In this document: positions 1-64,000 of the stretch, one piece after another
Layout: the number at the start of each line of letters is the position of its first letter
Position numbering within the stretch: position 1 is the first letter of the stretch
The notes under the pieces: generated by a model
Databases searched by the model: none
The model's input: the letters and a program-made list of their open reading frames with translations, nothing else
What the model was told of the DNA's origin: nothing
Program-made: the position numbers and the translations under genes
Virus record (IMG/VR): IMGVR_UViG_3300021185_001461
Location: 57,229 to 121,228 of that record
Length of the DNA stretch: 64,000 nucleotides
Reading direction: 5' to 3' (one strand)
DNA from: a virus

Positions 1-1640
1 GTAATTGTTTTTGTACTTAATCCGCCTGGTGCGTTTGGCACTGCATTAACTTGAAAAGTTAAGCTGGCCGAATCTGTTTGAGCTGTTATATCTGGAGTAC
101 CTGTTGCAGTAAAATCTAATTGATAGTTACCAGGTGTTACTCCTGTAAAATCATGTTGGACACTGTTTAGTCCTGCTTCATTGTCATTAGCACTGCCATC
201 GTTCCAATCGTATTCATGATTGTCACCATTTTCACTTGTGTTGTTTACAGTAACTAATGCTCTGTTTACGCCGTTATAATCTACGCCATCATAAACATCA
301 TATATGTTATCGCCGTTACGGTCTGAAACTGTATCAGCACTACCTGAGATGTTAGCTCTAACATCTGGTTCTACATGAATTACAAAGTCTGTACTTTCAA
401 AAGGACTGCTAGTGTGATTACTTACAACTTGTAAGTTACCTGTATAATCTGCTGGCGTACTATTATTTGAAAGTGTGTACTTGTGTGTTATTGTTCTTCC
501 GGTATCACCGCTTTGATTACTTCCTGCGTTTACTGTTGTAATTGTTCCATCACCAAAATCCCATCTATAAGTTGTTCCATATGTACTGTAACTTCCTATA
601 GTATTTTCAGTGTTGTTAGTAAATGTTACTGTTAATCCTGCATTTGATTCTTCATTAATACCTGTTGTAATATTTGAAGTAGTATCAGGTGTATGGTCAT
701 CATATATTTTATACGAAGCATCATCATCAAGTGGGAGTATTGATGGCGTAGCTGTGCTATGACTGTCTAATGTTAGTGTAACGGTTCTTTGTACTTCTGC
801 TTCTGTACTAAGAGCAAACGTGTGAGACAATCGTCCTCCGCCTACACCGCCTGCTACACTATCGCTATTAATAACATCATCTGCGGAACCATCACCCCAA
901 TCCCATGTGTATTGAATTACTGCTCCTGATGTGTTAGTTGTTGTATTTTCGAAATAGACAGTATCGCCATCATCCCAATATGTAATTGCGTTGCCACCAG
1001 TTGGTGCATCGTATACTACAAATGAAACTGCTGGATCGCCTGTAAAAATTGTTATATAATCTTCTCTTATTTTAGTAGAAGTTGAACCTGTTCCAGATCC
1101 ATTATTATTAAAAGCCGTTACTGTTACATCAAACGGGCTTCCTGTGTTAGTTGAATAGGTATGAGTTGGAGTTGAATCTGTTGTTGCAGTTGTTGAGGAA
1201 CCATCGCCCCAATTAATAGTATATCTGTTTGGATTTCCGTCAGCAGTAATAGTAAGAGTAGAAGTTAGACCTGCGCCGCCTGTAACAATGTTAGCAGTAA
1301 AATCAACGCCTTTAACAAATGTATTATTCTGTACGTTTAGAAGTGCTTCGTTAATATCATCAATAGCATCACCTACTGTTGTAGTACTTAACCATCCTTC
1401 AATTGCACCGTCTGTCCAACTACTGTCTGAACTTACACCTAATGTTAAATCAATAGCATTACTACCACCACTATTTGCTTCTAGGTATGCTTTTGTTACA
1501 AGATCTTGTTGATCTACTGGATCAGATGCGTTTTTAACAATCTTCGCTGAAACATCAATATTACTTGTGGATCCTGCATCTAATATTAGGTCAGATTCTG
1601 ATTTAATTTTATCTGCCTGATGATTTATGTTTATAGCCAA
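1..1640 (-). CDS. PKD-repeat virion structural/adhesin-like protein (partial, runs off the window start)
   Basis: Missing from the ORF track. Manual translation from TTG at 1640 (GAGGA RBS upstream) gives MAININHQADKIKSESDLILDAG..., with repeated PKD-like motifs YTINWGDGSS..PTHTY, YTWDWGDGS, YRWDFGDGT. Thr/Ser/Asn-rich. Confidence 0.8.
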   Translation of the reverse strand, partial: MAININHQADKIKSESDLILDAGSTSNIDVSAKIVKNASDPVDQQDLVTKAYLEANSGGSNAIDLTLGVSSDSSWTDGAIEGWLSTTTVGDAIDDINEALLNVQNNTFVKGVDFTANIVTGGAGLTSTLTITADGNPNRYTINWGDGSSTTATTDSTPTHTYSTNTGSPFDVTVTAFNNNGSGTGSTSTKIREDYITIFTGDPAVSFVVYDAPTGGNAITYWDDGDTVYFENTTTNTSGAVIQYTWDWGDGSADDVINSDSVAGGVGGGRLSHTFALSTEAEVQRTVTLTLDSHSTATPSILPLDDDASYKIYDDHTPDTTSNITTGINEESNAGLTVTFTNNTENTIGSYSTYGTTYRWDFGDGTITTVNAGSNQSGDTGRTITHKYTLSNNSTPADYTGNLQVVSNHTSSPFESTDFVIHVEPDVRANISGSADTVSDRNGDNIYDVYDGVDYNGVNRALVTVNNTSENGDNHEYDWNDGSANDNEAGLNSVQHDFTGVTPGNYQLDFTATGTPDITAQTDSASLTFQVNAVPNAPGGLSTKTI

Positions 1641-1711
1641 CTTCTTCTATTCCTCACAATTTCGCTTCGCTCTTGCGTTTTTGTATTTATTTTGTTTTTT
1701 CTAGCTTTGCT

Positions 1712-2311
1712 TTATGCTATGCTAGAACCATAAACAGAAAGAATAGACCAACCAGAACTTGTATAAATTAAATCTATACTTTGTCCTGCTGTTGTAAAAG
1801 ATATTGTATTAAAACCATTTGCAGTATCCGGTGTTACAACTACTGTACCACTTGGTGCTGATATAACAACTATTGTTTTTCTTTCACCTACTTCTCCATT
1901 TGCTAAACTTAATGCCAAATCAGTACTTACATCTATATACAACATTCCTGTTGTGCTAGAAGATGCTGAGTTTGTTACTGATTGCGGTATTGTTACTGCT
2001 TTTTGAGAATAAGATGTATTCCAAGGTTTTATAGTGCTACCTATGTTATATATGATCCCAGAGGCTGTGTTTGGAATAACATGGCTGCTTATATTGGCAT
2101 TTATTGCCAATGAGCCTCCTCCATTGCCTAGTGATATAACATCTCCGTTTACTAAAAGAGTTCCACCTACATACATATTTCCTGATGTATAATGGCCTCC
2201 TTTAATATGAAGTGCTGCACCTACTGGATCAACAGGAGATACGCTAACGTCTAATGCATTAGTGCTTTCAATTACTAGTGTTCCAGAATCTGGGTTAATG
2301 TGTGATGACAT
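1712..2311 (-). CDS. putative virion/tail-fibre-associated protein
   Basis: 199-aa Ser/Thr/Gly-rich beta-type ORF; late-type box (ATAAATA on minus) near 2349-2355. Confidence 0.6.
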   Translation of the reverse strand: MSSHINPDSGTLVIESTNALDVSVSPVDPVGAALHIKGGHYTSGNMYVGGTLLVNGDVISLGNGGGSLAINANISSHVIPNTASGIIYNIGSTIKPWNTSYSQKAVTIPQSVTNSASSSTTGMLYIDVSTDLALSLANGEVGERKTIVVISAPSGTVVVTPDTANGFNTISFTTAGQSIDLIYTSSGWSILSVYGSSIA

Positions 2312-2417
2312 AATACTTTTTCCTACTACTTCCTATTATTATATATGTATTTATCAAAGACAGAGAGTTTTTGCTGCTCAAAGAAAAAGACGCTCTAAAG
2401 CGCCTTTTAAAAAATAA

Positions 2418-2628
2418 GCAAAATAGGTAGGACTCGGTTATACCTACAAGCACGTACACAGAATACCATTCTATCACGCACAACCTAGTTCCGCTCGGTA
2501 GAGCAATGTGATCCTTAGTCTCTCAACCTCGAACCTGGGTACCACCCCTAACTAGTCAAGTTCGACCCTTCTGGTAAAGGCCTCTTCCTTGCACTATAAA
2601 CAAAAGTTAATTATTCTCTTGTTGCTAT
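2418..2628 (-). ncRNA. candidate structured ncRNA (~175-nt core, pseudoknotted), family unassigned
   Basis: ORF-free and GC-richer than its flanks; several complementary segments (see findings); own sigma70 promoter at 2635-2663. Confidence 0.6.
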
Positions 2629-2634
2629 GTACTT

Positions 2635-2663
2635 AATATACAACGTTTTTGCATAAAGGTCAA
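2635..2663 (-). promoter_or_regulatory. sigma70-type promoter for the candidate ncRNA
   Basis: TTGACC-17nt-TATATT on the minus strand. Confidence 0.65.
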
Positions 2664-2681
2664 CCTTTTTTTTAAAAAAAA

Positions 2682-2834
2682 TTAAATTTTTTGTAATCTA
2701 GGGTCTGATGCAAGAATATTCTTGTCAGCACGTGGTCTTGACAATGGTCTTTGCAGTTGTTTTTTGTGAATTGCTTTGTGTGATCGTTTAGTACGCTCTT
2801 TTTTACGAGCTATTTCGAAGTCTCTATGATTCAT
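2682..2834 (-). CDS. small basic protein (50 aa) downstream of a glutamine riboswitch
   Basis: Manual translation: MNHRDFEIARKKERTKRSHKAIHKKQLQRPLSRPRADKNILASDPRLQKI*; AAGGA RBS upstream. Confidence 0.7.
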   Translation of the reverse strand: MNHRDFEIARKKERTKRSHKAIHKKQLQRPLSRPRADKNILASDPRLQKI

Positions 2835-2858
2835 AACACTCTTCCTTTTAAAGTTAAG

Positions 2859-2904
2859 TGCGTTCCTTCGCTAGTGCTACTTCCGTCCTAATTTAGGATG
2901 AACG
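2859..2904 (-). promoter_or_regulatory. glutamine-I riboswitch (glnA RNA motif)
   Basis: Minus strand reads CGUUCA-UCCUAAAUUAGGA-CGGAAGUA-GCACUAGC-GAAGGAACGC: P1 CGUUC/GAACG, P2 hairpin, GGAAGUA/GAAG E-loop and short P3, matching the glnA motif as I recall it. Confidence 0.8.
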
Positions 2905-2908
2905 TGAG

Positions 2909-2940
2909 AAAAAAATAGGCCCAATAAAGGGCCTATTTTC
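2909..2940 (-). terminator. rho-independent terminator of the capsid operon
   Basis: AAAATAGGCCC-tttatt-GGGCCTATTTT followed by a T-run on minus, just after the gp23 stop. Confidence 0.85.
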
Positions 2941-2967
2941 ATATTGAATATGTATTCTAGTAAAATA

Positions 2968-4131
2968 TTACTGGAATGACAAGTTACCTGAGTTAACATC
3001 AATTTTAGATAGGTAATCAGCTGCGTTACCAAGAGATGAAGCTTGGTTGTTTAGCTCAACATAACCATAACGTGTCATAAATGATACTGTTGGTTCGAAT
3101 GTTGCCGGATCTAATACTGTGCCTGAGCTCATTAGTGGGATGTATGGGCAGTAAAATGCTGCTGCATCAATCTCACCGTCGCCTTTATAGCCAACTAGTA
3201 CTGGAGCATTATCTGCCGCGTACTGGTCAACAAAAACACGCATAGTGCCGTTCAAAGTACCAACAAATTTAGTGTTAGTTGGAGCTTCGAATGGTCCTTC
3301 AGTTGTTCTTGCGAACGCTGAAGTTGTTGCACTTTGTAGTACAGTTAACATTGTTGGTGAAATAACAACGTAGTTACCTGCGCCTCTACGTGTACGTGCT
3401 GCGATTAAGTTAGCTGATCTGTTAATAAGAACTGCCAACGCCGCATGCTGGTCTCCAACAAACGTTGCTGTACCAGAAACGTTACCCTGGTCATATGTGT
3501 CTGTTGCCGTACCCGCTAATGTGCGAAGTGAAGTTAAAACTTCTTGATCAATCTCAGCAGTAATTTCTTGTGCAAGTGCTTGCATAATTTCTGCTTCAAC
3601 GTCTAGACCGTGCATTGAATTAGCATCTTGTGCCGCTTCAAAAGTCCAACGTGCTGATAATTTACGTGTTTTCGCTTCAACAGTTTGTTTCAATACTTGG
3701 ATTGAAAGCTTCTTACCAGCTTCTGCCTCTAGTGCTGAAGTTGAAGTTGCTGTACCGTTTGATGCGTCACCTGAGTAACCTTTTGCAATTGCGAAAGGTG
3801 ATAGTGCTTCATCACCAGCTGTTACGCCAGCTGCTGTTTGGCCATATCTTACTCTTAATGTGTGAATTTGTCCTACTGGACCTGTCATAGGTTGTACACC
3901 TACTAGTTCGTTTGCGATAACTGTTGGCATCACACGACGAATAACTGGAAGAATCACTTTGTTAAGTGATGCTACGTTACCTGCCATAGTTGTGCCAGCA
4001 TTAGCTGATTCTGAAAGGTAGCCCTTAGTGTTTTCTAGGACTGATTCCATTACAACCTTTTTGTTACCTTCTAAGCCATCTGTAAGGGCGTCTTTTGTAA
4101 CGTCCCAATTTTCAAATAGATTCTGTGTCAT
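2968..4131 (-). CDS. gp23: major capsid protein (T4 gp23-like)
   Basis: Motifs GVQPMTGPVG, TVEAKTRKL.A.WT.E.AQD, AFYCPYIPL, FMTRYG. Confidence 0.97.
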   Translation of the reverse strand: MTQNLFENWDVTKDALTDGLEGNKKVVMESVLENTKGYLSESANAGTTMAGNVASLNKVILPVIRRVMPTVIANELVGVQPMTGPVGQIHTLRVRYGQTAAGVTAGDEALSPFAIAKGYSGDASNGTATSTSALEAEAGKKLSIQVLKQTVEAKTRKLSARWTFEAAQDANSMHGLDVEAEIMQALAQEITAEIDQEVLTSLRTLAGTATDTYDQGNVSGTATFVGDQHAALAVLINRSANLIAARTRRGAGNYVVISPTMLTVLQSATTSAFARTTEGPFEAPTNTKFVGTLNGTMRVFVDQYAADNAPVLVGYKGDGEIDAAAFYCPYIPLMSSGTVLDPATFEPTVSFMTRYGYVELNNQASSLGNAADYLSKIDVNSGNLSFQ

Positions 4132-4143
4132 TTGGAATTCTCC

Positions 4144-5241
4144 TTAGTTGATTCCTGCTAACTTTTTAAGGTTAATAATTTCGGCTTTACTATCAGTTTC
4201 CTGAGTCGTGTCTGCCTTGTTACCGGTAATCTCAGTCTTCTGAGATTCTGTTAGTTTTTGTGACTTAACTGGGCTTGATTCGTTTAATACTGTTGGTAAG
4301 TATTTGTTGAATTGAGCTTTAAGTTTACTTGTGCTTACGCTTTCAAGTAAATTGTTCATTAATTCACGCTTATCTTTAGATAGTGGAGACATAAGTTCAG
4401 TCATAACTGCCTCACGCTCACGGCTTTCATTGATCTTCGCAACTTGTTTTTCTGCTACATCAATCTTTGCCTCTCTATCTGCAATTTCTTTTTGTGATTC
4501 GTCAAGTTGACTTTTCACATCTGAAAGTTCTTTTGAAAGTTTTGAAATGTGTGTTCCTTCAGCTATATGAGAACTCATAAACTCAGCTGCAAAAGTTTCG
4601 AACAATTTACGTCCGAACATATTTTCTTTTGCTTGCTTGATGTCTTCTTTCAACGTACCTAATTCTGTTGACAATGTTGTATCAACAATACTAGCTAGTT
4701 TGCCAGAAGCTTTGTTTATAAAGTCTTCTTTTGCTTTAGTGATCATTTCTTTACCTTCCGCGACAAGTTTTACCTTTTGTTCAATAAGGTCTTTCTTATC
4801 ACTATGGAATTCATTAAGTTCTGAAGTAAGTTGTTCCATCACAAAATCTTCTAGCTTCTCAAAGTTGCCTTCTTGTAGCTTTCTGTCTTTGCGTAGTTCT
4901 GTAATTTCCTTGTTAAGCGTTTCCATAACAAACTTATCAAGTATTTCTGCATGTTGCGAAATTTGACGTTTATACTCAACTTGAGCTTCTACTGCCGCTT
5001 TTTTGTCCGCTGCAAATTCTTTCAATTCGGTATTAATCGTATCTGATACCATGGCATCTAGTGCTTCCACCATTGATGTCTTATCAGTTTCGTACCTGTT
5101 AGCGAATTCTTCACGTAATTCAGCAGTGATCTCTTCACGAGCTTCTGTTAAACGTTCTTCCCATGCTTCTGAAAGTGTTGAACGCACTTCCTCAGAAAGG
5201 ACTTCGGAACTTAGGAGTTGTTCTATTGCATTATTAGCCAT
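4144..5241 (-). CDS. gp22: prohead core scaffold protein (gp22-like)
   Basis: Glu/Lys-rich coiled coil lying between the protease and the major capsid gene. Confidence 0.85.
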   Translation of the reverse strand: MANNAIEQLLSSEVLSEEVRSTLSEAWEERLTEAREEITAELREEFANRYETDKTSMVEALDAMVSDTINTELKEFAADKKAAVEAQVEYKRQISQHAEILDKFVMETLNKEITELRKDRKLQEGNFEKLEDFVMEQLTSELNEFHSDKKDLIEQKVKLVAEGKEMITKAKEDFINKASGKLASIVDTTLSTELGTLKEDIKQAKENMFGRKLFETFAAEFMSSHIAEGTHISKLSKELSDVKSQLDESQKEIADREAKIDVAEKQVAKINESREREAVMTELMSPLSKDKRELMNNLLESVSTSKLKAQFNKYLPTVLNESSPVKSQKLTESQKTEITGNKADTTQETDSKAEIINLKKLAGIN

Positions 5242-5871
5242 CTAGCTTCTCCTAATGTTTAGTTTTTCAATGAACTTTAATACTTCCTTCTGGAGGTATG
5301 TTTCGGCTAAATTATCGTCTTTTGCCGCAGCAGCAACGTCAAGTAAGATGTTACCACGATGACCATTCATAATTTGTTCATATAAAGGATCTGGGTAGGC
5401 ATCTGGTGCACTTGGGTTAGCAACAATATCAACAGTTTGTATTTCAAAATCACTGACATTACCGCTTTCTGCTACATTACCACTACCTCTTGACGAAACG
5501 CCAAGTTTTACTCCATTCTCTAATAGGGTTTTACAAATATTTCCCATCGGAGTAGGTAGCAATTTTAAACGACCATAACCGTCTTGACCGTCCATCCACA
5601 TTTTTTCAATCATGTGAGATACACGGTCTAAATTAACTTGCAAATCATCTGGATGATCTGCTTCGCCTAATACTGAATAACCAGTTTCAATTTTTTCTTG
5701 TATTGCCTTAACGGCTTTTGAAATTTCATTAACTGGATAAACTCTACTATTCTGATTACGCTTGTCACCTTGTACAAAGATACCTTGCATAAACAAGTTC
5801 TTACCTTCCTGATCTGACTCAGTAATGATTTTCGCTTGATCATAACTTAGATTCTCTTTAAGTGTAAGCAT
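5242..5871 (-). CDS. gp21: prohead protease (gp21-like)
   Basis: Motifs GIFVQ..RN.N.RVYP, LGEADHP, LGVSSRGSG, DIVANPSAPDA. Confidence 0.95.
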   Translation of the reverse strand: MLTLKENLSYDQAKIITESDQEGKNLFMQGIFVQGDKRNQNSRVYPVNEISKAVKAIQEKIETGYSVLGEADHPDDLQVNLDRVSHMIEKMWMDGQDGYGRLKLLPTPMGNICKTLLENGVKLGVSSRGSGNVAESGNVSDFEIQTVDIVANPSAPDAYPDPLYEQIMNGHRGNILLDVAAAAKDDNLAETYLQKEVLKFIEKLNIRRS

Positions 5872-5873
5872 AA

Positions 5874-6728
5874 TTAGTTACTCTTGCCTTTTTTCTCAGC
5901 GCCGTGTCCTTTTGGTTCTGCTTTAAGATCGCCTGCCTCTTGTGGGCCAGTTACGTTCATATCTTTAGCATCGCCTGTTAGACCTTTTTTTGCACCTTCT
6001 GAAGATTTCTTAGACATGTCTACTGCTTTGCCGCCCATGTCGTTCTTACCTGCAACTGGTGACGCTTTACCGTCATCGCCTGCTGGCATACTTACTGGAG
6101 CTGCTTTTAGTTCTGCACCTTCTTCGATTTCTTCTGAGTCTTCATCAGTTTCAGCATCAGTTTCTTCAATTACTGGAGATACTGCTTCTTCCATTTCTGG
6201 TTCCATTTCTGGTTCCATTTCTGGTTCCATTTCTGGCATAGCTTCTTCTTCTGAATCACCCATTACTTTGGCAAATTCTGCTTTAAGATCAGCTAGTGCG
6301 TCTTCGACGTTTACTAACTTATCTTCAATTTCTTCATGCTCTTCTTCGTGATCGTCTGTTTCACCGTCACTGTCGAAGTCCATGTCGCCATCTTCATCAG
6401 ATAGTTCCATTTCAGCTTCTGGCTCTGTTAGCTCAGATTCAGGTGCGTCTTCGCCCTCTTCATCTTCGCCGTACATTTCCTCGGCTTTAATTTCCTCATC
6501 GTCTTCTTCGATGTCGTCGATAAAGTCATCAGCTTTTTCTCCGCCGATCGCTTCATCTATTTCTTCTTCCGCTACTTCATCTTCAACAACTTCGTCAGCT
6601 TCGACTAGGTCATTCCAGATTTCACGTGCTTTTTCTACGAATGCTTCGTGTAATAAATCAGAAGCTTTTGCTTCTTCACCATTAACTAGGCTTTCTATCA
6701 CTTTAATATAACGTTCGCGAGTACTCAT
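5874..6728 (-). CDS. highly acidic prohead core protein (gp67-like position)
   Basis: Asp/Glu-rich; the likely start is ATG 6728 (AAGGAG RBS) rather than 6785; lies between portal and protease. Confidence 0.7.
   Translation of the reverse strand: MSTRERYIKVIESLVNGEEAKASDLLHEAFVEKAREIWNDLVEADEVVEDEVAEEEIDEAIGGEKADDFIDDIEEDDEEIKAEEMYGEDEEGEDAPESELTEPEAEMELSDEDGDMDFDSDGETDDHEEEHEEIEDKLVNVEDALADLKAEFAKVMGDSEEEAMPEMEPEMEPEMEPEMEEAVSPVIEETDAETDEDSEEIEEGAELKAAPVSMPAGDDGKASPVAGKNDMGGKAVDMSKKSSEGAKKGLTGDAKDMNVTGPQEAGDLKAEPKGHGAEKKGKSN
6189..6236. repeat. 12-bp tandem repeat x4 (encodes MEPE repeats)
   Basis: TTCCATTTCTGG repeated four times. Confidence 0.95.
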
Positions 6729-6862
6729 TTGACATTCTCCTTTATCGAGGTTATAACACATGTATTTAGTCTTACTGCTAGGCAAGATATCTTAAATACA
6801 AAAAAAACCGCGGTTTTGATGCCACGGTTAGGGTTTTATGCATTATAAGTGTATATTACTTA

Positions 6863-7057
6863 CTATGCTTCGGGGCTAGCGCCGTACTGTAGTTGCACAT
6901 CTTCTATCTTATCTGCATGCTCACTACGAGTCATTTCGCGTCTATTACGCATTTTATTTAGATGTTTTAGCGTCAATTTAGGTCTACGAGTATCATCCTC
7001 GTCCCATTTATTGAAGTTATCATCTTGTTCGTTTTGTGCTAATTCATTAAATCGCAT
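6863..7057 (-). CDS. small head-module protein
   Basis: MRFNELAQNE...DTRRPKLTLKHLNKMR...LQYG; the ATG overlaps the end of the portal gene. Confidence 0.7.
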   Translation of the reverse strand: MRFNELAQNEQDDNFNKWDEDDTRRPKLTLKHLNKMRNRREMTRSEHADKIEDVQLQYGASPEA

Positions 7058-8720
7058 CGTCTGGTACTCCTGTGTCTCCACCTAGATCGGCATCGCCACC
7101 GTCTGTTGGTAGATCATCTAATCCTTCGTCACCGGCATTCTCTGCTCCTACATCTGTAGGTTCAAAACTATCTACGTCTGAGCCTCTTAGACCCATTCCG
7201 CCTAAGTCACCTGTTGCCGATCCTGCTGGCTTGTTACCAGCTTGATTTTCTTCTTTCCACATTCTTTCATTCTCAACCATTTCTTCTTCGTTAAGTCCCA
7301 AGTATCTTTGAAGTATAAATCTCTTAGATAAGTATGGAACTGCTTCAATAGAACTGAATAGGTTTGCCTTTTGAGCATCAATTTCAATGTTTCTATATTG
7401 TGAGAAACTTTGTGGTTCAGTAAATGATAAATTAAATAAACTAGCACTAACATCTAGTCCTCTGTGCTTACAGAATAATTTAAACTCGTGGTCTAATGTT
7501 TGTTGTAGTGTTAGTTGTAATCTTTCACAATACTTTGCAAAACGGAATTCTTGGATCATTGCAGTACCAATACGTCCGTCATTAAACGCCGCTATACCGT
7601 CTTCACTTCCAGTTGGAAGGTACGATGTTGGTACACGAAGTCCACGCATTAACTTGTTATTAAAGTACTTTAAATCATCAATCTCACCAAGGTTTTCACC
7701 GCCTGGTAATACTTCAACTTTAGATCCACGTCCTTCTGCTGTTTGGGCAAAGAAGTAATCTTCCATAATTGATAATGGGTTATATGAAGCGTCAACAACT
7801 TTTGTACCACCACCACTCATATTTGGAATACGTGTTTGGTGTACTTCGTTTTTAACTCTTTCCACAAAGCCCATTGCCTTGTGTGCTGGCATGTTACCAA
7901 CATCAATATAAAATACTCTACGTTCTGGTGCACGTTGTACACGATAGATAATAATACTGTCTTCTAATAATTCTTTTTGTTTATATACTTTAAATACTGG
8001 TTCTAGTATACTGTCACCAAATGGCCAGTTACTGTTCATTCCATCACTTAAACTAACATGTACTATATGTTTTGAATCTACTGCAAACTCTGAATTTTGT
8101 CCGCCTGATGAATTTGGTGTTACAATTCCTGCATTTCCTTTGCCAACTGTATAACCTGTTGTTGGATTTACCGCAGTTGCATCAGAATGTTTTTTAGTAT
8201 CAGTTGCAACCATGTCTTGTAAATTAAGTGCAATATTTTTAATAATGTACTGATCAATTTCTCTGCCTTCGCTTTCGTTAACAATAGCTTTGGCAACATC
8301 GCCTGGTTGAACAAATATAAGTTTATATGTTTCTGGATCTCTAATAAAAAACTGATCACCGTATTTGATACATGATCTAAACATAGTAAATATTCTACGT
8401 TCGAGATTATTAATATTAACCCATTGTCTTAGTGTGGTTTCTAATGCAGTTACTTCCGAATCTGTTGGAGTTGTTTTATAGTTGATTTCAAAAGGCAAAC
8501 TTGATTCTGGATCTACTTGTGTACTAAATTCTGCAATAGTATCTAATGCCGCATTAATTTCACTGTCTTGATCCATTTGATCATACTGTGTATAACGCTC
8601 AATACGATTCGGTTGGCCCGAATATACTTCTGGTAACCAACTTTGCCAGCGGTTTGTTTTAGCATTACCACTGCTACTGCCAGATGGGTCGTATTTTGTA
8701 AAGTGTTTTTTCCAACTCAT
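7047..8720 (-). CDS. gp20: portal protein (gp20-like)
   Basis: Motifs LLEDSIIIYRVQRAPERRVFYIDVGNMP, MEDYFF, LPGGENLGEIDDLKYF. Confidence 0.97.
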   Translation of the reverse strand: MSWKKHFTKYDPSGSSSGNAKTNRWQSWLPEVYSGQPNRIERYTQYDQMDQDSEINAALDTIAEFSTQVDPESSLPFEINYKTTPTDSEVTALETTLRQWVNINNLERRIFTMFRSCIKYGDQFFIRDPETYKLIFVQPGDVAKAIVNESEGREIDQYIIKNIALNLQDMVATDTKKHSDATAVNPTTGYTVGKGNAGIVTPNSSGGQNSEFAVDSKHIVHVSLSDGMNSNWPFGDSILEPVFKVYKQKELLEDSIIIYRVQRAPERRVFYIDVGNMPAHKAMGFVERVKNEVHQTRIPNMSGGGTKVVDASYNPLSIMEDYFFAQTAEGRGSKVEVLPGGENLGEIDDLKYFNNKLMRGLRVPTSYLPTGSEDGIAAFNDGRIGTAMIQEFRFAKYCERLQLTLQQTLDHEFKLFCKHRGLDVSASLFNLSFTEPQSFSQYRNIEIDAQKANLFSSIEAVPYLSKRFILQRYLGLNEEEMVENERMWKEENQAGNKPAGSATGDLGGMGLRGSDVDSFEPTDVGAENAGDEGLDDLPTDGGDADLGGDTGVPDDAI

Positions 8721-8758
8721 AATGTGTGCCTTTTATTGTATTTGTATTTATCCATCTC

Positions 8759-10906
8759 TTATTGATGTAATCCTGCCGCTAAGTTATATTGATCATTCAT
8801 ATCATTTCTATTTTCTATTAATGCTCTATCTTCATGTACTTTTATTTGTTTTTGAATTGCATCATATTCTAATTGGCTATTCTTCATCATTGCAGAAATC
8901 AAATCAGGTCTACCTGCAGCCATTTTATTACTAATTGTACGCTCTTTCATAAGTTCTGTCAACCTATCTTTTAGTTCAGGTAACGTAAGTTCGGCTATTT
9001 CTGCTAATACTAATTGATTTGAGCCCGAATCTGGCGTTATTGTTTCAGTGGCACTTGCATTTTCTGGTGATACAGATGAATTTTCTGCATCGTCATCATT
9101 TGTTTGATGATATTGTTTAGCCCAGCTATCAAGAAAGCTACGTGACATATCATTTGTATTTTCTTTATACTCGTCTGTGGTATTAATGTCGTTTATTTCA
9201 ACTGATTGTGCAGAATTTTCTGCTGCGTCAATACTGCCTTCATTGGATGTTGTTTCTGGGTTTTCTTGTCTATAGTCTTTAAATAGATCAGCAAAGAAAC
9301 CTGCACCACTGGCTAGCATTTCTGTTGTAAGTTTTAATTTATCAGCTAGGGTCTGCATATCCAGTGTAATAAACTCTTGTGCAGTTAAAAATGCTTTTGA
9401 CATATTATTCATTGCAACTGTTGCCGTGCCTGATTCAGCATAGAGTTCTTTTAGTCTTGCTGATTCTTCTTCCAGTTCTACTCCGTCTAGTCCTGCCATA
9501 TTTTTCATAATTAAAATAATAGTATCTTGAAAGTCTTGAGCTCCGCCTAATAATGTTCCAGTGGCTGCGGATGCGGCCAACTTATCTAAGTCTGCTGATT
9601 TAAGAATATCAAAAATCATAGTAGCTGAAATTTCTCCATTAGATGCTTCTGCTTCTCTAACTGCGTTATTAATATCATCTAGCATATTTGGTGCAATTGC
9701 TTCAATTAGTGCTATTGCGTTTTCATCAATACCTGCCAATACTTGTGTAATATTAAAATTACTCATATCTCCAGAAAACTGAGATGTTGCTCTAGCAAGT
9801 GCTAATTGTATATTGTCTACTAAATTTGAAGGACCAATACCTTGAAACAATGATAATTGTTTAGTTAAATCTCCTACAACGGCAGCTGTATCTTCCATTC
9901 CTCGGTCTTCTAACGTTGATAAACCTGCTGCTAAATTTACATCACTTAATGCAGATAGCATTTTATTCATAGCTTCACTTCTACTTAAGGCTGTTAGGTT
10001 TGCTACTGCGCCTGCTTCCATTACTAGATTTTGAAAACTAGATTCTAACTCTTCGCCACCGTTTGCTAGTTTTCTATCTAATGAACCAGTTAAACGTTGA
10101 ACTTCTATATACCCTGCATATGTGTTTAATAATTCTTTATTTGTTAATCCCAAGTCTCCTAGCTCGTCTACGCTCAGTTCTACTCTCTTAAATAATTTCA
10201 TCATTGTTTGAGAACCTTTTGATACATCTCCGCCTAGGCCTACCATTGTTCCGCCAAAGTTAGCAACTGTTTCTGAAAAGGTTTTATATGTTAGTCCTGA
10301 TTGAAAAGCATCTGTATACAACTCATTAAATGCATCAGCAGTGTCAAAAACAACTGCACCACTGTCTATCATACTTTTTTGTACTTCTGCAAATTGTTCA
10401 AACTTGGCTGCATTCCAACCTGCCCATGCTAAACCAATATCCACTGCAACGTTGGCCATTTGCTTTCCTGTGGTCTTCATAAAGTGTTTAAATGGACCAT
10501 CTAGTTCTGAAGCTGCTGCAGTTAATTTACCATCGGTTCCTTTTAATTTGTTTACTACTGTTTCTGTTACTTTTACTAAGCTGGTTAATGGCTTTTCTGA
10601 ATCACCAAAAAATCCTGCGGTATCTCTTACTGCTTGAGCACCTTTTAATAATAAACTTGTTCTTGCTTTACCTTCTTTTTGATTTACGTCTGCATTGTTT
10701 ATTCCAATTTGTGTATTTGTTTTAACTGCGTCAATTATCTCATCATCTAGATCTTTATTCTTTGTTACTGTGCTCATTAACTTGCCAGTAAGTTTTACAG
10801 CATTAGCTGACTGATTGGCTAATGCTGATAATGTGGATTCACTAGCCCAAGCAGGAATTTCAAGTGTATCTTCACCTACTGGTATATTATATTTTTTATC
10901 TGCCAT
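8759..10906 (-). CDS. tape-measure-like helical protein, paralog A
   Basis: 715 aa, Ala/Leu-rich and helical; near gp26/gp51-like genes; paralogous to the adjacent ORF. Confidence 0.55.
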   Translation of the reverse strand: MADKKYNIPVGEDTLEIPAWASESTLSALANQSANAVKLTGKLMSTVTKNKDLDDEIIDAVKTNTQIGINNADVNQKEGKARTSLLLKGAQAVRDTAGFFGDSEKPLTSLVKVTETVVNKLKGTDGKLTAAASELDGPFKHFMKTTGKQMANVAVDIGLAWAGWNAAKFEQFAEVQKSMIDSGAVVFDTADAFNELYTDAFQSGLTYKTFSETVANFGGTMVGLGGDVSKGSQTMMKLFKRVELSVDELGDLGLTNKELLNTYAGYIEVQRLTGSLDRKLANGGEELESSFQNLVMEAGAVANLTALSRSEAMNKMLSALSDVNLAAGLSTLEDRGMEDTAAVVGDLTKQLSLFQGIGPSNLVDNIQLALARATSQFSGDMSNFNITQVLAGIDENAIALIEAIAPNMLDDINNAVREAEASNGEISATMIFDILKSADLDKLAASAATGTLLGGAQDFQDTIILIMKNMAGLDGVELEEESARLKELYAESGTATVAMNNMSKAFLTAQEFITLDMQTLADKLKLTTEMLASGAGFFADLFKDYRQENPETTSNEGSIDAAENSAQSVEINDINTTDEYKENTNDMSRSFLDSWAKQYHQTNDDDAENSSVSPENASATETITPDSGSNQLVLAEIAELTLPELKDRLTELMKERTISNKMAAGRPDLISAMMKNSQLEYDAIQKQIKVHEDRALIENRNDMNDQYNLAAGLHQ

Positions 10907-12939
10907 TAAAATGCTCCTTCTGTTCGCCAGTTGCTAGTAAATGAATTACTACCGGGTGCTTGTGCTTTATAATCATTATCTTTTTCTTGTAGTCTAATTA
11001 GATACTCCCTCGAGTCCCTTAATCTATCTTCTAACATCAGATACTGTGTTTCTATTGCTGATATTTGATCTTCAGTCATAAACTCTGTCTGTCCTTCAAT
11101 TATTTCGCCTGCATCATTTTTCCAATTTGGATTTTCAAATTTGTCACGTCTAATAAATTCACCGTCTTCATTCTCAAGAAGGTTGCCTTCGTCGTCGATC
11201 TCATAAAGTAGACCTCTGTTGCCTTCGATTTCTGATGCTAAAGTATCTATGTGTTCGTTTACACGAGTTATTGCGTTAGTTATATTATATTCGTTGACTT
11301 CGGCTAATCGCTTTTGGATGTTTTCTTCCTTCATCTCTGCAACGCCTTCTTCCCATCGTTCTTCGTTTCCAAATGCTCTACTAATTGCACTACCAAAATT
11401 CATAACACCATCTGACAGCACACTAAATCCATGTCCCATTGCAGAAAATCCAGGTGTTAATAATTCTTGTGCATTTTGAAATGCAATTGCCATATTATTC
11501 ATTACTTCAATGCTGGCATCTGATTGATCGGCATAATTAGCAAAGAAATCAGTACTTAATGTATCTAAGTCTGCTCTTAAAAATTCCGTACCACCTGCAG
11601 CAGTTTTGGCTGTAGAAATGAGATCATTGTATTTCTGAAGTTGAGGATCGTTTCCTGTTACTACCATCTCTGAATTTTTTAAAAGCCTAAATATTTCTCT
11701 GTACGCTTCAATTGTTTCTTGTTCGTTTTTAAATTGCCCTGTACCTAATTTTTCTACAAAGCTAATTATTTCTGCTGATGCTCCTGGAGTTGATTGTAAA
11801 GTCTTTATCCATTCTTCACTAATATTATTTGCTGCAGAATCGTCATATGAAATATCACCTACAAATCCTGCTATCATTTCTTCCATAAACATTGCAAAGT
11901 CTGATCCCATAAGTGCTTCATTCATTACTCTAACAGTACCCACTGCGTCATTGATATTTGCCTCTGCAGCCTCGCCGTATGTTTCTTTAATATGTTCTGC
12001 ATTTTGTATCATTGCTACTCTTATATCAACATTTTGTCTTGCTTCGTCTCTGAGTCTAAGTGCTTCTTCTCTTTGCATGCCAAATGCATTAGCAGTAAAC
12101 AACGCAACATTGTTTGCTGTTCTATACGATTCAATTACTCGTTTTTTAGTCTTGTCATTCATAGCAGTAATCTCGCCCAACTCATACAACGTTTGTATTT
12201 CTTGTCCAATAAATCTTGTTTGGTCTTGTATACCCATTCCAAAATCTCTAAAAGTTTTATCAGAATCAATTTCTTTTGCAAATTCGGCCATCCTTAATGC
12301 ACCTGCAAAAGCACTACCTTCGGCTTGTGTAATAAATGATTTTGTTTCAGACATTACATCTTCAAAATCTTTTAAGCCCATTCCTAAATCACGAGTTGCA
12401 TATCTTAAATTACTCCAATGATCTATGTCAGAAACTACTGCACCAAATTCAATTAGTTTTCGTGCTTGCTTTTCTTGTTCTGTTAATAATTTTGCGAATG
12501 TTACACCAAGTCCTGTTGCAACTACAAGAGGAGTACCGGCATGCCTAGCTACTCCTTTTACTATTGCGGCAAATTTACCCATACCAAAGCCCATATTAGA
12601 TACACCAATACCTGCATTTGCTAATAATTTAGCTGCTTCGTGAGATATTTCTGCTACTGCATTGGCTGGGTTAGCATCTGCTATAATCCTTGTTAATGCT
12701 CCTTGCCCAATTACCAATGTTTTTAATGTCGCTGTTCCGGCTTTGCTGGCTTTTCTTTTACCTGTCTTAGTTTCGCGAGCCATTTCTTTTATAGCTGCTG
12801 CGTCTTTTTTACTTAAAACGGCCGCAACGGTACCCATATGAATATTTTGTTCTTGCATATTACCATTTACTTTTTGCATTGTATCCTCGGATGCCCAAGG
12901 GTACATGTTATAAATGGCGTTGATTATATCTTGATTCAT
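10906..12939 (-). CDS. tape-measure-like helical protein, paralog B
   Basis: 677 aa; shares WASE.T, GAVV and MNNM..AF..AQE..T motifs with paralog A. Confidence 0.55.
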   Translation of the reverse strand: MNQDIINAIYNMYPWASEDTMQKVNGNMQEQNIHMGTVAAVLSKKDAAAIKEMARETKTGKRKASKAGTATLKTLVIGQGALTRIIADANPANAVAEISHEAAKLLANAGIGVSNMGFGMGKFAAIVKGVARHAGTPLVVATGLGVTFAKLLTEQEKQARKLIEFGAVVSDIDHWSNLRYATRDLGMGLKDFEDVMSETKSFITQAEGSAFAGALRMAEFAKEIDSDKTFRDFGMGIQDQTRFIGQEIQTLYELGEITAMNDKTKKRVIESYRTANNVALFTANAFGMQREEALRLRDEARQNVDIRVAMIQNAEHIKETYGEAAEANINDAVGTVRVMNEALMGSDFAMFMEEMIAGFVGDISYDDSAANNISEEWIKTLQSTPGASAEIISFVEKLGTGQFKNEQETIEAYREIFRLLKNSEMVVTGNDPQLQKYNDLISTAKTAAGGTEFLRADLDTLSTDFFANYADQSDASIEVMNNMAIAFQNAQELLTPGFSAMGHGFSVLSDGVMNFGSAISRAFGNEERWEEGVAEMKEENIQKRLAEVNEYNITNAITRVNEHIDTLASEIEGNRGLLYEIDDEGNLLENEDGEFIRRDKFENPNWKNDAGEIIEGQTEFMTEDQISAIETQYLMLEDRLRDSREYLIRLQEKDNDYKAQAPGSNSFTSNWRTEGAF

Positions 12940-12969
12940 GCTATTCCTATTATATGGTATTTTAATTCA

Positions 12970-13003
12970 GATAAATACTATTGTACATATACTACTATTT
13001 ATG
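12970..13003. promoter_or_regulatory. pair of oppositely oriented late promoters
   Basis: GATAAATA on plus (12970-12977) and CATAAATA on minus (12996-13003), between the divergent tape-measure-like and gp26-like genes. Confidence 0.6.
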
Positions 13004-13041
13004 GAAATCATAATGTAAGTATATAATTGGAGACGTAAAAT

Positions 13042-13872
13042 ATGACAAACCCATTAATTCAAGCATATAGAAAACCTGCTTTGTACATTCCATTACCAAG
13101 TAAAGGTGAGTTTTATAAAACAAAACCTAAACTTAGTATAGATGGCGAGCTGGCAATATATGCCATGACAGCAAGGGATGAGCTTATAACTAAAACACCA
13201 GATGCTCTGTTTAACGGAGAAGCTACAATAAGTGTGATTAAAAGTTGTTGCCCTGACATTGATGAACCAAAAACAATGCCAGTAAGCGATCTACTTGTAA
13301 TCTTAGTAGGGATTAGACAAGCAAGCTATGGTAAAAATATTGACATGGATGTTAAATGTCCAAAATGTGATTTTGATAATCAACTATCACTGGACGCAAA
13401 CATTATGTTAGCAAAGGCTAAACCAAACCCAGTCGAAAGAAGTGTTACATTGCCTAGTGAATTTAAAATTGTATGTAATCCATACACGCTAGAAGATAGA
13501 ACTATGCTCCAGATTCAACAAATTAAACAAAATAAAATGATACAAGGATTAGCAAGTGATAAACTTGATGATACTATGCGTCAAGAATTGTTTGGAAAAA
13601 CATTTGTTGAAATTGCAGAACTTACAGTCAGTTTAATTACTAACAGTATTGTAAGTGTTCAGGGTAAAGAAACAGATTTAATCGAAGACAAAGAAATGAT
13701 TCGCGAGTGGTTACAAAGTATCACTAAGTCAGATTATGAAGCAATTAGAACTAAGGTAGAACAATTAAGTGAAAGCGGATTAGAAACCGAATTTACTGCT
13801 AACTGCCAAAGTTGTAGTCATAGTTGGAAAACTGGTGTAGACTTGGACATCGCAAATTTTTTCGGGGGCTGA
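13042..13872 (+). CDS. gp26: baseplate hub / tail assembly chaperone (gp26-like)
   Basis: N-terminal NPL...R.P..YI.LPS.G, CxxC pairs (CPKC, CQSC) and C-terminal NFF. Confidence 0.8.
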   Translation: MTNPLIQAYRKPALYIPLPSKGEFYKTKPKLSIDGELAIYAMTARDELITKTPDALFNGEATISVIKSCCPDIDEPKTMPVSDLLVILVGIRQASYGKNIDMDVKCPKCDFDNQLSLDANIMLAKAKPNPVERSVTLPSEFKIVCNPYTLEDRTMLQIQQIKQNKMIQGLASDKLDDTMRQELFGKTFVEIAELTVSLITNSIVSVQGKETDLIEDKEMIREWLQSITKSDYEAIRTKVEQLSESGLETEFTANCQSCSHSWKTGVDLDIANFFGG

Positions 13873-13889
13873 TAGCTTCTCGTCAGCCC
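13854..13889 (+). promoter_or_regulatory. predicted -1 programmed ribosomal frameshift signal
   Basis: Slippery A-AAT-TTT (overlapping T-TTT-TTC), 5-nt spacer, then the 8-bp stem GGGCTGAT/GTCAGCCC. Confidence 0.7.
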
Positions 13890-14096
13890 GAAGAAATCGT
13901 AGCATTAATAGAACGTTATAACAACAACCTAAAAGCTATAGAAGGAAGTTACCTTGACATAGTAATTCGTAGTGACGGTGCAGTCAGTTATCAAGACATT
14001 ATGACTATGCCTGTTGATGCTATTAAGTTGTTAGTGGAACGTATGAATGCTAGGGTTGAGGATCTTAACAAAGCCAGAAAAGGCAGTAGACGTTAA
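13857..14096 (+). CDS. gp51: gp51-like ORF, probably translated as a -1 frameshift extension of the gp26-like protein
   Basis: Motif G.VSYQDIMTMP; -1 frame relative to gp26; no ATG with RBS near its 5' end. Confidence 0.6.
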   Translation, partial: FFRGLIASRQPEEIVALIERYNNNLKAIEGSYLDIVIRSDGAVSYQDIMTMPVDAIKLLVERMNARVEDLNKARKGSRR

Positions 14097-14536
14097 TGAC
14101 CCATTATTAGTTTGTAATACTCTTCGGGCCAACTATTATAATATTTAGTATTATCGTGTAAGTGTTTACGCTTTTCTAACAGATCATCTGCACGTTGAAT
14201 AAAAACACAATCAGTAAAATTCTTAACAAAATGACCACTTTGTCTTGTACTAGTAAAGTATAATAAATGTGGATTCTTTTTTCTATACTCCTCGCAAATT
14301 TTTTCTATAGGAGTAATATCATCAATATCACCTAACCAAACAATTCCCATTTGGAATGTTTTGTAATCAAAGTTATCCATTACTGTGATATCTGTTCTGC
14401 CATCGAGAAATTGTAATGCTCTTTTAATTCTGGCACTTTTTGCATATGGACATACAGGATATCCATCATCTTTTAGGGGTTCAACTTGCTGTTCAGCAAA
14501 CTGTAAAAATTTAGTCTGAAATTCGTCCAACGTCAT
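14093..14536 (-). CDS. hypothetical protein with PVCPYA motif (DUF1415-like)
   Basis: 147 aa; GYPVCPYAK motif. Confidence 0.55.
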   Translation of the reverse strand: MTLDEFQTKFLQFAEQQVEPLKDDGYPVCPYAKSARIKRALQFLDGRTDITVMDNFDYKTFQMGIVWLGDIDDITPIEKICEEYRKKNPHLLYFTSTRQSGHFVKNFTDCVFIQRADDLLEKRKHLHDNTKYYNSWPEEYYKLIMGH

Positions 14537-14699
14537 AATATGGTTTATTTGCTTTCATGTAATTGATGTCTACGACATCATCAGTTTCACAAAGCTAACG
14601 CTTTGTTCACTGTTTATGCTTACGCTTCTTAATGTTAGTTAATTGTAATTTAAAGTAAACATTATGTCTTACTGCTATTTATGTGATTGTAAGATGGTT

Positions 14700-15177
14700 A
14701 CTTGGCAAGATATTTTATTCACACTTAGCCTACTACGGGCCAAGTGTAAAATGAGTTCTTGGCATAGAACAGCACCCACAACACCATAGTAAACCTAGTT
14801 TAACACCTAGGAAGGGCGGTTATGCTGTACCCTTATTACATACTGCTTTATTAACGCAGAAACATCCGGAGCCATGGTATCGACTTTTGGACTATCCTCA
14901 AGTTACGAGCGTTCGTAGAGCTTGATCATTTTGATTTGTCAAATCAGTGTATTGACATTTGTAGGCACACCAGTATCTAGTCACGTGAATGCGTAACCTC
15001 AAGGTGAGTCGACCATCGCCGACCAAACGGAGCCTTGTTGCCTTTATTAGTTTTTGTTAGCCTGAGTGTGTTTTAAACTTGCCGGTAATTGCTTGACTTT
15101 ATGTCGATGTGAGTTTTTATATTAGTAATTATCTGATGCTTTAATTATTTGCTTCAAATAAAGTTAAAACGCTAATT
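14700..15177 (-). ncRNA. candidate large structured ncRNA downstream of the GIY-YIG nuclease
   Basis: Lies in a 670-bp ORF-free gap; long-range stems, hairpins and a pseudoknot; dedicated sigma70 promoter. Confidence 0.65.
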
Positions 15178-15183
15178 CTTGTT

Positions 15184-15212
15184 ATAATAACAAAAAAGTT
15201 ATACGTTGTCAA
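15184..15212 (-). promoter_or_regulatory. sigma70-type promoter overlapping the GIY-YIG stop codon
   Basis: TTGACA-17nt-TATTAT on minus, firing into the non-coding gap. Confidence 0.75.
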
Positions 15213-15661
15213 CCTTTTTTCAAATGTTCTGTAAGAATTTTTGAACTTCCTACTCTTACATTTATTATTCCGTTGTAGTACTCATCTGTTTCAAGTACTC
15301 TACGGTCAAATTGTTCTTTTGCTTCCATATAACTTAGTACACCTCTGCTAGGACAATAATGTAATATTTCTCTAGTAAAGTTTTCTGCACCAAATGTTAG
15401 TACATCTGCATTTAAATGATCTGAAGAACCCCAATAGTCTCTCCAGTCACTTTCTTTTGTGCCACGTCTTTTGTTTTTCTTTCCTTTAAGAGGTGGCTTT
15501 GTAGTTTTAAATTTTGCTAGTTTCTTACCAATATACTTTTTATTATTAGTAAGATTTGTAATTAGATAAACAAATCCTTCGCAGTCAGCAGGAAGCTCGT
15601 TTACAACTTCTTTGTTGTAAGTCCACGGGCATTTATCACTGCTCTTCTTTGATCCACTCAT
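15209..15661 (-). CDS. stand-alone GIY-YIG endonuclease (Seg-like catalytic domain only)
   Basis: GFVYLITN...KKYIGKK, YWGSS, conserved Glu helix and YYN; 150 aa with no C-terminal DNA-binding repeats. Confidence 0.85.
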   Translation of the reverse strand: MSGSKKSSDKCPWTYNKEVVNELPADCEGFVYLITNLTNNKKYIGKKLAKFKTTKPPLKGKKNKRRGTKESDWRDYWGSSDHLNADVLTFGAENFTREILHYCPSRGVLSYMEAKEQFDRRVLETDEYYNGIINVRVGSSKILTEHLKKG

Positions 15662-15803
15662 GTACTGCTTTCCTAATTAACTCTATTGTATCTATACCTA
15701 ACTCTTGTTCGTTTATTGTTTCTGGTGCATGCAATAATACAATACTTGCATCTACTATTTCTAGTTCGGGTTGAAATTCTTCTTTGGCTATATGGTTATG
15801 CAT
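15636..15803 (-). CDS. small acidic hypothetical protein (55 aa)
   Basis: Manual translation: MHNHIAKEEFQPELEIVDASIVLLHAPETINEQELGIDTIELIRKAVHEWIKEEQ*; start overlaps the gp46 stop. Confidence 0.6.
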   Translation of the reverse strand: MHNHIAKEEFQPELEIVDASIVLLHAPETINEQELGIDTIELIRKAVHEWIKEEQ

Positions 15804-17571
15804 CAATAACTTCTATTTCGGTATTAAATGTAGTGAAGCCATTTTCTTTAGTGACTTGCAACACACTTTGTACACGACCTACAAGTTCATCACGGTGTGA
15901 AATAAGTAAAATATTCTTTTCTCTGTCACGTTCCATTTTCTTTAATACGCCCAATGCACTTTCAACACCAATTGTGTCCATACCACTATCAACTAATTCA
16001 TCTATACAAACAAAGTTAATAGGATGATTCATACTTTCAAATACATCACGAAAACTCCAACTTAGTCCAAGTATTAATCTATTACGTTCACCTCTTGACA
16101 AGTTATCAAAATCTAAGTCTTGTCCAAGTTGTGTAATTGTTACAGTTAAGTCACTTTGGAATTGTACTTCGTGTGGTAAGCCCAAACGTGTAATATAGTA
16201 TTCTAATCTTTGATTTAAGAACTGTAAGTTTTGCTCAATAATCTTTTTACGAATAAAACTATCTTTGTTTGTAAGTAGTTTCAATAAAAAGTCTTGATGC
16301 TCTCTTAGTTCTTCTAATCTATTTACTTCTGCCCAATTTACTTCTTGTAGGCCAGTTTCTTTTAGACTGTCAATTTGTTCTATGTATGGATTAGTTTCTT
16401 CTTTAGCATTGCTTAACGCAGTTTGTAACTTATCCATTTTGCTTTGATGTTTGTATGCTTCTTGTAATGTGTTATACTCTGTGCGTGGTGCAGTACCTAA
16501 CTCTCCTAAGTCTGCAATTGCAGTATTGTATTCTGTAATCAATTGATTATCATCGTCAATGTGTTTTTGACTTTCATCTACAAGTTCTGTTTTTTGTATT
16601 ACAATTTTATCGTGTTGTTCGTCGTGTATTTCTTGTCCACACGCATAACATTTGTGTTCTAATGTTGAATCTAGATCAGTTTGTGCTTTAGTTAAACGCT
16701 TGCTCTCACGCTCAACACTACTTGTTAGCCTGGCAATTTCAGCAGTTAATGTATCTATTTGATTCTTTTTTTCGTTAAATTTTGTAAATTCTTCGTGTGC
16801 TTGTATTTCAACATCAATGTCAATGTGTTCTAGTGCAGCCAGTTCGCTAGTGCTTTCTTGTATGCGTTCTTGTAATTGTGTAGTCCAAGTTTTTTGTCTA
16901 CGCTCTAAATCTTTAATGCTATTGCCAATACGTTCGTTAGCATCTTCTATGCCTTTGATTCTAAATGTTTCTTCTGTAATTCTGTCTTTAGTACCTTTAA
17001 GTAATTCTTTTAGTATGTCTGCCTTCTCACTAAGTTTAGTAATACCCAACAACTGCTCAATCATTTCACGCTGATCATTTGCTCGCATACTTAAAAATGG
17101 ATCAGTGTAAGTGTTTAATGCAACAATATGTTTAAACATTGTATGACTCATACCAAGTAGTTGTTCAATTACATGTTGACTTTGTCTACCTTCGCCTTGC
17201 ATCTCATCTGTTATGCCTTCGTTGTTGTCTACATCGTTGATTAGATATTTAAATATATTAGGTTTACGTCCACGCTCAATTCTATATGGTGTACCATTTA
17301 CTTCAAAGTCAACAGTAACCATCATATTTTTATTATTAGTTTTGTTAACTAGATTATCTTTTTTAATATTATAAAGTGCGGCACCATATAATGCATAACT
17401 GAGTGCGTTAACAATAGTAGTTTTACCTGTACCATTACGTGAGCCATCGCCACCCAAGTCCAAGTTGTTACCCAACACAAGTGTTAAGCCTGCGTTGTCA
17501 AAGTGAACTGCCTGTGTGACATTGCCCACACTCATAAAATTCTTTACGGTGATATTTTTAATTGTTAGCAT
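15796..17571 (-). CDS. gp46: recombination endonuclease ATPase subunit (gp46/Rad50/SbcC-like)
   Basis: Walker A NGTGKTT, zinc hook CYAC, signature LSRGE, Walker B IDELVD, ISH. Confidence 0.95.
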   Translation of the reverse strand: MLTIKNITVKNFMSVGNVTQAVHFDNAGLTLVLGNNLDLGGDGSRNGTGKTTIVNALSYALYGAALYNIKKDNLVNKTNNKNMMVTVDFEVNGTPYRIERGRKPNIFKYLINDVDNNEGITDEMQGEGRQSQHVIEQLLGMSHTMFKHIVALNTYTDPFLSMRANDQREMIEQLLGITKLSEKADILKELLKGTKDRITEETFRIKGIEDANERIGNSIKDLERRQKTWTTQLQERIQESTSELAALEHIDIDVEIQAHEEFTKFNEKKNQIDTLTAEIARLTSSVERESKRLTKAQTDLDSTLEHKCYACGQEIHDEQHDKIVIQKTELVDESQKHIDDDNQLITEYNTAIADLGELGTAPRTEYNTLQEAYKHQSKMDKLQTALSNAKEETNPYIEQIDSLKETGLQEVNWAEVNRLEELREHQDFLLKLLTNKDSFIRKKIIEQNLQFLNQRLEYYITRLGLPHEVQFQSDLTVTITQLGQDLDFDNLSRGERNRLILGLSWSFRDVFESMNHPINFVCIDELVDSGMDTIGVESALGVLKKMERDREKNILLISHRDELVGRVQSVLQVTKENGFTTFNTEIEVIDA

Positions 17572-17573
17572 GT

Positions 17574-18596
17574 TTAAGTTGTTAGTCCTGTATAAATGTC
17601 TACTAGTATTTGTTTCTTAATAGTATCGCTTTGTACTGATTCAAGCTGCGATAATACAATAGTGTCTACATTTTCTACTTGAATGTCTACACCTTTATTC
17701 CAGTCTTGTGTGTGTTCTTCTTTTTTACTTGGCATAAGATTAATCTCACGCAAGTCATATTGTTTAGCAAATGTTTCTTTAATAAAGTTTGCTTCTTCGT
17801 ATGTAATACCAACATCCAAACTAACACGAGCATGTGTTTTATTACCCAAGTATTTGTCTGGATTATCAATTAGTTTACTTAATGTCAGTGTTCGATACTT
17901 TGGTGCATCTGGCCATGCCAAATATTCAATAGTACCATCCCAATCTAAAAATGTACAACCTCTGTCATCGTCCCATGCATCAGCATAGTTATGTGGGAAA
18001 CAGTTTCCTGGGTAAATTACATTACCACGTTTTTGTCTTTTGTGAAAGTGTCCACTAAACACCATTTCGGGTTTTGCTAAGTCTTCTGCTTTTAATCCAC
18101 CATGGTCTGGCATTTGTACAAGAGCATTCATATAAAATTGTGGTAACTCAAAGTGACCAAACATAAATTTACATTCAACTTCTTTTAGTTTCTTCCACTC
18201 GTCATCACATAGCCAAGGAATAAATGCAACACCATCTTCAATAAACATGTCTTTGTTTATCATACGCAATTTAGGAAAATCTTCAATCATTGATAAACTG
18301 TGTATCTCACGCTTTTCTCTATAATATAGATCGTGATTACCAGTAATCATAATAACTTCATCAAAGCTATCATTTAGTCTGCGTAAATTACTTGTGGTAT
18401 AGTTTAGGGTACTAACATTAATACTTGCACGATTGTGATGCCAATCACCTAAGAAGAAACATTTTTTAATGCCTCGCTTATGTGCTTCGTCAATCATCCA
18501 TATAATAAAATCTTCACAATCCTGATTGTGATATCTACTGTTATTCTTCATGCCGAAGTGTATATCAGTAAAAATTACTGCCTTATCAAAAAACAT
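17574..18596 (-). CDS. gp47: recombination endonuclease nuclease subunit (gp47/Mre11/SbcD-like)
   Basis: Metallophosphoesterase motifs DIHFG, LGDW, GNHD, GHF, SGHFH. Confidence 0.95.
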   Translation of the reverse strand: MFFDKAVIFTDIHFGMKNNSRYHNQDCEDFIIWMIDEAHKRGIKKCFFLGDWHHNRASINVSTLNYTTSNLRRLNDSFDEVIMITGNHDLYYREKREIHSLSMIEDFPKLRMINKDMFIEDGVAFIPWLCDDEWKKLKEVECKFMFGHFELPQFYMNALVQMPDHGGLKAEDLAKPEMVFSGHFHKRQKRGNVIYPGNCFPHNYADAWDDDRGCTFLDWDGTIEYLAWPDAPKYRTLTLSKLIDNPDKYLGNKTHARVSLDVGITYEEANFIKETFAKQYDLREINLMPSKKEEHTQDWNKGVDIQVENVDTIVLSQLESVQSDTIKKQILVDIYTGLTT

Positions 18597-19514
18597 TTAT
18601 TCTCCAGTTTCTTCAGTATCTAAATCTGATGTATCATAAGTCGTTACTTTTAATGTAGGGTTGTTTAATTTTTTCTGTGCTTCATTTCTAATATGAGCTT
18701 CCCACTCTGCATTAAATGTTCGTGTGCTACTTGGATTTAATCCTTCTTCTTCTAGTAAATCGTCTCTAATATTTTGACTACGTTTTTCTAAATTTAAAAC
18801 TCTTGTAAAACTATTGTTAATTGCCGCAGTATAATATGCAAATGGATTCTGTGATTTAAGTTCATTAAACTGTAATCCAATTTGTGCTAGTTGCAATAAT
18901 GCTTGTCCACGCATCTCGTCTACATATGTGTAACCTCTCCAGTTACCACGCATGCTATAACGTTCGCATAGTTTAATATACATTTTTGCTAACATGTCCG
19001 TTGTTTGTCCATGATGAACATTAAAATGTCCATTATCTTTACCACCGTCCCAATGACTACGTGCTACTTCTGTCCAATCACCCTCAATTACAGCATAGTG
19101 CTTAAAAGGAGGAAAGTTACATTTGGAATGTAAGTCAGCTTCTGTTTTTGGTTTGTTTTTTCTATTTTCTTCTGGAATATGGTCAAATGTCATTACCCTT
19201 ACTACAATGTCATCATCATTAATAGTTTCAACATCAACGGCAAAATCAGCAGCTCTTGGCTTAGTTTTTTTACCTGTTAATCCTTGTTCCCATCGAGCTA
19301 CTTCTGCCTGATGTGCTATTTTTTGTAGTCTTGTTGCACGGTTTTGTTTTGCCTCTGCAACTGCTTCAGGGGTAATCTCATCAAATCCAGTTACGATCAA
19401 ATCGTAATGCGTATAGTTTTCGTCTCTACTCCAACAATACGTCATTTTACTGTTATGTATTTCTCTTAACAAATCTTTGTTTGTTAAGTAAAAATTCTTC
19501 TTTGGTTTATTCAT
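18597..19514 (-). CDS. gp55: late-transcription sigma factor (gp55-like)
   Basis: YLTNKDLL, NWRGYTYVDEM, NPFAYYT; gp55-gp47-gp46 gene order. Confidence 0.88.
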   Translation of the reverse strand: MNKPKKNFYLTNKDLLREIHNSKMTYCWSRDENYTHYDLIVTGFDEITPEAVAEAKQNRATRLQKIAHQAEVARWEQGLTGKKTKPRAADFAVDVETINDDDIVVRVMTFDHIPEENRKNKPKTEADLHSKCNFPPFKHYAVIEGDWTEVARSHWDGGKDNGHFNVHHGQTTDMLAKMYIKLCERYSMRGNWRGYTYVDEMRGQALLQLAQIGLQFNELKSQNPFAYYTAAINNSFTRVLNLEKRSQNIRDDLLEEEGLNPSSTRTFNAEWEAHIRNEAQKKLNNPTLKVTTYDTSDLDTEETGE

Positions 19515-19542
19515 ATTTGAGATTTTCCTTTATGTAGTTAGT

Positions 19543-19572
19543 ATTATACGGCATAAGTTGTGGTAGTGTCAA
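19543..19572 (-). promoter_or_regulatory. sigma70 promoter for the gp55-47-46 operon
   Basis: TTGACA-18nt-TATAAT. Confidence 0.75.
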
Positions 19573-19616
19573 CCGGTTTTTTTAATTTGATAAATACTAC
19601 GAACGGAGAAGTAATT

Positions 19617-20228
19617 ATGTTAATTGAACATGTTTTAAAAGAGGGAGTTGACAACATAGCTGTATTTTACGGCGGTCGTTTCCAACCTATGCACCAAGGA
19701 CATCACGATGTTTATAAACATCTGGTTCAAAAGTTTGGTGCGGATAATGTATTTATCGCCACAACATTTAGTCAAAAAGCAGTCAAGGCCCATTCGCAGG
19801 GCGACTACAGTAGCGATCCTTTTACATTTGATGAAAAGGCAAGCATTATGAGTAAGATGTTTAATATACCAGGAGATAAAATTATCAAAACAAATCCATA
19901 CAGACCAGATATGGATGCTGCTGGTAGAGACCCAAATACTACTGCACAAATACTTGTATACGGTGAAAAAGATGCAAATAGACTTGCTACAGGTGGTGAA
20001 GGGTTCTTACATAAGTTACCAAATGATATGAATGAATTAATTCCAACTGCACAAGAAAGAGGTTACGTATACGTAGCACCTCTTATGCAAGGTGGAATGA
20101 GTGCAAGCGACTTTCGTGCAACTATGTCAAGCGAAGGCGAAGAAGAAGCTAAAAAACAAGCATTTACTAAGTTTTTTGGCAAATACAATGAACAGATTTT
20201 TAAATTCATAGAAGAGAGGTTAACATAA
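19617..20228 (+). CDS. cytidylyltransferase-like (HxGH) nucleotidyltransferase
   Basis: YGGRFQPMHQGH and C-terminal MSASDFR; ATG at 19617 with GGAG RBS; late box GATAAATA at 19589. Confidence 0.8.
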   Translation: MLIEHVLKEGVDNIAVFYGGRFQPMHQGHHDVYKHLVQKFGADNVFIATTFSQKAVKAHSQGDYSSDPFTFDEKASIMSKMFNIPGDKIIKTNPYRPDMDAAGRDPNTTAQILVYGEKDANRLATGGEGFLHKLPNDMNELIPTAQERGYVYVAPLMQGGMSASDFRATMSSEGEEEAKKQAFTKFFGKYNEQIFKFIEERLT

Positions 20229-20845
20229 TGGCAGGCGTAACAAATAAAGCAAAATTAGTATTAAAAGAAAAAGGTAAACCTTTTTTTACATTTGGATTAC
20301 TTAACCCCTTAACACAAGATGGTGGTGTAGTGTTTCCACTAACGCCAACTATTCAAATGTCTCACAGTGCAAACTATGGAACATATGATGTAGCTGGTTC
20401 AATTTATCAACAGAATTACTACATGAATACACCAAACCCTCCAATGTCAGTAACTGCATTATTTCCTGCTAACACAGAAGAAGAAGCAAGATACGCCGCT
20501 GCTGCTATACATTTTTTTAGAGTTTGTACAAAATCAGACTTTGGATCACAAGCAGGACCAACTGCAGGTACTCCACCACCAATACTAAAATTTAGTGCAT
20601 ATGGTAGTGTACATGCAACTAATATTCCAGTTGTGATTAGAAACTTTACATATACATTACCAGAAGACACAGATTATGTGGAGTTTGAACAGAACGGCGA
20701 AATGCATTCAGTACCTACACTATCATTGTTATCGGTTGAATTAGTTCCACAACTTCCACCAAAAGCAGTTAAAGATAATTTTAACATACGAACTTTTGCA
20801 AGTGGAACTTTAATGAAGGGTGGCAACTCGGGAGGATTTATTTAA
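20228..20845 (+). CDS. tail tube initiator / baseplate protein (gp48/gp54-like)
   Basis: FPLTPTI, GTPPPILKFSAYG, PVVI..F; precedes the gp53-like gene. Confidence 0.7.
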   Translation: MAGVTNKAKLVLKEKGKPFFTFGLLNPLTQDGGVVFPLTPTIQMSHSANYGTYDVAGSIYQQNYYMNTPNPPMSVTALFPANTEEEARYAAAAIHFFRVCTKSDFGSQAGPTAGTPPPILKFSAYGSVHATNIPVVIRNFTYTLPEDTDYVEFEQNGEMHSVPTLSLLSVELVPQLPPKAVKDNFNIRTFASGTLMKGGNSGGFI

Positions 20846-21129
20846 TGGCAACATACAGAACAGATAGTTTATACAGAGATACAAAAATTACTAACAATCA
20901 ATATTTAGATGAGCTTACTATTGATAATATTGATGTAAAAAATACAACAACTAAAACTATGACATTAAACGAAAAATATGATGAAAAACCTGATTTGTTA
21001 GCATATGATTTATATGGTAACGCAAAACTATGGTGGGTGTTTGCAATATTTAATCAAGACGAATTAGCTGATCCAATTTTAGATTTTAAAGCAGGGTTAA
21101 AAATTAAAGTTCCTGCAAGGTTCTCATAA
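20845..21129 (+). CDS. gp53: baseplate wedge LysM-like protein (gp53-like)
   Basis: KPDLLAYDLYGNAKLWWVF motif. Confidence 0.85.
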   Translation: MATYRTDSLYRDTKITNNQYLDELTIDNIDVKNTTTKTMTLNEKYDEKPDLLAYDLYGNAKLWWVFAIFNQDELADPILDFKAGLKIKVPARFS

Positions 21130-21130
21130 C

Positions 21131-23539
21131 ATGTCAAGTAACGGCACACTTGCGGATAGAAACAACAATCCAGGAAACATTAGAACAAGCGGAGACAACT
21201 GGCAAGGCAGCAGTGGCGAGAATGGTGGCTTTGTTAATTTTACTCATGCCGAGTACGGTGTACGAGCAGTTGCAAAGAATTTATACACAAGTCAAGAAAA
21301 ACATGGAAATAATTCAGTAGCAGCCATTATTAGTCGTTGGGCACCACCAGGTGAAAATCCCACAGATGCATACATAAGCAAAGTAGCAAAAGATTTGGGT
21401 GTCGGTGCATATGATGACTTAGGCAGTTTACGAGATAATCCACAACTAACCGCAGACCTAATAACGTCAATGGCAGATATGGAAGGTGCTAGTACAGGAC
21501 CTAATGGAAAATTCACCGACGAAGTTGTTGTACAAGGTGTTGCTATGGCAAATGGTACACCTGCATCAGAGATTACATTTGCAGAACAGCCTACAGATTT
21601 TGATGACAGTCAATATGGATATGAGCAAGCATCGGGAGTTGACCAACTCTATGCAGAAAATGTAGAAGTAGCAGATGTTCAAAGAACAATAGACTTAGCC
21701 CAGTTAGATAGTACAGTTACACCAAATTGGTTAAGCACAGTAGATAGTCCAACATACAGATGGACATTATATCTTGTAAACAATAAAATTTGGGATAATC
21801 CAAATTTAATTGGCAACGACGATGCCGCATTAAATAATTCCCAAGCATTTATTATTGCTAAACAAGGTGCTGAAAGTGAATTCAGTGTAGATAACTTTTT
21901 ATCTCTTGCAAGAATCACGCCAGGTCAGCGACATGGTAATACTACACCGGGTGTAATTCAATTTGATTTATTTGAAAGTTTAGGATTTACATTCATGGAT
22001 AAAGTGTTAACTGCTGGTAAGTCTCTCGGCAAGCCTGCTAATCTATACTCACAAAACTTTATATTAAAATTAGAATTTTTAGGAAGAGATCCAGTTACTT
22101 CCGGAAGTGTTCCTTTTCCTGGTGTATTTTTATACCCAGTTAAGTTTAATCAAATTAGAAGTCAAACTGGACCAGAAGGAACAAGATATAATATTATTGC
22201 ATGGTCAAATCTTAAACATGCACAAACAGAATCAGTTACACATACAGATGTAACCGTAGAAAATTTTACAACAATACAAGAATATGCTTCGTCAGTAGAA
22301 ACCTCAATTAACCAATCCGAAATTGATGCTATGTCTGCCGAAGCAAAACAAATGAGCTTAATACCACCAAGGCAAATTAAAATATTATTTGATCCTAACA
22401 GTGCATTAGCACAACCAAGAGACGATGATAGAAAAATAGACGGCAACCATTTGAGAAATTTTAACTTGGCTGTTAAAGCATGGGCAGGAACAACTGACAC
22501 TGCAAGCAGTAATAGAACAGGAGCTAATCCACATGATGCTGATACAAATGTCATTACAATTGAACGAGAAACTGGAATAGGACCAAAACTAGCACAAGAC
22601 ATAAAAAACAATTGCCCAGCATGGGATGAATGGGTATTAGAGGCAACAAAGTATGGATACACACCAAATATAGTAGTTGATCCTGTAATATCATATCCCG
22701 AGATAAAACAAAATCACCAATTGTATGGAAATGTAGAACCAGTATTAATTACATATATTATTAAAATTAATATGAATAGAACAACCTTTCCTGGTAGTAT
22801 TTCTGAAGGAAATGAAAATTTAGTTGATTCGGAATATCAAGTAAACAGATTTAAAACACTAGCAATTGAAAAAAGCTATTCTTATCTCTACACAGGAGTA
22901 AATACAGAAGTAATAAACTTTCAATTAGATGTACAAAATTTATTCTTTGTAATAGATCAACCAGGATCAGGAACATTTGTAGCAGGCAGAACCTCAGAAG
23001 GTAAACAACAGTTTTCACCTGCTGAAATATCTGATTCATTATTTTTATCAGATATAAAACAATCATCAGTTGAACTAGGATATTTTAATCCAGTGCTTGG
23101 TGGTGTTGCAAAAGCAGACTCAGGACCAGAAGCACAGGTAAATGAATATACATACAATACAAATTCAGCAATAGCACGTAGATTACAAGATATGGCTAAA
23201 AGAGAATATGACTCATTGAATTTTACTATGGAAATTAAAGGTGACCCGCATTGGATGGGTAACATGCAAGCAACTATTTTAGGTAAGTTAGAAACACCAG
23301 ATTATTCAGTACAAGATGGACTAATAACATTCTTACAGTTTAATCCCAATGCTGACAAATTATTACAAGAACAAGTCAAGGGAGAAATAGACCCAATAAG
23401 TACAGGAGTATACAAATTAACCAGTGTAGAAAGTAGATTTCAAAATGGTCGATTTACACAACAATTAAATGGTATTAAAGATGTTAATTCAAATACAGCT
23501 TTACTACTTCCAAAAATAATAGAACTATCAGGAGAATAA
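21131..23539 (+). CDS. baseplate hub protein with N-terminal lysozyme-like domain
   Basis: N-terminal RNNNPGNIR...II.RWAP..EN.T..Y domain; C-terminal IKGDPHW and GVYK...V...F..G.FTQ.L hub motifs. Confidence 0.7.
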   Translation: MSSNGTLADRNNNPGNIRTSGDNWQGSSGENGGFVNFTHAEYGVRAVAKNLYTSQEKHGNNSVAAIISRWAPPGENPTDAYISKVAKDLGVGAYDDLGSLRDNPQLTADLITSMADMEGASTGPNGKFTDEVVVQGVAMANGTPASEITFAEQPTDFDDSQYGYEQASGVDQLYAENVEVADVQRTIDLAQLDSTVTPNWLSTVDSPTYRWTLYLVNNKIWDNPNLIGNDDAALNNSQAFIIAKQGAESEFSVDNFLSLARITPGQRHGNTTPGVIQFDLFESLGFTFMDKVLTAGKSLGKPANLYSQNFILKLEFLGRDPVTSGSVPFPGVFLYPVKFNQIRSQTGPEGTRYNIIAWSNLKHAQTESVTHTDVTVENFTTIQEYASSVETSINQSEIDAMSAEAKQMSLIPPRQIKILFDPNSALAQPRDDDRKIDGNHLRNFNLAVKAWAGTTDTASSNRTGANPHDADTNVITIERETGIGPKLAQDIKNNCPAWDEWVLEATKYGYTPNIVVDPVISYPEIKQNHQLYGNVEPVLITYIIKINMNRTTFPGSISEGNENLVDSEYQVNRFKTLAIEKSYSYLYTGVNTEVINFQLDVQNLFFVIDQPGSGTFVAGRTSEGKQQFSPAEISDSLFLSDIKQSSVELGYFNPVLGGVAKADSGPEAQVNEYTYNTNSAIARRLQDMAKREYDSLNFTMEIKGDPHWMGNMQATILGKLETPDYSVQDGLITFLQFNPNADKLLQEQVKGEIDPISTGVYKLTSVESRFQNGRFTQQLNGIKDVNSNTALLLPKIIELSGE

Positions 23540-23540
23540 T

Positions 23541-24746
23541 ATGGCATTAATGAAACACGACGGTGTACACGTTTCGAGACGAGGAACACAACATAACCAA
23601 TCGAGTATTAACACACTCAGTGGAATATATGTTGGCGAAGTAATAGACAATACTGATAGTTTATACACAGGTAGAATAACTGTACGCATATCTGAATTTG
23701 GTTCAAAAGATTCAACAAGAGTATGTTTATTGGCTACACCATATGGTGGGCACACAAAAATACAAGACAGTGGAGATGATGAAACAAAAGAAGCACAAGC
23801 ACCAACAAGTTATGGATTGTGGCCACAACCGCCAGAAGTAGGAACAAATGTTGTTATAGCATACACTGGTAGTATCGAACAAGGTATTGTAATGGGGTCG
23901 TTAATTGCAAAAGATAGAAATGCAATGATGGGTGGTAGAGCAAGTGGACAAGTATATACAGATGACGGCACTTCTTGTGGACCAGCAGTAGAAAAAAATG
24001 CAAAGGATACAAACGATGCTGATACTAAACCAGTAGATGAGTATTTTCAATCAGTGTTAAATCAGCAAGGTCTAAGTTTAGATTATGTTAGAGGACACAG
24101 TCAAAGTAGTGCTAGGAGAGAGTCGCCAAGTAAGGTATTTGGTATTACAACACGTCAAGGACATGTACTTACATTAGATGACGGCGATAGTAACAATTCT
24201 AGTAACAATATTAGATTGCGAACTAAAAGTGGTGCCCAACTTTTAATGGATGACAGTAATGGTTTTGTTTTTATTACAAACCAGTCAGGCGATGCTTGGA
24301 TCGAAATGGACTTTGCAGGTCACATAGATGTTTATAGTAAAGCAGGTATCAGTATGCACACTGAAGGTGATTATAACGTACATGCCAAAGGCAGTATTAA
24401 CATGCAAGCAGAAATAGGTGTAAACATAAAAAGCACAGGCGGTGATGGAATAAAATTAGAAACAACACAAGGTGCAATTGATGTATATAGTGCATTAGAT
24501 ATGAACTTGCAATCAGCTACTAATTATAATTTACTAGTAGAAGGTAATCAAGTTATTACTGGTACACAAATAGATATGAACCCATCAAAAGAAGCAGCGC
24601 CGGCAACAAAAACTCCAATACAAAATCAAATATCAAACACTAACATAAAAACAAGTACTGCAAGTAGAGTACCAGAAAAACATCCGTGGCAAGGAGTAAG
24701 CGGCGTAGAAGAAACATTTACATCAGGTAAAGGAAATATTTTATAA
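23541..24746 (+). CDS. gp5: baseplate central spike (gp5/VgrG-like)
   Basis: OB-fold G.VIDN.D....GR..V, SYG.W..PP.VG, then beta-helix repeats. Confidence 0.8.
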   Translation: MALMKHDGVHVSRRGTQHNQSSINTLSGIYVGEVIDNTDSLYTGRITVRISEFGSKDSTRVCLLATPYGGHTKIQDSGDDETKEAQAPTSYGLWPQPPEVGTNVVIAYTGSIEQGIVMGSLIAKDRNAMMGGRASGQVYTDDGTSCGPAVEKNAKDTNDADTKPVDEYFQSVLNQQGLSLDYVRGHSQSSARRESPSKVFGITTRQGHVLTLDDGDSNNSSNNIRLRTKSGAQLLMDDSNGFVFITNQSGDAWIEMDFAGHIDVYSKAGISMHTEGDYNVHAKGSINMQAEIGVNIKSTGGDGIKLETTQGAIDVYSALDMNLQSATNYNLLVEGNQVITGTQIDMNPSKEAAPATKTPIQNQISNTNIKTSTASRVPEKHPWQGVSGVEETFTSGKGNIL

Positions 24747-25453
24747 TGCCAAGTTTTAATTTACAATCAACAGTTGATAGTAAAAATCTTATAGATTATA
24801 GTTTGTTTACTGTAATTGATAGCGATGCAGTGAATACTCTTATACCCTTGTCTGAACTTGAAGCAAGCGATAAATTAATTAATGCTAAAATAAGAAGCAT
24901 TAAATGGCTTGGGTACAATAAAAATTCAGTTATTGGATATAAAAGAACTGTAGGATTAAACGGCAATGGCTTAACAGAAGCTGAAGCATATACAATTTGG
25001 ATAGAAGAATTCAAAGACAAAGAAAGAGCGTTTAAAAAACAATTTCCATTAACTTCGTTAACACAAACACAATATGATGCTATGTTAAGTTTGTATGCAG
25101 ACACAGGAACATTTTCACGTGTAGGCAAAGCAACAAGACAATTTGAAATATTTGATTTTGTCACAGATAAAAAATGGGATTATGTAGCAACTGCATTAAC
25201 ACTAAGTGGTGCCGACAGACTTAACCGACAAGTAGATGCAAAAATATTAATGCTTGGAGATTACGGAACATACAGAGATAGAAGTTACATTAAAGAAGAT
25301 GGCATACAAGAACTTTTAAAAGAATACATTACTAACCAAATGAATGACGAACAAAGAAGTCAAGCAGAATATGTTTATTATGCAGAAACAAAAAGATTCT
25401 TGCCAAACATGACTGAGAGTAGAAAAAGGCTTTTAGCAAAACAACTCAGTTAA
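24746..25453 (+). CDS. degenerate phage-lysozyme-like baseplate protein
   Basis: IGY...GLTEAEA and LTQTQYDAMLSL resemble GH24 lysozymes; catalytic motif not evident. Confidence 0.55.
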   Translation: MPSFNLQSTVDSKNLIDYSLFTVIDSDAVNTLIPLSELEASDKLINAKIRSIKWLGYNKNSVIGYKRTVGLNGNGLTEAEAYTIWIEEFKDKERAFKKQFPLTSLTQTQYDAMLSLYADTGTFSRVGKATRQFEIFDFVTDKKWDYVATALTLSGADRLNRQVDAKILMLGDYGTYRDRSYIKEDGIQELLKEYITNQMNDEQRSQAEYVYYAETKRFLPNMTESRKRLLAKQLS

Positions 25454-25501
25454 CTCATTACAAAATAATTTAAATACTATTATAATGCAAGGAAAATAAA
25501 C

Positions 25502-26056
25502 TTGAATAAAAGCGTTTTACTACTTAATGCTGATGGGCAACCATTATCACAAATGCCACTTAGCACAGTCAGTTGGCAAGATGCAATTAAGGCCATGTGG
25601 TCGGAAAAAGTACACGTAATTAAAAATTATGATGATGAGTTTCTCCGGTCACCAACAGTAACTATTCCATACCCAAGCATTATTATGCTTAACACTTATC
25701 ACAAGCAACCCTCCAAAGCAAAATTCACTCGTAGAAATTTATATGTCAGAGACAAATACTGTTGCCAATACTGTGGCGACAGGTTTGTTTACAATGACTT
25801 AACAATTGATCATGTTATTCCAAAGTCAAAAGGTGGAAGACTAACATGGGAAAACAGTGTTACTGCTTGTGGTCCATGCAATGTAAAGAAAGGCGATAGC
25901 TTATATCCTTTACCTATGCAACGACCAACACACCCTTCGTGGTACCAAATAAACTATGCTTACCAGCATCATACACTAATAATACCCGATGCAGCTTGGC
26001 AAAAGTACATACATTGGCAAGAAGATAAGCTAATTATAGAACCATTATCTACTTAG
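25502..26056 (+). CDS. HNH endonuclease (McrA-like)
   Basis: VLLLNAD, RDKYCCQYCG, LTIDHVIPKSKGG, WEN.VTAC..CN..KG. Confidence 0.92.
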   Translation: MNKSVLLLNADGQPLSQMPLSTVSWQDAIKAMWSEKVHVIKNYDDEFLRSPTVTIPYPSIIMLNTYHKQPSKAKFTRRNLYVRDKYCCQYCGDRFVYNDLTIDHVIPKSKGGRLTWENSVTACGPCNVKKGDSLYPLPMQRPTHPSWYQINYAYQHHTLIIPDAAWQKYIHWQEDKLIIEPLST

Positions 26057-26080
26057 TTAATCTTTTGCATAAATAGTTGT

Positions 26081-26464
26081 ATGAGCAATATATTTGGATA
26101 TACAACAATTAACGAATCTTACACAAGTAAAAATCTGAGTGGCTTAGAATTAGCCAAACAGGATCTAATAAACCATTTTCATATACGTAAAGGAGAGAAA
26201 TGGACAGACCCTACGTTTGGGTGTGACTTGCCTCTTTATATATTTGAACCACTAGATCAATCAACTCAAGACGACATTAATCAAGAAGTTTATAGGGTAA
26301 TAAGTTACGATCCTAGATTTCAAATAGTTGACACAAATATAAGAGTCGTGCAAGAAGCACACTCAGTAACAGTTAATGTAAAATTAAATTACTTACCAAC
26401 AACAACTGCAACCGACTTGCAGATCAAATTCGATAGAGAATTTATAGAAAACGCAGAGTTTTAA
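26081..26464 (+). CDS. gp25: baseplate wedge protein (gp25-like)
   Basis: RKGEK...P.FG.....IFEP and YDPR motifs. Confidence 0.88.
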   Translation: MSNIFGYTTINESYTSKNLSGLELAKQDLINHFHIRKGEKWTDPTFGCDLPLYIFEPLDQSTQDDINQEVYRVISYDPRFQIVDTNIRVVQEAHSVTVNVKLNYLPTTTATDLQIKFDREFIENAEF

Positions 26465-26466
26465 TT

Positions 26467-29400
26467 ATGGCACAAAAATCAAGACAAAATAAACTTTTTG
26501 CGGCAGAAGACTTTACAGTAATCTACGAATCATATGTTAATGCAAACTTTCAAGCATTTGACTTTGATACTATTAGAACTGCAATGGTTGACTATGTACG
26601 CAATAATTATCCAGAAAATTACAATGACTGGATAGAATCAGCTGAATTTGTATCACTACTAGATGTAGTTGCACAGTTTGGACACAACTTAGCATATCGA
26701 GTAGATATGAATGCTAGGAATAATTTTTTAAGTACAGCACAAAAACAAGAGTCAATTTACAAGTTAGCAGAGTTTTTAGGATATCAGCCAAGACGCAATG
26801 TGCCAGCGTACGGTGAACTAAAAGTAGTAAGTGTTAAAACAAACGAAAATATTATTGGAAGTGATGGAACAAGTTTAGGCGGGCGAGATATTAAATATGA
26901 AATCTCAAACAATATTAATAACTTAGATGATTTCATTACAGTACTGAACTCTGTATTACAAAATAGTAATCGTTATGGTAGTCCAAAAAAGTCAGTAGTA
27001 ATTAATAATATCAAAACAGATTTTTATGATCTTAATAATACACCCAATCAAATTAAATTTGATGCACAAGGATCAGTATTAGGATCATCTGCACCCTTTA
27101 ATATTATAAGCAGTAACTATGATAACGACACAAGAAACTTTACAGAAAAATATCCAGATCCAGTAGGAAGTTTTGGAATATATTATAAAGATGATGGAAA
27201 AGGAATAACCAGTGTTAATACTGGATTTTTCCTTGGCATTAAGCAAGGATCATTGCAGTTTCAAGACTTTAATATAGATACTCCTATTGACAGTATGTCT
27301 TTGGATGTTAATGTTAAAAATATAAACAACTCAGACATATGGGTACAAAATGTTAATAGTACAGGTAATGTTGTTAAACAATGGACCAAAGTTAAAGATG
27401 TTAATAGTAATGTAATTTATAATAATTTAACAACAGGTGAACGTGACATATTCAGCGTTAAAACAAGAAAAGATAATCAGATATCAGTTTTGTTTCCTGA
27501 TAGTACATTTGGTAATGTTCCAAAAGATACTATTAGAATATGGTATAGAACAAGTGTAAACAATACATATATTTTAAGACCAGACGATTTTCAATCTAAA
27601 AAAATACAAATAAACTATACTGGTACTGACGGTAATATTTATGTAGCATCATTTTTAGTGCAACTTAAACAATCAATTTCTACTGCTAGTTCAAATGAAA
27701 GTTTAGACGAGATAAGAGAAAATGCTCCAAAGAATTATGCTAGTCAAGATAGAATGATTACTGCATCAGACTACAACACAATGCTAGGAAACACAAATGG
27801 TGGAATATTAAAAATCAAAAGTGTCAATCGAACATTTAGTGGACACAGTAGATATTCTAAATTTATTGACCCAACCGGAACATACAGTAATTTATACTTA
27901 ACAGGAAATGATGCGTCATTGCAATCAACTAATGACATACAACAAATGTCTGCAGCATCAACAGAAAATGCTAATCAAATATTTGAAAAATATTTAAAGA
28001 ATATATTAGACAATGACGAATTTGTAAATTTATATTATACAAGATACAGAAAACATTTTGTAGCACTAGCAGTTGCAGCCGATCACTTTGATGGTGTAGT
28101 TAATTCGGGTAGTGGATTTTCTACAAACACAACTGAAACAGTACAATCTGCATCTACATACACTTGGAACACAGATAGTACTACTGCAAGTAACATTTTA
28201 AATGGCTACTTCACAGATTCTACAAATACCAGAAAAAGAGTAGGTACTACTGTAAGTGATTATACACAATACATTACACCTGGTGCATTAATTAAATTTA
28301 AGCATGTAACAACAGATGATACTCCAGTAACTACATACAAATGGGCCAAAGTTATTAGTGTTGCAGGACATGGATTAGGCATAGAAGGTACAGGAAGTAA
28401 TGCAGGACAACCAACTGGTAAGAAGGCAGATGGCACAGGCGCTATTGTATTAGACACTAACATAAAAGCTTCTAGTACTATTGAAATTATATATCCTGCT
28501 TTATCTAAAAAATTCTCTGTAAGAGAACAAGAACTAATTACAGATATGTTAGAAGCAAAAAGATCATTTAATTTAAAATATATTCCAGAAAATAAATCAT
28601 GGAGAGTTGATTTCCAATCCGAAGATATAAACTATGCTAATAGCACACCAGCTAATTATCCACCAGACTTTAATACAAAAGATGCAAGTTGGGTTATTTG
28701 GGTAGAATATACAGACACAAATTATGATATATATTTGAGAACTCTAGGATTTAAATTTGCAAGCAACACAGTACATTTGGGTAATATTAAAAACGAACTA
28801 GAAATAGGAACGTATACTAAAAAAGCAAAACGAGATATTATTACTATGCTAGGCGCTGATGGAACAAATATAACTACTACTGGAACTTTTTATGTATATG
28901 GATATAATAATTATATAGATTCAGATGATTACAGATTAACATTAATTGATACTAATGCAGACAGTAGACCAGATAATCCAGATACATTTAGAGATGTAGT
29001 AGGTGCCGGGAACACAGAACTACCTAATCCAGCAAACTTTCAATGGGAGCATATTGCTACAGATAACCAAGCAGTGGATCCAAGTTTTACAAATATTATT
29101 GATGTATTTGCATTATCAAAATCGTATGATACAGAATATAAAAATTATTTAAATGATATAACATTAAGCGAACCAATTCCACCTTCTAGTTATCAATTAG
29201 GAACACAGTTTTCTAGTGTTCAAGATAAAAAAGCAATAAGTGATACAATAGTTTATAAGCCAGTTAAATATAAACCATTGTTTGGAACACACGCAGAACC
29301 ACAACTTAGAGCAAGGTTTAGAATAATTAAATTGTTTGGCTCTAACATCACCGACAGTGATTTAAAAACAAAAACAGTATCAGCTATAAACAGTTTCTTT

Positions 29401-29643
29401 GATTCAAGTAATTGGGACTTTGGTGAAACATTTTATTTTACAGAGTTGGCTGCATATGTACACAAAGAACTAGCAGGCATTCTAAGTAGTTTTGTTATTG
29501 TACCACAAGGTGCAGGAAGTGTATTTGGAGATATGTTTGAATATACACCAAACACAGATGAACTTATTATACCAGATGTGAATGTAGATGATATTGATAT
29601 TATTGAAAACATTACAGACGCAAATATTAAAGCAGGAAGTTAA
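26467..29643 (+). CDS. gp6: baseplate wedge protein (gp6-like)
   Basis: DFDTIR, NFL.TA, LGY.P, ES..EIR.NAP..Y.SQDRMITA.DY. Confidence 0.88.
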   Translation: MAQKSRQNKLFAAEDFTVIYESYVNANFQAFDFDTIRTAMVDYVRNNYPENYNDWIESAEFVSLLDVVAQFGHNLAYRVDMNARNNFLSTAQKQESIYKLAEFLGYQPRRNVPAYGELKVVSVKTNENIIGSDGTSLGGRDIKYEISNNINNLDDFITVLNSVLQNSNRYGSPKKSVVINNIKTDFYDLNNTPNQIKFDAQGSVLGSSAPFNIISSNYDNDTRNFTEKYPDPVGSFGIYYKDDGKGITSVNTGFFLGIKQGSLQFQDFNIDTPIDSMSLDVNVKNINNSDIWVQNVNSTGNVVKQWTKVKDVNSNVIYNNLTTGERDIFSVKTRKDNQISVLFPDSTFGNVPKDTIRIWYRTSVNNTYILRPDDFQSKKIQINYTGTDGNIYVASFLVQLKQSISTASSNESLDEIRENAPKNYASQDRMITASDYNTMLGNTNGGILKIKSVNRTFSGHSRYSKFIDPTGTYSNLYLTGNDASLQSTNDIQQMSAASTENANQIFEKYLKNILDNDEFVNLYYTRYRKHFVALAVAADHFDGVVNSGSGFSTNTTETVQSASTYTWNTDSTTASNILNGYFTDSTNTRKRVGTTVSDYTQYITPGALIKFKHVTTDDTPVTTYKWAKVISVAGHGLGIEGTGSNAGQPTGKKADGTGAIVLDTNIKASSTIEIIYPALSKKFSVREQELITDMLEAKRSFNLKYIPENKSWRVDFQSEDINYANSTPANYPPDFNTKDASWVIWVEYTDTNYDIYLRTLGFKFASNTVHLGNIKNELEIGTYTKKAKRDIITMLGADGTNITTTGTFYVYGYNNYIDSDDYRLTLIDTNADSRPDNPDTFRDVVGAGNTELPNPANFQWEHIATDNQAVDPSFTNIIDVFALSKSYDTEYKNYLNDITLSEPIPPSSYQLGTQFSSVQDKKAISDTIVYKPVKYKPLFGTHAEPQLRARFRIIKLFGSNITDSDLKTKTVSAINSFFDSSNWDFGETFYFTELAAYVHKELAGILSSFVIVPQGAGSVFGDMFEYTPNTDELIIPDVNVDDIDIIENITDANIKAGS

Positions 29644-29645
29644 TA

Positions 29646-32600
29646 ATGGCTAAGAAAAAAGCAGGACAACAAAAAGTCAACAATGTAAAATCTAGTAATT
29701 TTTTACCTAGTATTTTTCAAACAGAACTTAATAAAAGTTGGCTAGATAGTACACTAGATCAAATGGTTTCTAAAGGACCGCTTGATAATATAGATGGCTA
29801 TATAGGTAGTAAGCACGGTAACATAGCAAAAGCCAATGATGTGTATATTGAGTCACAGGATTCTAAAACACAATTAACTCCTGCACTTGTATCATATGAT
29901 AAACAAAAACAATTAACTAATTCGATTGCGTTTGATGATATTGCTAATTCTATAAACACAAACTTTGCTACATACAATTACAATTCAGCATATTCATCTG
30001 ATAGATATACATTTAACCCACCAATTGATATTGACAAATTTGTTAACCATACCAACTATCGTTGGGTACCGGAGTTACCGGTATACGAAAGTATATGGAC
30101 AGGTACTAGTAAAAACCCAATAACAGATATACAAACTAATGGCATCTCAACACTAACAGATGATAACAATACATTTACAGTTGAAAACCAAATGCTTATT
30201 AAGTTTACTGGGTCAGGTTGGGATGCAAGTGTTTTAAATAAAACATATATCGTAGCAGGCTCAGTAGGTGAACACAAGTTGTATGAATATTTAGATGCAA
30301 GTGGAAACAGAGTATACAATAATACAGTAAGTCATTCAGAAGATGCAGATGGTGGATGGTGGAATGGAATATTACACACTGTAGAATTAAACACTAGCTA
30401 TAGTGGCTATCAAGCAAGTTCTGTTGAATCTCCACAACAACTAGTAGACCACTACAATGATGATCTTACTTCTTTAAAACTGCCGTATTTTAGTGGATTT
30501 ACATTTCTTAACTACAAACCAGAATCTAACAACACACAACTTATTAAAAACACTCTTGTAAAATTTACAGGAAGTTGGACACATACAGGTATAACAAACA
30601 ATACTGATATATTTTCGCTAACAATTGATGCTACTACAGGAGATGTATCCATTGCGGCTGCAACTGCTGACGAGATAGCATCAGCAAATACAACACTATC
30701 ACCAGACAATAATTTAATGTACAACGAAGGATTTCCAGTAGATCCACAAAGAGATTATATTGTAATTGCAAAAGAAGATTCCGGACAAACTGCATGGAGT
30801 AGAGCCAACCATTGGGTTAACATCAGTACAATTAAAAAACTACAAGAACTGATACCTACATACGATTTTACAGAAGTTAAAAACATTAAAAGAAAAGCAC
30901 AACGACCTATTATAGAATATAATGCAGAACTACACTTATGGGACACGCAAACAAAAACAAAAATTAATCAATATCCTTTGTATAAATTCTTTAACACAGA
31001 AGGTGAATCACTTGAAGGTGGATGTAATAAATCATTTACAGGTGAGAAGATTTTTGGTTATAAAGAAGGAACAGGTACTAACGATACTGAACTAGGGTTT
31101 CCATTAAGTTATAAGGACACACCAAAGGGTGCTGAGTATGAATTTGAAAACTTTATTTTAACACACGAATACTATACTAATCATTCTAATGCAGAATATT
31201 CAAAGGCAACGTATTCAAAGGAGCAACTAGGATACAACTTCTTTAAACAAAATAATGTGTTAAAAACTATTTACACACCAGCTGGTATTCCAGCAGGTGC
31301 TTGGTCAACTGCACAATATAAAGTAGATACAACTGATGCCGCATTAGAAATTCCATATGGATCTGATAATTTTAAATTAAATGAAACATTCTTTTTACAT
31401 AAAATAGATAATAACATTTCTATTAGTGTTGCATACAGCAACGGCACTACTAATACAATGCATACTGGTAATGCGGAATTATATACAGTATGTGAAAGTG
31501 AAACAATTGAATTTAATAACTTAACTGATATAACATCAACAGAAATAAAAATAATTTCAAACGGAGTAGACATTGAATCAACTTCTATACCCGAAATTAC
31601 ATTTACAAGAACTAGTGATAAAATAACTTTAGTAACAAGTGGGTCAAGTAATGGTAAGCAATTTAATGTAGTACATGACGATGGTTCTACAGTAACAGTA
31701 TTACAATCATTTATTATTGATACTGAATGCAATAAATCATTTTACAAAATTCAACTTAATGGTGCAAACATTGATCCATCAAAAGTAACTATTAACGCAA
31801 CAACTATTTCAATAGACGAAAGCATACTTGCATTAGATGACTTAGTGGACTTTAGTTGGAGAAGCAATGATTTAACAAACGAAACAACTGATATAAGTTT
31901 ACCTGATGTACATGTTCATAACTCAAGTAACTCAGTAATTAAAACATTTACAATGAGCGAAACAATTAATCATTGGACAGATAAATTAAACTCTATGCCA
32001 GGATTTGATATTACCCTCGCTGATAATAATTATGCTAGTATACCTCATACTACACAGTATGGTGGAACAATCTTTGTACATGAGAATAATACTACAATGC
32101 ATGACATTAATTATTCTAACAAAAAAGCAACAATTACTGGAGCATTAGTAGAACAAGGAAAAGAATTTAATGCATTTAGAACAAGAGTAAGTTCACAAGC
32201 AAGACGATTATTTACATTGGGTACTTCAAGTGTACAACAATTAACAGATGATGCAATTACTGAAATCATTAGAAACAAACAAAAAAATACATTGTATAAT
32301 ACATCTAATATGCTATACGGTGAGCTATCTAACAAACAACAATTTAGTTTAGAAGGCGCTATATCTACTTTGCCAAAAACATTTAAAACAAGATTTACAT
32401 TTAACGGTGATACTAATATTAGAGATCATGTATATGTTTACTTAACAGAAAACAATGGAAGTGACAAACAAATTAGAAGACTTCTTCTAAAAGATAGAGA
32501 TTATAGATTCTTAAGTAACACAGTAGAAATACTTATTGACTATGCAGCCTTAGACAGTAATCTAACAGAACCTAAATTAGAAGTTTATCATATTAAAATG

Positions 32601-35600
32601 GACGAAGCAAGTTTTGTTCCGCCTAGTATGGTAAAACTTGGATTAGCATATGGTGTAGAACCACAAGTAAACAACGGCATATTATATACACACGATGGTA
32701 AAGAAATTAGTGTTACTGATGAAACTAGTTTAATAGACTTAGACTCTACAACATTTGATCCTGTAAACGCAGTAGTATACGAAATGGAAAAACGTATATA
32801 TGCAGGACTTGTTAAAGAAGATTATATGTATAGTGATGAGAAAAAAGGAAGAAATAAATTTAATTCTCCAGTTGAGTACTTGCCAACAGAACATGTAAAC
32901 ACGTGGTTTAAATTAAATGATTTAAATAACTATTTAGAAAAATATTATTACAAGTGGGCTAGACTCAACAATATTACAAGTCTAAACACAGATAACTATT
33001 ATGATGCTGCAGATCCATTTACTTGGAACTACAGTACATTATCAATTGGTAGTGAATCAATGCCAGGACATTGGAAGGGTGCATACACACATATATTTGG
33101 TACAGCTACTCCTCACTTAACTCCTTGGCACATGCTAGGACATGCATTTAAACCAACATGGTGGGACACACATTACAGTTGGACAGACGCAACTAAACGT
33201 ACTGCATTAATTAACGCATTAACAAACGGTATAGTTTCAAATCCAAGCAGTAATACCATACAAGTTTTACGCAACGCAAGATACACATGGGACTGGAGAG
33301 ATGTTCCAACAGGCAATTGTCCAGTTAAAACTGACGGTACACTAGAAGACCCAGATACAGTTTTAGGAACTCCATCAAACGTTGATAAAGAACAAGACTT
33401 TGTGTTTGGTGATTGGGGTCCTGTAGAAGCACAATGGAGATTTAGTGCAGAAGGACAAGCAGTATTATTAGATGCAGTATTAAAATTAAATCCTGCAAAA
33501 GCATGGACAGACTTTTTCCAACCAGGTGCAATAGACAGTTATAAATCTGTTATTAAAAATATAAATCATTATACACAAGATTTAATTAATACTAAAGATT
33601 TTAAAATTCCAGGAAAAATATATGAGAGTAGTATTTACAGTTTAAAACTTAAAACAACTTCTCAATCTAATTTAGAAAAAGATGGATACTTTAATATTAT
33701 AGATGATGATCAAAGTACGTTTGCTAGAGCAAGATATGTACTCAATGATATTAGTCTAGCATCCGGTTCAACTGATAGTATTAGTTTAATTGAAAGAGGA
33801 TTAAACTTTACCGGGTATCCGATTGTTTCATATGCTGGTTCTGATTCAGTAACAAATTCTATAAACGTTGATATTAAACTTAAACAAATTCCATTTACAG
33901 CAAATGGAATAGCACAAGCACAATATAATTATTTAATTAGAAATAGTATTGATGTTAACTTAGAAGATTTATATACAAAACTAGAAACAAAATTACAAGC
34001 AAAAGTTAACGGCTTCACTAATAAACATTTATTAAATTTATCATCAGAAACTAGTACAGTAGGAGACCTTACACTAGGAGCAGAAGACTTTAATGTTAGT
34101 ATGTACGAAGGTTCATTAAATGAACTAGTTACTGCAAGTTCTGTGCTTGTAACAAAAACAGTTCTTGGATATAAAGTTGAAGGGTTTAATAACAATACAA
34201 GAGAGTTTAAATTTTATGAACCAAACATAGATAACCCAACAGATTACATAACAAAAGATATTAATGGACAAGCACTAAGACGATATAATAAATTTGTAAC
34301 AGTGCCTAGTATAGCAGAGTATGATACACAATTTAGCAAAACACAAGACATGTATAATTTTGTAAGAGGCTACTGGAAGTGGATGGAAGTTCAAGGATAT
34401 ACTCCTCAAAATGACAGTGATGTTGCATCTACTGATTTTATTAATTGGGCAGTAACAGCAGAAGTAAATGATTCTACTATTTTACATCTGGGACAATTAA
34501 TACAATACAAACCAGCAACGGGTCATGTATATGAGTTTAATACATTAGAGTACAACAGTAATGATATTCTGTCAACAGATCATACTAGAATAGATAACAG
34601 CAAATTAGGTATCAAGCGTATCGATGGAATAGTTTCAATTGAAACAAAGGATAGCGAATTTATAGGAAGCACTACTAGTGCTGTGTTAAACTACGAACAT
34701 ATTATTATATTAGAAAATAAAACAAAATTAGGAGTAACTATTTACGATGATATTAAATCTAATAGTTTACAAAGACTTGTACTAACTGGACAAAGAACAC
34801 TAAACTGGACTGGAGAGAAAAAAGCACCTGGTTATTTAATAGTTAATGATAGTATTGTACAGAACTTTGATAGTGCAGTACAAAGTGTTGATAACATATA
34901 CAGAACAGACGTAGATGAATTTAATTTATCTTTTTCTAAATCAAAAGATTTAACAATTGGAAATATAGAAGGACAAATGCTAGATGGATTAGGCATTAAT
35001 AAAAATGTACTTACAAATTATTATCAAGGTATGATAAAAGAAAAAGGCACAAAAGGTGCAATAGAACATGTAGGTAAAAGCAACATACTCCACAAAGCAG
35101 AAACAACAGTTTCAACATACGAACAATATATGTTTAGGCAAACATATTTAGGTAATAACGACTTTGAGGCAGCACTTGAAATAGAATTAAAATCAAGTGA
35201 TATTAACTCATCGCCGCAAGTAATAACATTAGATTCAACTTCAACCGCATCTAATGTTATTAAAATAACTGACGATAGAGTTGTTAATTCAACAGGAACA
35301 TCTCCTCTCATTACATTTGAAGAAGTAGAATATGATGATGCAAATTTAGATATACTTACTGGTGGTGAAGCACTTGTTACTGAAACAGATTATCAAGTAT
35401 TAAGTTCAAACGAAATAAGTTCTGTATTTGACAGTACGGCCGATTATGCAACTATTCCAACTTGGAGTCCTACTGTAAGTTACAAAAAAGGCGATCAAGT
35501 TCGATTCCGTGGACATCTGTGGAAATGTAAAGTTAACTTTACTGGATTAGATGTTGTATCACCTACTATAGAAGCAACTACTCCATTAGCAACAGACCAA

Positions 35601-38600
35601 AATATACTTACATATGGAACAGTGGCAAGCATTGACGGTACAGTAACTACTATTCAAAGAACTAGAGAAGTTTATAACGACATTGTTGCAACTGGCTCAA
35701 GTTTCACTCCATTCTTAGAAAGCGAAACACTTGAAATAGGATATCTAGCAAACATGACTCCTATTACATTTTCAAAACAAGAAAGTATACCAACAGTAGT
35801 TGGACCAGCAGCTATAAAAGGCGAAGCAGGCCCTATTAGTTTTAATGATGTTACTGGCAAAGCTATTACTATTAATATTAGAAACACAGCTTCTAATGGA
35901 ACAATTACAGACAACAATACAGTAGTTAACTTTGATACAACACCACTAAATGTAGTTGAAAACTTTACTGGCGATGGAATTGAAACACAATTTACTATAG
36001 CACAAATATTGTCTAGTAGTACTTACGCAGTAGATAGTATAACAATTAACGGTAACTTAGCAACTGCAATAACTGACTATAATGTAGCTTCGCAAGTTAT
36101 TACGTTTACATCTCCACCAGCAAATGCTTCTGCTATTATTGTAACATTAGTACACATTCCAAACCAAATGAGTGCGGAAGATATTAAAGACCATATTAAT
36201 AATGCCGGTATAACAAACCTAACTGCATCGCTTGAAACAGCTGGTACTGTTGAAGTATTGCAATTAAGTTATCAAGATACTGACATAGGAAATCAATTAG
36301 TATTAGAAGCAGGCTCAACTAATAATGATTTAGGATTTATAACAACCCCTACTCCAAATCAACAAATAGTTGCTTCTCAACTAATACAAGGTGTTATTAC
36401 TCCAACTAACTTAACTGTTGAAGAAGTAAGAGATCAAATCAATGCTACGGCAAATCTTGCCGCACAAATAACAGCATCTGTGTCTGGTGGTAACATTGTA
36501 TTAACTGATACAGATGGTAGTGTTAACTTAGCAATATCAGGTACTGCTAGAACAAAATTAGGACTGGAAACATCTTACTCAACTGGTACATCAACAGAGA
36601 ATCGTTCAGCGACTTATGCCGAAGCAGTTGCAGATATACAAGCAACACTTACTGCTCAAAGCATATCAGGTGTTAATGTTGTACTTGTTGGTAACGCAAT
36701 TAAATTTGAATCAACTAACTCAAGTTTAAACTTAGGCGATACTGATTTTAATTCTCAAACAGGATTACAAACAGGTATTATATATGCTTCTGAAGGTGAT
36801 GTTGATAACGATTGGGATACTGAACATTACGCATATTTTGATCCAATAGTAGATGACCCAGCATTATACAATATATTAATAGCAGATGACAGTGACTTTG
36901 AAATTGAAAGTTTTGGAGATGTGGTTACTAAATTCTGGGGATGGAATGTTCTTCAAGTAACACAAAGACGAATATGGAAATATCCAGGGCAATGGGAAGA
37001 TTCAAATTTATATAGTTTACCAAGTGCTAGTAAAAATGCAGCGACAGTGGCTGCAGGTGGCACGGCTACTACATGTGGCATATGTGCAGGACTATCAAGC
37101 AAAGATGGTAATGATGCTGAGATAACAACTAACCTACCACATCAGCTCAATGTAGGAGATTATGTGCAACTATTAAACACAGACACTACTCCAACTATTG
37201 ATGGTATACACAAAGTAACAAAAATTGATCCAAATGATGCTTACGTATTTTACATTGATGAATTTATTGAAAAGTGTGGTAATGCACAGTCTATTATGCC
37301 GCTAGTAACTACTAGATTTAAAAACAAAGATCAAAGAGGAGATACTGCATCAACTACAGTATTTGGTGCAGAAGATTCTAGGCGTTGGAATATTCCAGTA
37401 GGTGCTCTTACTTTTGTTAACAACGTCGATGGTGTAAGAGGAACATTTGTTGAGAAGAAAACAGCAACTAGCCCAACATATGAGTTTGTTAGAACTAACA
37501 CTACAAGACCTACTAATAAAGACATAGACAGTGTAATAATTTACAATCAAAAAACTAACCAATCAAAAGTACAATTAGAAGTATGGGACCCAATGAGAAA
37601 GATTATTCCTGGCATTGCACAAAGAAACTTAGACTATATTAATTTTTCTGATAATGCAATTTATAGTACTTCAACAGACGAAAGTCATTTAACAGATGAA
37701 GATAATGCATGGGGCTCAGAACAACTTGGTACTAGATGGTGGGATACAAGCAGAGCAAGATATTATGATTACGATCAAGGTGGCTTAAGAGTAGCAGGGT
37801 CGTGGGGTTACTTATACCCAGGAGCCGAAATTGCAGTATGGGAATGGATTAAGTCAAATGTAGCACCAGATGATTATGCTAAAGCAGTAACTGAATCAAA
37901 AGAAATGTTTGGCACAGTTGCAACCGGAGAAGCATATTTTATATATGACAGTGTTGCAAAAGAAAATGTTTACTACTATACAACAGAAAAAGAATACAAT
38001 AGTGACACAGGAAATTATAATGATGTATATTATTTCTGGGTTAAAAATAAAACAACCACAACTGATACAAGAACATTATCAGCATTTGATGTAGCTAATA
38101 TAATTGAAAATCCATCAGCAAATGGTATCAGTTGGTTTGCAGTAACAAATAACAATTCATTTATTGTTAGTAACATTAATTATTATCTAGAAGATGAAAA
38201 TACTGTATTACAAATTAACAAAGCAGGCAATAAATTTAACTCACACAACGAGTGGACAATGATTGCTAAAGATAAAGATTTAATTCCAGAATATTATTTT
38301 AATTCAATGAAGCATAGCTTCTCTGGTGTAAATTCAGCAACAGGTGACGCTATTCCATATTCTACATTACATAGATTTAATCGCTATGGCAATGATATGG
38401 ATATTGGACAAACATGGTTTAATGATTTATCGGGTGCTAGAAGAAATGCAGTTGTAACACTTAATGAAATATTTAAAAACATTAATCTAAATGATGTATA
38501 TAAAAATACATGGGATAAAACATTTATAGCTAATAAATTTCCTACTCTATTATGGGAGTGGATAGACTATAAATTAGAAACATACAACAGTACATATAAT

Positions 38601-39896
38601 CATACAAAAACAATCACAGCCTATTCAGATTTAAATACCATAGACAGAGATTTTCATTCAGTGGTTAAATTAATTATGTTTGACGAAGTAGACGAACTTG
38701 ATAGAAGTGAGACGTATGCTTACAATAATGAAAACAAAGTTTGGGAGTTAGTACTTAAAAAGAACAACACAATTAAATTAGACGAAGGGTTGTTATCAGC
38801 AACAGGTGGCTGGGATAAAAATGCATGGGATTCCACACCTTGGGATTTTGCAGACATTTCTAGTTATTGGCTAACATTATTAGATGCACTACGAGATGAT
38901 ATATTTGTTGGATATTACAAAGATAAAATGAACACTTTCTTCTTTAGTGTTATTCATTACATACTAAGTTCGTTTAATCAAACAAACTGGATTAGAAAAA
39001 CAACTTATATTAAATTAGAATTTACTGGTCCACTTAAAACTGATGTTAGAAAATATACGAAAAACAAAATCAATAATGTGCTTGGGTACATACAAGAAGT
39101 TAAACCTTTCCATACTAAGTCAAGTACAGTACTTGCAAGCCATACTAACATAGACGAAGTAGGACTAACTGTTACGGAAACTCCACAAACAGTTATAAGC
39201 ATTAAGCCATCTGCATACGATGGCGTGTTTGGTAACGATAGATATTCAGGTGGCATCTTTGCTACTGACCATTCTAGTACAGACATATACGCAGGTGGCG
39301 ACTTTACTACTGACCATTCTAGTACAGACATATACAGCGGACCAGACTTCACAGAAGCAGAACTGTTTAACTACACAGTAGATGGTCATAATAGAAACAG
39401 TTTAGTAGAAGTTAAGCCATTAGAATTATTAAGAATTAACGTACAAACAAATGCGTCAGGTAGCACACATGCTAATGATTCATTAACGTTTGCACACATA
39501 CAAGACTACAGTGGATATGTAAATGCATATGCACTAACGGAATCAAAAGAAACAACATTAACATCACCGCTTACTTTAACAGACACAACTATAAGTGTAG
39601 CAAGCACAACTGCATTTAGCAGTGTTGGTATTGCATACATAAAAGGTGAGTTAATAGAATATAGTGTAGTAGATGCTACAACATTAGGAATTACAAAACG
39701 TGAACTAGCAGGAACATTTAAAGTTCTTGCAAGTACTGGAGACTCAATAGTAGATGTAACAAATTCAAAACTTACATTTGCAAATGAAGACCCAAGTCAT
39801 TATCAGTACAACACGTTAAGTGATACAATTTTAAACAGCCCAGGCTCAACACAAGCACAAGAGTTGCAATCATTAGGCAAGGGTATAGAGTTATAA
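29646..39896 (+). CDS. giant baseplate wedge/fibre protein (gp7-like position), 3416 aa
   Basis: Follows gp6; C-terminal YIQEVKPFHTK; internal CBM5/12-like and beta-rich insert. Confidence 0.7.
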   Translation: MAKKKAGQQKVNNVKSSNFLPSIFQTELNKSWLDSTLDQMVSKGPLDNIDGYIGSKHGNIAKANDVYIESQDSKTQLTPALVSYDKQKQLTNSIAFDDIANSINTNFATYNYNSAYSSDRYTFNPPIDIDKFVNHTNYRWVPELPVYESIWTGTSKNPITDIQTNGISTLTDDNNTFTVENQMLIKFTGSGWDASVLNKTYIVAGSVGEHKLYEYLDASGNRVYNNTVSHSEDADGGWWNGILHTVELNTSYSGYQASSVESPQQLVDHYNDDLTSLKLPYFSGFTFLNYKPESNNTQLIKNTLVKFTGSWTHTGITNNTDIFSLTIDATTGDVSIAAATADEIASANTTLSPDNNLMYNEGFPVDPQRDYIVIAKEDSGQTAWSRANHWVNISTIKKLQELIPTYDFTEVKNIKRKAQRPIIEYNAELHLWDTQTKTKINQYPLYKFFNTEGESLEGGCNKSFTGEKIFGYKEGTGTNDTELGFPLSYKDTPKGAEYEFENFILTHEYYTNHSNAEYSKATYSKEQLGYNFFKQNNVLKTIYTPAGIPAGAWSTAQYKVDTTDAALEIPYGSDNFKLNETFFLHKIDNNISISVAYSNGTTNTMHTGNAELYTVCESETIEFNNLTDITSTEIKIISNGVDIESTSIPEITFTRTSDKITLVTSGSSNGKQFNVVHDDGSTVTVLQSFIIDTECNKSFYKIQLNGANIDPSKVTINATTISIDESILALDDLVDFSWRSNDLTNETTDISLPDVHVHNSSNSVIKTFTMSETINHWTDKLNSMPGFDITLADNNYASIPHTTQYGGTIFVHENNTTMHDINYSNKKATITGALVEQGKEFNAFRTRVSSQARRLFTLGTSSVQQLTDDAITEIIRNKQKNTLYNTSNMLYGELSNKQQFSLEGAISTLPKTFKTRFTFNGDTNIRDHVYVYLTENNGSDKQIRRLLLKDRDYRFLSNTVEILIDYAALDSNLTEPKLEVYHIKMDEASFVPPSMVKLGLAYGVEPQVNNGILYTHDGKEISVTDETSLIDLDSTTFDPVNAVVYEMEKRIYAGLVKEDYMYSDEKKGRNKFNSPVEYLPTEHVNTWFKLNDLNNYLEKYYYKWARLNNITSLNTDNYYDAADPFTWNYSTLSIGSESMPGHWKGAYTHIFGTATPHLTPWHMLGHAFKPTWWDTHYSWTDATKRTALINALTNGIVSNPSSNTIQVLRNARYTWDWRDVPTGNCPVKTDGTLEDPDTVLGTPSNVDKEQDFVFGDWGPVEAQWRFSAEGQAVLLDAVLKLNPAKAWTDFFQPGAIDSYKSVIKNINHYTQDLINTKDFKIPGKIYESSIYSLKLKTTSQSNLEKDGYFNIIDDDQSTFARARYVLNDISLASGSTDSISLIERGLNFTGYPIVSYAGSDSVTNSINVDIKLKQIPFTANGIAQAQYNYLIRNSIDVNLEDLYTKLETKLQAKVNGFTNKHLLNLSSETSTVGDLTLGAEDFNVSMYEGSLNELVTASSVLVTKTVLGYKVEGFNNNTREFKFYEPNIDNPTDYITKDINGQALRRYNKFVTVPSIAEYDTQFSKTQDMYNFVRGYWKWMEVQGYTPQNDSDVASTDFINWAVTAEVNDSTILHLGQLIQYKPATGHVYEFNTLEYNSNDILSTDHTRIDNSKLGIKRIDGIVSIETKDSEFIGSTTSAVLNYEHIIILENKTKLGVTIYDDIKSNSLQRLVLTGQRTLNWTGEKKAPGYLIVNDSIVQNFDSAVQSVDNIYRTDVDEFNLSFSKSKDLTIGNIEGQMLDGLGINKNVLTNYYQGMIKEKGTKGAIEHVGKSNILHKAETTVSTYEQYMFRQTYLGNNDFEAALEIELKSSDINSSPQVITLDSTSTASNVIKITDDRVVNSTGTSPLITFEEVEYDDANLDILTGGEALVTETDYQVLSSNEISSVFDSTADYATIPTWSPTVSYKKGDQVRFRGHLWKCKVNFTGLDVVSPTIEATTPLATDQNILTYGTVASIDGTVTTIQRTREVYNDIVATGSSFTPFLESETLEIGYLANMTPITFSKQESIPTVVGPAAIKGEAGPISFNDVTGKAITINIRNTASNGTITDNNTVVNFDTTPLNVVENFTGDGIETQFTIAQILSSSTYAVDSITINGNLATAITDYNVASQVITFTSPPANASAIIVTLVHIPNQMSAEDIKDHINNAGITNLTASLETAGTVEVLQLSYQDTDIGNQLVLEAGSTNNDLGFITTPTPNQQIVASQLIQGVITPTNLTVEEVRDQINATANLAAQITASVSGGNIVLTDTDGSVNLAISGTARTKLGLETSYSTGTSTENRSATYAEAVADIQATLTAQSISGVNVVLVGNAIKFESTNSSLNLGDTDFNSQTGLQTGIIYASEGDVDNDWDTEHYAYFDPIVDDPALYNILIADDSDFEIESFGDVVTKFWGWNVLQVTQRRIWKYPGQWEDSNLYSLPSASKNAATVAAGGTATTCGICAGLSSKDGNDAEITTNLPHQLNVGDYVQLLNTDTTPTIDGIHKVTKIDPNDAYVFYIDEFIEKCGNAQSIMPLVTTRFKNKDQRGDTASTTVFGAEDSRRWNIPVGALTFVNNVDGVRGTFVEKKTATSPTYEFVRTNTTRPTNKDIDSVIIYNQKTNQSKVQLEVWDPMRKIIPGIAQRNLDYINFSDNAIYSTSTDESHLTDEDNAWGSEQLGTRWWDTSRARYYDYDQGGLRVAGSWGYLYPGAEIAVWEWIKSNVAPDDYAKAVTESKEMFGTVATGEAYFIYDSVAKENVYYYTTEKEYNSDTGNYNDVYYFWVKNKTTTTDTRTLSAFDVANIIENPSANGISWFAVTNNNSFIVSNINYYLEDENTVLQINKAGNKFNSHNEWTMIAKDKDLIPEYYFNSMKHSFSGVNSATGDAIPYSTLHRFNRYGNDMDIGQTWFNDLSGARRNAVVTLNEIFKNINLNDVYKNTWDKTFIANKFPTLLWEWIDYKLETYNSTYNHTKTITAYSDLNTIDRDFHSVVKLIMFDEVDELDRSETYAYNNENKVWELVLKKNNTIKLDEGLLSATGGWDKNAWDSTPWDFADISSYWLTLLDALRDDIFVGYYKDKMNTFFFSVIHYILSSFNQTNWIRKTTYIKLEFTGPLKTDVRKYTKNKINNVLGYIQEVKPFHTKSSTVLASHTNIDEVGLTVTETPQTVISIKPSAYDGVFGNDRYSGGIFATDHSSTDIYAGGDFTTDHSSTDIYSGPDFTEAELFNYTVDGHNRNSLVEVKPLELLRINVQTNASGSTHANDSLTFAHIQDYSGYVNAYALTESKETTLTSPLTLTDTTISVASTTAFSSVGIAYIKGELIEYSVVDATTLGITKRELAGTFKVLASTGDSIVDVTNSKLTFANEDPSHYQYNTLSDTILNSPGSTQAQELQSLGKGIEL
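39262..39335. repeat. 29-bp direct repeat, 45-bp period (TDHSSTDIY x2)
   Basis: CTACTGACCATTCTAGTACAGACATATAC at 39262 and 39307. Confidence 0.9.
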
Positions 39897-39940
39897 TACT
39901 ATTTAACGAATTGCATAAATAGTGTATAAGGAATAGGAAT

Positions 39941-40537
39941 ATGAAAACATTAAACGAAAACTCAAATGTTAAAGTAGAAGGACACGTTGTAATCACAGAT
40001 GTTGATTCAGGCGAAGTTTTACTTGACAAATATAACGCAATTAACTTTCAGAACTTTGCATATGCGGTAGCACAAGCAATGAGTGGAGGAACTACATATG
40101 CTATAAGCAAACTAGCTTTTGGCTTTGGTGGTACTACAATTGACGTTAATGGAAATATAACATACAAAGATGCAAGAGTATCTGGCGAAGTAGTGGACGG
40201 ACTATACAGTCCAAGTCCAGCAACAATAGGTGACGATCCGGCAGTAAGTCCATTGCAAAAAGCAGTAACTACATTTACTGTTAATAATGCAGCCAATCAA
40301 CCATACACGGATTTAGAGTGTAAGGTTATATTAGATTACGACGAACCAGACCCATCGGGACCAACTACAGACAATGCATCAGATTTTGATGATGCTGATA
40401 GTTTTGTATTTGACGAAATTGCATTAATGTCTAGTGCAGATACTTACTTGACACATTTAATATTCCATCCTATTCAAAAAAGTAATAACAGAAAATTAGA
40501 GATATTATATACTCTAAGAATTAGAGCAGGAGTATAA
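39941..40537 (+). CDS. virion structural protein (baseplate/fibre attachment)
   Basis: GHV.ITD...GEVL.DK.NAI, FDEIAL, THLIFHPIQKS.NR; late box at 39914. Confidence 0.65.
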   Translation: MKTLNENSNVKVEGHVVITDVDSGEVLLDKYNAINFQNFAYAVAQAMSGGTTYAISKLAFGFGGTTIDVNGNITYKDARVSGEVVDGLYSPSPATIGDDPAVSPLQKAVTTFTVNNAANQPYTDLECKVILDYDEPDPSGPTTDNASDFDDADSFVFDEIALMSSADTYLTHLIFHPIQKSNNRKLEILYTLRIRAGV

Positions 40538-40538
40538 T

Positions 40539-41480
40539 ATGGCATCAGGATATACAATTAGCAAACACGGTGTAACAGGCACTAACAATGGCGGAAGTTT
40601 TAATATTGCTGATGAAACTGTAAACACATTAGATACTAGTTTAAGTTTAGTGGGCAAGTATCATGTTGGATACGGTGCCGACATTGCACAAAATCAGGTC
40701 AGCTTATTAGAAAACTTTGCAAGTGACAATGAGCCAAGTAATCCAATAGAAGGACAGCTTTGGTGGAAACCAGTAGACACACAATTGTTTGTACGAAGCA
40801 ATGGTGCGTGGATTGGCATAGATATGTCTGATCGAATAATTTCAGTGAAAGATACATTAGGTGCATATCATACAGTAATTTTATCTACAGTAAATTCAGT
40901 ACCAGTTTCACTTACAAGTACAGAGACAGACTGGGTTATTCATGTAGATCAGACAGACATTGAACCTCACTTTAGAGATAATGGTTTAGTAGGAACACCA
41001 GGTTCAGCAACTATTAAAGCAGGTATTAATTTAAACACAGACAGTACAAAAGCAATGAAGTTTCACGGAACTGCAACTACGGCACAATACGCTGACGTGG
41101 CAGAGCTTTATACTTCAGATGAAGAATATGCTCCAGGTACTGTTATAACAAATAATGCTGATGACTCACAAGAAGTTACACAAACAGTTAACTCCTTAGA
41201 CAGTAAAGTAATTGGTGTAGTAACAACAGACCCTGCATTATTAATGAATAGTACTTTAGATGGAACTACTGTTGGTGTAGCACTATTAGGTAGAACTCCA
41301 TGTAAAGTTATCGGAACAATCAATAAAGGTGATAGAATTATCAGCAGTAGTGTTCCAGGACACGGCCAATCTGAAAAGAATGTAAGCGAATATACATATC
41401 AGCATGTTATTGGCAGAGCGGTTGAGTCTAAAACATCTACAGGCGAAGGAACCGTTGAAGTAATAGTTGGAGTAAAGTAA
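40539..41480 (+). CDS. tail fibre protein with C-terminal peptidase-G2/IMC-like chaperone domain
   Basis: LLENFA...P.NP..GQLW; C-terminal YADVAELY...VIGVV...PA..M...VALLGR.PCKV.G...KGD. Confidence 0.75.
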   Translation: MASGYTISKHGVTGTNNGGSFNIADETVNTLDTSLSLVGKYHVGYGADIAQNQVSLLENFASDNEPSNPIEGQLWWKPVDTQLFVRSNGAWIGIDMSDRIISVKDTLGAYHTVILSTVNSVPVSLTSTETDWVIHVDQTDIEPHFRDNGLVGTPGSATIKAGINLNTDSTKAMKFHGTATTAQYADVAELYTSDEEYAPGTVITNNADDSQEVTQTVNSLDSKVIGVVTTDPALLMNSTLDGTTVGVALLGRTPCKVIGTINKGDRIISSSVPGHGQSEKNVSEYTYQHVIGRAVESKTSTGEGTVEVIVGVK

Positions 41481-42806
41481 ATGCTGCCTAAGCCTATTTC
41501 GGTCACAGCAATAGATTTAATAGAAGCCCAAGATCTGAATGATCTTGTTGCCTTTTATAATGAGCTTTGGAATGACCCTAGTACTGGCCCTTTTACATAT
41601 GCAACACACAATGATGCAGTAGGTCCCAATCATGATGGAACTACACACAATGATCCACTTAATTTAGATAGAAGATACGGCTGGGGACAATCCGCAGCAA
41701 CAATTAATCCCACACCAATAGCATCAACTTCTTTAAATAATTATAATGGTACAGTGGTTACACTCAATGACATTAATCAAATTACTGCTCAAATAAACGC
41801 AGGTGGATATCACAAAGAAGACAATCCAATTATTGGCGGACTAATAGCACTCACGGGTGCAGATACACTTTCGGTGGGAGACAAAATTCCAACTTCATTA
41901 TACAACAGTGTATGCACACTTGCAGACAATTTGTTTACAGATCAATATAAAACAGACTGGCTTAATCTAAATCCAACCGAAGTTACATCAGTTAATACTT
42001 CTAGTTGGACAGCCGACTTAGAGGTAGTTCATAAATTTGTATTCACAGACTACAACGAAGCTAGACACTTTTTTAATAGTGGTGGAGAGTTTACATTAGA
42101 ATTAAGTATGGCAAATGGCGGCAACTCATATAACCAAGTATGGCAAAATATATTTGATCAATTTGATAGTATTAGAATTGGTGCTGAAACTTGTAGAGTT
42201 GTTCACGACTCCGGCGCTGATAACGGTGAAACACAATATGATGTAATATCCACTAGTGGAGTTAACAAAGGATTCTACACTGGACTAATATATTCATCTA
42301 CTCCAGAGTTTAATACTATACTTGATGCAGGTGTTTTTAGATATGCAAGCGGTGGCGACTATGCTTATGCTTATGCTTATGCCTATGCTCATGTATATGA
42401 GTATAGTGAGTATAACAGCAGAAGAATTAGAATACAAATAAAAGCAGATGAAGTAGGTGGAACATTTAATATATACGTTAAAGTTATATTAATTGAAGAT
42501 GTTGATGATTTATCTCCTATTACACAAAATATTACATTAACATCTGGATACGCACAACCTAGTACAGTACCAGATATTGCTGACTTAGTAGGTGTACCAT
42601 ACGCTACAGTAGGATCAACTTTATACCAATTTATAGAAAGAGCAGCTCCTATTGTCGAAGAATGGTACGTAGATGACTCTAATCCAAGTGTACTAGGATG
42701 GCAATCTGTAGATGTTACATCACCACAGCAACTAGAAGATTGGATAGACGGCTCAACAAACTGGACATACAGTGGATCTGGCACCATATTCAACAAGAAC
42801 TCATAA
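41481..42806 (+). CDS. virion structural protein
   Basis: 441 aa in the tail operon; YGWGQ and ARHFFNSGG motifs; short YA repeat. Confidence 0.6.
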   Translation: MLPKPISVTAIDLIEAQDLNDLVAFYNELWNDPSTGPFTYATHNDAVGPNHDGTTHNDPLNLDRRYGWGQSAATINPTPIASTSLNNYNGTVVTLNDINQITAQINAGGYHKEDNPIIGGLIALTGADTLSVGDKIPTSLYNSVCTLADNLFTDQYKTDWLNLNPTEVTSVNTSSWTADLEVVHKFVFTDYNEARHFFNSGGEFTLELSMANGGNSYNQVWQNIFDQFDSIRIGAETCRVVHDSGADNGETQYDVISTSGVNKGFYTGLIYSSTPEFNTILDAGVFRYASGGDYAYAYAYAYAHVYEYSEYNSRRIRIQIKADEVGGTFNIYVKVILIEDVDDLSPITQNITLTSGYAQPSTVPDIADLVGVPYATVGSTLYQFIERAAPIVEEWYVDDSNPSVLGWQSVDVTSPQQLEDWIDGSTNWTYSGSGTIFNKNS

Positions 42807-42813
42807 ATTCCTA

Positions 42814-42842
42814 TTGACAATCAAGACTAAATAGTGTATTAT
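42814..42842 (+). promoter_or_regulatory. composite promoter (sigma70 with an embedded late-type box)
   Basis: TTGACA-17nt-TATTAT with CTAAATA inside the spacer; heads the enzyme island. Confidence 0.65.
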
Positions 42843-42868
42843 ATACATACATAATGAAGGAGTATTCT

Positions 42869-43216
42869 ATGGACGAAAGACTCGAGAAGGCATTAGACTT
42901 TAGTAACTATGCTTTAACGATTAACAATCAAAAGAGAAATATCAGGAACAGAGTAGCACAACTACAAATTGTACATCACTTAGGTGGTGTGTTTATTGCT
43001 AATCACGAAACAATTGCTTTTGTAAAAACATTAATAGATCTAAAACACAAAAGTTCTGTTGTTATTGATAGTAAAAATAATCCTATTACAGTAAAAAGTT
43101 TAAAAGAATTACTAGAAAAATTAGTAGATGCATATACAAGTGCTACTACAGAATTTGATGTTGAAAATGAAAAGATAAAAAAATCACGCAACATTAAAAA
43201 AATAATGGATTGGTAA
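42869..43216 (+). CDS. hypothetical protein
   Basis: MDERLEKALDFSNY...; AAGGAG RBS upstream. Confidence 0.7.
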   Translation: MDERLEKALDFSNYALTINNQKRNIRNRVAQLQIVHHLGGVFIANHETIAFVKTLIDLKHKSSVVIDSKNNPITVKSLKELLEKLVDAYTSATTEFDVENEKIKKSRNIKKIMDW

Positions 43217-44109
43217 TGCTAGAAGTTCAAGCACAAAAAGGCGTATGCTTCTTTGCTTACAATAATGATCAATTAGATTATGTAAAGATGGCAATTGTTG
43301 CCGCTAGATATGTTAAGAAGAATTTAAAACTTCCAGTGTGTTTAATCACTGACGAAGGAAGTGAAAGCTGGCTTGAAGAAAGTCATCCTAAAAAACTTAT
43401 TAAAGAAACATTTGATTATATTATAATTACTAACGACGAAATGAAAGACAACCGCAGGCGACACTATGATAGTCCATGGACACAGTTTGCTGCACAGTTT
43501 AGTAACAGTAACAAACATAAAATATTTCAATACAGCCCATTTGAGCAAACACTATTACTAGATATAGATTATATAGTAAAAACAGATACGTTATTAAAAT
43601 ACTTTGATAATGACTATCCTGTGTGTATGTTTGATAGAGCTACGACACTTAGAAACGAATTGCCTGCTTTACAAGAAAGATTTTTATATGATGCAGGAAT
43701 TAAAATGTGGTGGAGTACAGTTATATACTTTGACCGCAGTGACTTTAGTAAAATGTTTTTTGATGGATGGGCTCATGTAGCTGAGAACTATGATTTCTAT
43801 CAGTACTTGTATAACTTTCCAAGTAAATTATTCCGTACAGATTATTGTGTAAGTATTGCAATACATATACTAGCTGGTATGCAAGATGAACAATCATTAA
43901 TAGGAAACTTTGATAACACTGCATTAGTAAACATGAGTCAGAAGGATGATATCATTGAAGCTAAAAATGATAACGAATGGATAATGCTTTCACATGATCA
44001 GAAAGAGGTATGGAAAAATATTTTAGTTAACACAAGCAATCAAGACATACATGTTATGAATAAGCGAGCATTTGATAGAGTTATACCAGATTTAATGGAG
44101 ACGCTATGA
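43216..44109 (+). CDS. GT-A fold glycosyltransferase-like protein
   Basis: SPFEQTLLLDIDY (DxD), WSTVIYF, FRTDY. Confidence 0.7.
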   Translation: MLEVQAQKGVCFFAYNNDQLDYVKMAIVAARYVKKNLKLPVCLITDEGSESWLEESHPKKLIKETFDYIIITNDEMKDNRRRHYDSPWTQFAAQFSNSNKHKIFQYSPFEQTLLLDIDYIVKTDTLLKYFDNDYPVCMFDRATTLRNELPALQERFLYDAGIKMWWSTVIYFDRSDFSKMFFDGWAHVAENYDFYQYLYNFPSKLFRTDYCVSIAIHILAGMQDEQSLIGNFDNTALVNMSQKDDIIEAKNDNEWIMLSHDQKEVWKNILVNTSNQDIHVMNKRAFDRVIPDLMETL

Positions 44110-44957
44110 ATAAAGAAAACCGAGGATATGTAATATTAGCAATGCAAGACTTTGAGTATGAGCAAGCAACTGCACTTGCATATAGTATTAAACTACATAA
44201 CAAAGACGCCAGTGTTACACTAGTGACTAATTATGTTGATCGTATACCAAAACATTTTGAAGAAGTATTTGACTACTTAGTAGACATGCCTTATGGATCA
44301 AGCGACATTACTAGAGTAAATGATTGGCAACTGTATTGGTCAACACCATACGTTCATAATATTGTTATTGACTGTGCAAGCCTTGTAAAAGAAAACCACG
44401 ACAGTATATGGGAATACCTAGAAGATCATTATGACATTTACTTTTTTAATCAGTGCGATAACTTTAGAGGAATGCCTTTAAAAAATAAAACATTTGAATT
44501 ACTAAAAGAAGAATACAAACTTAATCCAGTATACTCTCATATGTTTTATTTTAAGCACGATGCAGAAACATCACTTGCGTTTTTTAAACTAGCAGATGTG
44601 TTTATGCGAAACTGGAGAGATGTGTTTAATCATTATTTTTCTAAAGCACATACTCCATCTTCATATGATAGTAATATTATGTACAGTTTACTAAACACAA
44701 TAGTATTATTTGAATATCCTTCATTGCATGAAAATATTATAAACACAATTAATATGCCTGGTACATTAGCATCTGGTAATATTGGACAATGGAACAAATG
44801 GACAGATAGATTAAATGTATGGAATAGTGAACATGCAAAAGTTAAAATTCAAAACTATGCAGTTGCTACTAATCTATATTATGGAGAACAAGAGTTTTTA
44901 ACAGAAGATATTTTTAATGGACACCGAGATACTTACAGAGCAACAGCAAAGCGTTGA
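44106..44957 (+). CDS. glycosyltransferase-like paralog with degenerate DxD
   Basis: RGYVILA...A.ALAYSIK, TPY...IVIDCA. Confidence 0.6.
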   Translation: MNKENRGYVILAMQDFEYEQATALAYSIKLHNKDASVTLVTNYVDRIPKHFEEVFDYLVDMPYGSSDITRVNDWQLYWSTPYVHNIVIDCASLVKENHDSIWEYLEDHYDIYFFNQCDNFRGMPLKNKTFELLKEEYKLNPVYSHMFYFKHDAETSLAFFKLADVFMRNWRDVFNHYFSKAHTPSSYDSNIMYSLLNTIVLFEYPSLHENIINTINMPGTLASGNIGQWNKWTDRLNVWNSEHAKVKIQNYAVATNLYYGEQEFLTEDIFNGHRDTYRATAKR

Positions 44958-45894
44958 TCGTACTTACTTTATAGTATTCGATACTAATGGTAAGATACGT
45001 AAGATCAATAGCTCACCCGGCGAGCTAAAAGATGAAAGTTTAACTCAGATTGAAACTACTAATCCTATTTGTAAACAACTTATAAAAGGTAATGCTAGTT
45101 TAAAGAAGTATGGAGTTATATGGGATATTGTTAACGAAAAGTGGGAAATTGATAGAACTGATACTAGGTTAACATTAAAAACAATAGCCACTAGTAAAAT
45201 TGTACAATTTGATCATAACATAGATAAAAAGTCTGCAGAAATATTTGTTTCTATATACACAAGTGATAATACAGTAGTAGTGTATGCAAACAAAAATAGA
45301 ATTAAAGGCATGAAAAATTTAACTGATATACAAGAAATATCAACAAATAAAACAGATATACTAGATATATTTCTTACAAAGAAAAACGATCCAGACTATT
45401 TACTTGCAATACTTAAATTAGATCCACTTACATTGTTTGTAAAAGGATCACAAGTAATAAATCTTGACACTAATATTATTGAGCATGTTGATTGGAATAA
45501 CATGAGCATGTATACAAAACCAATATTTAATAATTATGGTTGTACTTTGATTGGGCAAAAATATAAAGAGGCAGGAGACGTAGCAAATACAGTTCTCCAA
45601 TCACAAAATGCCCAAGATAAAGACATCATAAATATTAACGTAGTAGATAATGTACTATACGCAAAGAGCCATTTGGCCAGTGATAGAGATCATTATTTTG
45701 AAGATTATCGTTATCTAAAAGTTCTTGTTTGCGACAACAGTCCAGATAAGTTAGCAGGAGCATTTGAATTACCAGTTGATGTTCTACTAAGTAATGAAAA
45801 CTATAATACCAAAATAGACTTTAAATGGCCAAAGAAACCGTTGTTATTATATAAGAATAATTACATAACAATTCGTATAAAGGAGATTACATGA
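44917..45894 (+). CDS. hypothetical protein
   Basis: 325-aa ORF within the operon. Confidence 0.65.
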   Translation: MDTEILTEQQQSVDRTYFIVFDTNGKIRKINSSPGELKDESLTQIETTNPICKQLIKGNASLKKYGVIWDIVNEKWEIDRTDTRLTLKTIATSKIVQFDHNIDKKSAEIFVSIYTSDNTVVVYANKNRIKGMKNLTDIQEISTNKTDILDIFLTKKNDPDYLLAILKLDPLTLFVKGSQVINLDTNIIEHVDWNNMSMYTKPIFNNYGCTLIGQKYKEAGDVANTVLQSQNAQDKDIININVVDNVLYAKSHLASDRDHYFEDYRYLKVLVCDNSPDKLAGAFELPVDVLLSNENYNTKIDFKWPKKPLLLYKNNYITIRIKEIT

Positions 45895-46652
45895 ATACAT
45901 TAGATCCAGTTGTTTGGGAGAACCGAAGAACAACAAGACTGTTTTCAGAAGAAAACAAAACAATACCCGATGAAGATTTAAAATACCTAGCAACAGTAAT
46001 TAACAATATTCCTAGTCAATGTAGTATTAAATCTCATTTTTGGCTATACTTAGGGCAAAGCGAAGAAGATATGAATATTCGCAAATGGATGGCTGACAAT
46101 ATTTATTGGACGCCAGATGATACAGATGAATCTGCAAATCCAAAAAGAGAAACTATGCTTGGTATTATACAAGCACCTGCTATTCTAACGTGTGTTAGAA
46201 CTAGTAGTCCGTGGGCTAATCCAGAAACAGGAAAGACTAAAGACGATCACGAACAGTTAGCAGACAGAAGTGAAGGATTTTTTGCAGGAGCAATTTTAGC
46301 CACATTATTAAATATGGGTTATAAAGTTGCAACATTTGGATGTACTGCCGGAGCATCTGCTCTTGGAAGACAAAACAAACTGGCTATCTATGATGAATAT
46401 ACTAGAATAATAAAAGAAAAGCACGGCAACGAATTACAAGAAATGATTGATAAGTTTCCAGGACCGTCAGGTAATTGGAAAGATATTTCATTCTTTCCTG
46501 GCGTTACGCAATGCTTTGGAGCAGAATCAACAGACGAAACAGTAGCATGGAATGGAAAATATGATACATGGACTGAACCAAATGGCAAAGAATATAATTT
46601 TGTAAACGGAATAAAAACTAGAACACCAGTAGATACCTGTGTTGGATTTTAA
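45891..46652 (+). CDS. nitroreductase-like flavoprotein
   Basis: N-terminal RRTTRLF...IP, PS motif, QAP. Confidence 0.6.
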   Translation: MNTLDPVVWENRRTTRLFSEENKTIPDEDLKYLATVINNIPSQCSIKSHFWLYLGQSEEDMNIRKWMADNIYWTPDDTDESANPKRETMLGIIQAPAILTCVRTSSPWANPETGKTKDDHEQLADRSEGFFAGAILATLLNMGYKVATFGCTAGASALGRQNKLAIYDEYTRIIKEKHGNELQEMIDKFPGPSGNWKDISFFPGVTQCFGAESTDETVAWNGKYDTWTEPNGKEYNFVNGIKTRTPVDTCVGF

Positions 46653-46666
46653 GGAGAGGAGATATT

Positions 46667-47653
46667 ATGAGCAGTATGCAAAGCATAAACGAATTTGATA
46701 TAGTGTTTATCAGCTATGATGAACCTAATGCAGATGAAAACTATAATGATTTAATTAATAAGGCACCCTGGGCCAAGCGAAGCCACGGAGTGTTTGGAAG
46801 TGATGCGGCGCACAAAGCTGCTGCAGACTTGGCAGAAACAGATAGGTTTATTACTATTGATGCAGACAACATAGTCAGAGAAGAGTTCTTTGGTGTTGAA
46901 GTAGACATGAGTAAAATTAGAAGTACAGATGTTATCAGTTGGGCAGGAAAGAATACAGTAAACGGATTAGTGTACGGCAACGGTGGAATCAAATGTTGGC
47001 CCAAACCAGTAGTGTACGGAATGGAAACACATGAGAATGCACCAGCAGGAGATAAGCGAGCTCAAGTTGACTTTTGTTGGAACATTAACTATGTGCAAAT
47101 GAATAACATATATTGTGATGTAATGAACAATGCTAGTCCACTACAGGCTTGGCGTGCAGGTTTTCGTGAAGGAGTTAAGATGGGATTGGTTGGCGGTGAC
47201 GTTATTGATCCATTAAAACTAAAAGAAAAAGTACATGACAAGAATTATAAAAGACTACTTACATGGATGAGTGTAGGTGATGATACTGAAAATGGACTAT
47301 GGGCAATTTATGGATCAAGACTTGGATGTCATATGACAAACATTACTAGAGGAAATTGGGATTGGAAAAATGTTAGAGACTTTGATTATCTAAGTAATAT
47401 GTTCCTCAAAGAAGTATTACCAAACTTTGAACAGTCTTCTGATCAACTATGTCCACGTACTGGAATGAAATGGAACTATAATACGCTACAAGAAGAAAGC
47501 GACAGACTTGGTTATGAATTACGCAAAGAACTAGATTTAGAAATTGCCGACTTAGGCAAAGAAGGTTCACGCTTCTTTAAAGAAGTTTATATTAACCCAA
47601 GCCGTATGGGAGCACAAATCAGGGAAGACCAGGTAGAAGATACACTAGAATGA
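46667..47653 (+). CDS. GT-A fold glycosyltransferase-like protein
   Basis: FISYDEPNA, AHKAAA, IDADN (DxD), NGLVYGNGG, AWRAGFREGVK. Confidence 0.7.
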   Translation: MSSMQSINEFDIVFISYDEPNADENYNDLINKAPWAKRSHGVFGSDAAHKAAADLAETDRFITIDADNIVREEFFGVEVDMSKIRSTDVISWAGKNTVNGLVYGNGGIKCWPKPVVYGMETHENAPAGDKRAQVDFCWNINYVQMNNIYCDVMNNASPLQAWRAGFREGVKMGLVGGDVIDPLKLKEKVHDKNYKRLLTWMSVGDDTENGLWAIYGSRLGCHMTNITRGNWDWKNVRDFDYLSNMFLKEVLPNFEQSSDQLCPRTGMKWNYNTLQEESDRLGYELRKELDLEIADLGKEGSRFFKEVYINPSRMGAQIREDQVEDTLE

Positions 47654-49224
47654 AAAAAGTAGATGACATGAATTGGGACCTTAATCACGAAGGCAACATA
47701 AAAACCAATCATGCAAATTTTAAAAATGTTAAAGAACTACTTGATAGTAAAGGACCTGGGTTCTGTTTGGCTAAATGGAATCAAGTTACAATGCATTTGG
47801 GTACGGGTGTTACACACAGTTGTCATCACCCAGCCGTACATAAAATTCCACTAGAAGAACTTAAAGACAATCCAAGTGCATTACATAATACAAAATTTAA
47901 AAAAGAACAACGTAAGACAATGCTTAACGGCGGCAGGCCAAAGGAATGTGATTATTGTTGGCGAATAGAAGATAATAACACAGGCGAGTTTAGTGATAGA
48001 GTATTTAAAAGTTTAGAACCTTGGGCATTAAAACATAATGATATAATCAAAGATATGGACGGCGATGAAAATGTATTGCCTACATATATTGAGGTTAGTT
48101 TCAGTAACGTATGTAATATGAAGTGTACTTACTGTGGGCCAGAGGCTAGTAGCAAGTGGTACGAAGATATAAAACAAAATGGTCCAATAAAATTATTGGA
48201 AGGTACAGATGATGAGTATTGGGCACAAGGTTGGCAACAAGACTTAGAAGTATTTAAGAATAGAGAATACAATCCATATGTAGAAGCATTTTGGGAATGG
48301 TGGCCCGAGCTTAGTAAAAACTTAAAAGTGTTCCGTATAACAGGTGGCGAGCCTTTAATGAGCAAAGACACATTTAAAGTATTAGAAGACCTAATTGAAA
48401 ACCCAAGACCTGATCTTGAGATTAGTATTAATACTAATTTAAGTGTACCAGATAAACTTTGGAATAAGTTTATTGGTTTAGCAATACAACTTAAAGATAG
48501 TAACAACATTAAAAATCTAACAGTATATACAAGTGTTGAAGGTTGGGGTGAAAGAGCCGAGTATGCTCGTACAGGATTAAACTTTGAATTATTTTTACAG
48601 AGGTATGAACAATTAATTAGCATGGGTAACATACGTGCAGTATTAATGTCCACTTATAATATGTTTAGTATAACAAGTTTTACTCGTTTACTAGAATGGC
48701 AATATGATTTAAGATTAAAATATAATAAAAATCCAGTAGTGCTTAATTATGCAGAGACAGGATTTAGAAGTCCTGGCCATAGATTACCTGAGACAGATAT
48801 AAATTGGAAACAAGAACTTGCTACAGTATGTATTGATGTTCCGTACCTAAGACACCCAACCTTTTTAGATTGTCGTAATAGTACACACCAATTAGCAGAA
48901 GAATATATGTTAGCATCTTTAGACTATATGGCTAGTAGAACTACATATCCAGGTTGGACAGTACACAAAGGCTTTGAGCAAAACGAGATAGATAAGTTTA
49001 AACGTATTGTATTTCATAGACTATACTTTAACAAAAAGAACAGTGATGGGACACCCGACTATCATAACAGACGAGATTTAGATTTGAATAGATCTCAATT
49101 TTATGAGTTTATACAAAAAATAGATCAAAGAAACAACACAGACTTTCTATCTACGTTTCCCGAAATGCAAGAATTCTATAACGAATGCGGCGAAGCAAGA
49201 GATAGGATTCTAAATGGAAGATAG
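47650..49224 (+). CDS. radical SAM enzyme with N-terminal twitch domain
   Basis: FCLAKW...SCHH...ECDYCW, then CNMKCTYC and ITGGEP. Confidence 0.9.
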   Translation: MKKVDDMNWDLNHEGNIKTNHANFKNVKELLDSKGPGFCLAKWNQVTMHLGTGVTHSCHHPAVHKIPLEELKDNPSALHNTKFKKEQRKTMLNGGRPKECDYCWRIEDNNTGEFSDRVFKSLEPWALKHNDIIKDMDGDENVLPTYIEVSFSNVCNMKCTYCGPEASSKWYEDIKQNGPIKLLEGTDDEYWAQGWQQDLEVFKNREYNPYVEAFWEWWPELSKNLKVFRITGGEPLMSKDTFKVLEDLIENPRPDLEISINTNLSVPDKLWNKFIGLAIQLKDSNNIKNLTVYTSVEGWGERAEYARTGLNFELFLQRYEQLISMGNIRAVLMSTYNMFSITSFTRLLEWQYDLRLKYNKNPVVLNYAETGFRSPGHRLPETDINWKQELATVCIDVPYLRHPTFLDCRNSTHQLAEEYMLASLDYMASRTTYPGWTVHKGFEQNEIDKFKRIVFHRLYFNKKNSDGTPDYHNRRDLDLNRSQFYEFIQKIDQRNNTDFLSTFPEMQEFYNECGEARDRILNGR

Positions 49225-50533
49225 AGAATTACTTGAGAAACTTAACAAAGTTGGCAAAGGTTTTTGTGCAGCTAAATGGTATAACAGTACTATATGGTTA
49301 AGTAATGGCAGAACTAGTAGCTGTCATCATCCTCCTGCACATAGCATTAATCCAGATGACGTTATAAAAAATCCTAGTGCATTACACAATACAGAATATA
49401 AAAAGTCGGTACGTAAAGAAATGCTTAATGGTGAACGTCCTGCTGAGTGTGGTTATTGTTGGAAAGTAGAAGATGCGGCTCCTAATGCAGTTAGTGATAG
49501 AGTATACAAGAGTAACATATACACACCAAGTGATATATCAAAGTTAGCCAAACAATCACCTGACATTGATGTTAACCCTAAAACACTAGAGATAAGTTTT
49601 GATAATGTATGTGACTACCAGTGTACATATTGTAATGCAGAGTTTAGTACAACATGGAATGCGGATATAAATCGCAACGGTGGATATGATTTAAGTACTA
49701 ACGGTGGTGCTACATATAATCAACCTTATGAGTTTGATACTAACATAGTTAAAAATCCCACAGTGTACACTGATGCTTTTCAGCGTTGGTATGATAGTGG
49801 ACTTAAAGATGACTTAACTGAACTACGCATTACTGGAGGCGAACCAACTATGAGTCCGAGCTTCTGGCGTTTTATTAATAACATAGACAATGCAAACTAT
49901 CAATTTAGTGTTAACACTAACTTGGGTATGCGAACCGATGTTATGGATAAACTAATAGCGGCCAGTCATAAGTTTAAAAGATTTGATTTATATACTAGTG
50001 TAGAAAGTTCTCCTAGTATAGCTGAATTTGTACGTACTGGATTTAAATGGGATACATGGACTAATAACTTAGATCATTTTATAAGAGAAGGCAAGTACAC
50101 AAGCATTAACATTATGATGACTATTAGTTGTCTTAGTCTGCCTGGAGTAGTTGGATTCTTAGAAGAGTATAAAAGTTTAAAAAAATATTATCCTAATGTG
50201 CATATGACTATCAGTGCAAACATATTACGCTTTCCTAGTTTTCAATCCATAACTGTACTAAGTAACGAATTAAAAAAACATTATCATAGTGAATTAACCG
50301 AGTGGCTAAATACAAACGATAATGTTCTTGCAGACTTTGAAATACAACATTTAAATCGTTTATTGGATTATCTACACAATGTTGATATTAGTTACGAAGA
50401 TACAGACACATTAAAAAGTAAACACAGTGACTTACATAAATTTGTCACACAGTATGCAGATCGCCGGGGTGTAGACATCCATAGTATATACCATAAGGAA
50501 TTTGTCAATTGGTTCAACAAATTAAAAAAATAA
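49214..50533 (+). CDS. radical SAM enzyme with N-terminal twitch domain
   Basis: FCAAKW...SCHH...ECGYCW, CDYQCTYC, ITGGEP. Confidence 0.9.
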   Translation: MEDRELLEKLNKVGKGFCAAKWYNSTIWLSNGRTSSCHHPPAHSINPDDVIKNPSALHNTEYKKSVRKEMLNGERPAECGYCWKVEDAAPNAVSDRVYKSNIYTPSDISKLAKQSPDIDVNPKTLEISFDNVCDYQCTYCNAEFSTTWNADINRNGGYDLSTNGGATYNQPYEFDTNIVKNPTVYTDAFQRWYDSGLKDDLTELRITGGEPTMSPSFWRFINNIDNANYQFSVNTNLGMRTDVMDKLIAASHKFKRFDLYTSVESSPSIAEFVRTGFKWDTWTNNLDHFIREGKYTSINIMMTISCLSLPGVVGFLEEYKSLKKYYPNVHMTISANILRFPSFQSITVLSNELKKHYHSELTEWLNTNDNVLADFEIQHLNRLLDYLHNVDISYEDTDTLKSKHSDLHKFVTQYADRRGVDIHSIYHKEFVNWFNKLKK

Positions 50534-51414
50534 TATCGTTTGGAGATAGTTTTGCAGCAGGCGACGAACTACTACAAGATGATCACCGAGACGAAATAGA
50601 AAAAATCATTAATAGTACTAGTGATATAATAAGACACGGCCATGGTGGTTACTTTGGAAAATTATCTCCAGGTAAAAAATGTAAGCCAGAGAAATTTATA
50701 GAATTAACAGAGTCTGTAACTAAGTATATAGAACAACAGTACGACACACCCAAGCAAATTAGAGATTTACAATTTAGTCATACATACGCTAGTATACTTG
50801 GTACTACATTAAATGTACCAGTAATAAACTATGCTCGTGGTGGTAATAGCCCTGTGGGTATATACAACAATATAATGCGAAGCAAAGTTGATCTAGACAA
50901 ACATACACTAGTGTTAATAGGCAGTACATTTCTTGGACGACATACTCAAATGGATACTGATAAGCATCGTCAGAGTGATATTATCGAACGTCATGTATAT
51001 GAATATAAAACATTATTACCACGTTGGCAAGGCAAAGAGAATAATGATTACTTGCGTTATCGTGAACTAGAAGTACAATACGGTGACGACACTTACTTTA
51101 GGTATATACAATACCTAGCACTACAACGTAGTTTACAATTGTATTTGTCTAACATACCGCATGTGTTTTTAGATAACTCAAACCACAAGAATATTTCTAC
51201 CAGCCTGTTTAAGTTAGATGAAACTAAACAAAGCGATGTAGACTATGTATTATCTGAACTACAAGATATATACCAATGTAACAATATGAAAAGTAGTGCT
51301 ACTGCTATGGAACAATTAGATATACCACATAGTCAATACTTTGGACACTTTAGTCGTGCAGTACATAAACACTATGCAGACACTATAAAAAATTATCTAG
51401 GACTAACAACATGA
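50509..51414 (+). CDS. SGNH/GDSL-like hydrolase or acyltransferase
   Basis: SFGDSFAAG, NYARGGNS, C-terminal GH....H. Confidence 0.65.
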   Translation: MVQQIKKIISFGDSFAAGDELLQDDHRDEIEKIINSTSDIIRHGHGGYFGKLSPGKKCKPEKFIELTESVTKYIEQQYDTPKQIRDLQFSHTYASILGTTLNVPVINYARGGNSPVGIYNNIMRSKVDLDKHTLVLIGSTFLGRHTQMDTDKHRQSDIIERHVYEYKTLLPRWQGKENNDYLRYRELEVQYGDDTYFRYIQYLALQRSLQLYLSNIPHVFLDNSNHKNISTSLFKLDETKQSDVDYVLSELQDIYQCNNMKSSATAMEQLDIPHSQYFGHFSRAVHKHYADTIKNYLGLTT

Positions 51415-53135
51415 GTTATGATTGGGAGTATTTAAACAGTACAGAAGCTGAGCCAATGTATGTGGGCATAAGTCAACATGTCGAACGTATTAAAAGCAAG
51501 ACTGTACTTGATATAGGTTGTGGTTATACACGTTGGCTAGAAACATACACGGGCTCTGCAAAAGTAACTGGAGTTGACAATAACATAGACGCTATTGAAT
51601 ACTGTCGTCAAACGTATTCGGGAGAATTTATTTTAGAAGATGCATGGGATTTACAAGTAACCGGACAATACGATACAATAGTATTAGGTGGGTTATTATA
51701 TTACATGAAAGGAGATACTACTCCATTAGACTATGTTGAATCTTTAATTGAAAGGTACAATCCACGACACATAGTAATACAAGAACCATTTCCCAGCATA
51801 TCACATAAGAGTCCTGACTTTATACCATTACTAGATCGTTATGCGTGGAGAGCCGAATGGTTTGATTTAGATATACGTATGGGACAACGCATAGTGTTAA
51901 CACTTGACGTAGATCGTGTACGTCCTGAACGTCTTATTAAAAAACAGTCTACTAATTTACAAAGTACACTCAATACTGATATTTTACAATATGGAGTATA
52001 CACTGCTAACACAGAAAAAATAAATGACAAAATAGACGGCAGGGTATTACCAAGCGAACCTGCTAGGCTTAATTATGCAAGCGTGTGTGCAGGATTCAAA
52101 AGTTTATACAAAGCATGCATAGACTATACGCCAGGTAAACACATGACGTTTGCTTGGTTTGATATATCGCCAACAGCAGTATTATATAAAATGTATCAAG
52201 ACTTAATGAGAAGTAGACATGCAAATATAAGTTGGGACGAACAATTAAATATATATCGTAAAGACTATGATAGTCGTATGATAGAATTAAGAGATCAAAC
52301 AGAAAGCATAGATGCTACAGTAGATAAACAATTAGTAGAGTTAGGTATAACAAAAGATGATTGGAATAATTGGTTGTTGGAATATGCTAAAAGCAATAAA
52401 CATTATGTTAAGTGTGACATAGTAAACAACCTGAAGTATGCACGTCAGCATATACCAGCTAACAGTTGGTTGTGGTACAGTAATGTATTTGATTGGCATC
52501 AGTTTACATTTCCTGATAAAAGTAAACGTGCATGGATAAAATATATGAGTCATAACAATGTACACTTAGTTGGAAAAACAATACCTACAAAGGTTGAACA
52601 ACACATAGCAGATTATATATCATCTGGTACAAGTGCAGAGGGCTATCCAGGATTTCTAGAACACACAGTCAATCGTGTGTGGTTAGCATGCGGATTAACT
52701 GACATAGATCAAGAAAGTTTAATTATAAAAAGTAATGATTACGGATTAACATTTAGAAACGATGATGTAAAGATAAAAGTTTTTACAGGGTATCCTGCAA
52801 TAATGGCAGCAGACAATTATAATCGTTGCAAACATTTAATACCTGGAACACATTCAGAACACACAGTAGATGGCATACGTATAGAAACATACAGTATTAT
52901 AGTAGGAGATACATTAGACAACGTAGATCCAGAAGTATATAAACCTTGTATGCCAGAACTAATAGATCGTTTATGCAAGGACATACCTGCTCCAACTTAT
53001 CCATTTGATATAAGTGAATACAACATGGTATATACCAAAGACGGTCGTATAGAAATTATTGATTGGGATTATTGTATAACAGGATCAATAGATGACTTAA
53101 CGCAACGTATAGAGAAGTTGGGAGTAACATCGTGA
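51411..53135 (+). CDS. multi-domain class I SAM methyltransferase with a kinase-like C-terminus
   Basis: VLDIGCG, GVD; C-terminal D...YNMV...IIDWD. Confidence 0.7.
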   Translation: MSYDWEYLNSTEAEPMYVGISQHVERIKSKTVLDIGCGYTRWLETYTGSAKVTGVDNNIDAIEYCRQTYSGEFILEDAWDLQVTGQYDTIVLGGLLYYMKGDTTPLDYVESLIERYNPRHIVIQEPFPSISHKSPDFIPLLDRYAWRAEWFDLDIRMGQRIVLTLDVDRVRPERLIKKQSTNLQSTLNTDILQYGVYTANTEKINDKIDGRVLPSEPARLNYASVCAGFKSLYKACIDYTPGKHMTFAWFDISPTAVLYKMYQDLMRSRHANISWDEQLNIYRKDYDSRMIELRDQTESIDATVDKQLVELGITKDDWNNWLLEYAKSNKHYVKCDIVNNLKYARQHIPANSWLWYSNVFDWHQFTFPDKSKRAWIKYMSHNNVHLVGKTIPTKVEQHIADYISSGTSAEGYPGFLEHTVNRVWLACGLTDIDQESLIIKSNDYGLTFRNDDVKIKVFTGYPAIMAADNYNRCKHLIPGTHSEHTVDGIRIETYSIIVGDTLDNVDPEVYKPCMPELIDRLCKDIPAPTYPFDISEYNMVYTKDGRIEIIDWDYCITGSIDDLTQRIEKLGVTS

Positions 53136-53731
53136 ACGCACATCAACACATAGCAGATCGTATACAAAAAACTGAACTAGATACTCGTGGTGGTTATCCT
53201 TGGATGACTGTAACAGATTTTTTACCTGCAGACTTGTATGAGAATATAAGAATTAATCAAGACTGTCAGCAACTATTAAATGCACACGATGATCCAAATA
53301 TAGTAAAAGCATTGTACAATAAGTTCAGTGACTATCCTATACGTCAAGATAATATACAAAGTATATATGCATTTTGGCAAAGCACAGGTGCTGGTTATAG
53401 TTTAAAGCCACATGAAGATAGTTGGCCGCGTGTGTTTACTATAGTGTATTACTTTCCAGATGATGATACTTATCCTGAGGCAGGCACTGCCATATATGAA
53501 GTGGACGAAGATAAACGTACATACAACACAGTAGCTACATCACCATACTTGCCAAACACTGCAACTATAATTGCTCCTGATACTGGACGCACTTGGCACG
53601 GAGTAGATCTTATACAACGTCAAGTAAGTAGACAAAGTGCAGTGTTAGTATTCAGTGCAGAAGAATGGACACCAGCTCAATTACATTATGCTGATTGGAA
53701 ATCTGGAAGGACAGTTAACTATGCAAGGTAA
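53132..53731 (+). CDS. 2OG-Fe(II) oxygenase
   Basis: LKPHED (HxD), GT..Y, TWHGV, distal Arg. Confidence 0.8.
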   Translation: MNAHQHIADRIQKTELDTRGGYPWMTVTDFLPADLYENIRINQDCQQLLNAHDDPNIVKALYNKFSDYPIRQDNIQSIYAFWQSTGAGYSLKPHEDSWPRVFTIVYYFPDDDTYPEAGTAIYEVDEDKRTYNTVATSPYLPNTATIIAPDTGRTWHGVDLIQRQVSRQSAVLVFSAEEWTPAQLHYADWKSGRTVNYAR

Positions 53732-54215
53732 CTATCAAAAATATAATATACTAGGCGAGAGCTATGACTTGTTAACCATTGGCGATTGGAAACGTGTAGT
53801 AGTTGTAAGTGATTTAAATAATTATCATCTTAACGCTGACTATGTAAAAAATGTTAAACTGTCTGATGAGGTTATCAATAGTTTAATGACAAACAACCAC
53901 GAGTATAATATATGGTGTACTGTTGACTATTGGCAACCACCTTTTAATCCTTGGCAACCTTGGCCAAATAATTTATATATTCATAATAGCATAGAAAGAT
54001 TTGATAGTACAACATTATCTAAAGATATTCCTAACAGTAATTTAATTAGCACACACTTAGATAGAGATCCTATACGTGCTGACAATCAAGGCGATGGTAG
54101 TATTGGATTTGGCTTTGCTGGCGGAGATATCTTTTACGGGTATGGCAATTTAGATAAGTCTGGGTTTGTTCAAGACTTTAGTGGAGCCGGAAGAGGAAGT
54201 GTGTATGTTAGATAA
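53721..54215 (+). CDS. hypothetical protein
   Basis: Coupled ORF; likely start is ATG 53721. Confidence 0.6.
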   Translation: MQGNYQKYNILGESYDLLTIGDWKRVVVVSDLNNYHLNADYVKNVKLSDEVINSLMTNNHEYNIWCTVDYWQPPFNPWQPWPNNLYIHNSIERFDSTTLSKDIPNSNLISTHLDRDPIRADNQGDGSIGFGFAGGDIFYGYGNLDKSGFVQDFSGAGRGSVYVR

Positions 54216-54894
54216 ACTATTAGTAATAAGCAATGCACGTATGGGTAGTACATATGTATACAATACATTTCGTGAGTTTGATTCACGTAGCAAAGACACA
54301 ACAGAAAATCATTTATTAACTAATGAACCATTTGACAAAAACGACTTTGATACTGTATACAAATATACAAAGGAACAACCTAACATTGTAAGTAAAATAC
54401 ATGCACGTCATATTCAATCGCTAGGAAAAGACTTTAAAAAATACTTTGATTTATTTGATAAAACTTTATTATTGTTACGCAAAGACTTGTTTGCATCAGC
54501 TACTAGTCTTTCAATTAGCGTAGCAAAAGAACAATGGGGCGTACATTATCCCATCAACGATAATGTTATTAAATTAGATTTAGATCAATTACAAAAACAT
54601 ATTAGACAACAATGGCAAGACATTAGATATTTAAGAAGCATAGCTCGTGATTATAATATTAATCACAGCATATGGTTAGAAGATTATCCTACTGATATTA
54701 GTTTGTGGCATATATTTAATAACAAAGAAACTATGCCTAATACTGGGCTAAGTTTCCCTACATATAAAAGTCCACAGAAGTCAAGCACAATAAGTAATTA
54801 CGATTATTGTTACGAATTATACCTTAGTGTAATTCAAGACTTAGCACCAATACATGGATTAACTATAGAAAATAATTTAATTAAGGAACTATAA
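54205..54894 (+). CDS. sulfotransferase-like protein (Stf0-like)
   Basis: ARMGSTY (5'-PSB-like), NEPF, LLRKDLF...S (3'-PB-like), LED. Confidence 0.6.
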   Translation: MLDKLLVISNARMGSTYVYNTFREFDSRSKDTTENHLLTNEPFDKNDFDTVYKYTKEQPNIVSKIHARHIQSLGKDFKKYFDLFDKTLLLLRKDLFASATSLSISVAKEQWGVHYPINDNVIKLDLDQLQKHIRQQWQDIRYLRSIARDYNINHSIWLEDYPTDISLWHIFNNKETMPNTGLSFPTYKSPQKSSTISNYDYCYELYLSVIQDLAPIHGLTIENNLIKEL

Positions 54895-55565
54895 TGAGAA
54901 TTAGATTAATAACAATGCCACGTACAAAAGCTACATACTTAATGAAAGCATTAATATCAGCTAACAATCCATCGCAATTAGATATTAACAGTGACTTATA
55001 CAATGAACCATATAACAACGATAGGCCCAATCCAATCGCAGCCACTGAATGGATGAAGTCTGATACTAACGCAGTGATTAAACATCACATACGACATTTG
55101 GTTGCCAACGATGTATATAACAGTAAACAGGCTTTCCAACAAGAATGCGAATTAGATTGGCTTACAGTTGTTTTACTAAGACGTGATTTATTTGCTGCGG
55201 CTACTAGTTATGCACGTAGTAGAATAAGTAACGAGTGGCATAGTTATACTAACGAGAGTGTTTATATACCTCCTGAGTTTTTTAATAAATGTTTAATAGC
55301 TTTATGGGGTAGTGTAACACATATAAAGAACAATGTTAATAACTTAACGTATGATAAAATAATATACAGTGATGACTTTACTGGTAATCCATCAAACGAT
55401 ATAAAAGAAATAATACCCAACTATTCTAAAGAAATATATACTGACAGTAAACCAAGACCAGAAAATACTATAACCAACATCAACGAGTTACGAGAGTATT
55501 CTCAACAAATAACATTACCGGACAATGGTGTTATGATAGATAAAGATTTAATTATTACAATATAA
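54894..55565 (+). CDS. sulfotransferase-like protein, paralog
   Basis: MPRTKATY, NEPY, LLRRDLF...S, YSDD. Confidence 0.55.
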   Translation: MRIRLITMPRTKATYLMKALISANNPSQLDINSDLYNEPYNNDRPNPIAATEWMKSDTNAVIKHHIRHLVANDVYNSKQAFQQECELDWLTVVLLRRDLFAAATSYARSRISNEWHSYTNESVYIPPEFFNKCLIALWGSVTHIKNNVNNLTYDKIIYSDDFTGNPSNDIKEIIPNYSKEIYTDSKPRPENTITNINELREYSQQITLPDNGVMIDKDLIITI

Positions 55566-56460
55566 TCTTTTTTTCGTTAACAAATGTATTTTGAATTTTA
55601 AGATAATCATTATAGTTCAATGCATTTAAAGTTAAATCAGCATACGGTCGAACTATAGTAGATCCAATTTTAAGATGAGGCAACATAGTTGTACCGTTGC
55701 GTCTTAACACTGCTCCCAAATTCATATGTATGTGTCTTAGTGATCCGCCTGATAATACTTTATCTAATCTATTTTTATTAGGGTGTACACTGTGAATCAT
55801 TTTTAAATATTCAGCAGCCATCAAGTCCATAGCAATACTGCTACCCCATAACATATAATCATGAACAGAATCTGAAAAGGGACTATGAGTCAATCCCCAT
55901 GCCTGTGTATTAGTAACCATCCAGTTGTTACAAGAATTTGCTATAGGATCTCTGTCTTGTGGTTGTCCATATGTTAGTTTGTTTACACGATCGACTATGC
56001 GATTTACCCATGTTCCATTGTCTCCTCGATAATGTGACCTAGGGTTTGGTATTACATCATAACGAGTTAACACTACAACATCATAATTAAAATTATTCTG
56101 AGCTTCGTGATTTTGTTTAAGCATAATAGCGTCTGCCATACTTTTCTCAGTCCTGCCTCCCCAGCTATGTAACTTGACAGTATCACTGTCCAATATTTCC
56201 ACTGCACAAGGATTTAGCATGCTTAACTTATTCAGTAAAGTGTTACGTTCTTGGTTAACTAAGTCTACTTTCTCATTAGTAGTTCGGTATTCTTCAAATG
56301 TTCTAGAGCTACAAAAGAAATCTACTTGTATTGATTTACTAGTAAAATGATCTTTTAGATACGGCAACACATAGTCGCCTGTTCTATATAATCCATATAA
56401 GCATACGGCTACACGCTTTACACCTTTTGGATATAGTAGAACGTTGTCAGGATAGTCCAT
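55555..56460 (-). CDS. putative glycosyltransferase-like protein
   Basis: VAVCLYGLYR...YDVVVLTRYD motif set, typical of glycan-locus proteins. Confidence 0.5.
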   Translation of the reverse strand: MDYPDNVLLYPKGVKRVAVCLYGLYRTGDYVLPYLKDHFTSKSIQVDFFCSSRTFEEYRTTNEKVDLVNQERNTLLNKLSMLNPCAVEILDSDTVKLHSWGGRTEKSMADAIMLKQNHEAQNNFNYDVVVLTRYDVIPNPRSHYRGDNGTWVNRIVDRVNKLTYGQPQDRDPIANSCNNWMVTNTQAWGLTHSPFSDSVHDYMLWGSSIAMDLMAAEYLKMIHSVHPNKNRLDKVLSGGSLRHIHMNLGAVLRRNGTTMLPHLKIGSTIVRPYADLTLNALNYNDYLKIQNTFVNEKKIIL

Positions 56461-56936
56461 TACGTTAACTCCAAACTTATACAACGTATATTTAAATTAA
56501 ACAATAGCACATGGAATATATTAGTTAATGAGTTTGCTAGATCATCTTTGGATAATGTATGATAAAAATGCATACTATCGTGTAATGATTTCCATTGCAA
56601 ATTAACTTTATTAAACACATTCCAATTACAGAAGTAATGATCGTAGTGCATATTTTTATTAGGAAAGTATATTACATCATAAGCAGTATCATATATAGTG
56701 CATTGTTCTATATCAAATATTGTATTACCCATAACAAATACAACACTATCTTCGTCACTACATCCACGCATGCCATGATCATTGTACATATTCATGCTGT
56801 GTTGCCAGCGTGAACGGAATACAGAAATCATTTCTCTGTAGTCGGCGTTTGGGTTATGTGGATAGTTGCTTCTATAGAGATTTAAATTATCACTATGAGT
56901 TAGTGTTTTGTTATCAAGTCGGCTTATAAATTGCAT
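56460..56936 (-). CDS. hypothetical protein
   Basis: 158 aa; directly behind a late promoter. Confidence 0.6.
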   Translation of the reverse strand: MQFISRLDNKTLTHSDNLNLYRSNYPHNPNADYREMISVFRSRWQHSMNMYNDHGMRGCSDEDSVVFVMGNTIFDIEQCTIYDTAYDVIYFPNKNMHYDHYFCNWNVFNKVNLQWKSLHDSMHFYHTLSKDDLANSLTNIFHVLLFNLNIRCISLELT

Positions 56937-56941
56937 GCTAC

Positions 56942-56957
56942 TATTTATATATAAATA
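56942..56957. promoter_or_regulatory. palindromic bidirectional T4-type late promoter
   Basis: TATTTATATATAAATA gives TATAAATA on both strands; an ATG lies 5 nt away on each side. Confidence 0.8.
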
Positions 56958-56962
56958 TAAGT

Positions 56963-57553
56963 ATGTTAATTATTTTTGATTTCGATGGAACACTTGCGAA
57001 CTGTAAAGAGTTACATCAAATTGCATTTCGTAATGCAGTACAAGAACTTTGTCCTAATGCAGATTTTAAAAACGAAGACGTAGAAGGTAGACCAACTAGA
57101 GAGAAGATACGTATACTACACACAATGGGTTATGAGTTTAACGGAGATAAGTTAAACGATATTAAACAAGCATACACGCAAAAGCATTTAGAAGAATATA
57201 TAAAGTATAATAAAGATTTATTACACACAATGCTAAAGTTAAAAGAAAGATATAAACTATGTGTAGCCAGTAATGCCACAGAATTATTTGTACTTAGAAG
57301 TTTAAATATTATGCAAATGTATAAAGAAACAGGAAAGCAAGTGTTTGCTAAAATTAATACTGCTACTGACTTTCCTGCTAAACCAGATACTACTACGTTT
57401 ATAGATTGTATGAGATGGACAAACAGTACACCAGAAGATACTATTATATTTGAAGATAGTGAAGTTGGAATACAATGTGCTTTAAGCACAGGTGCTAGAG
57501 TTATCAGAGTAACAGATGTGAATCACACTATAGAGGAAATGAAAAAACTATGA
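56963..57553 (+). CDS. HAD-family phosphatase
   Basis: FDFDGTL, ASN, KP, IFEDS..G. Confidence 0.9.
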   Translation: MLIIFDFDGTLANCKELHQIAFRNAVQELCPNADFKNEDVEGRPTREKIRILHTMGYEFNGDKLNDIKQAYTQKHLEEYIKYNKDLLHTMLKLKERYKLCVASNATELFVLRSLNIMQMYKETGKQVFAKINTATDFPAKPDTTTFIDCMRWTNSTPEDTIIFEDSEVGIQCALSTGARVIRVTDVNHTIEEMKKL

Positions 57554-58266
57554 AATTAATTATGCCAATGGCAGGACAAGGAAGTCGCTTTGACGAAGTG
57601 GGTTATGATTTACCCAAGCCAATGATACCAGTAGGAGATGTTCCTATGTTTGTACACGTAGAACGTTGTATAGGTTTGGAGTTTGATGAACGTATATTTA
57701 TTGTACGCAAAGAACATGATCTTAGATCAAGAGTTCTCGAATGGTATCCTAACGCACACATAATTGAGTTAGACTACTTGACAGAAGGTACTGCATGTAC
57801 TATACTAACAGCAAGAGAACACTATGAAGATGGTAGCAGTATATTTGTTAGCAACTGTGATCAACACATTGAATGGGATGTAGAGCATGCAGAAAGTATT
57901 ATGAACAATCCCTATAACAGTGGAATGATTCCAAACTTTTACTGCGACGATGGATCAAAGAAATGGAGTTATGCAATGGTAGATGATAGACAAAACATCA
58001 AACGTGTAGCTGAAAAAGATCCCATAAGCAATTGGGCAACTGTAGGTTACTACTGGTGGAGAGACGGAACTCAGTTTATTGAAAGTGCTGATCGTATGAT
58101 ACAAGCCAATGACAGAGTTAATAACGAATTTTATACATGTCCAACTTATAACTACACAGTGCAACTAGAAGGAATTGGTAACATCAAACACATGGAAGTA
58201 GACGCTATGCAAGGTCTAGGAACTCCAGAAGATTTAAAAGAATATGAACAACAGTACTCATCTTGA
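57550..58266 (+). CDS. sugar-phosphate nucleotidyltransferase family protein
   Basis: PMAGQGSRF...PKPMI, TEGTACT, NCDQ, VAEK, NNEFY, LGTPEDL. Confidence 0.88.
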   Translation: MKLIMPMAGQGSRFDEVGYDLPKPMIPVGDVPMFVHVERCIGLEFDERIFIVRKEHDLRSRVLEWYPNAHIIELDYLTEGTACTILTAREHYEDGSSIFVSNCDQHIEWDVEHAESIMNNPYNSGMIPNFYCDDGSKKWSYAMVDDRQNIKRVAEKDPISNWATVGYYWWRDGTQFIESADRMIQANDRVNNEFYTCPTYNYTVQLEGIGNIKHMEVDAMQGLGTPEDLKEYEQQYSS

Positions 58267-59479
58267 GAAATTAAAACTACCTAGTTCGTTTTGTTTTGCT
58301 CCATACACTAATTTAGATTTGGATCAAGATGGAACATGGCTTCCGTGTTTTAGAAGTGAAGAAGCACAAGGAAGCTGGAAAGAATATGATATTACAGAGA
58401 CTTTTAATTCAAGCAACATTCAAAAAGTTAGAACAGATTTGTGGAAGGGCAAGTGGCCAAAGAACTGTGAACAATGCCAAGCACGTGAACAAGAAGGTAT
58501 TAAAAGTACAAGACAAGAATACAACGAACATCTATTAGAACTTGCAGACAACTTAGACTTTGTAAAAGATATTAAAAAAGCACCACAGTATAGTGGAATA
58601 GAAAACATTCATACATTGGAAATACGCCCACATAACTTGTGTAACCTAGCATGTGGACATTGTGATCCACACAGTTCAAGTAGATGGGTTAAAATTAAAT
58701 CAAATGAAACAAAGGATCAAGACTTTACAAAACATTTAATTGACAATCCCGAGTACTTAAAAAAGTTTTATACAAAAGCAGGTAACCTAAAGACTGTACA
58801 TTTTACAGGAGGCGAGCCTTTGATTTATGCATCCTCTCACAAAGAATGGCTAAACGGAATACAAAACAAACACAACATAGAACTTAGATATCATTCTAAT
58901 CTTAATCATAATCAACTAAGCACATATCAACACAAATGGGATAAGTTTAAACACGTAAAGTTTTTTGCAAGCATTGATACAAGTCAACGTTACTATGAGT
59001 TTTTTAGATTTGGTAGCAAATGGGATAGAGTAGATTATAATATTGATTATTTGTTAAAACAAAAGCACGAAGTAGTAGGTACTATTACAGTAAACTTCTT
59101 TACAATGCTTGATCTTGTGGGGCTTGTAAAGTACTTGGTAGCAAAGAATTTACAGATTCATGTAGCATTTGTAGACGCACCGGGCTCTTTGAATATAGCA
59201 TACATGAGCAATGAACAAAAGAATAAAGCAATAGAACAAATTGCACAAGCAAAATTAGAAATAAACTACAAAGAAGAATGGAAAGAACAACGAGGACATA
59301 TTGCATTAGATAAGATTACTGAATTTATCAAAGGTACATGGGAAGTAGATAAAGAAAAAACCAGAGGCGACTTAACATGGTGCAGTGATAAACAACATCC
59401 AAAGCAACTTGCTAAGTTAGATTACTTGGATAAGACTTATCAGAAACATGGATTCAAGTCTAGTTGGACTGAATTATAA
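58244..59479 (+). CDS. radical SAM enzyme with N-terminal twitch domain
   Basis: FCFAPY...PC...CEQC, CNLACGHC, FTGGEP. Confidence 0.9.
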   Translation: MNNSTHLEKLKLPSSFCFAPYTNLDLDQDGTWLPCFRSEEAQGSWKEYDITETFNSSNIQKVRTDLWKGKWPKNCEQCQAREQEGIKSTRQEYNEHLLELADNLDFVKDIKKAPQYSGIENIHTLEIRPHNLCNLACGHCDPHSSSRWVKIKSNETKDQDFTKHLIDNPEYLKKFYTKAGNLKTVHFTGGEPLIYASSHKEWLNGIQNKHNIELRYHSNLNHNQLSTYQHKWDKFKHVKFFASIDTSQRYYEFFRFGSKWDRVDYNIDYLLKQKHEVVGTITVNFFTMLDLVGLVKYLVAKNLQIHVAFVDAPGSLNIAYMSNEQKNKAIEQIAQAKLEINYKEEWKEQRGHIALDKITEFIKGTWEVDKEKTRGDLTWCSDKQHPKQLAKLDYLDKTYQKHGFKSSWTEL

Positions 59480-59513
59480 CAGTTAGATAAATATTTTAAA
59501 CAGGACTTTTACA

Positions 59514-59993
59514 ATGACACAATTTATAGCACACAGAGGAAACCTAACAGGACCCGAACCCACATTCGAGAACCGTATAGAATACCTATTGCATGCTTAT
59601 GATGTGTGTGGTGCAGTGGAAGTAGATATACAAACCCATCGTGGACAATTGTATTTCGGACATGATGATCCACAACAACCGGTATCGCTTGAATTGATAA
59701 TGCAAGACAATTGGTTTTGTCATGCAAAGGATCTAGAATCGTTAAGTAAACTATTAGAATTGGGTGCTCATACATTTTGGCATCAACAAGATACAGTAAC
59801 AATTACCAGTAGAGGATACATATGGTGTTACCCAGATGTGTATCTCATTGACAAACGTGCTATATGGTTAGACTTCGAAGACAAGTTTACTGACTTAGAA
59901 CTAGTAGGTGGTTGGGGTTTATGCAGTGATAGATACCCAATGATAAGACCTGTACGCAGTCCTAAGCCTCCTATTAGTCCGTATACTAATTAA
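59514..59993 (+). CDS. glycerophosphodiester phosphodiesterase-like protein
   Basis: IAHRGN...EN, VEVDI, GHD, HAKD, CSD. Confidence 0.75.
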   Translation: MTQFIAHRGNLTGPEPTFENRIEYLLHAYDVCGAVEVDIQTHRGQLYFGHDDPQQPVSLELIMQDNWFCHAKDLESLSKLLELGAHTFWHQQDTVTITSRGYIWCYPDVYLIDKRAIWLDFEDKFTDLELVGGWGLCSDRYPMIRPVRSPKPPISPYTN

Positions 59994-60087
59994 TCAAGTA
60001 TGCGTGTATTAATCCAATAACAATCAGTGGACTAACTACTATAGCAAACAGTAAGAGTTCTTGAACTTTTCTTTTATAATACTTCAT
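59986..60087 (-). CDS. small membrane peptide (33 aa)
   Basis: MKYYKRKVQELLLFAIVVSPLIVIGLIHAYLIN*; ATGA-coupled to the upstream ORF. Confidence 0.5.
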   Translation of the reverse strand: MKYYKRKVQELLLFAIVVSPLIVIGLIHAYLIN

Positions 60088-60248
60088 TTAAATGGTCTTC
60101 GCTTTTCAAACCTATGTTGCTCGTTCATACGCACTTCATGTTTGTATACATAACGCAACACGTATGCTCCTATGCTCAACGCAACTAGTGTGTATATAAC
60201 TGGATAGTTGGCCCAAAGTTCGTCTCGGAACGCTATAATCCAACTCAT
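60084..60248 (-). CDS. small membrane protein (54 aa)
   Basis: MSWIIAFRDELWANYPVIYTLVALSIGAYVLRY...; ATGA-coupled. Confidence 0.55.
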   Translation of the reverse strand: MSWIIAFRDELWANYPVIYTLVALSIGAYVLRYVYKHEVRMNEQHRFEKRRPFK

Positions 60249-60454
60249 GACTTATTCTTCAACCAACGCATGCCCTTTCCCCAGGCACGTTCATGTAAAA
60301 AATATACCACGAACTTTATAACTGCATCTATACTTGCGATGCTACCGGCGATACTTATATTGCCTGTTAGTGCTAACGATATAACAAACGTTATCATAAC
60401 GCTTAATATACGATAGCTGATGCTTTTGTACAAGTGTACATGTAATGCTCTCAT
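60245..60454 (-). CDS. DUF2061-like membrane protein
   Basis: KSISYR...TG....A.SI......K...YFLHERAW. Confidence 0.75.
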   Translation of the reverse strand: MRALHVHLYKSISYRILSVMITFVISLALTGNISIAGSIASIDAVIKFVVYFLHERAWGKGMRWLKNKS

Positions 60455-60599
60455 AATCTATACTCCGTTTAGTGTATAGTCTTTCCTGAGGATTCACATA
60501 TACTTGATGTTTCTTATACTGTATTTAAGGTAAAAAGGGTGTATATTAACACATCATACTATGATTCAAAGCATCTTGGTGCTATAACCATACCTGTAG

Positions 60600-60806
60600 T
60601 GCAATATTGCTGAGGTAACTTCTCACTGTAATACACCTGTAAGCTCAGTGTACTGTTACGTGCTGATAATGATTATTACAGTAACCAGCTATACTGCTTT
60701 CACGTATCTGCCCAAGTTATACGGTGCTGCATATATATCTGGGCATGTGTGTGCTTACTTAGAGTAAAGGGTACGGAGTTTGCTATGCTCCTTTATTACA
60801 GCCCAG
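60600..60806 (-). ncRNA. candidate structured RNA or long leader
   Basis: No credible ORF; several hairpins; promoter at 60813-60841. Confidence 0.4.
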
Positions 60807-60812
60807 TAGTAT

Positions 60813-60841
60813 AATATATAACACTTGGACCAAAGTGTCAA
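60813..60841 (-). promoter_or_regulatory. sigma70 promoter
   Basis: TTGACA-17nt-TATATT. Confidence 0.65.
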
Positions 60842-60887
60842 CCTCAAAATACAGTTGACAAGCAACAATAACATGTTATAGTGTGAT

Positions 60888-60998
60888 ATGAAACATCTAA
60901 ATCAAATAGAGAAAAACGTATACGGCGTATACAGTATCAGTGTGTTTGGATTCCTTTTAGTGGGTATACTAAATGCTTTACAGAATACACTGTTATAA
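60888..60998 (+). CDS. small membrane peptide (36 aa), probably leaderless
   Basis: MKHLNQIEKNVYGVYSISVFGFLLVGILNALQNTLL*, just after TTGACA..TATAGT. Confidence 0.45.
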   Translation: MKHLNQIEKNVYGVYSISVFGFLLVGILNALQNTLL

Positions 60999-61208
60999 AA
61001 AGAATAGCGTAGTGCGGCGTTGTGGTTGCGGTTGCGAGTGTACCAACCCTAGACCCAGCGAAGCTCTGCGTTAAAAATTTTTTAGACCCTTACAACACAC
61101 CCTAACAACACAATTGTACATAGTAGGTGCCACAATGAATTATGGTAGCATATGTAGTCTGGATAATGCGGTAAATGGTTCTTAAATGACTGTATATAGT
61201 GTTGAAAT

Positions 61209-61613
61209 CTAACGGCCTAGTAGTGTATCCCAATACTGATCACGTGAGATATAATCCTGAAACAGTTGATCGTACCAGCGTGTGTATATGTACTCCGGAT
61301 TTTGTATAGCGTCTACACCTACACTCTGAATGTGTTCACGCCACCCAAAAGAGCATAACACCGTCCACAGTTCTCTTGTATTCAATAAGCCCCAAGGATG
61401 CAGTAATTGAGGTAAAGCATAACCTAAATCCTCGCACACAAGATCATAACTGTTTGACTCATCTATACTAAATGAATGTACAGCCCAAGTTAGTGGTAGA
61501 GAACTTTGAATCAGACGCTCGTAGTCAGTGATGTCTCTGTCGCCATATTCATTTAAATAACGCTTTGATATTATTAAATTGTGTATGCAATCGTGTCCGT
61601 GTATCCAGTTCAT
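61209..61613 (-). CDS. hypothetical protein
   Basis: 134 aa; TATAAATA box 5 nt before the ATG. Confidence 0.65.
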   Translation of the reverse strand: MNWIHGHDCIHNLIISKRYLNEYGDRDITDYERLIQSSLPLTWAVHSFSIDESNSYDLVCEDLGYALPQLLHPWGLLNTRELWTVLCSFGWREHIQSVGVDAIQNPEYIYTRWYDQLFQDYISRDQYWDTLLGR

Positions 61614-62086
61614 AATATTATTTATAGAATAGCTTAGAGACGAACACCTTTTCCCTAGCAGTAAAAGACCAAAAAAATATATGCGTAAATTTTTTTATAT
61701 ACAAAATACCAAGACTCTTCTATATATGCTAAAAGGCAAAAGTGTCAATACCCTGTATAACAATACACATAGTATAGACTATAGTAAGGACTACTGTATA
61801 TCAACGTCTAGTAGCTATCCGTTGTACGCACAGTGCATAGCACAATGCGTTATGGTTTTAGAGCTGTGTGAGAATAATCAGAAAAGGCTGTGTAGCAAAG
61901 TGGTAAAAAAATACAGATTTTTGTTGGGCGCCATCACTTTTTTTCACCAGACCGTAGCTGTGTCATTAGACCACCGTGATTTTACCATTCAGGAATCTTT
62001 TTCGAGAATCAGAATATAAAAAGAAATATAGAGATTCGTTTGAAGAATCCCTATATATTAGTTGAGAATACTTATATAAAGTCTAC

Positions 62087-62260
62087 TTATGCATCTTCTT
62101 TGCGATGCTTTACAGCACTAATAGGAAGTTTATAACAACTACCTGGCTGTTCAAACACTGTAACCCAGGGTCCTTCTACCTTAGTAACCCAACCGTTAAT
62201 AACCCTTTGGGCTGAGTTAGTAAACGTTACTGCATCATCTACTGCTACTGCCTTACGCAT
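62087..62260 (-). CDS. small SH3/KOW-like protein (57 aa)
   Basis: MRKAVAVDDAVTFTNSAQRVINGWVTKVEGPWVTV...; TAATG-coupled; resembles the upstream ORF. Confidence 0.65.
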   Translation of the reverse strand: MRKAVAVDDAVTFTNSAQRVINGWVTKVEGPWVTVFEQPGSCYKLPISAVKHRKEDA

Positions 62261-62538
62261 TATAGCACCTCCAACATGTTAGCTGGAACCTTCCACTTAA
62301 CACTACCAGTGTCTACTGTTACATACTTAATAGCTTTCTTAGTAACACTACCACTTACTAGTCTACCACCTCGTCCAGTAAACTGTACGTTATCACCTAC
62401 TTGTACTGTTCTAATAGCGGTTTGATTAATACGATTACGTCTAAGTTTGACTGCATCAACTACTGCGGCGATTTGATCTGGGTCCATATTGTGTATCATA
62501 CCCATAGTATCGTTAAGCATTTTGTCTGTTACTGTCAT
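62260..62538 (-). CDS. small protein with SH3/KOW-like C-terminus
   Basis: VGDNVQF.GR.G....G.VTK...K.V.V......WKVPA.ML; AAGGAG RBS. Confidence 0.75.
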   Translation of the reverse strand: MTVTDKMLNDTMGMIHNMDPDQIAAVVDAVKLRRNRINQTAIRTVQVGDNVQFTGRGGRLVSGSVTKKAIKYVTVDTGSVKWKVPANMLEVL

Positions 62539-62571
62539 AAGAGCTACTCCTTTATTGTTTAATATGTATAT

Positions 62572-62600
62572 ATTATAGCATAAGATGTCTTGGTTGTCAA
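62572..62600 (-). promoter_or_regulatory. consensus sigma70 early promoter
   Basis: TTGACA-17nt-TATAAT. Confidence 0.85.
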
Positions 62601-62802
62601 CCAGAACTACCGTTATTGGGCAAGATATTTGGCCACAATGCTAGACATCTTGCCCTATTATTGTTATAAGGGGGCCGGTCATATATATGAATTACCCTAT
62701 ATGAATCAATAAGGTGTTGCATTTTTGCAACAATCGTTTGCATACGTATGCAAAAAGGCCAGGTCATATATAGGATATCATATATATGTCTGAACCTCTG
62801 GC

Positions 62803-62841
62803 CAAAAAGAAACCCCATTGCACGGTCAACACAATGGGGTT
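62803..62841 (-). terminator. rho-independent terminator
   Basis: AACCCCATTG...CAATGGGGTT followed by TCTTTTT on minus. Confidence 0.7.
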
Positions 62842-62957
62842 GTGTATAGTTAGTTAAGGAGCCAGCCCCATAACACAAGGGTTGGTGACCGTTATATACA
62901 CTGTAGCAACCTAACGTACTACGTTTCCTCCCAAGAGGAACTTGAATAGTCTTTTAA

Positions 62958-63152
62958 CTATTCTTTTGTGGAATCTGGTTGGCTTTTAGCTGGACCACGT
63001 CTGCGATTACGTGTCCATTGTCCCACCTGAAGGTTCTCAGTGCGGGCACCAGTTTCACAAACCGTGATCTTTCCACCACGGGCTAGGTATTCTTTAACGG
63101 ATTCCTCCGTAAACTTGTCTGATTGTTGTTTGGTTATGTTGATATTGCTCAT
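62958..63152 (-). CDS. small basic protein with EYLARGGKI motif
   Basis: ATGA-coupled start at 63152. Confidence 0.65.
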   Translation of the reverse strand: MSNINITKQQSDKFTEESVKEYLARGGKITVCETGARTENLQVGQWTRNRRRGPAKSQPDSTKE

Positions 63153-63484
63153 ACAGCTACCTTGAATTCTAGACAACCTGAGCTACTATTCCACCAAATA
63201 TCGTTTAAATATCTATTGCGTTTGCCTACACAGTCCATTAAATGACTTGCGGCTCTGCATGCTGCCGATTGATCTACCAATCCATCTGTTACTGTAACAG
63301 CATAATCGCTTTCCCATATGAGGTCTACGTCCTTTGCAGCTGAGTTATTATAGTCCGGACACACTGTACGCAGTCGATATGATCCGTCTGGAATTTGGTA
63401 TTCGGGTTTCGCACAGTCCCATATTACGCCGTCTTCTGTGACTACATCTTCAAAACTATTAGCGTGTAATTCTGTCATACTCAT
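63149..63484 (-). CDS. hypothetical protein
   Basis: 111 aa behind a consensus promoter. Confidence 0.65.
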   Translation of the reverse strand: MSMTELHANSFEDVVTEDGVIWDCAKPEYQIPDGSYRLRTVCPDYNNSAAKDVDLIWESDYAVTVTDGLVDQSAACRAASHLMDCVGKRNRYLNDIWWNSSSGCLEFKVAV

Positions 63485-63514
63485 CTTGTAGAACCTTTCT
63501 GTTTATTGTTCCTT

Positions 63515-63543
63515 ATTATAGCTTAATTGTAGGTGTCTGTCAA
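63515..63543 (-). promoter_or_regulatory. consensus sigma70 early promoter
   Basis: TTGACA-17nt-TATAAT. Confidence 0.85.
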
Positions 63544-63765
63544 CCCAGAATCTACTGTACAACTAAAGCTTCTGCCCTGTGAAATCATGCCTAAATCCCC
63601 CACAGGTTCTAATTGTGAAAATATGTTATCCAACATCTGTATCTCATAGTCTGAACTCTCTGCTATATAGTCAAGTTTATCCAACATATTGAATCCTATA
63701 TATAGAACCAGACCCATCCATATGCCCACAGTTAAACCCAACATAGTAGTAAAGATAGCTCTCAT
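63523..63765 (-). CDS. small membrane-anchored protein
   Basis: MRAIFTTMLGLTVGIWMGLVLYIGF...; ATGA-coupled start at 63765. Confidence 0.6.
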   Translation of the reverse strand: MRAIFTTMLGLTVGIWMGLVLYIGFNMLDKLDYIAESSDYEIQMLDNIFSQLEPVGDLGMISQGRSFSCTVDSGLTDTYN

Positions 63766-63845
63766 AATCCCATAGTAGTAGCAAATGAATGCAGTAACCA
63801 ATACACACCTAATCCTATTGCTATTAATCCTATTATTCTGATCAT
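63762..63845 (-). CDS. 27-aa hydrophobic peptide
   Basis: MIRIIGLIAIGLGVYWLLHSFATTMGL*; AAGGA RBS. Confidence 0.5.
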   Translation of the reverse strand: MIRIIGLIAIGLGVYWLLHSFATTMGL

Positions 63846-63880
63846 ACTGTCCTTTCAGTTATTCTCATATTATACTACAT

Positions 63881-63909
63881 AGTATACACTATTATAACAC
63901 GTTTGTCAA
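63881..63909 (-). promoter_or_regulatory. sigma70 early promoter
   Basis: TTGACA-17nt-TATACT. Confidence 0.75.
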
Positions 63910-64000
63910 CCGAAAAGTCTTGGTTTTATATGCAATATATACACCATTTAGAACCGGTATTCCCTATAGTGAAGCACAGTGTAGTATATTGTGGTTTTAA

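Follow-up and report, generated by a model that had tools for sequence, protein, structure and literature searches.

Just downstream of gp23, the gene for the major capsid protein, an uncultured marine T4-like phage carries on its minus strand a stretch (positions 2418–2663) that an earlier note, made from the letters alone, described as an unassigned RNA of several stems with a pseudoknot and a promoter of its own. The locus raises two questions: whether this is a new class of RNA, and whether it is made as a transcript in its own right or as the leader of the gene behind it. In the reading that we favor, to which we give a probability of about 60%, it is a manA-family RNA gene that stands alone and is made by the host polymerase, and not a 5′-UTR switch at this locus. 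All positions below are those of the window, by which we mean the whole 64-kb stretch of DNA that was analyzed, part of a 121-kb IMG/VR virus record with an estimated completeness of ~33%. Loci from other records are given as L with a number.

Gene content of the locus

One manA copy is present in the 121-kb record, the search of the record itself agreeing with the result for the window. The neighboring genes, assigned by Pfam and PHROG, confirm the proposed setting in a late structural region shortly behind gp23. These neighbors are:

7047–8720, minus strand: portal protein gene, T4-type, upstream of manA on the same strand
5242–5871, minus strand: prohead protease gene, upstream of manA
2968–4131, minus strand: gp23, major capsid protein gene, upstream of manA
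2857–2906, minus strand: glutamine riboswitch RF01739 (52.5 bits against a cut-off of 35)
2682–2834, minus strand: ORF for a very basic protein of 50 aa, between the glutamine riboswitch and the manA unit
1712–2311, minus strand: ORF for a protein of 199 aa, the next gene downstream of manA, its ATG 105 nt after manA
3–1640, minus strand: gene for a PKD-domain protein (two PKD families, E about 1e-13), downstream of the 199-aa ORF

No family was found for the 50-aa ORF, and the 199-aa protein had no match in Pfam or PHROG; a homologue of the latter occupies the same position in L005. The 199-aa and PKD-domain proteins may be late-expressed structural proteins that decorate the capsid or resemble fibers. 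Just past the gp23 stop codon lies a GC hairpin (GGCCC-UUUAUU-GGGCC) with a U-run (2905–2940, minus strand), in all probability the terminator of gp23; directly behind it starts the glutamine riboswitch. Besides manA, this riboswitch is the sole Rfam family above its cut-off in the 64-kb window. A search of the 121-kb record (~33% complete) for psbA/psbD (PF00124) gave no match. Megablast of positions 1–12000 against GenBank phages found similarity confined to a stretch of ~400 nt in the portal gene, shared with enterobacterial and Xanthomonas jumbo phages, and is uninformative on the manA RNA.

Assignment to the manA family

The Rfam model manA (RF01745) matches positions 2417–2622 of the minus strand with 59.8 bits, 4.6 bits above its gathering score of 55.2 (E = 9.7e-13 for the 64-kb window), and the match covers the full model, positions 1–192 of 192. 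The window thus holds a full-length member of a catalogued family and no new RNA class. Because the match lies above the curated cut-off, the label "unassigned" was wrong; a hit to a known family, the very outcome that the earlier note had named as telling against itself, is what the Rfam scan returned. That note was right that the RNA is neither a tRNA nor a tmRNA, ARAGORN finding none in the whole window. Its suggestion of a ribozyme finds no support in the Rfam scan of the region, in which no self-cleaving family scores at E ≤ 1. RmaA, STnc40, Atu_C8, L20 leader and Glutamine-II match the region at E ≤ 1, all of them far under their cut-offs.

The family was described in 2010 as a candidate riboswitch that occurs in marine metagenomes, in T4-like cyanophages and in two gamma-proteobacteria (PMC2864571), and a paper on the cyanophage S-CREM1 reports manA by an Rfam match (PMC9964418). 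We found no ligand or in vivo function of manA in the literature. Among the phages in GenBank, Pelagibacter phage Mosig alone resembles the manA stretch at the DNA level, with 73% identity at 77% query coverage; its manA copy scores 64.0 bits and ends 22 nt ahead of a rubrerythrin gene. Several manA-like copies lie below the Rfam threshold (L013 3629–3819, L012 4296–4480, L035, L039 and L075) and are found by profile nhmmer at E from 8e-36 to 2e-4. The Rfam manA model overlooks divergent members in this phage sub-lineage.

Secondary structure and covariation

Homologues were drawn from two sources, the best 80 of 599 gp23-linked IMG/VR loci and at least 119 loci with an exact 17-mer from the 5′ part of manA. 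A single-sequence nhmmer search over the collected loci gave 135 hits beyond the window's own record, 121 of them uncut by a contig end and 99 distinct; with the six weakest of the 99 omitted, the alignment (A1, n = 94) consists of the window and 93 others. Having been gathered by 17-mer, gp23 synteny and nhmmer, A1 is biased to this sub-lineage, and in most rows the 17-mer dictates the 5′ strands of P1 and P2, which leaves these helices little room for covariation.

When the Rfam fold is laid on A1, 87.2% of the cells are paired, and 44 of the 62 pairs vary on both sides. For covariation the fold scores 0.411; shuffles give 0.157, and none of 500 scored as high as the real alignment. If the 3′ partners are slid by one to three columns, pairing drops from 87% to 37–52%. 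The window RNA itself has a folding z-score of -2.3, with five of 200 shuffles as good. The stretch is a real structured RNA, beyond chance, and it is under strong structural selection; the earlier description of a compact, multi-helix phage RNA is upheld. The helices, with the pairs that show compensatory changes in A1, are as follows.

2600–2622, minus strand: P0, 5′ hairpin ACAAGA/UUUUGU; 5/6 pairs compensatory
2594–2598 with 2422–2426, minus strand: P1, closing stem, including AUAG/CUAU (2594–2597 with 2423–2426); 2/5 compensatory; closes a core of ~177 nt
2564–2582, minus strand: P3, hairpin; 4–5 pairs compensatory, about 97% paired
2550–2555 with 2485–2490, minus strand: P4; 6/6 compensatory, 100% paired; encloses P5, P6 and P7
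2537–2548, minus strand: P5, loop L5 at 2540–2545; 3/3 compensatory, 100% paired
2509–2536, minus strand: P6; 3/6 compensatory
2491–2506, minus strand: P7, loop L7 at 2496–2501; 4/5 compensatory
2449–2482, minus strand: P8, long hairpin, loop L8 at 2464–2468; 6/7 outer pairs and a further 3/4 compensatory
2427–2447, minus strand: P9, hairpin GUAGG/CCUAC, loop L9 at 2432–2442; 3/5 compensatory, 100% paired

P1 has only two compensatory pairs because the search pattern fixed its 5′ strand; compensating changes in this stem are visible in L013, L041 and L072. Both the Rfam alignment and the fold cap the inner P6 hairpin with a GNRA tetraloop, GAGA (2521–2524), which is GAAA in most homologues. 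From the 5′ end, the conserved manA fold of the RNA runs through P0, the closing stem P1, an arm of P2 and P3, then P4 round P5, the GNRA-capped P6 and P7, and lastly P8 and P9.

All of the strings quoted in the earlier note occur where it had placed them, and four of its hairpins are helices of the family: GGCCUUU/AAGGGUC is P3 (changes on both sides in 4/5 pairs), GCUC/GAGC is P7, the long hairpin GUGCGUG-AUAGAAU/AUUCUGU-UACGUGC is P8 and GUAGG/CCUAC is P9. Two further stems do not hold. The proposed terminal stem GCAAGG/UUUUGC has no compensatory change in any of its six pairs, one of which is broken in 35 of the 94 sequences. The 9-bp stem UCGAACUUG/CAGGUUCGA has none in the seven of its nine pairs that were tested (two overlapping P3), and two of its pairs are broken in 41/94 and 57/94; its 3′ strand covaries instead as the 5′ strand of P6, with the P6 3′ strand. 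The pairing CUAGUU/AACUAG had been drawn as a crossing, pseudoknotted one. The pairing is real, being P4, and the crossing is not: the pseudoknot appeared because the 9-bp stem had been drawn, and once that stem is removed P4 is an ordinary nested helix that closes the P5-P6-P7 junction. P0, P2, P5 and P6 were absent from that description.

Promoter, terminator and late-promoter-like box

The manA stretch is bracketed by transcription signals, all on its own strand:

2658–2663, minus strand: -35 box TTGACC; TTG invariant, A and C at least 90% conserved in A1 (n = 94)
2635–2640, minus strand: -10 box TATATT; ATA invariant in A1
2380–2408, minus strand: intrinsic terminator; 10-bp hairpin 2385–2408 (A2408-U2385), loop UUAG, then UCUUU
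2348–2355, minus strand: late-promoter-like box GATAAATA, ahead of the 199-aa gene

The promoter (TTGACC-17-TATATT, 2663–2635) is sigma70-like, with 10 of 12 consensus matches, and from its spacing we infer a transcript start near 2628. The pattern TTG[AC][ACT]-N16-18-TA[TG]A[AT]T stands ahead of manA in 89 of the 94 rows of A1, which were not selected on promoter presence, so that the claim of an own promoter is borne out well beyond the single sequence. Sigma70-type promoters serve early transcription in T4-like phages.

The terminator hairpin was found by a custom script and also forms, separately from manA, in the minimum free energy (MFE) and centroid folds; since script and folding both found it, we keep it as a terminator, the built-in terminator scan of positions 2200–3100 having returned no site. 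The U-run that had been noticed after the last hairpin is present; it is the tail of this 10-bp hairpin, which starts no more than about 10 nt past manA. A terminator hairpin with a U-run lies 6–23 nt past manA in 45 of the 94 homologues, in 27 different hairpin sequences, and this diversity is compensatory evidence that the terminators are real.

TATAAATA is the late promoter of T4, and we take the box GATAAATA to resemble it. The pattern [GT]ATAAATA occurs within 120 nt past manA in 23 of the 45 terminator-bearing homologues. The leader of the 199-aa gene is conserved in L005, L007, L133 and L196.

Stand-alone RNA or mRNA leader

Under the favored reading, host RNA polymerase would transcribe the manA unit early in infection into a discrete RNA of about 245 nt (~2628 to 2380), which would act in trans and not as a 5′-UTR switch of the 199-aa gene; the latter would be served by its own late-promoter-like box. 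Rfam and the 2010 description class manA as cis-regulatory (PMC2864571). The position in a 5′-UTR on which the type "Cis-reg" is based, a trait of the annotation and no part of the model itself, is found in 49/94 homologues and not here, where the terminator at 2385–2408 parts manA from the next gene.

In favor of a stand-alone RNA, the genes behind terminator-bearing copies are unrelated to one another: besides the 199-aa protein they encode a radical-SAM protein, a cytidylyltransferase/mannose-6-P-isomerase-C protein and unknown proteins (about 150, 135 and 89 aa). In L036 the manA RNA (67.6 bits) is antisense to gp23 and to the two ORFs that come next, in a unit with its own promoter (TTGACA...TATAGT) and terminator (GGCCUC/GAGGCC). 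No gene follows on its own strand, hence there is none to regulate.

In the remaining 49 of the 94 homologues there is no terminator and manA continues directly into the next gene, so that roughly every second copy in A1 belongs to an mRNA leader. Most of these copies run into gene 32 (ssDNA-binding; Pfam gp32, E = 2e-44), which starts 64–101 nt past manA; others run into peroxiredoxin or rubrerythrin genes that start 16–26 nt past it. An exact TATAAATA lies within 60 nt of manA in 31 of the 49 terminator-less rows. In L119, L191 and about 35 other loci of A1, manA stands upstream of gene 32 with an exact TATAAATA box at or beside the last manA base. To judge from this arrangement, early transcripts of gp32-type loci would include manA as the leader of gp32, and late transcripts would lack it. 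Gene 32 of T4 is autoregulated via a structured leader.

These leaders are among the grounds for a cis-acting riboswitch or attenuator, in which the manA fold would sense a ligand or factor and set the choice between a stop at 2385–2408 and read-through into the 199-aa gene. The order of promoter, aptamer, terminator and gene on one strand is the classic layout of a transcriptional riboswitch, and the 2010 survey gives manA a "Y" for cis-regulation and a "y" for being a riboswitch, the latter meaning probable (PMC2864571). RNA-library contigs cover manA and its flanks partly and at low depth, and gp23 at high depth, gaps in this cover carrying no meaning; some low-depth contigs (depth 2–3; X2, 2327–2528, and X4, 2212–2443) span the terminator, as read-through would. 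They could equally be carried-over DNA, and because contigs of this kind cannot show ends, strand or level, we draw no conclusion from them on the boundaries of the transcript. Against a switch, the 45 terminators comprise 27 hairpin sequences beside a near-invariant manA 3′ strand, so that no conserved antiterminator or other alternative pairing is maintained, and in the window the terminator hairpin folds apart from manA in both the MFE and the centroid structure. The 199-aa gene has a GATAAATA box and a conserved leader of its own, the unit in L036 has no gene to control, and the literature yielded no manA ligand that such a switch would sense. We regard a switch at this locus as unlikely.

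The manA unit is patchily distributed. Profile nhmmer finds it after gp23 in 14 of 55 loci with at least 1200 nt of room (from the best 80 of 599), and the Rfam model matches in two of the 20 closest gp23 relatives, L005 and L007; by this occurrence it behaves as an accessory module. Such patchiness, the many contexts, the one inversion (L036) and a TTGAC after the terminator U-run in many terminator-bearing rows would also be expected if the unit were a mobile cassette of the PeSL type in the hyperplastic region behind gp23, selected as a recombination-prone module with the RNA as its passenger. PeSLs are described as motifs that combine a terminator with a promoter and bring about shuffling in T4-like phages (PMC4122927). 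Compensatory changes in 44/62 pairs and the 100% pairing of P4, P5 and P9 speak of strong structural selection on the RNA, which disfavors a passenger role, and mobility and RNA function can coexist; a mere cassette seems improbable.

That the stretch is instead a hitherto undescribed ribozyme or a novel class of RNA in which a 9-bp stem is crossed by a pseudoknot, as first proposed, has next to no chance of being right: the complementary strings do occur in this single sequence, but the full-length RF01745 match refutes a new class, the 9-bp and terminal stems combine zero compensatory pairs with many broken cells (n = 94), and no ribozyme family reaches E ≤ 1 in the region.

Loop contacts and possible self-assembly

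The loops of the window RNA read GUGGUA (L5), CUACCG (L7), UGGUA (L8), UAUAACCGAGU with AACCG (L9) and the GNRA loop GAGA (L6). L5 and L7 are complementary here as UGGUA/UACCG. At least four contiguous L5-L7 pairs can form in 73/94 homologues, against a mean of 40 (maximum 53) with shuffled letters and 43 (maximum 57) with permuted partners in 300 trials. Switches between loop classes keep the pairing, for example GUGG/UCAC to GUUG/CGAC. L5 is also able to pair with L9, in 81/94 homologues. Complementarity between L8 and L9 (56/94) stays within the range of shuffled letters (mean 51, maximum 62), and kissing of L8 with L9 is not claimed for A1. Judged by their letters, L5 and L7 are complementary and appear to covary across the family, in a manner that fits contacts within one molecule and contacts between molecules equally.

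The 2010 paper marked "pseudoknot?" in manA (PMC2864571, figure legend), which corresponds to this L5-L7 pairing. A preprint of July 2026 describes manA RNAs that form pentamers, decamers and a 60-mer T=1 RNA-only cage in vitro, with L5-L7′ and L8-L9′ kissing loops and a GNRA-receptor contact as interfaces (bioRxiv 10.64898/2026.07.01.735769). This assembly work is unreviewed and used other manA sequences at 10 mM Mg and about 3 mg/ml RNA (same preprint); our helix numbers are equated with those of the preprint by order only. By analogy with these cryo-EM structures of other manA RNAs, L5-L7 could be an intermolecular kissing contact that lets the RNA oligomerize.

A wider proposal can be built on this. 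In a large part of the family, manA would be a free-standing early RNA of the host polymerase and no cis-regulatory leader; it would self-assemble through L5-L7 (and the GNRA loop) into pentamer-based particles in the infected cell and act in trans, for instance by tying up some factor of the host or the phage or by serving as its scaffold, and promoter, manA and terminator together would make up a mobile "RNA gene" module of marine T4-like phages. We offer this tentatively, as a possibility that is on balance doubtful.

Other structured RNAs downstream of gp23

The order of the window, with a glutamine riboswitch followed by manA, recurs in L007, L066, L142 and L159, and also in L039, where the manA-like match is weak (nhmmer only). 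L004 has two tandem glutamine riboswitches after a tRNA. In cyanobacteria, glutamine riboswitches control small factors that inactivate glutamine synthetase, and by analogy the 50-aa phage peptide behind the riboswitch might be a counterpart of these factors.

In many relatives a third RNA, freshwater-2 (RF02980; 52–77 bits), lies after the manA terminator:

L142: 5474–5556, freshwater-2 RNA
L120: 8197–8282, freshwater-2 RNA
L066: 5230–5313, freshwater-2 RNA
L041: 5390–5471, freshwater-2 RNA
L039: 4702–4784, freshwater-2 RNA
L075: 4156–4238, freshwater-2 RNA
L098: 2398–2467, freshwater-2 RNA
L022: 4160–4235, freshwater-2 RNA

Several of these copies stand behind a GATAAATAC box and ahead of a gene for a protein of ~150 aa ("MGRPLNKR...") without a known family. 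The 64-kb window has no match to RF02980. Behind gp23 there seems to be an island of structured-RNA modules that can be exchanged, namely glutamine riboswitch, manA and freshwater-2.

Relation to known systems

With manA as catalogued in RF01745 the window RNA has in common the full-length model match, helices P0 to P9, the GNRA-capped P6, a GGUGGU-type L5 opposite an ACC-containing L7, and a marine T4-like phage as its carrier. It departs from the annotation as a 5′-UTR element in that this copy is closed by its own terminator and does not stand directly before a gene. Its nearest relatives are in a sub-lineage that includes Pelagibacter phage Mosig, whereas the carriers listed in 2010 were T4-like cyanophages and two gamma-proteobacteria (PMC2864571). 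The cage- and decamer-forming manA RNAs of the preprint (bioRxiv 10.64898/2026.07.01.735769) belong to the same Rfam family, and their L5-L7, L8-L9 and L6 GNRA elements are present here by sequence; in A1 the L8-L9 complementarity does not exceed the controls.

The PeSL cassettes of T4-like phages (PMC4122927) share with the manA unit an early-type promoter and a stem-loop terminator that bound a variably present module in a plastic region with conserved genes on both sides. PeSLs, however, are short joints, composed of terminator and promoter, at the borders of protein genes, whereas here the signals bracket a conserved structured RNA. The glutamine riboswitch (RF01739) and the freshwater-2 RNA (RF02980) are neighbors of manA downstream of gp23 with folds unrelated to it; the ligand of the former, unlike that of manA, is known, and a small ORF follows it immediately.

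Implications for the manA family

What this locus adds is genomic context for an orphan family and not a new class. For the sub-lineage this context can be put in numbers: a sigma70-type promoter of its own precedes manA in 89/94 cases, a terminator of its own follows in 45/94, and at least one copy is antisense to all of its neighbors. An own promoter, a frequent terminator and an antisense copy argue that many manA RNAs are independent small-RNA genes and not mRNA leaders, and this evidence sits poorly with a purely cis-regulatory label. If many of them are independent, looking for a downstream gene under the control of a ligand may be misguided, and the formation of cages in vitro would gain a plausible free transcript in vivo.

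What the first reader, a model, noticed from the sequence alone, without database searches (positions are those of the whole stretch)
14700..15661. Minimal GIY-YIG nuclease followed by a large, separately promoted, pseudoknotted non-coding RNA
Seen: a 670-bp ORF-free gap in an otherwise tightly packed genome. A TTGACA-17-TATTAT promoter overlapping the nuclease stop codon fires into it. Pairings on the minus-strand transcript: AUGGUCGACU (15016-15007) with AGUCG-au-ACCAU (14885-14874); nested CCUUGAGGUUACG (15004-14992) with CGUAACUUGAGG (14907-14896); hairpin AAGGGU/GCCCUU (14834-14812), whose loop ACAGCAU can pair with GUGCUGU (14775-14769) as a pseudoknot; CCUAG/CUAGG (14811-14794); and an 11-bp 3' hairpin (14748-14720). 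GACUA (14982-14978) with UAGUC (14894-14890) recalls group I intron P7, but I cannot build the rest of that core. Known: Seg-type GIY-YIG homing endonucleases normally carry extra DNA-binding domains, whereas this one is only the 150-aa catalytic domain. Inference: either a nuclease-RNA ribonucleoprotein (analogous to HNH/HEARO-OMEGA pairs), a new ribozyme class, or a structured R-loop primer RNA for a replication origin beside gp46/47.
Basis: partly seen in the sequence, partly recalled or inferred. Interest (0 to 1): 0.85.

Follow-up and report, generated by a model that had tools for sequence, protein, structure and literature searches.

The report
New pseudoknotted RNA in marine phages
The gene-free gap holds a real, strongly conserved, intricately folded non-coding RNA of marine giant phages that matches no known RNA family, but it does not appear to be a dedicated partner of the small nuclease gene beside it.

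Summary
The gap (window 14537-15208, minus strand) holds a genuine structured RNA. Its core (about 15052-14697) recurs in every related marine phage locus examined. On 50 distinct sequences, 73 base pairs are 97.9% kept (shuffles 88.7%, 0/500) and 25 show compensatory change. On 47 distinct, more divergent sequences, 21 of 27 pairs in the 3' domain covary, including a pseudoknot. Rfam 15 gives no match.

The nuclease-RNA partnership is not supported. The upstream slot holds either the 150-aa GIY-YIG protein or an unrelated PDDEXK_15 nuclease, and it switched at least 6 times on the tree of the downstream gene.

A new and unexplained feature is a 5-9-nt motif present twice, flanking the 3' hairpin. 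The two copies change together as direct repeats.

Marine metatranscriptome runs hold the core, which is weak evidence of expression.

Verdict: a new large phage non-coding RNA family of unknown function, most likely a free-standing RNA gene.

The parts
15209..15661 (-). 150-aa GIY-YIG nuclease, catalytic domain only. It fills a nuclease slot that is interchangeable in relatives.
   Evidence: Pfam PF19835 E 1.2e-34, residues 13-133. PHROG 447 and homing-endonuclease PHROGs. The best Foldseek hit of the AF2 model (pLDDT 72) is the I-TevI catalytic domain 1ln0_B, prob 0.91 but E 0.21, not significant. Replaced by PDDEXK_15 in other clades.
15184..15212 (-). Sigma-70-type promoter TTGACA-17-TATTAT overlapping the nuclease stop codon.
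   Evidence: 11 of 12 consensus matches, with TG before the -10 box. Conserved in 18 of 20 (-35) and 20 of 20 (T1, A2, T6 of -10) aligned relatives. The start site near 15177 is inferred, not mapped.
15053..15183 (-). A+T-rich leader with a conserved block and CUAAY repeats next to the core. Present only in some GIY-YIG clades.
   Evidence: Alignment A1. Absent where the RNA starts right after the nuclease ORF (L093-type and PDDEXK clades).
14898..15024 (-). 5' domain. Pa 15024-15018/15013-15007; Px 15006-15003/14971-14968; Pb 14998-14992/14985-14979; Pc 14956-14952/14942-14938; Pd 14925-14921/14902-14898 with inner hairpin 14917-14913/14908-14904.
   Evidence: compensatory pairs Pa 3 of 7, Pb 5 of 7, Pd 3 of 5; Px and Pc are invariant. 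In the most divergent clade sequence similarity to the A2 profile begins only at about the Pc position, and the stretch before the pseudoknot domain is about 220-400 nt.
14782..14892 (-). Pseudoknot domain. Pe 14892-14889/14867-14864 crosses Pf 14879-14872/14789-14782. Pf encloses hairpins Pg 14859-14856/14846-14843, Ph 14834-14829/14817-14812 and Pi 14811-14807/14798-14794.
   Evidence: (47 distinct sequences): 27 pairs, 21 compensatory, 95.9% paired against 79.1% in shuffles (0/500). Pe, which the search model did not contain, is 91% paired with 3 of 4 pairs compensatory. A possible Pg-loop GUUA / Ph-loop UAAC contact is 95% paired with one pair switching A-U to G-C in 8 sequences; this is tentative.
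14755..14770 (-). Variable hairpin Pk (GUUCU AUGCCA AGAAC) carrying the proximal copy of the co-varying motif (UGCCAAG).
   Evidence: Stem seen by eye across clades. Repeat statistics.
14718..14750 (-). 13-bp 3' hairpin Pj with a near-invariant 3' strand (AAGUGUGAAU).
   Evidence: 97.7% paired, 1 compensatory pair, 7 pairs never vary. Further compensatory changes seen by eye in divergent members.
14697..14710 (-). Distal copy of the motif (UCUUGCCAAGUAAC), a direct repeat of the Pk loop plus 3' strand.
   Evidence: longest shared word between the proximal and distal regions of the same sequence averages 6.8 nt against 4.9 nt between clusters (18 clusters; 0 of 10,000 permutations as high). 9-mers are shared in L215, L180, L018 and L032. 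No complementary site within 5.4 kb for the L215 and L180 9-mers.
14676..14683 (-). CATAAATA, a T4-type late-promoter-like box between the RNA and the downstream gene.
   Evidence: [C/T]ATAAATA occurs within 400 nt upstream of the downstream gene in 54 of 79 loci. It lies about 10-20 nt before the start codon in the RNA-less loci L168, L206, L208 and L211. The TATAAATA consensus is recalled, not tested.
14564..14612 (-). Two covarying hairpins in the leader of the downstream gene: 14612-14582 and 14580-14564.
   Evidence: pairs 711/738 (9 sequences with both sides changed), 712/737 (6), 715/733 (5), 716/732 (4), 718/730 (4), 746/755 (8). Similar hairpins seen by eye in divergent loci.
14093..14536 (-). 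orf147, the conserved downstream protein of unknown function.
   Evidence: No Pfam family. AF2 pLDDT 85.7. Best Foldseek PDB E 0.055. Atlas look-alike clusters (feature search) are all viral hypothetical proteins; this protein is held letter for letter. Occurs without the RNA in 8 of 80 loci.

Best explanation
The gap encodes a new family of large, pseudoknotted, phage-encoded non-coding RNA. It is a gene in its own right, read on the minus strand.

Transcription. In the window's clade it is transcribed from its own host-type (sigma-70-like) promoter, which overlaps the stop codon of the upstream nuclease gene. In other clades it starts directly after the nuclease ORF and is probably co-transcribed and processed.

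Fold. The conserved part is about 330-355 nt. It consists of a 5' domain of local helices, a 3' domain in which an H-type pseudoknot (Pe/Pf) encloses three hairpins with near-invariant loops, a variable hairpin (Pk) and a long 3' hairpin (Pj).

Likely mode of action (inferred). The RNA acts as a stable folded molecule in trans. The invariant loops and junctions would form a tertiary core that binds a protein, ligand or RNA. The two identical purine-rich motifs, one in the Pk loop and one just after Pj, would be recognised by two copies of one partner.

The neighbouring nuclease. It is not a dedicated partner of the RNA. It occupies a slot next to the recombination genes gp47/gp46 that is always filled, by either a minimal GIY-YIG or a PDDEXK_15 nuclease, and that has been exchanged repeatedly. 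The slot is therefore either a required structure-specific (resolvase-like) nuclease with non-orthologous replacement, or a pair of competing free-standing homing-type nucleases parked beside a highly conserved RNA gene, as SegB sits in the T4 tRNA cluster.

Shown: conservation, fold, pseudoknot, synteny, nuclease turnover, and presence in RNA libraries. Inferred: transcript ends, action in trans, the role of the repeats, and the nuclease's role.
For: Conservation beyond the neighbours:
- The gap matches 29 of the 31 loci then held, at 70-100% nucleotide identity.
- In L027 the gap is 84.8% identical in nucleotides, while orf147 is 52% identical in protein.

Context-free motif scans find the RNA only in this synteny: 52, 58 and 52 stretches in viral contigs and 50 in metagenomes (contexts).

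Family size:
- nhmmer hits 141 loci, with 123 full cores and 50 distinct sequences.
- 72 of 80 loci found through orf147 relatives also carry it.
- The covariance model R1 finds the pseudoknot domain in 18 of 26 divergent marine loci.

Structure:
- 73 pairs, 97.9% paired against 88.7% in shuffles, 25 compensatory pairs, 336 compensatory cells against 100 expected, 0/500. Slid controls give 30-40% paired.
- 27 pairs, 21 compensatory, 95.9% against 79.1%, 0/500, including the unmodelled pseudoknot helix Pe.

No known family: Rfam 15 shows nothing in the gap at E <= 10 or in the window at gathering score, and only one sub-threshold chance match outside the RNA in 8 divergent loci. No tRNA or tmRNA was found.

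The promoter is confirmed.

Expression hint: 13 runs labelled RNA, from at least 10 studies, hold part of 14690-15100. In all 4 RNA runs laid, contigs with 0 differences lie within 14772-15106.

Not coupled to orf147: 8 of 80 orf147 loci have no RNA, no gp46 and no nuclease within 2.5 kb, and a late-promoter-like box lies between the RNA and orf147.

Nuclease turnover:
- The loci are redundant fetches: 169 have GIY-YIG plus the RNA, 33 have PDDEXK plus the RNA, 11 have the RNA with a short flank, and 0 have the RNA with a full flank and no nuclease.
- PDDEXK_15 PF24608 scores E 8e-25, and PHROG 244 is labelled 'RusA-like Holliday junction resolvase'.
- On the orf147 tree of 76 rows the PDDEXK label needs 9 changes, at least 6 of them forced by well-supported branches.

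Repeats co-vary.
Against: - No transcript ends, strand or abundance are known. The run data are contigs from runs picked with this very stretch, DNA can be present in RNA libraries, and the flanks also carry some contigs.
- Action in trans is inferred only. The RNA always lies downstream of a nuclease gene and upstream of orf147 in the clade that has it, so a cis role (3' UTR of the nuclease mRNA, a processing site, or an origin) is not excluded.
- No partner for the repeated motif was found. For the 9-mers of L215 and L180 there is no complement within 5.4 kb, and no position of a complement recurs across all clades.
- Relatedness of the sequences inflates shuffle statistics. R-scape was not available.
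- All family members come from one clade of uncultured marine phages (gp46 66-100% identical), so synteny is not independent evidence.
- Short pieces of this RNA may already be listed, unnamed, in a published catalogue of 8,495 IMG/VR candidate RNAs of 29-151 nt (PMC10690425, passages read).
Confidence: 0.6

Rival explanations
1. Nuclease-RNA module. The RNA works together with whichever nuclease precedes it, as a guide, activator, inhibitor/antidote or self-immunity element. The RNA would be the constant component and the nuclease the interchangeable one.
For: Every locus with the RNA and enough upstream flank has a nuclease gene directly upstream: 202 of 202 redundant loci, and 64 of 64 distinct orf147 variants with a scorable flank. 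No empty slot was seen, which is unusual for purely selfish homing genes. In some clades the RNA starts about 10 nt after the nuclease stop codon.
Against: The two nucleases have unrelated folds (GIY-YIG and PDDEXK_15), so a shared specific RNA-binding surface is unlikely. The slot switched at least 6 times. A homologue 81% identical to the GIY-YIG over 137 aligned residues lies beside nrd genes in phage Melnitz, with no RNA match in the 8.4 kb fetched. Neither protein has a recognisable RNA-binding or extra domain in Pfam. All loci belong to one syntenic clade.
Confidence: 0.1
2. Replication-origin element. A strong promoter fires a structured RNA into two co-evolving direct repeats (iteron-like protein-binding sites) and an A+T-rich stretch, so that the RNA primes or activates DNA replication, in the manner of ColE1 RNA II or T4 R-loop origins.
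For: The two copies of the motif change together as direct repeats, which is how iterons behave. An A+T-rich, length-variable spacer follows at 14700-14630. The promoter is strong. Recombination genes gp46/gp47 are adjacent. The fast-evolving orf147 next door could be the binding protein; this is inference.
Against: There are only two repeats. The proximal copy lies in an RNA hairpin whose stem covaries, which is an RNA-level constraint. The compensatory changes throughout show selection on the folded RNA, which a simple R-loop does not need. The cumulative GC-skew minimum lies 4-6 kb away at a change of gene orientation, not at the RNA. orf147 has no detectable DNA-binding fold and also occurs without the repeats or the RNA.
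Confidence: 0.12
3. Cis-acting mRNA element. The RNA is a 3' UTR or processing and stability element of the nuclease transcript, or a long regulatory leader (riboswitch-like) of orf147.
For: The position between the two genes is invariant. Clades without their own promoter must co-transcribe it with the nuclease. The window also carries known cis-regulatory RNAs, manA and the glutamine riboswitch.
Against: The window's clade has its own conserved promoter. A late-promoter-like box and a variable spacer separate the RNA from orf147, and orf147 has its own covarying leader hairpins. orf147 occurs without the RNA in 8 of 80 loci. The size (330 to over 600 nt), the pseudoknot and about half of the core positions being invariant are atypical of UTR stabilisers.
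Confidence: 0.1
4. Catalytic RNA. Either a new self-cleaving or self-splicing ribozyme, or a degenerate group-I-like intron that travels with its endonuclease gene.
For: The Pe/Pf order (5'Pe, 5'Pf, 3'Pe, hairpins, 3'Pf) has the same topology as P3/P7/P8 of group I introns. An endonuclease gene is adjacent, as in intron-encoded I-TevI, which is the best structural hit. Loops and junctions are highly conserved.
Against: No Rfam intron or ribozyme model matches at E <= 10. Only 9 nt lie where P4-P6 would be. No interrupted host gene exists: gp46 is complete and orf147 homologues start at residue 1 in loci that lack the element.
Confidence: 0.06

Closest known systems
GOLLD and ROOL, large structured non-coding RNAs of phages and prophages (recalled knowledge; both are in Rfam)
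   Same: Several hundred nucleotides long, multi-domain, complex fold with many conserved unpaired positions, phage-borne, function unknown, found by comparative genomics.
   Different: No Rfam match to either. No tRNA genes nearby, whereas GOLLD and ROOL often neighbour tRNAs (recalled). A different host range (uncultured marine phage contigs). Carries a pair of co-varying direct-repeat motifs, which I do not recall being described for those RNAs.
T4 SegB, a GIY-YIG homing endonuclease gene embedded in the tRNA / small-RNA gene cluster (PMC2330249, abstract seen in the search listing)
   Same: A Seg-type GIY-YIG gene sits beside highly conserved structured-RNA genes in a T4-like phage. The linkage there reflects homing and co-conversion of flanks, not an RNA-protein complex.
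   Different: The protein here has only the catalytic domain (150 aa). The slot is never empty and alternates with a PDDEXK nuclease. Site-specific cleavage was not tested.
HEARO / omega-RNA with IscB
   Same: A large structured RNA encoded next to a nuclease gene.
   Different: No HEARO match in Rfam. The nuclease is not one co-evolving family but two unrelated, swapped ones. No guide-like variable 5' end bordering a transposon end was seen. The RNA lies downstream of the nuclease and has its own promoter.
Group I intron core (P3-P7 pseudoknot with P8)
   Same: Same strand order of the two crossing helices, with hairpins between them.
   Different: No P4-P6 between the strands, no P1/guide, no flanking exons, no Rfam hit.
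Lambda-type iterons and ColE1 RNA II primer (recalled)
   Same: Direct repeats that are alike within a genome and differ between relatives. A promoter-driven structured RNA next to an A+T-rich stretch.
   Different: Only two short repeats. One lies in a covarying RNA hairpin. No initiator protein was identified and no skew signal was found.

Membership tests
Any Rfam 15 RNA family (incl. group I/II introns, GIR1, HEARO, GOLLD, ROOL, RNase P, tmRNA, riboswitches) | Covariance-model match at or near the family's gathering score | tested here: not met
   No match inside 14537-15208 at E <= 10. None at gathering score. In 8 divergent loci only a 24-bit chance hit to PK-BYV, outside the RNA.
Group I intron | P4-P6 domain between the 5' strands of P3 and P7; P1 with guide sequence; interrupted host gene | tested here: not met
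   Only 9 nt lie between 5' Pe and 5' Pf. gp46 is complete. orf147 homologues begin at residue 1 in loci that lack the element.
Group I intron | Two crossing helices in the order P3-P7-P3'-P8-P7' | tested here: met
   Pe and Pf cross in this order and both covary. This is a topology only and does not establish membership.
HEARO/omega-RNA-type nuclease-RNA pair | RNA co-occurs with one cognate nuclease family across relatives | tested here: not met
   The RNA follows GIY-YIG in 169 and PDDEXK_15 in 33 redundant loci, with at least 6 switches. A GIY-YIG homologue occurs in Melnitz without the RNA in the 8.4 kb fetched.
GIY-YIG nuclease superfamily (protein) | Match to a GIY-YIG domain profile | tested here: met
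   PF19835 SegE_GIY-YIG E 1.2e-34 (cut-off 25 bits, score 119.7). PF01541 is only 16.2 bits, below its cut-off. The divergent homologue in L095 scores E 1.2e-32.
GIY-YIG nuclease superfamily (protein) | GIY and YIG motifs and conserved Arg/Glu/Asn of the active site | tested here: inconclusive
   Among 17 homologues F30 V31 Y32 ('GFVY'), Y43 and G45 ('KYIGKK'), N130 and R136 are invariant, and E98 is at least 90% conserved. Assigning these residues to catalytic roles rests on recall. The PDB sequence and profile searches gave no aligned template. The best fold hit is the I-TevI catalytic domain, but with E 0.21.
Seg-type free-standing homing endonuclease | C-terminal DNA-binding domain(s) after the catalytic domain | tested here: not met
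   The protein is 150 aa and the Pfam domain covers residues 13-133. No second domain is present.
Seg-type free-standing homing endonuclease | Sporadic, horizontally mobile distribution | tested here: inconclusive
   For: 74.5% nucleotide identity to a gene at another locus of an unrelated phage, and repeated exchange with PDDEXK_15. Against: the slot is never empty, and the protein is 78-100% identical in step with gp46 within the close clade.
Seg-type free-standing homing endonuclease | Site-specific cleavage of nuclease-less relatives near the insertion site | not testable with these tools
   Needs purified protein and target DNA.
Holliday-junction resolvase slot (functional class) | Structure-specific cleavage of branched DNA | not testable with these tools
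   Indirect only. The alternative occupant matches PHROG 244, labelled 'RusA-like Holliday junction resolvase'. PA5oct and Phosso have annotated resolvases within about 1-2 kb of their gp46 homologues.
Intrinsic terminator | G+C-rich hairpin followed directly by a U run at the RNA's 3' end | tested here: not met
   Pj is followed by UAAAAUAUCUUG. The scan reports only Pi, which is an internal helix, as terminator-like.

The most novel reading that the evidence does not exclude
The RNA is the constant core of a new kind of module in giant marine phages. It would be a large pseudoknotted RNA that must always be accompanied by a DNA nuclease of any fold. For example, it could license, restrain or target the junction- or DNA-cutting enzyme, or act as a ribozyme/RNP in recombination-dependent replication. 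Its two identical, rapidly co-evolving motifs would act as paired recognition sites for a nucleic-acid partner.
Probability: 0.1. Interest if true: 0.9.

Novelty: new member of a known kind. Interest (0 to 1): 0.68.

Why it matters
Large non-coding RNAs with complex folds are rare, and each new class has tended to reveal new biochemistry. This one has unusually strong comparative support:
- dozens of compensatory base pairs;
- a covarying pseudoknot;
- about half of the core positions invariant;
- a family of at least 50 distinct close sequences plus more divergent members with expanded 5' domains;
- traces in marine metatranscriptomes.

It belongs to uncultured marine phages that appear to have very large genomes, a group whose biology is almost unknown.

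Two side results can be tested directly:
- A pair of direct-repeat motifs co-vary. This points to a common partner and gives a handle for finding the RNA's target.
- A nuclease slot beside gp46/gp47 is always filled but is repeatedly swapped between GIY-YIG and PDDEXK proteins. This bears on how T4-like phages without endonuclease VII resolve branched DNA, or on competition between homing genes.

If the RNA proves to be only a UTR element, the interest drops to that of a well-supported cis-regulatory motif.

Tried and rejected
- Rfam, tRNA and tmRNA: nothing in the gap.
- GenBank phage isolates: blastn of 14500-15700 matched only the nuclease ORF, in 6 of 50,697 records, and nothing in the RNA.
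- Prokaryote species genomes: the motif pattern gave 0 stretches.
- PA5oct and Phosso, the nearest isolates by gp46 at about 50% identity, have large unannotated gaps near gp46. Neither nhmmer nor model R1 matches there, and orf147 has no homologue there. The four ncRNAs reported for PA5oct lie elsewhere in its genome (PMC7318152, passages read).
- Five RNA-less relatives' records (30-82 kb fragments): no R1 match. One has gp46 at 53% identity, 53 kb from orf147, with no nuclease or RNA after it. These records are fragments, so absence from the whole genomes is not shown.
- orf147 function: no Pfam hit, no PDB sequence hit, no significant fold match, and only viral hypothetical clusters.
- Partner for the repeated motif: no consistent complementary site in cis. 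A 10-nt complement at G000 position 12469 is expected by chance about 0.2 times, by my own arithmetic, and was not pursued.
- GC skew as an origin signal: the minimum lies 4-6 kb away at a change of gene strand.
- Contig cover: no contig was laid on 14540-14693 in the four runs. Contigs cannot give transcript ends or levels, so nothing was concluded from this.
- A literature search with too loose a setting gave nothing useful.
- No complex prediction was run.
Full report
**What the window is**

The locus lies in a T4-like gene block on the minus strand:
- a 305-aa ORF at 18597-19514, read as gp55-like by position only (the PA5oct homologous block has a late sigma factor there);
- gp47 (17574-18596), read from its sequence and from the SbcD-like gene at the same place in PA5oct; no profile search was run on it;
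- gp46 (15796-17571; AAA_23/SMC_N);
- a 56-aa ORF;
- a 150-aa GIY-YIG ORF (15209-15661);
- the 672-nt gap;
- a 147-aa ORF (14093-14536);
- then convergent baseplate genes (T4_baseplate).

The window is part of a 121-kb virus record that CheckV rates 33% complete. The genome is therefore probably several hundred kb; this is inference. The nearest isolates by gp46 are jumbo phages at about 50% identity: PA5oct, Phosso and Atu_ph07. Every relative of the RNA locus came from viral or metagenome contigs, and the runs that hold the RNA are marine or seawater metatranscriptomes.

**Checking the observation**

The gap is real and non-coding. It holds only ORFs of 34-42 aa, and relatives differ there by 1- and 2-nt indels.

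The promoter TTGACA-17-TATTAT at 15212-15184 matches 11 of 12 consensus positions and is the best in the 2-kb scan. Among 20 aligned relatives, TTGACA is kept in 18 and T1/A2/T6 of the -10 box in all 20.

The minus strand folds far better than shuffles (z = -5.0). The plus strand does not (z = -0.54). Each used only 20 shuffles. G+C rises to 40-47% between 14700 and 15100, against about 22-35% in the flanks.

**Conservation**

The gap matched 29 of the 31 loci then held, at 70-100% nucleotide identity. It is often better kept than the neighbouring proteins. In L027 the gap is 84.8% identical in DNA, while orf147 is 52% identical in protein.

Scans with invariant motifs do not depend on the flanking genes. 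They gave 52, 58 and 52 stretches in viral contigs and 50 in metagenome contigs. They gave none in 185,579 prokaryote species genomes. Many stretches are the same contigs fetched more than once.

A profile search hit 141 loci, with 123 full-length cores and 50 distinct sequences. A search through relatives of orf147 added 80 loci. Of these, 72 carry the RNA by nhmmer. The covariance model of the 3' domain (R1) found it in 18 of 26 divergent loci and in neither PA5oct nor Phosso.

**Structure**

A scan of all column pairs and RNAalifold gave a consistent set of helices, listed under 'parts'.

Counted on 50 distinct sequences:
- 73 pairs are 97.9% standard pairs, against 88.7% in shuffles (0 of 500 as high).
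- 25 pairs have changes on both sides.
- 336 compensatory cells were seen, against 100 expected.
- Sliding the partners by 1-3 columns drops pairing to 30-40%.

For the 3' domain on 47 distinct and more divergent sequences:
- 21 of 27 pairs are compensatory.
- 95.9% are paired, against 79.1% in shuffles (0/500).
- Helix Pe was not in the search model, so the alignment was not fitted to it. It is still 91% paired, with 3 of 4 pairs compensatory.
- Pe (14892-14889/14867-14864) crosses Pf (14879-14872/14789-14782), so the domain is a genuine pseudoknot enclosing hairpins Pg, Ph and Pi.

A four-base contact between the Pg loop (GUUA) and the Ph loop (UAAC) is 95% paired. One position switches from A-U to G-C in 8 sequences. 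I treat this as tentative.

These shuffle tests do not correct for relatedness of the sequences. The slid controls do keep relatedness.

Three local hairpins are right: 14834-14812, 14811-14794 and the 3' hairpin.

The two long-range helices, the 'P7' pairing and the loop pseudoknot are 75.2% paired, the same as shuffles (214 of 500 as high). The long helices have no compensatory pair. Their bases belong to the local helices Pa, Pb, Pd, Pe and Pf.

**Known families**

Rfam 15 gives nothing in the gap even at E <= 10. It gives nothing relevant in 8 divergent loci. There is no tRNA or tmRNA.

The Pe/Pf order resembles P3/P7 of group I introns. However, only 9 nt lie where P4-P6 should be, and no gene is interrupted.

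A published catalogue of candidate RNAs from IMG/VR lists 8,495 motifs of 29-151 nt (PMC10690425, passages read). Parts of this RNA could be among them. The supplements were closed, so I cannot say.

**The neighbours**

The upstream slot is the most informative neighbour. In 9 of the first 52 motif hits the GIY-YIG is replaced by a 181-aa ORF. That ORF matches Pfam PDDEXK_15 (E 8e-25) and PHROG 244, labelled 'RusA-like Holliday junction resolvase'.

Over all loci, which include redundant fetches:
- 169 have GIY-YIG plus the RNA;
- 33 have PDDEXK plus the RNA;
- 11 have the RNA with too short a flank to judge;
- 8 have neither the RNA, nor a nuclease, nor gp46;
- none has the RNA with a full flank and no nuclease.

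On a tree of 76 distinct orf147 proteins, the PDDEXK label needs 9 changes, and at least 6 are forced by well-supported branches. The tree is from a neighbouring gene of only 147 columns, and recombination may blur it.

The GIY-YIG itself has a homologue that is 81% identical in protein over 137 aligned residues and 74.5% identical in DNA. It lies next to the nrd genes of phage Melnitz, and no RNA match was found within the 8.4 kb fetched there.

The protein is the catalytic domain only (Pfam match at residues 13-133 of 150). Its model (pLDDT 72) is closest to the I-TevI catalytic domain, but not significantly so (E 0.21, prob 0.91).

Two unrelated nuclease folds swapping beside one constant RNA argues against a dedicated RNA-protein pair. 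Two readings of the slot remain:
- A needed structure-specific nuclease with non-orthologous replacement. This fits the never-empty slot, the resolvase label, and the annotated resolvases near gp46 in PA5oct and Phosso.
- Competing free-standing homing-type genes beside a conserved RNA gene, as SegB in the T4 tRNA cluster (PMC2330249, abstract). This fits the horizontal spread and the turnover.

**Downstream**

orf147 is not tied to the RNA. In 8 of 80 loci it stands behind another gene, with no RNA, nuclease or gp46 within 2.5 kb. In four of these (L168, L206, L208, L211) a TATAAATA-like box lies about 10-20 nt before the start codon. Five of those records (30-82 kb fragments) have no R1 match at all.

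In the window a CATAAATA box (14683-14676) and two covarying hairpins (14612-14564) lie between the RNA and orf147. The RNA is therefore probably not the leader of orf147.

The function of orf147 remains unknown.

**An unexplained feature**

The loop and 3' strand of hairpin Pk (UCUAUGCCAAGAAC) recur just after hairpin Pj (UCU-UGCCAAGUAAC). Across clades both copies change together as direct repeats, not as complements:
- UGCCAAG, UGUCAAG, GGUGAAG and GGGAAAU;
- GGCGAAAU (L193);
- GGUUAAAGU (L215);
- GGGAAAAGU (L180).

These variants appear.

Over 18 clusters, the longest word shared within a sequence averages 6.8 nt, against 4.9 nt between clusters. None of 10,000 permutations reached this value.

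No complementary site exists within 5.4 kb for the 9-mers of L215 and L180. No position of a complement recurs across all clades.

The simplest reading is that both copies are recognised by one partner that co-evolves. That partner could be a nucleic acid encoded elsewhere or an iteron-type binding protein. This is inference.

**Expression**

Thirteen runs labelled RNA, from at least 10 studies, hold part of 14690-15100. In the four RNA runs laid, contigs with no differences lie within 14772-15106 in every run.

These are contigs from runs chosen with this stretch, and RNA libraries can contain DNA. This is therefore only a weak hint and says nothing about strand, transcript ends or level.

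**Verdict**

- The RNA is real. I put this at about 0.95. It is new to Rfam and to the isolates searched.
- It is most likely an independent, stable, folded RNA. The full best explanation carries confidence 0.6.
- The ribonucleoprotein reading with the GIY-YIG is unlikely (about 0.1).
- The origin, cis-element and ribozyme readings remain open at low odds.

Noticed in passing
window 2417-2622 (-) and 2857-2906 (-): Rfam matches above gathering score to manA RNA (59.8 bits) and to the glutamine riboswitch aptamer (52.5 bits). From recall, both are known from marine phages and cyanobacteria, which fits the marine origin.
   Followed up: no
window 14564-14612 (-): Two hairpins about 30-75 nt upstream of the orf147 start codon show many compensatory changes. 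They recur with GCUCGAAGAGC- or GUCGUAGAC-like tops in divergent loci. They are a separate small cis element of the late mRNA leader.
   Followed up: partly
window 15040-15075 (-); L028, L035, L092 and L223 upstream of the core: Two to four copies of a CUAAC/CUAAU-containing, C/A-rich motif (ACUAACACA) lie immediately 5' of the structured core. L223 also has three tandem copies of a 23-nt unit (ACAGACACCAAGUCAAUUCAAGC) in its leader.
   Followed up: no
L182, L197, L205, L213, L215, L218 (about 220-400 nt before the pseudoknot domain): The most divergent clade has a much longer stretch before the pseudoknot domain, sharing blocks such as AAGGUUGGCACGCCAG...GACGGUAAGCAA, in place of Pa-Pc. Its fold was not analysed.
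   Followed up: no
L085 (PA5oct) 7368-8030; L086 (Phosso) 6911-7924: The isolates nearest by gp46 have unannotated gaps of 664 bp and about 1 kb a few kb from gp46, next to or near annotated Holliday-junction resolvase genes and, in Phosso, RNase HI. They show no sequence or model similarity to this RNA. Whether they hold analogous RNAs is unknown.
   Followed up: partly
window 15636-15806 (-): A 56-aa ORF overlaps the end of gp46 and the start of the nuclease gene. It is conserved only weakly (36-100% identity) and no match was found in some clades. It has no family match.
   Followed up: no
window 15128-15157 (-): A second promoter-like site, TTGAAG-18-GATAAT (9 of 12 matches), lies inside the highly conserved A+T-rich leader block. 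It may be a tandem promoter.
   Followed up: no
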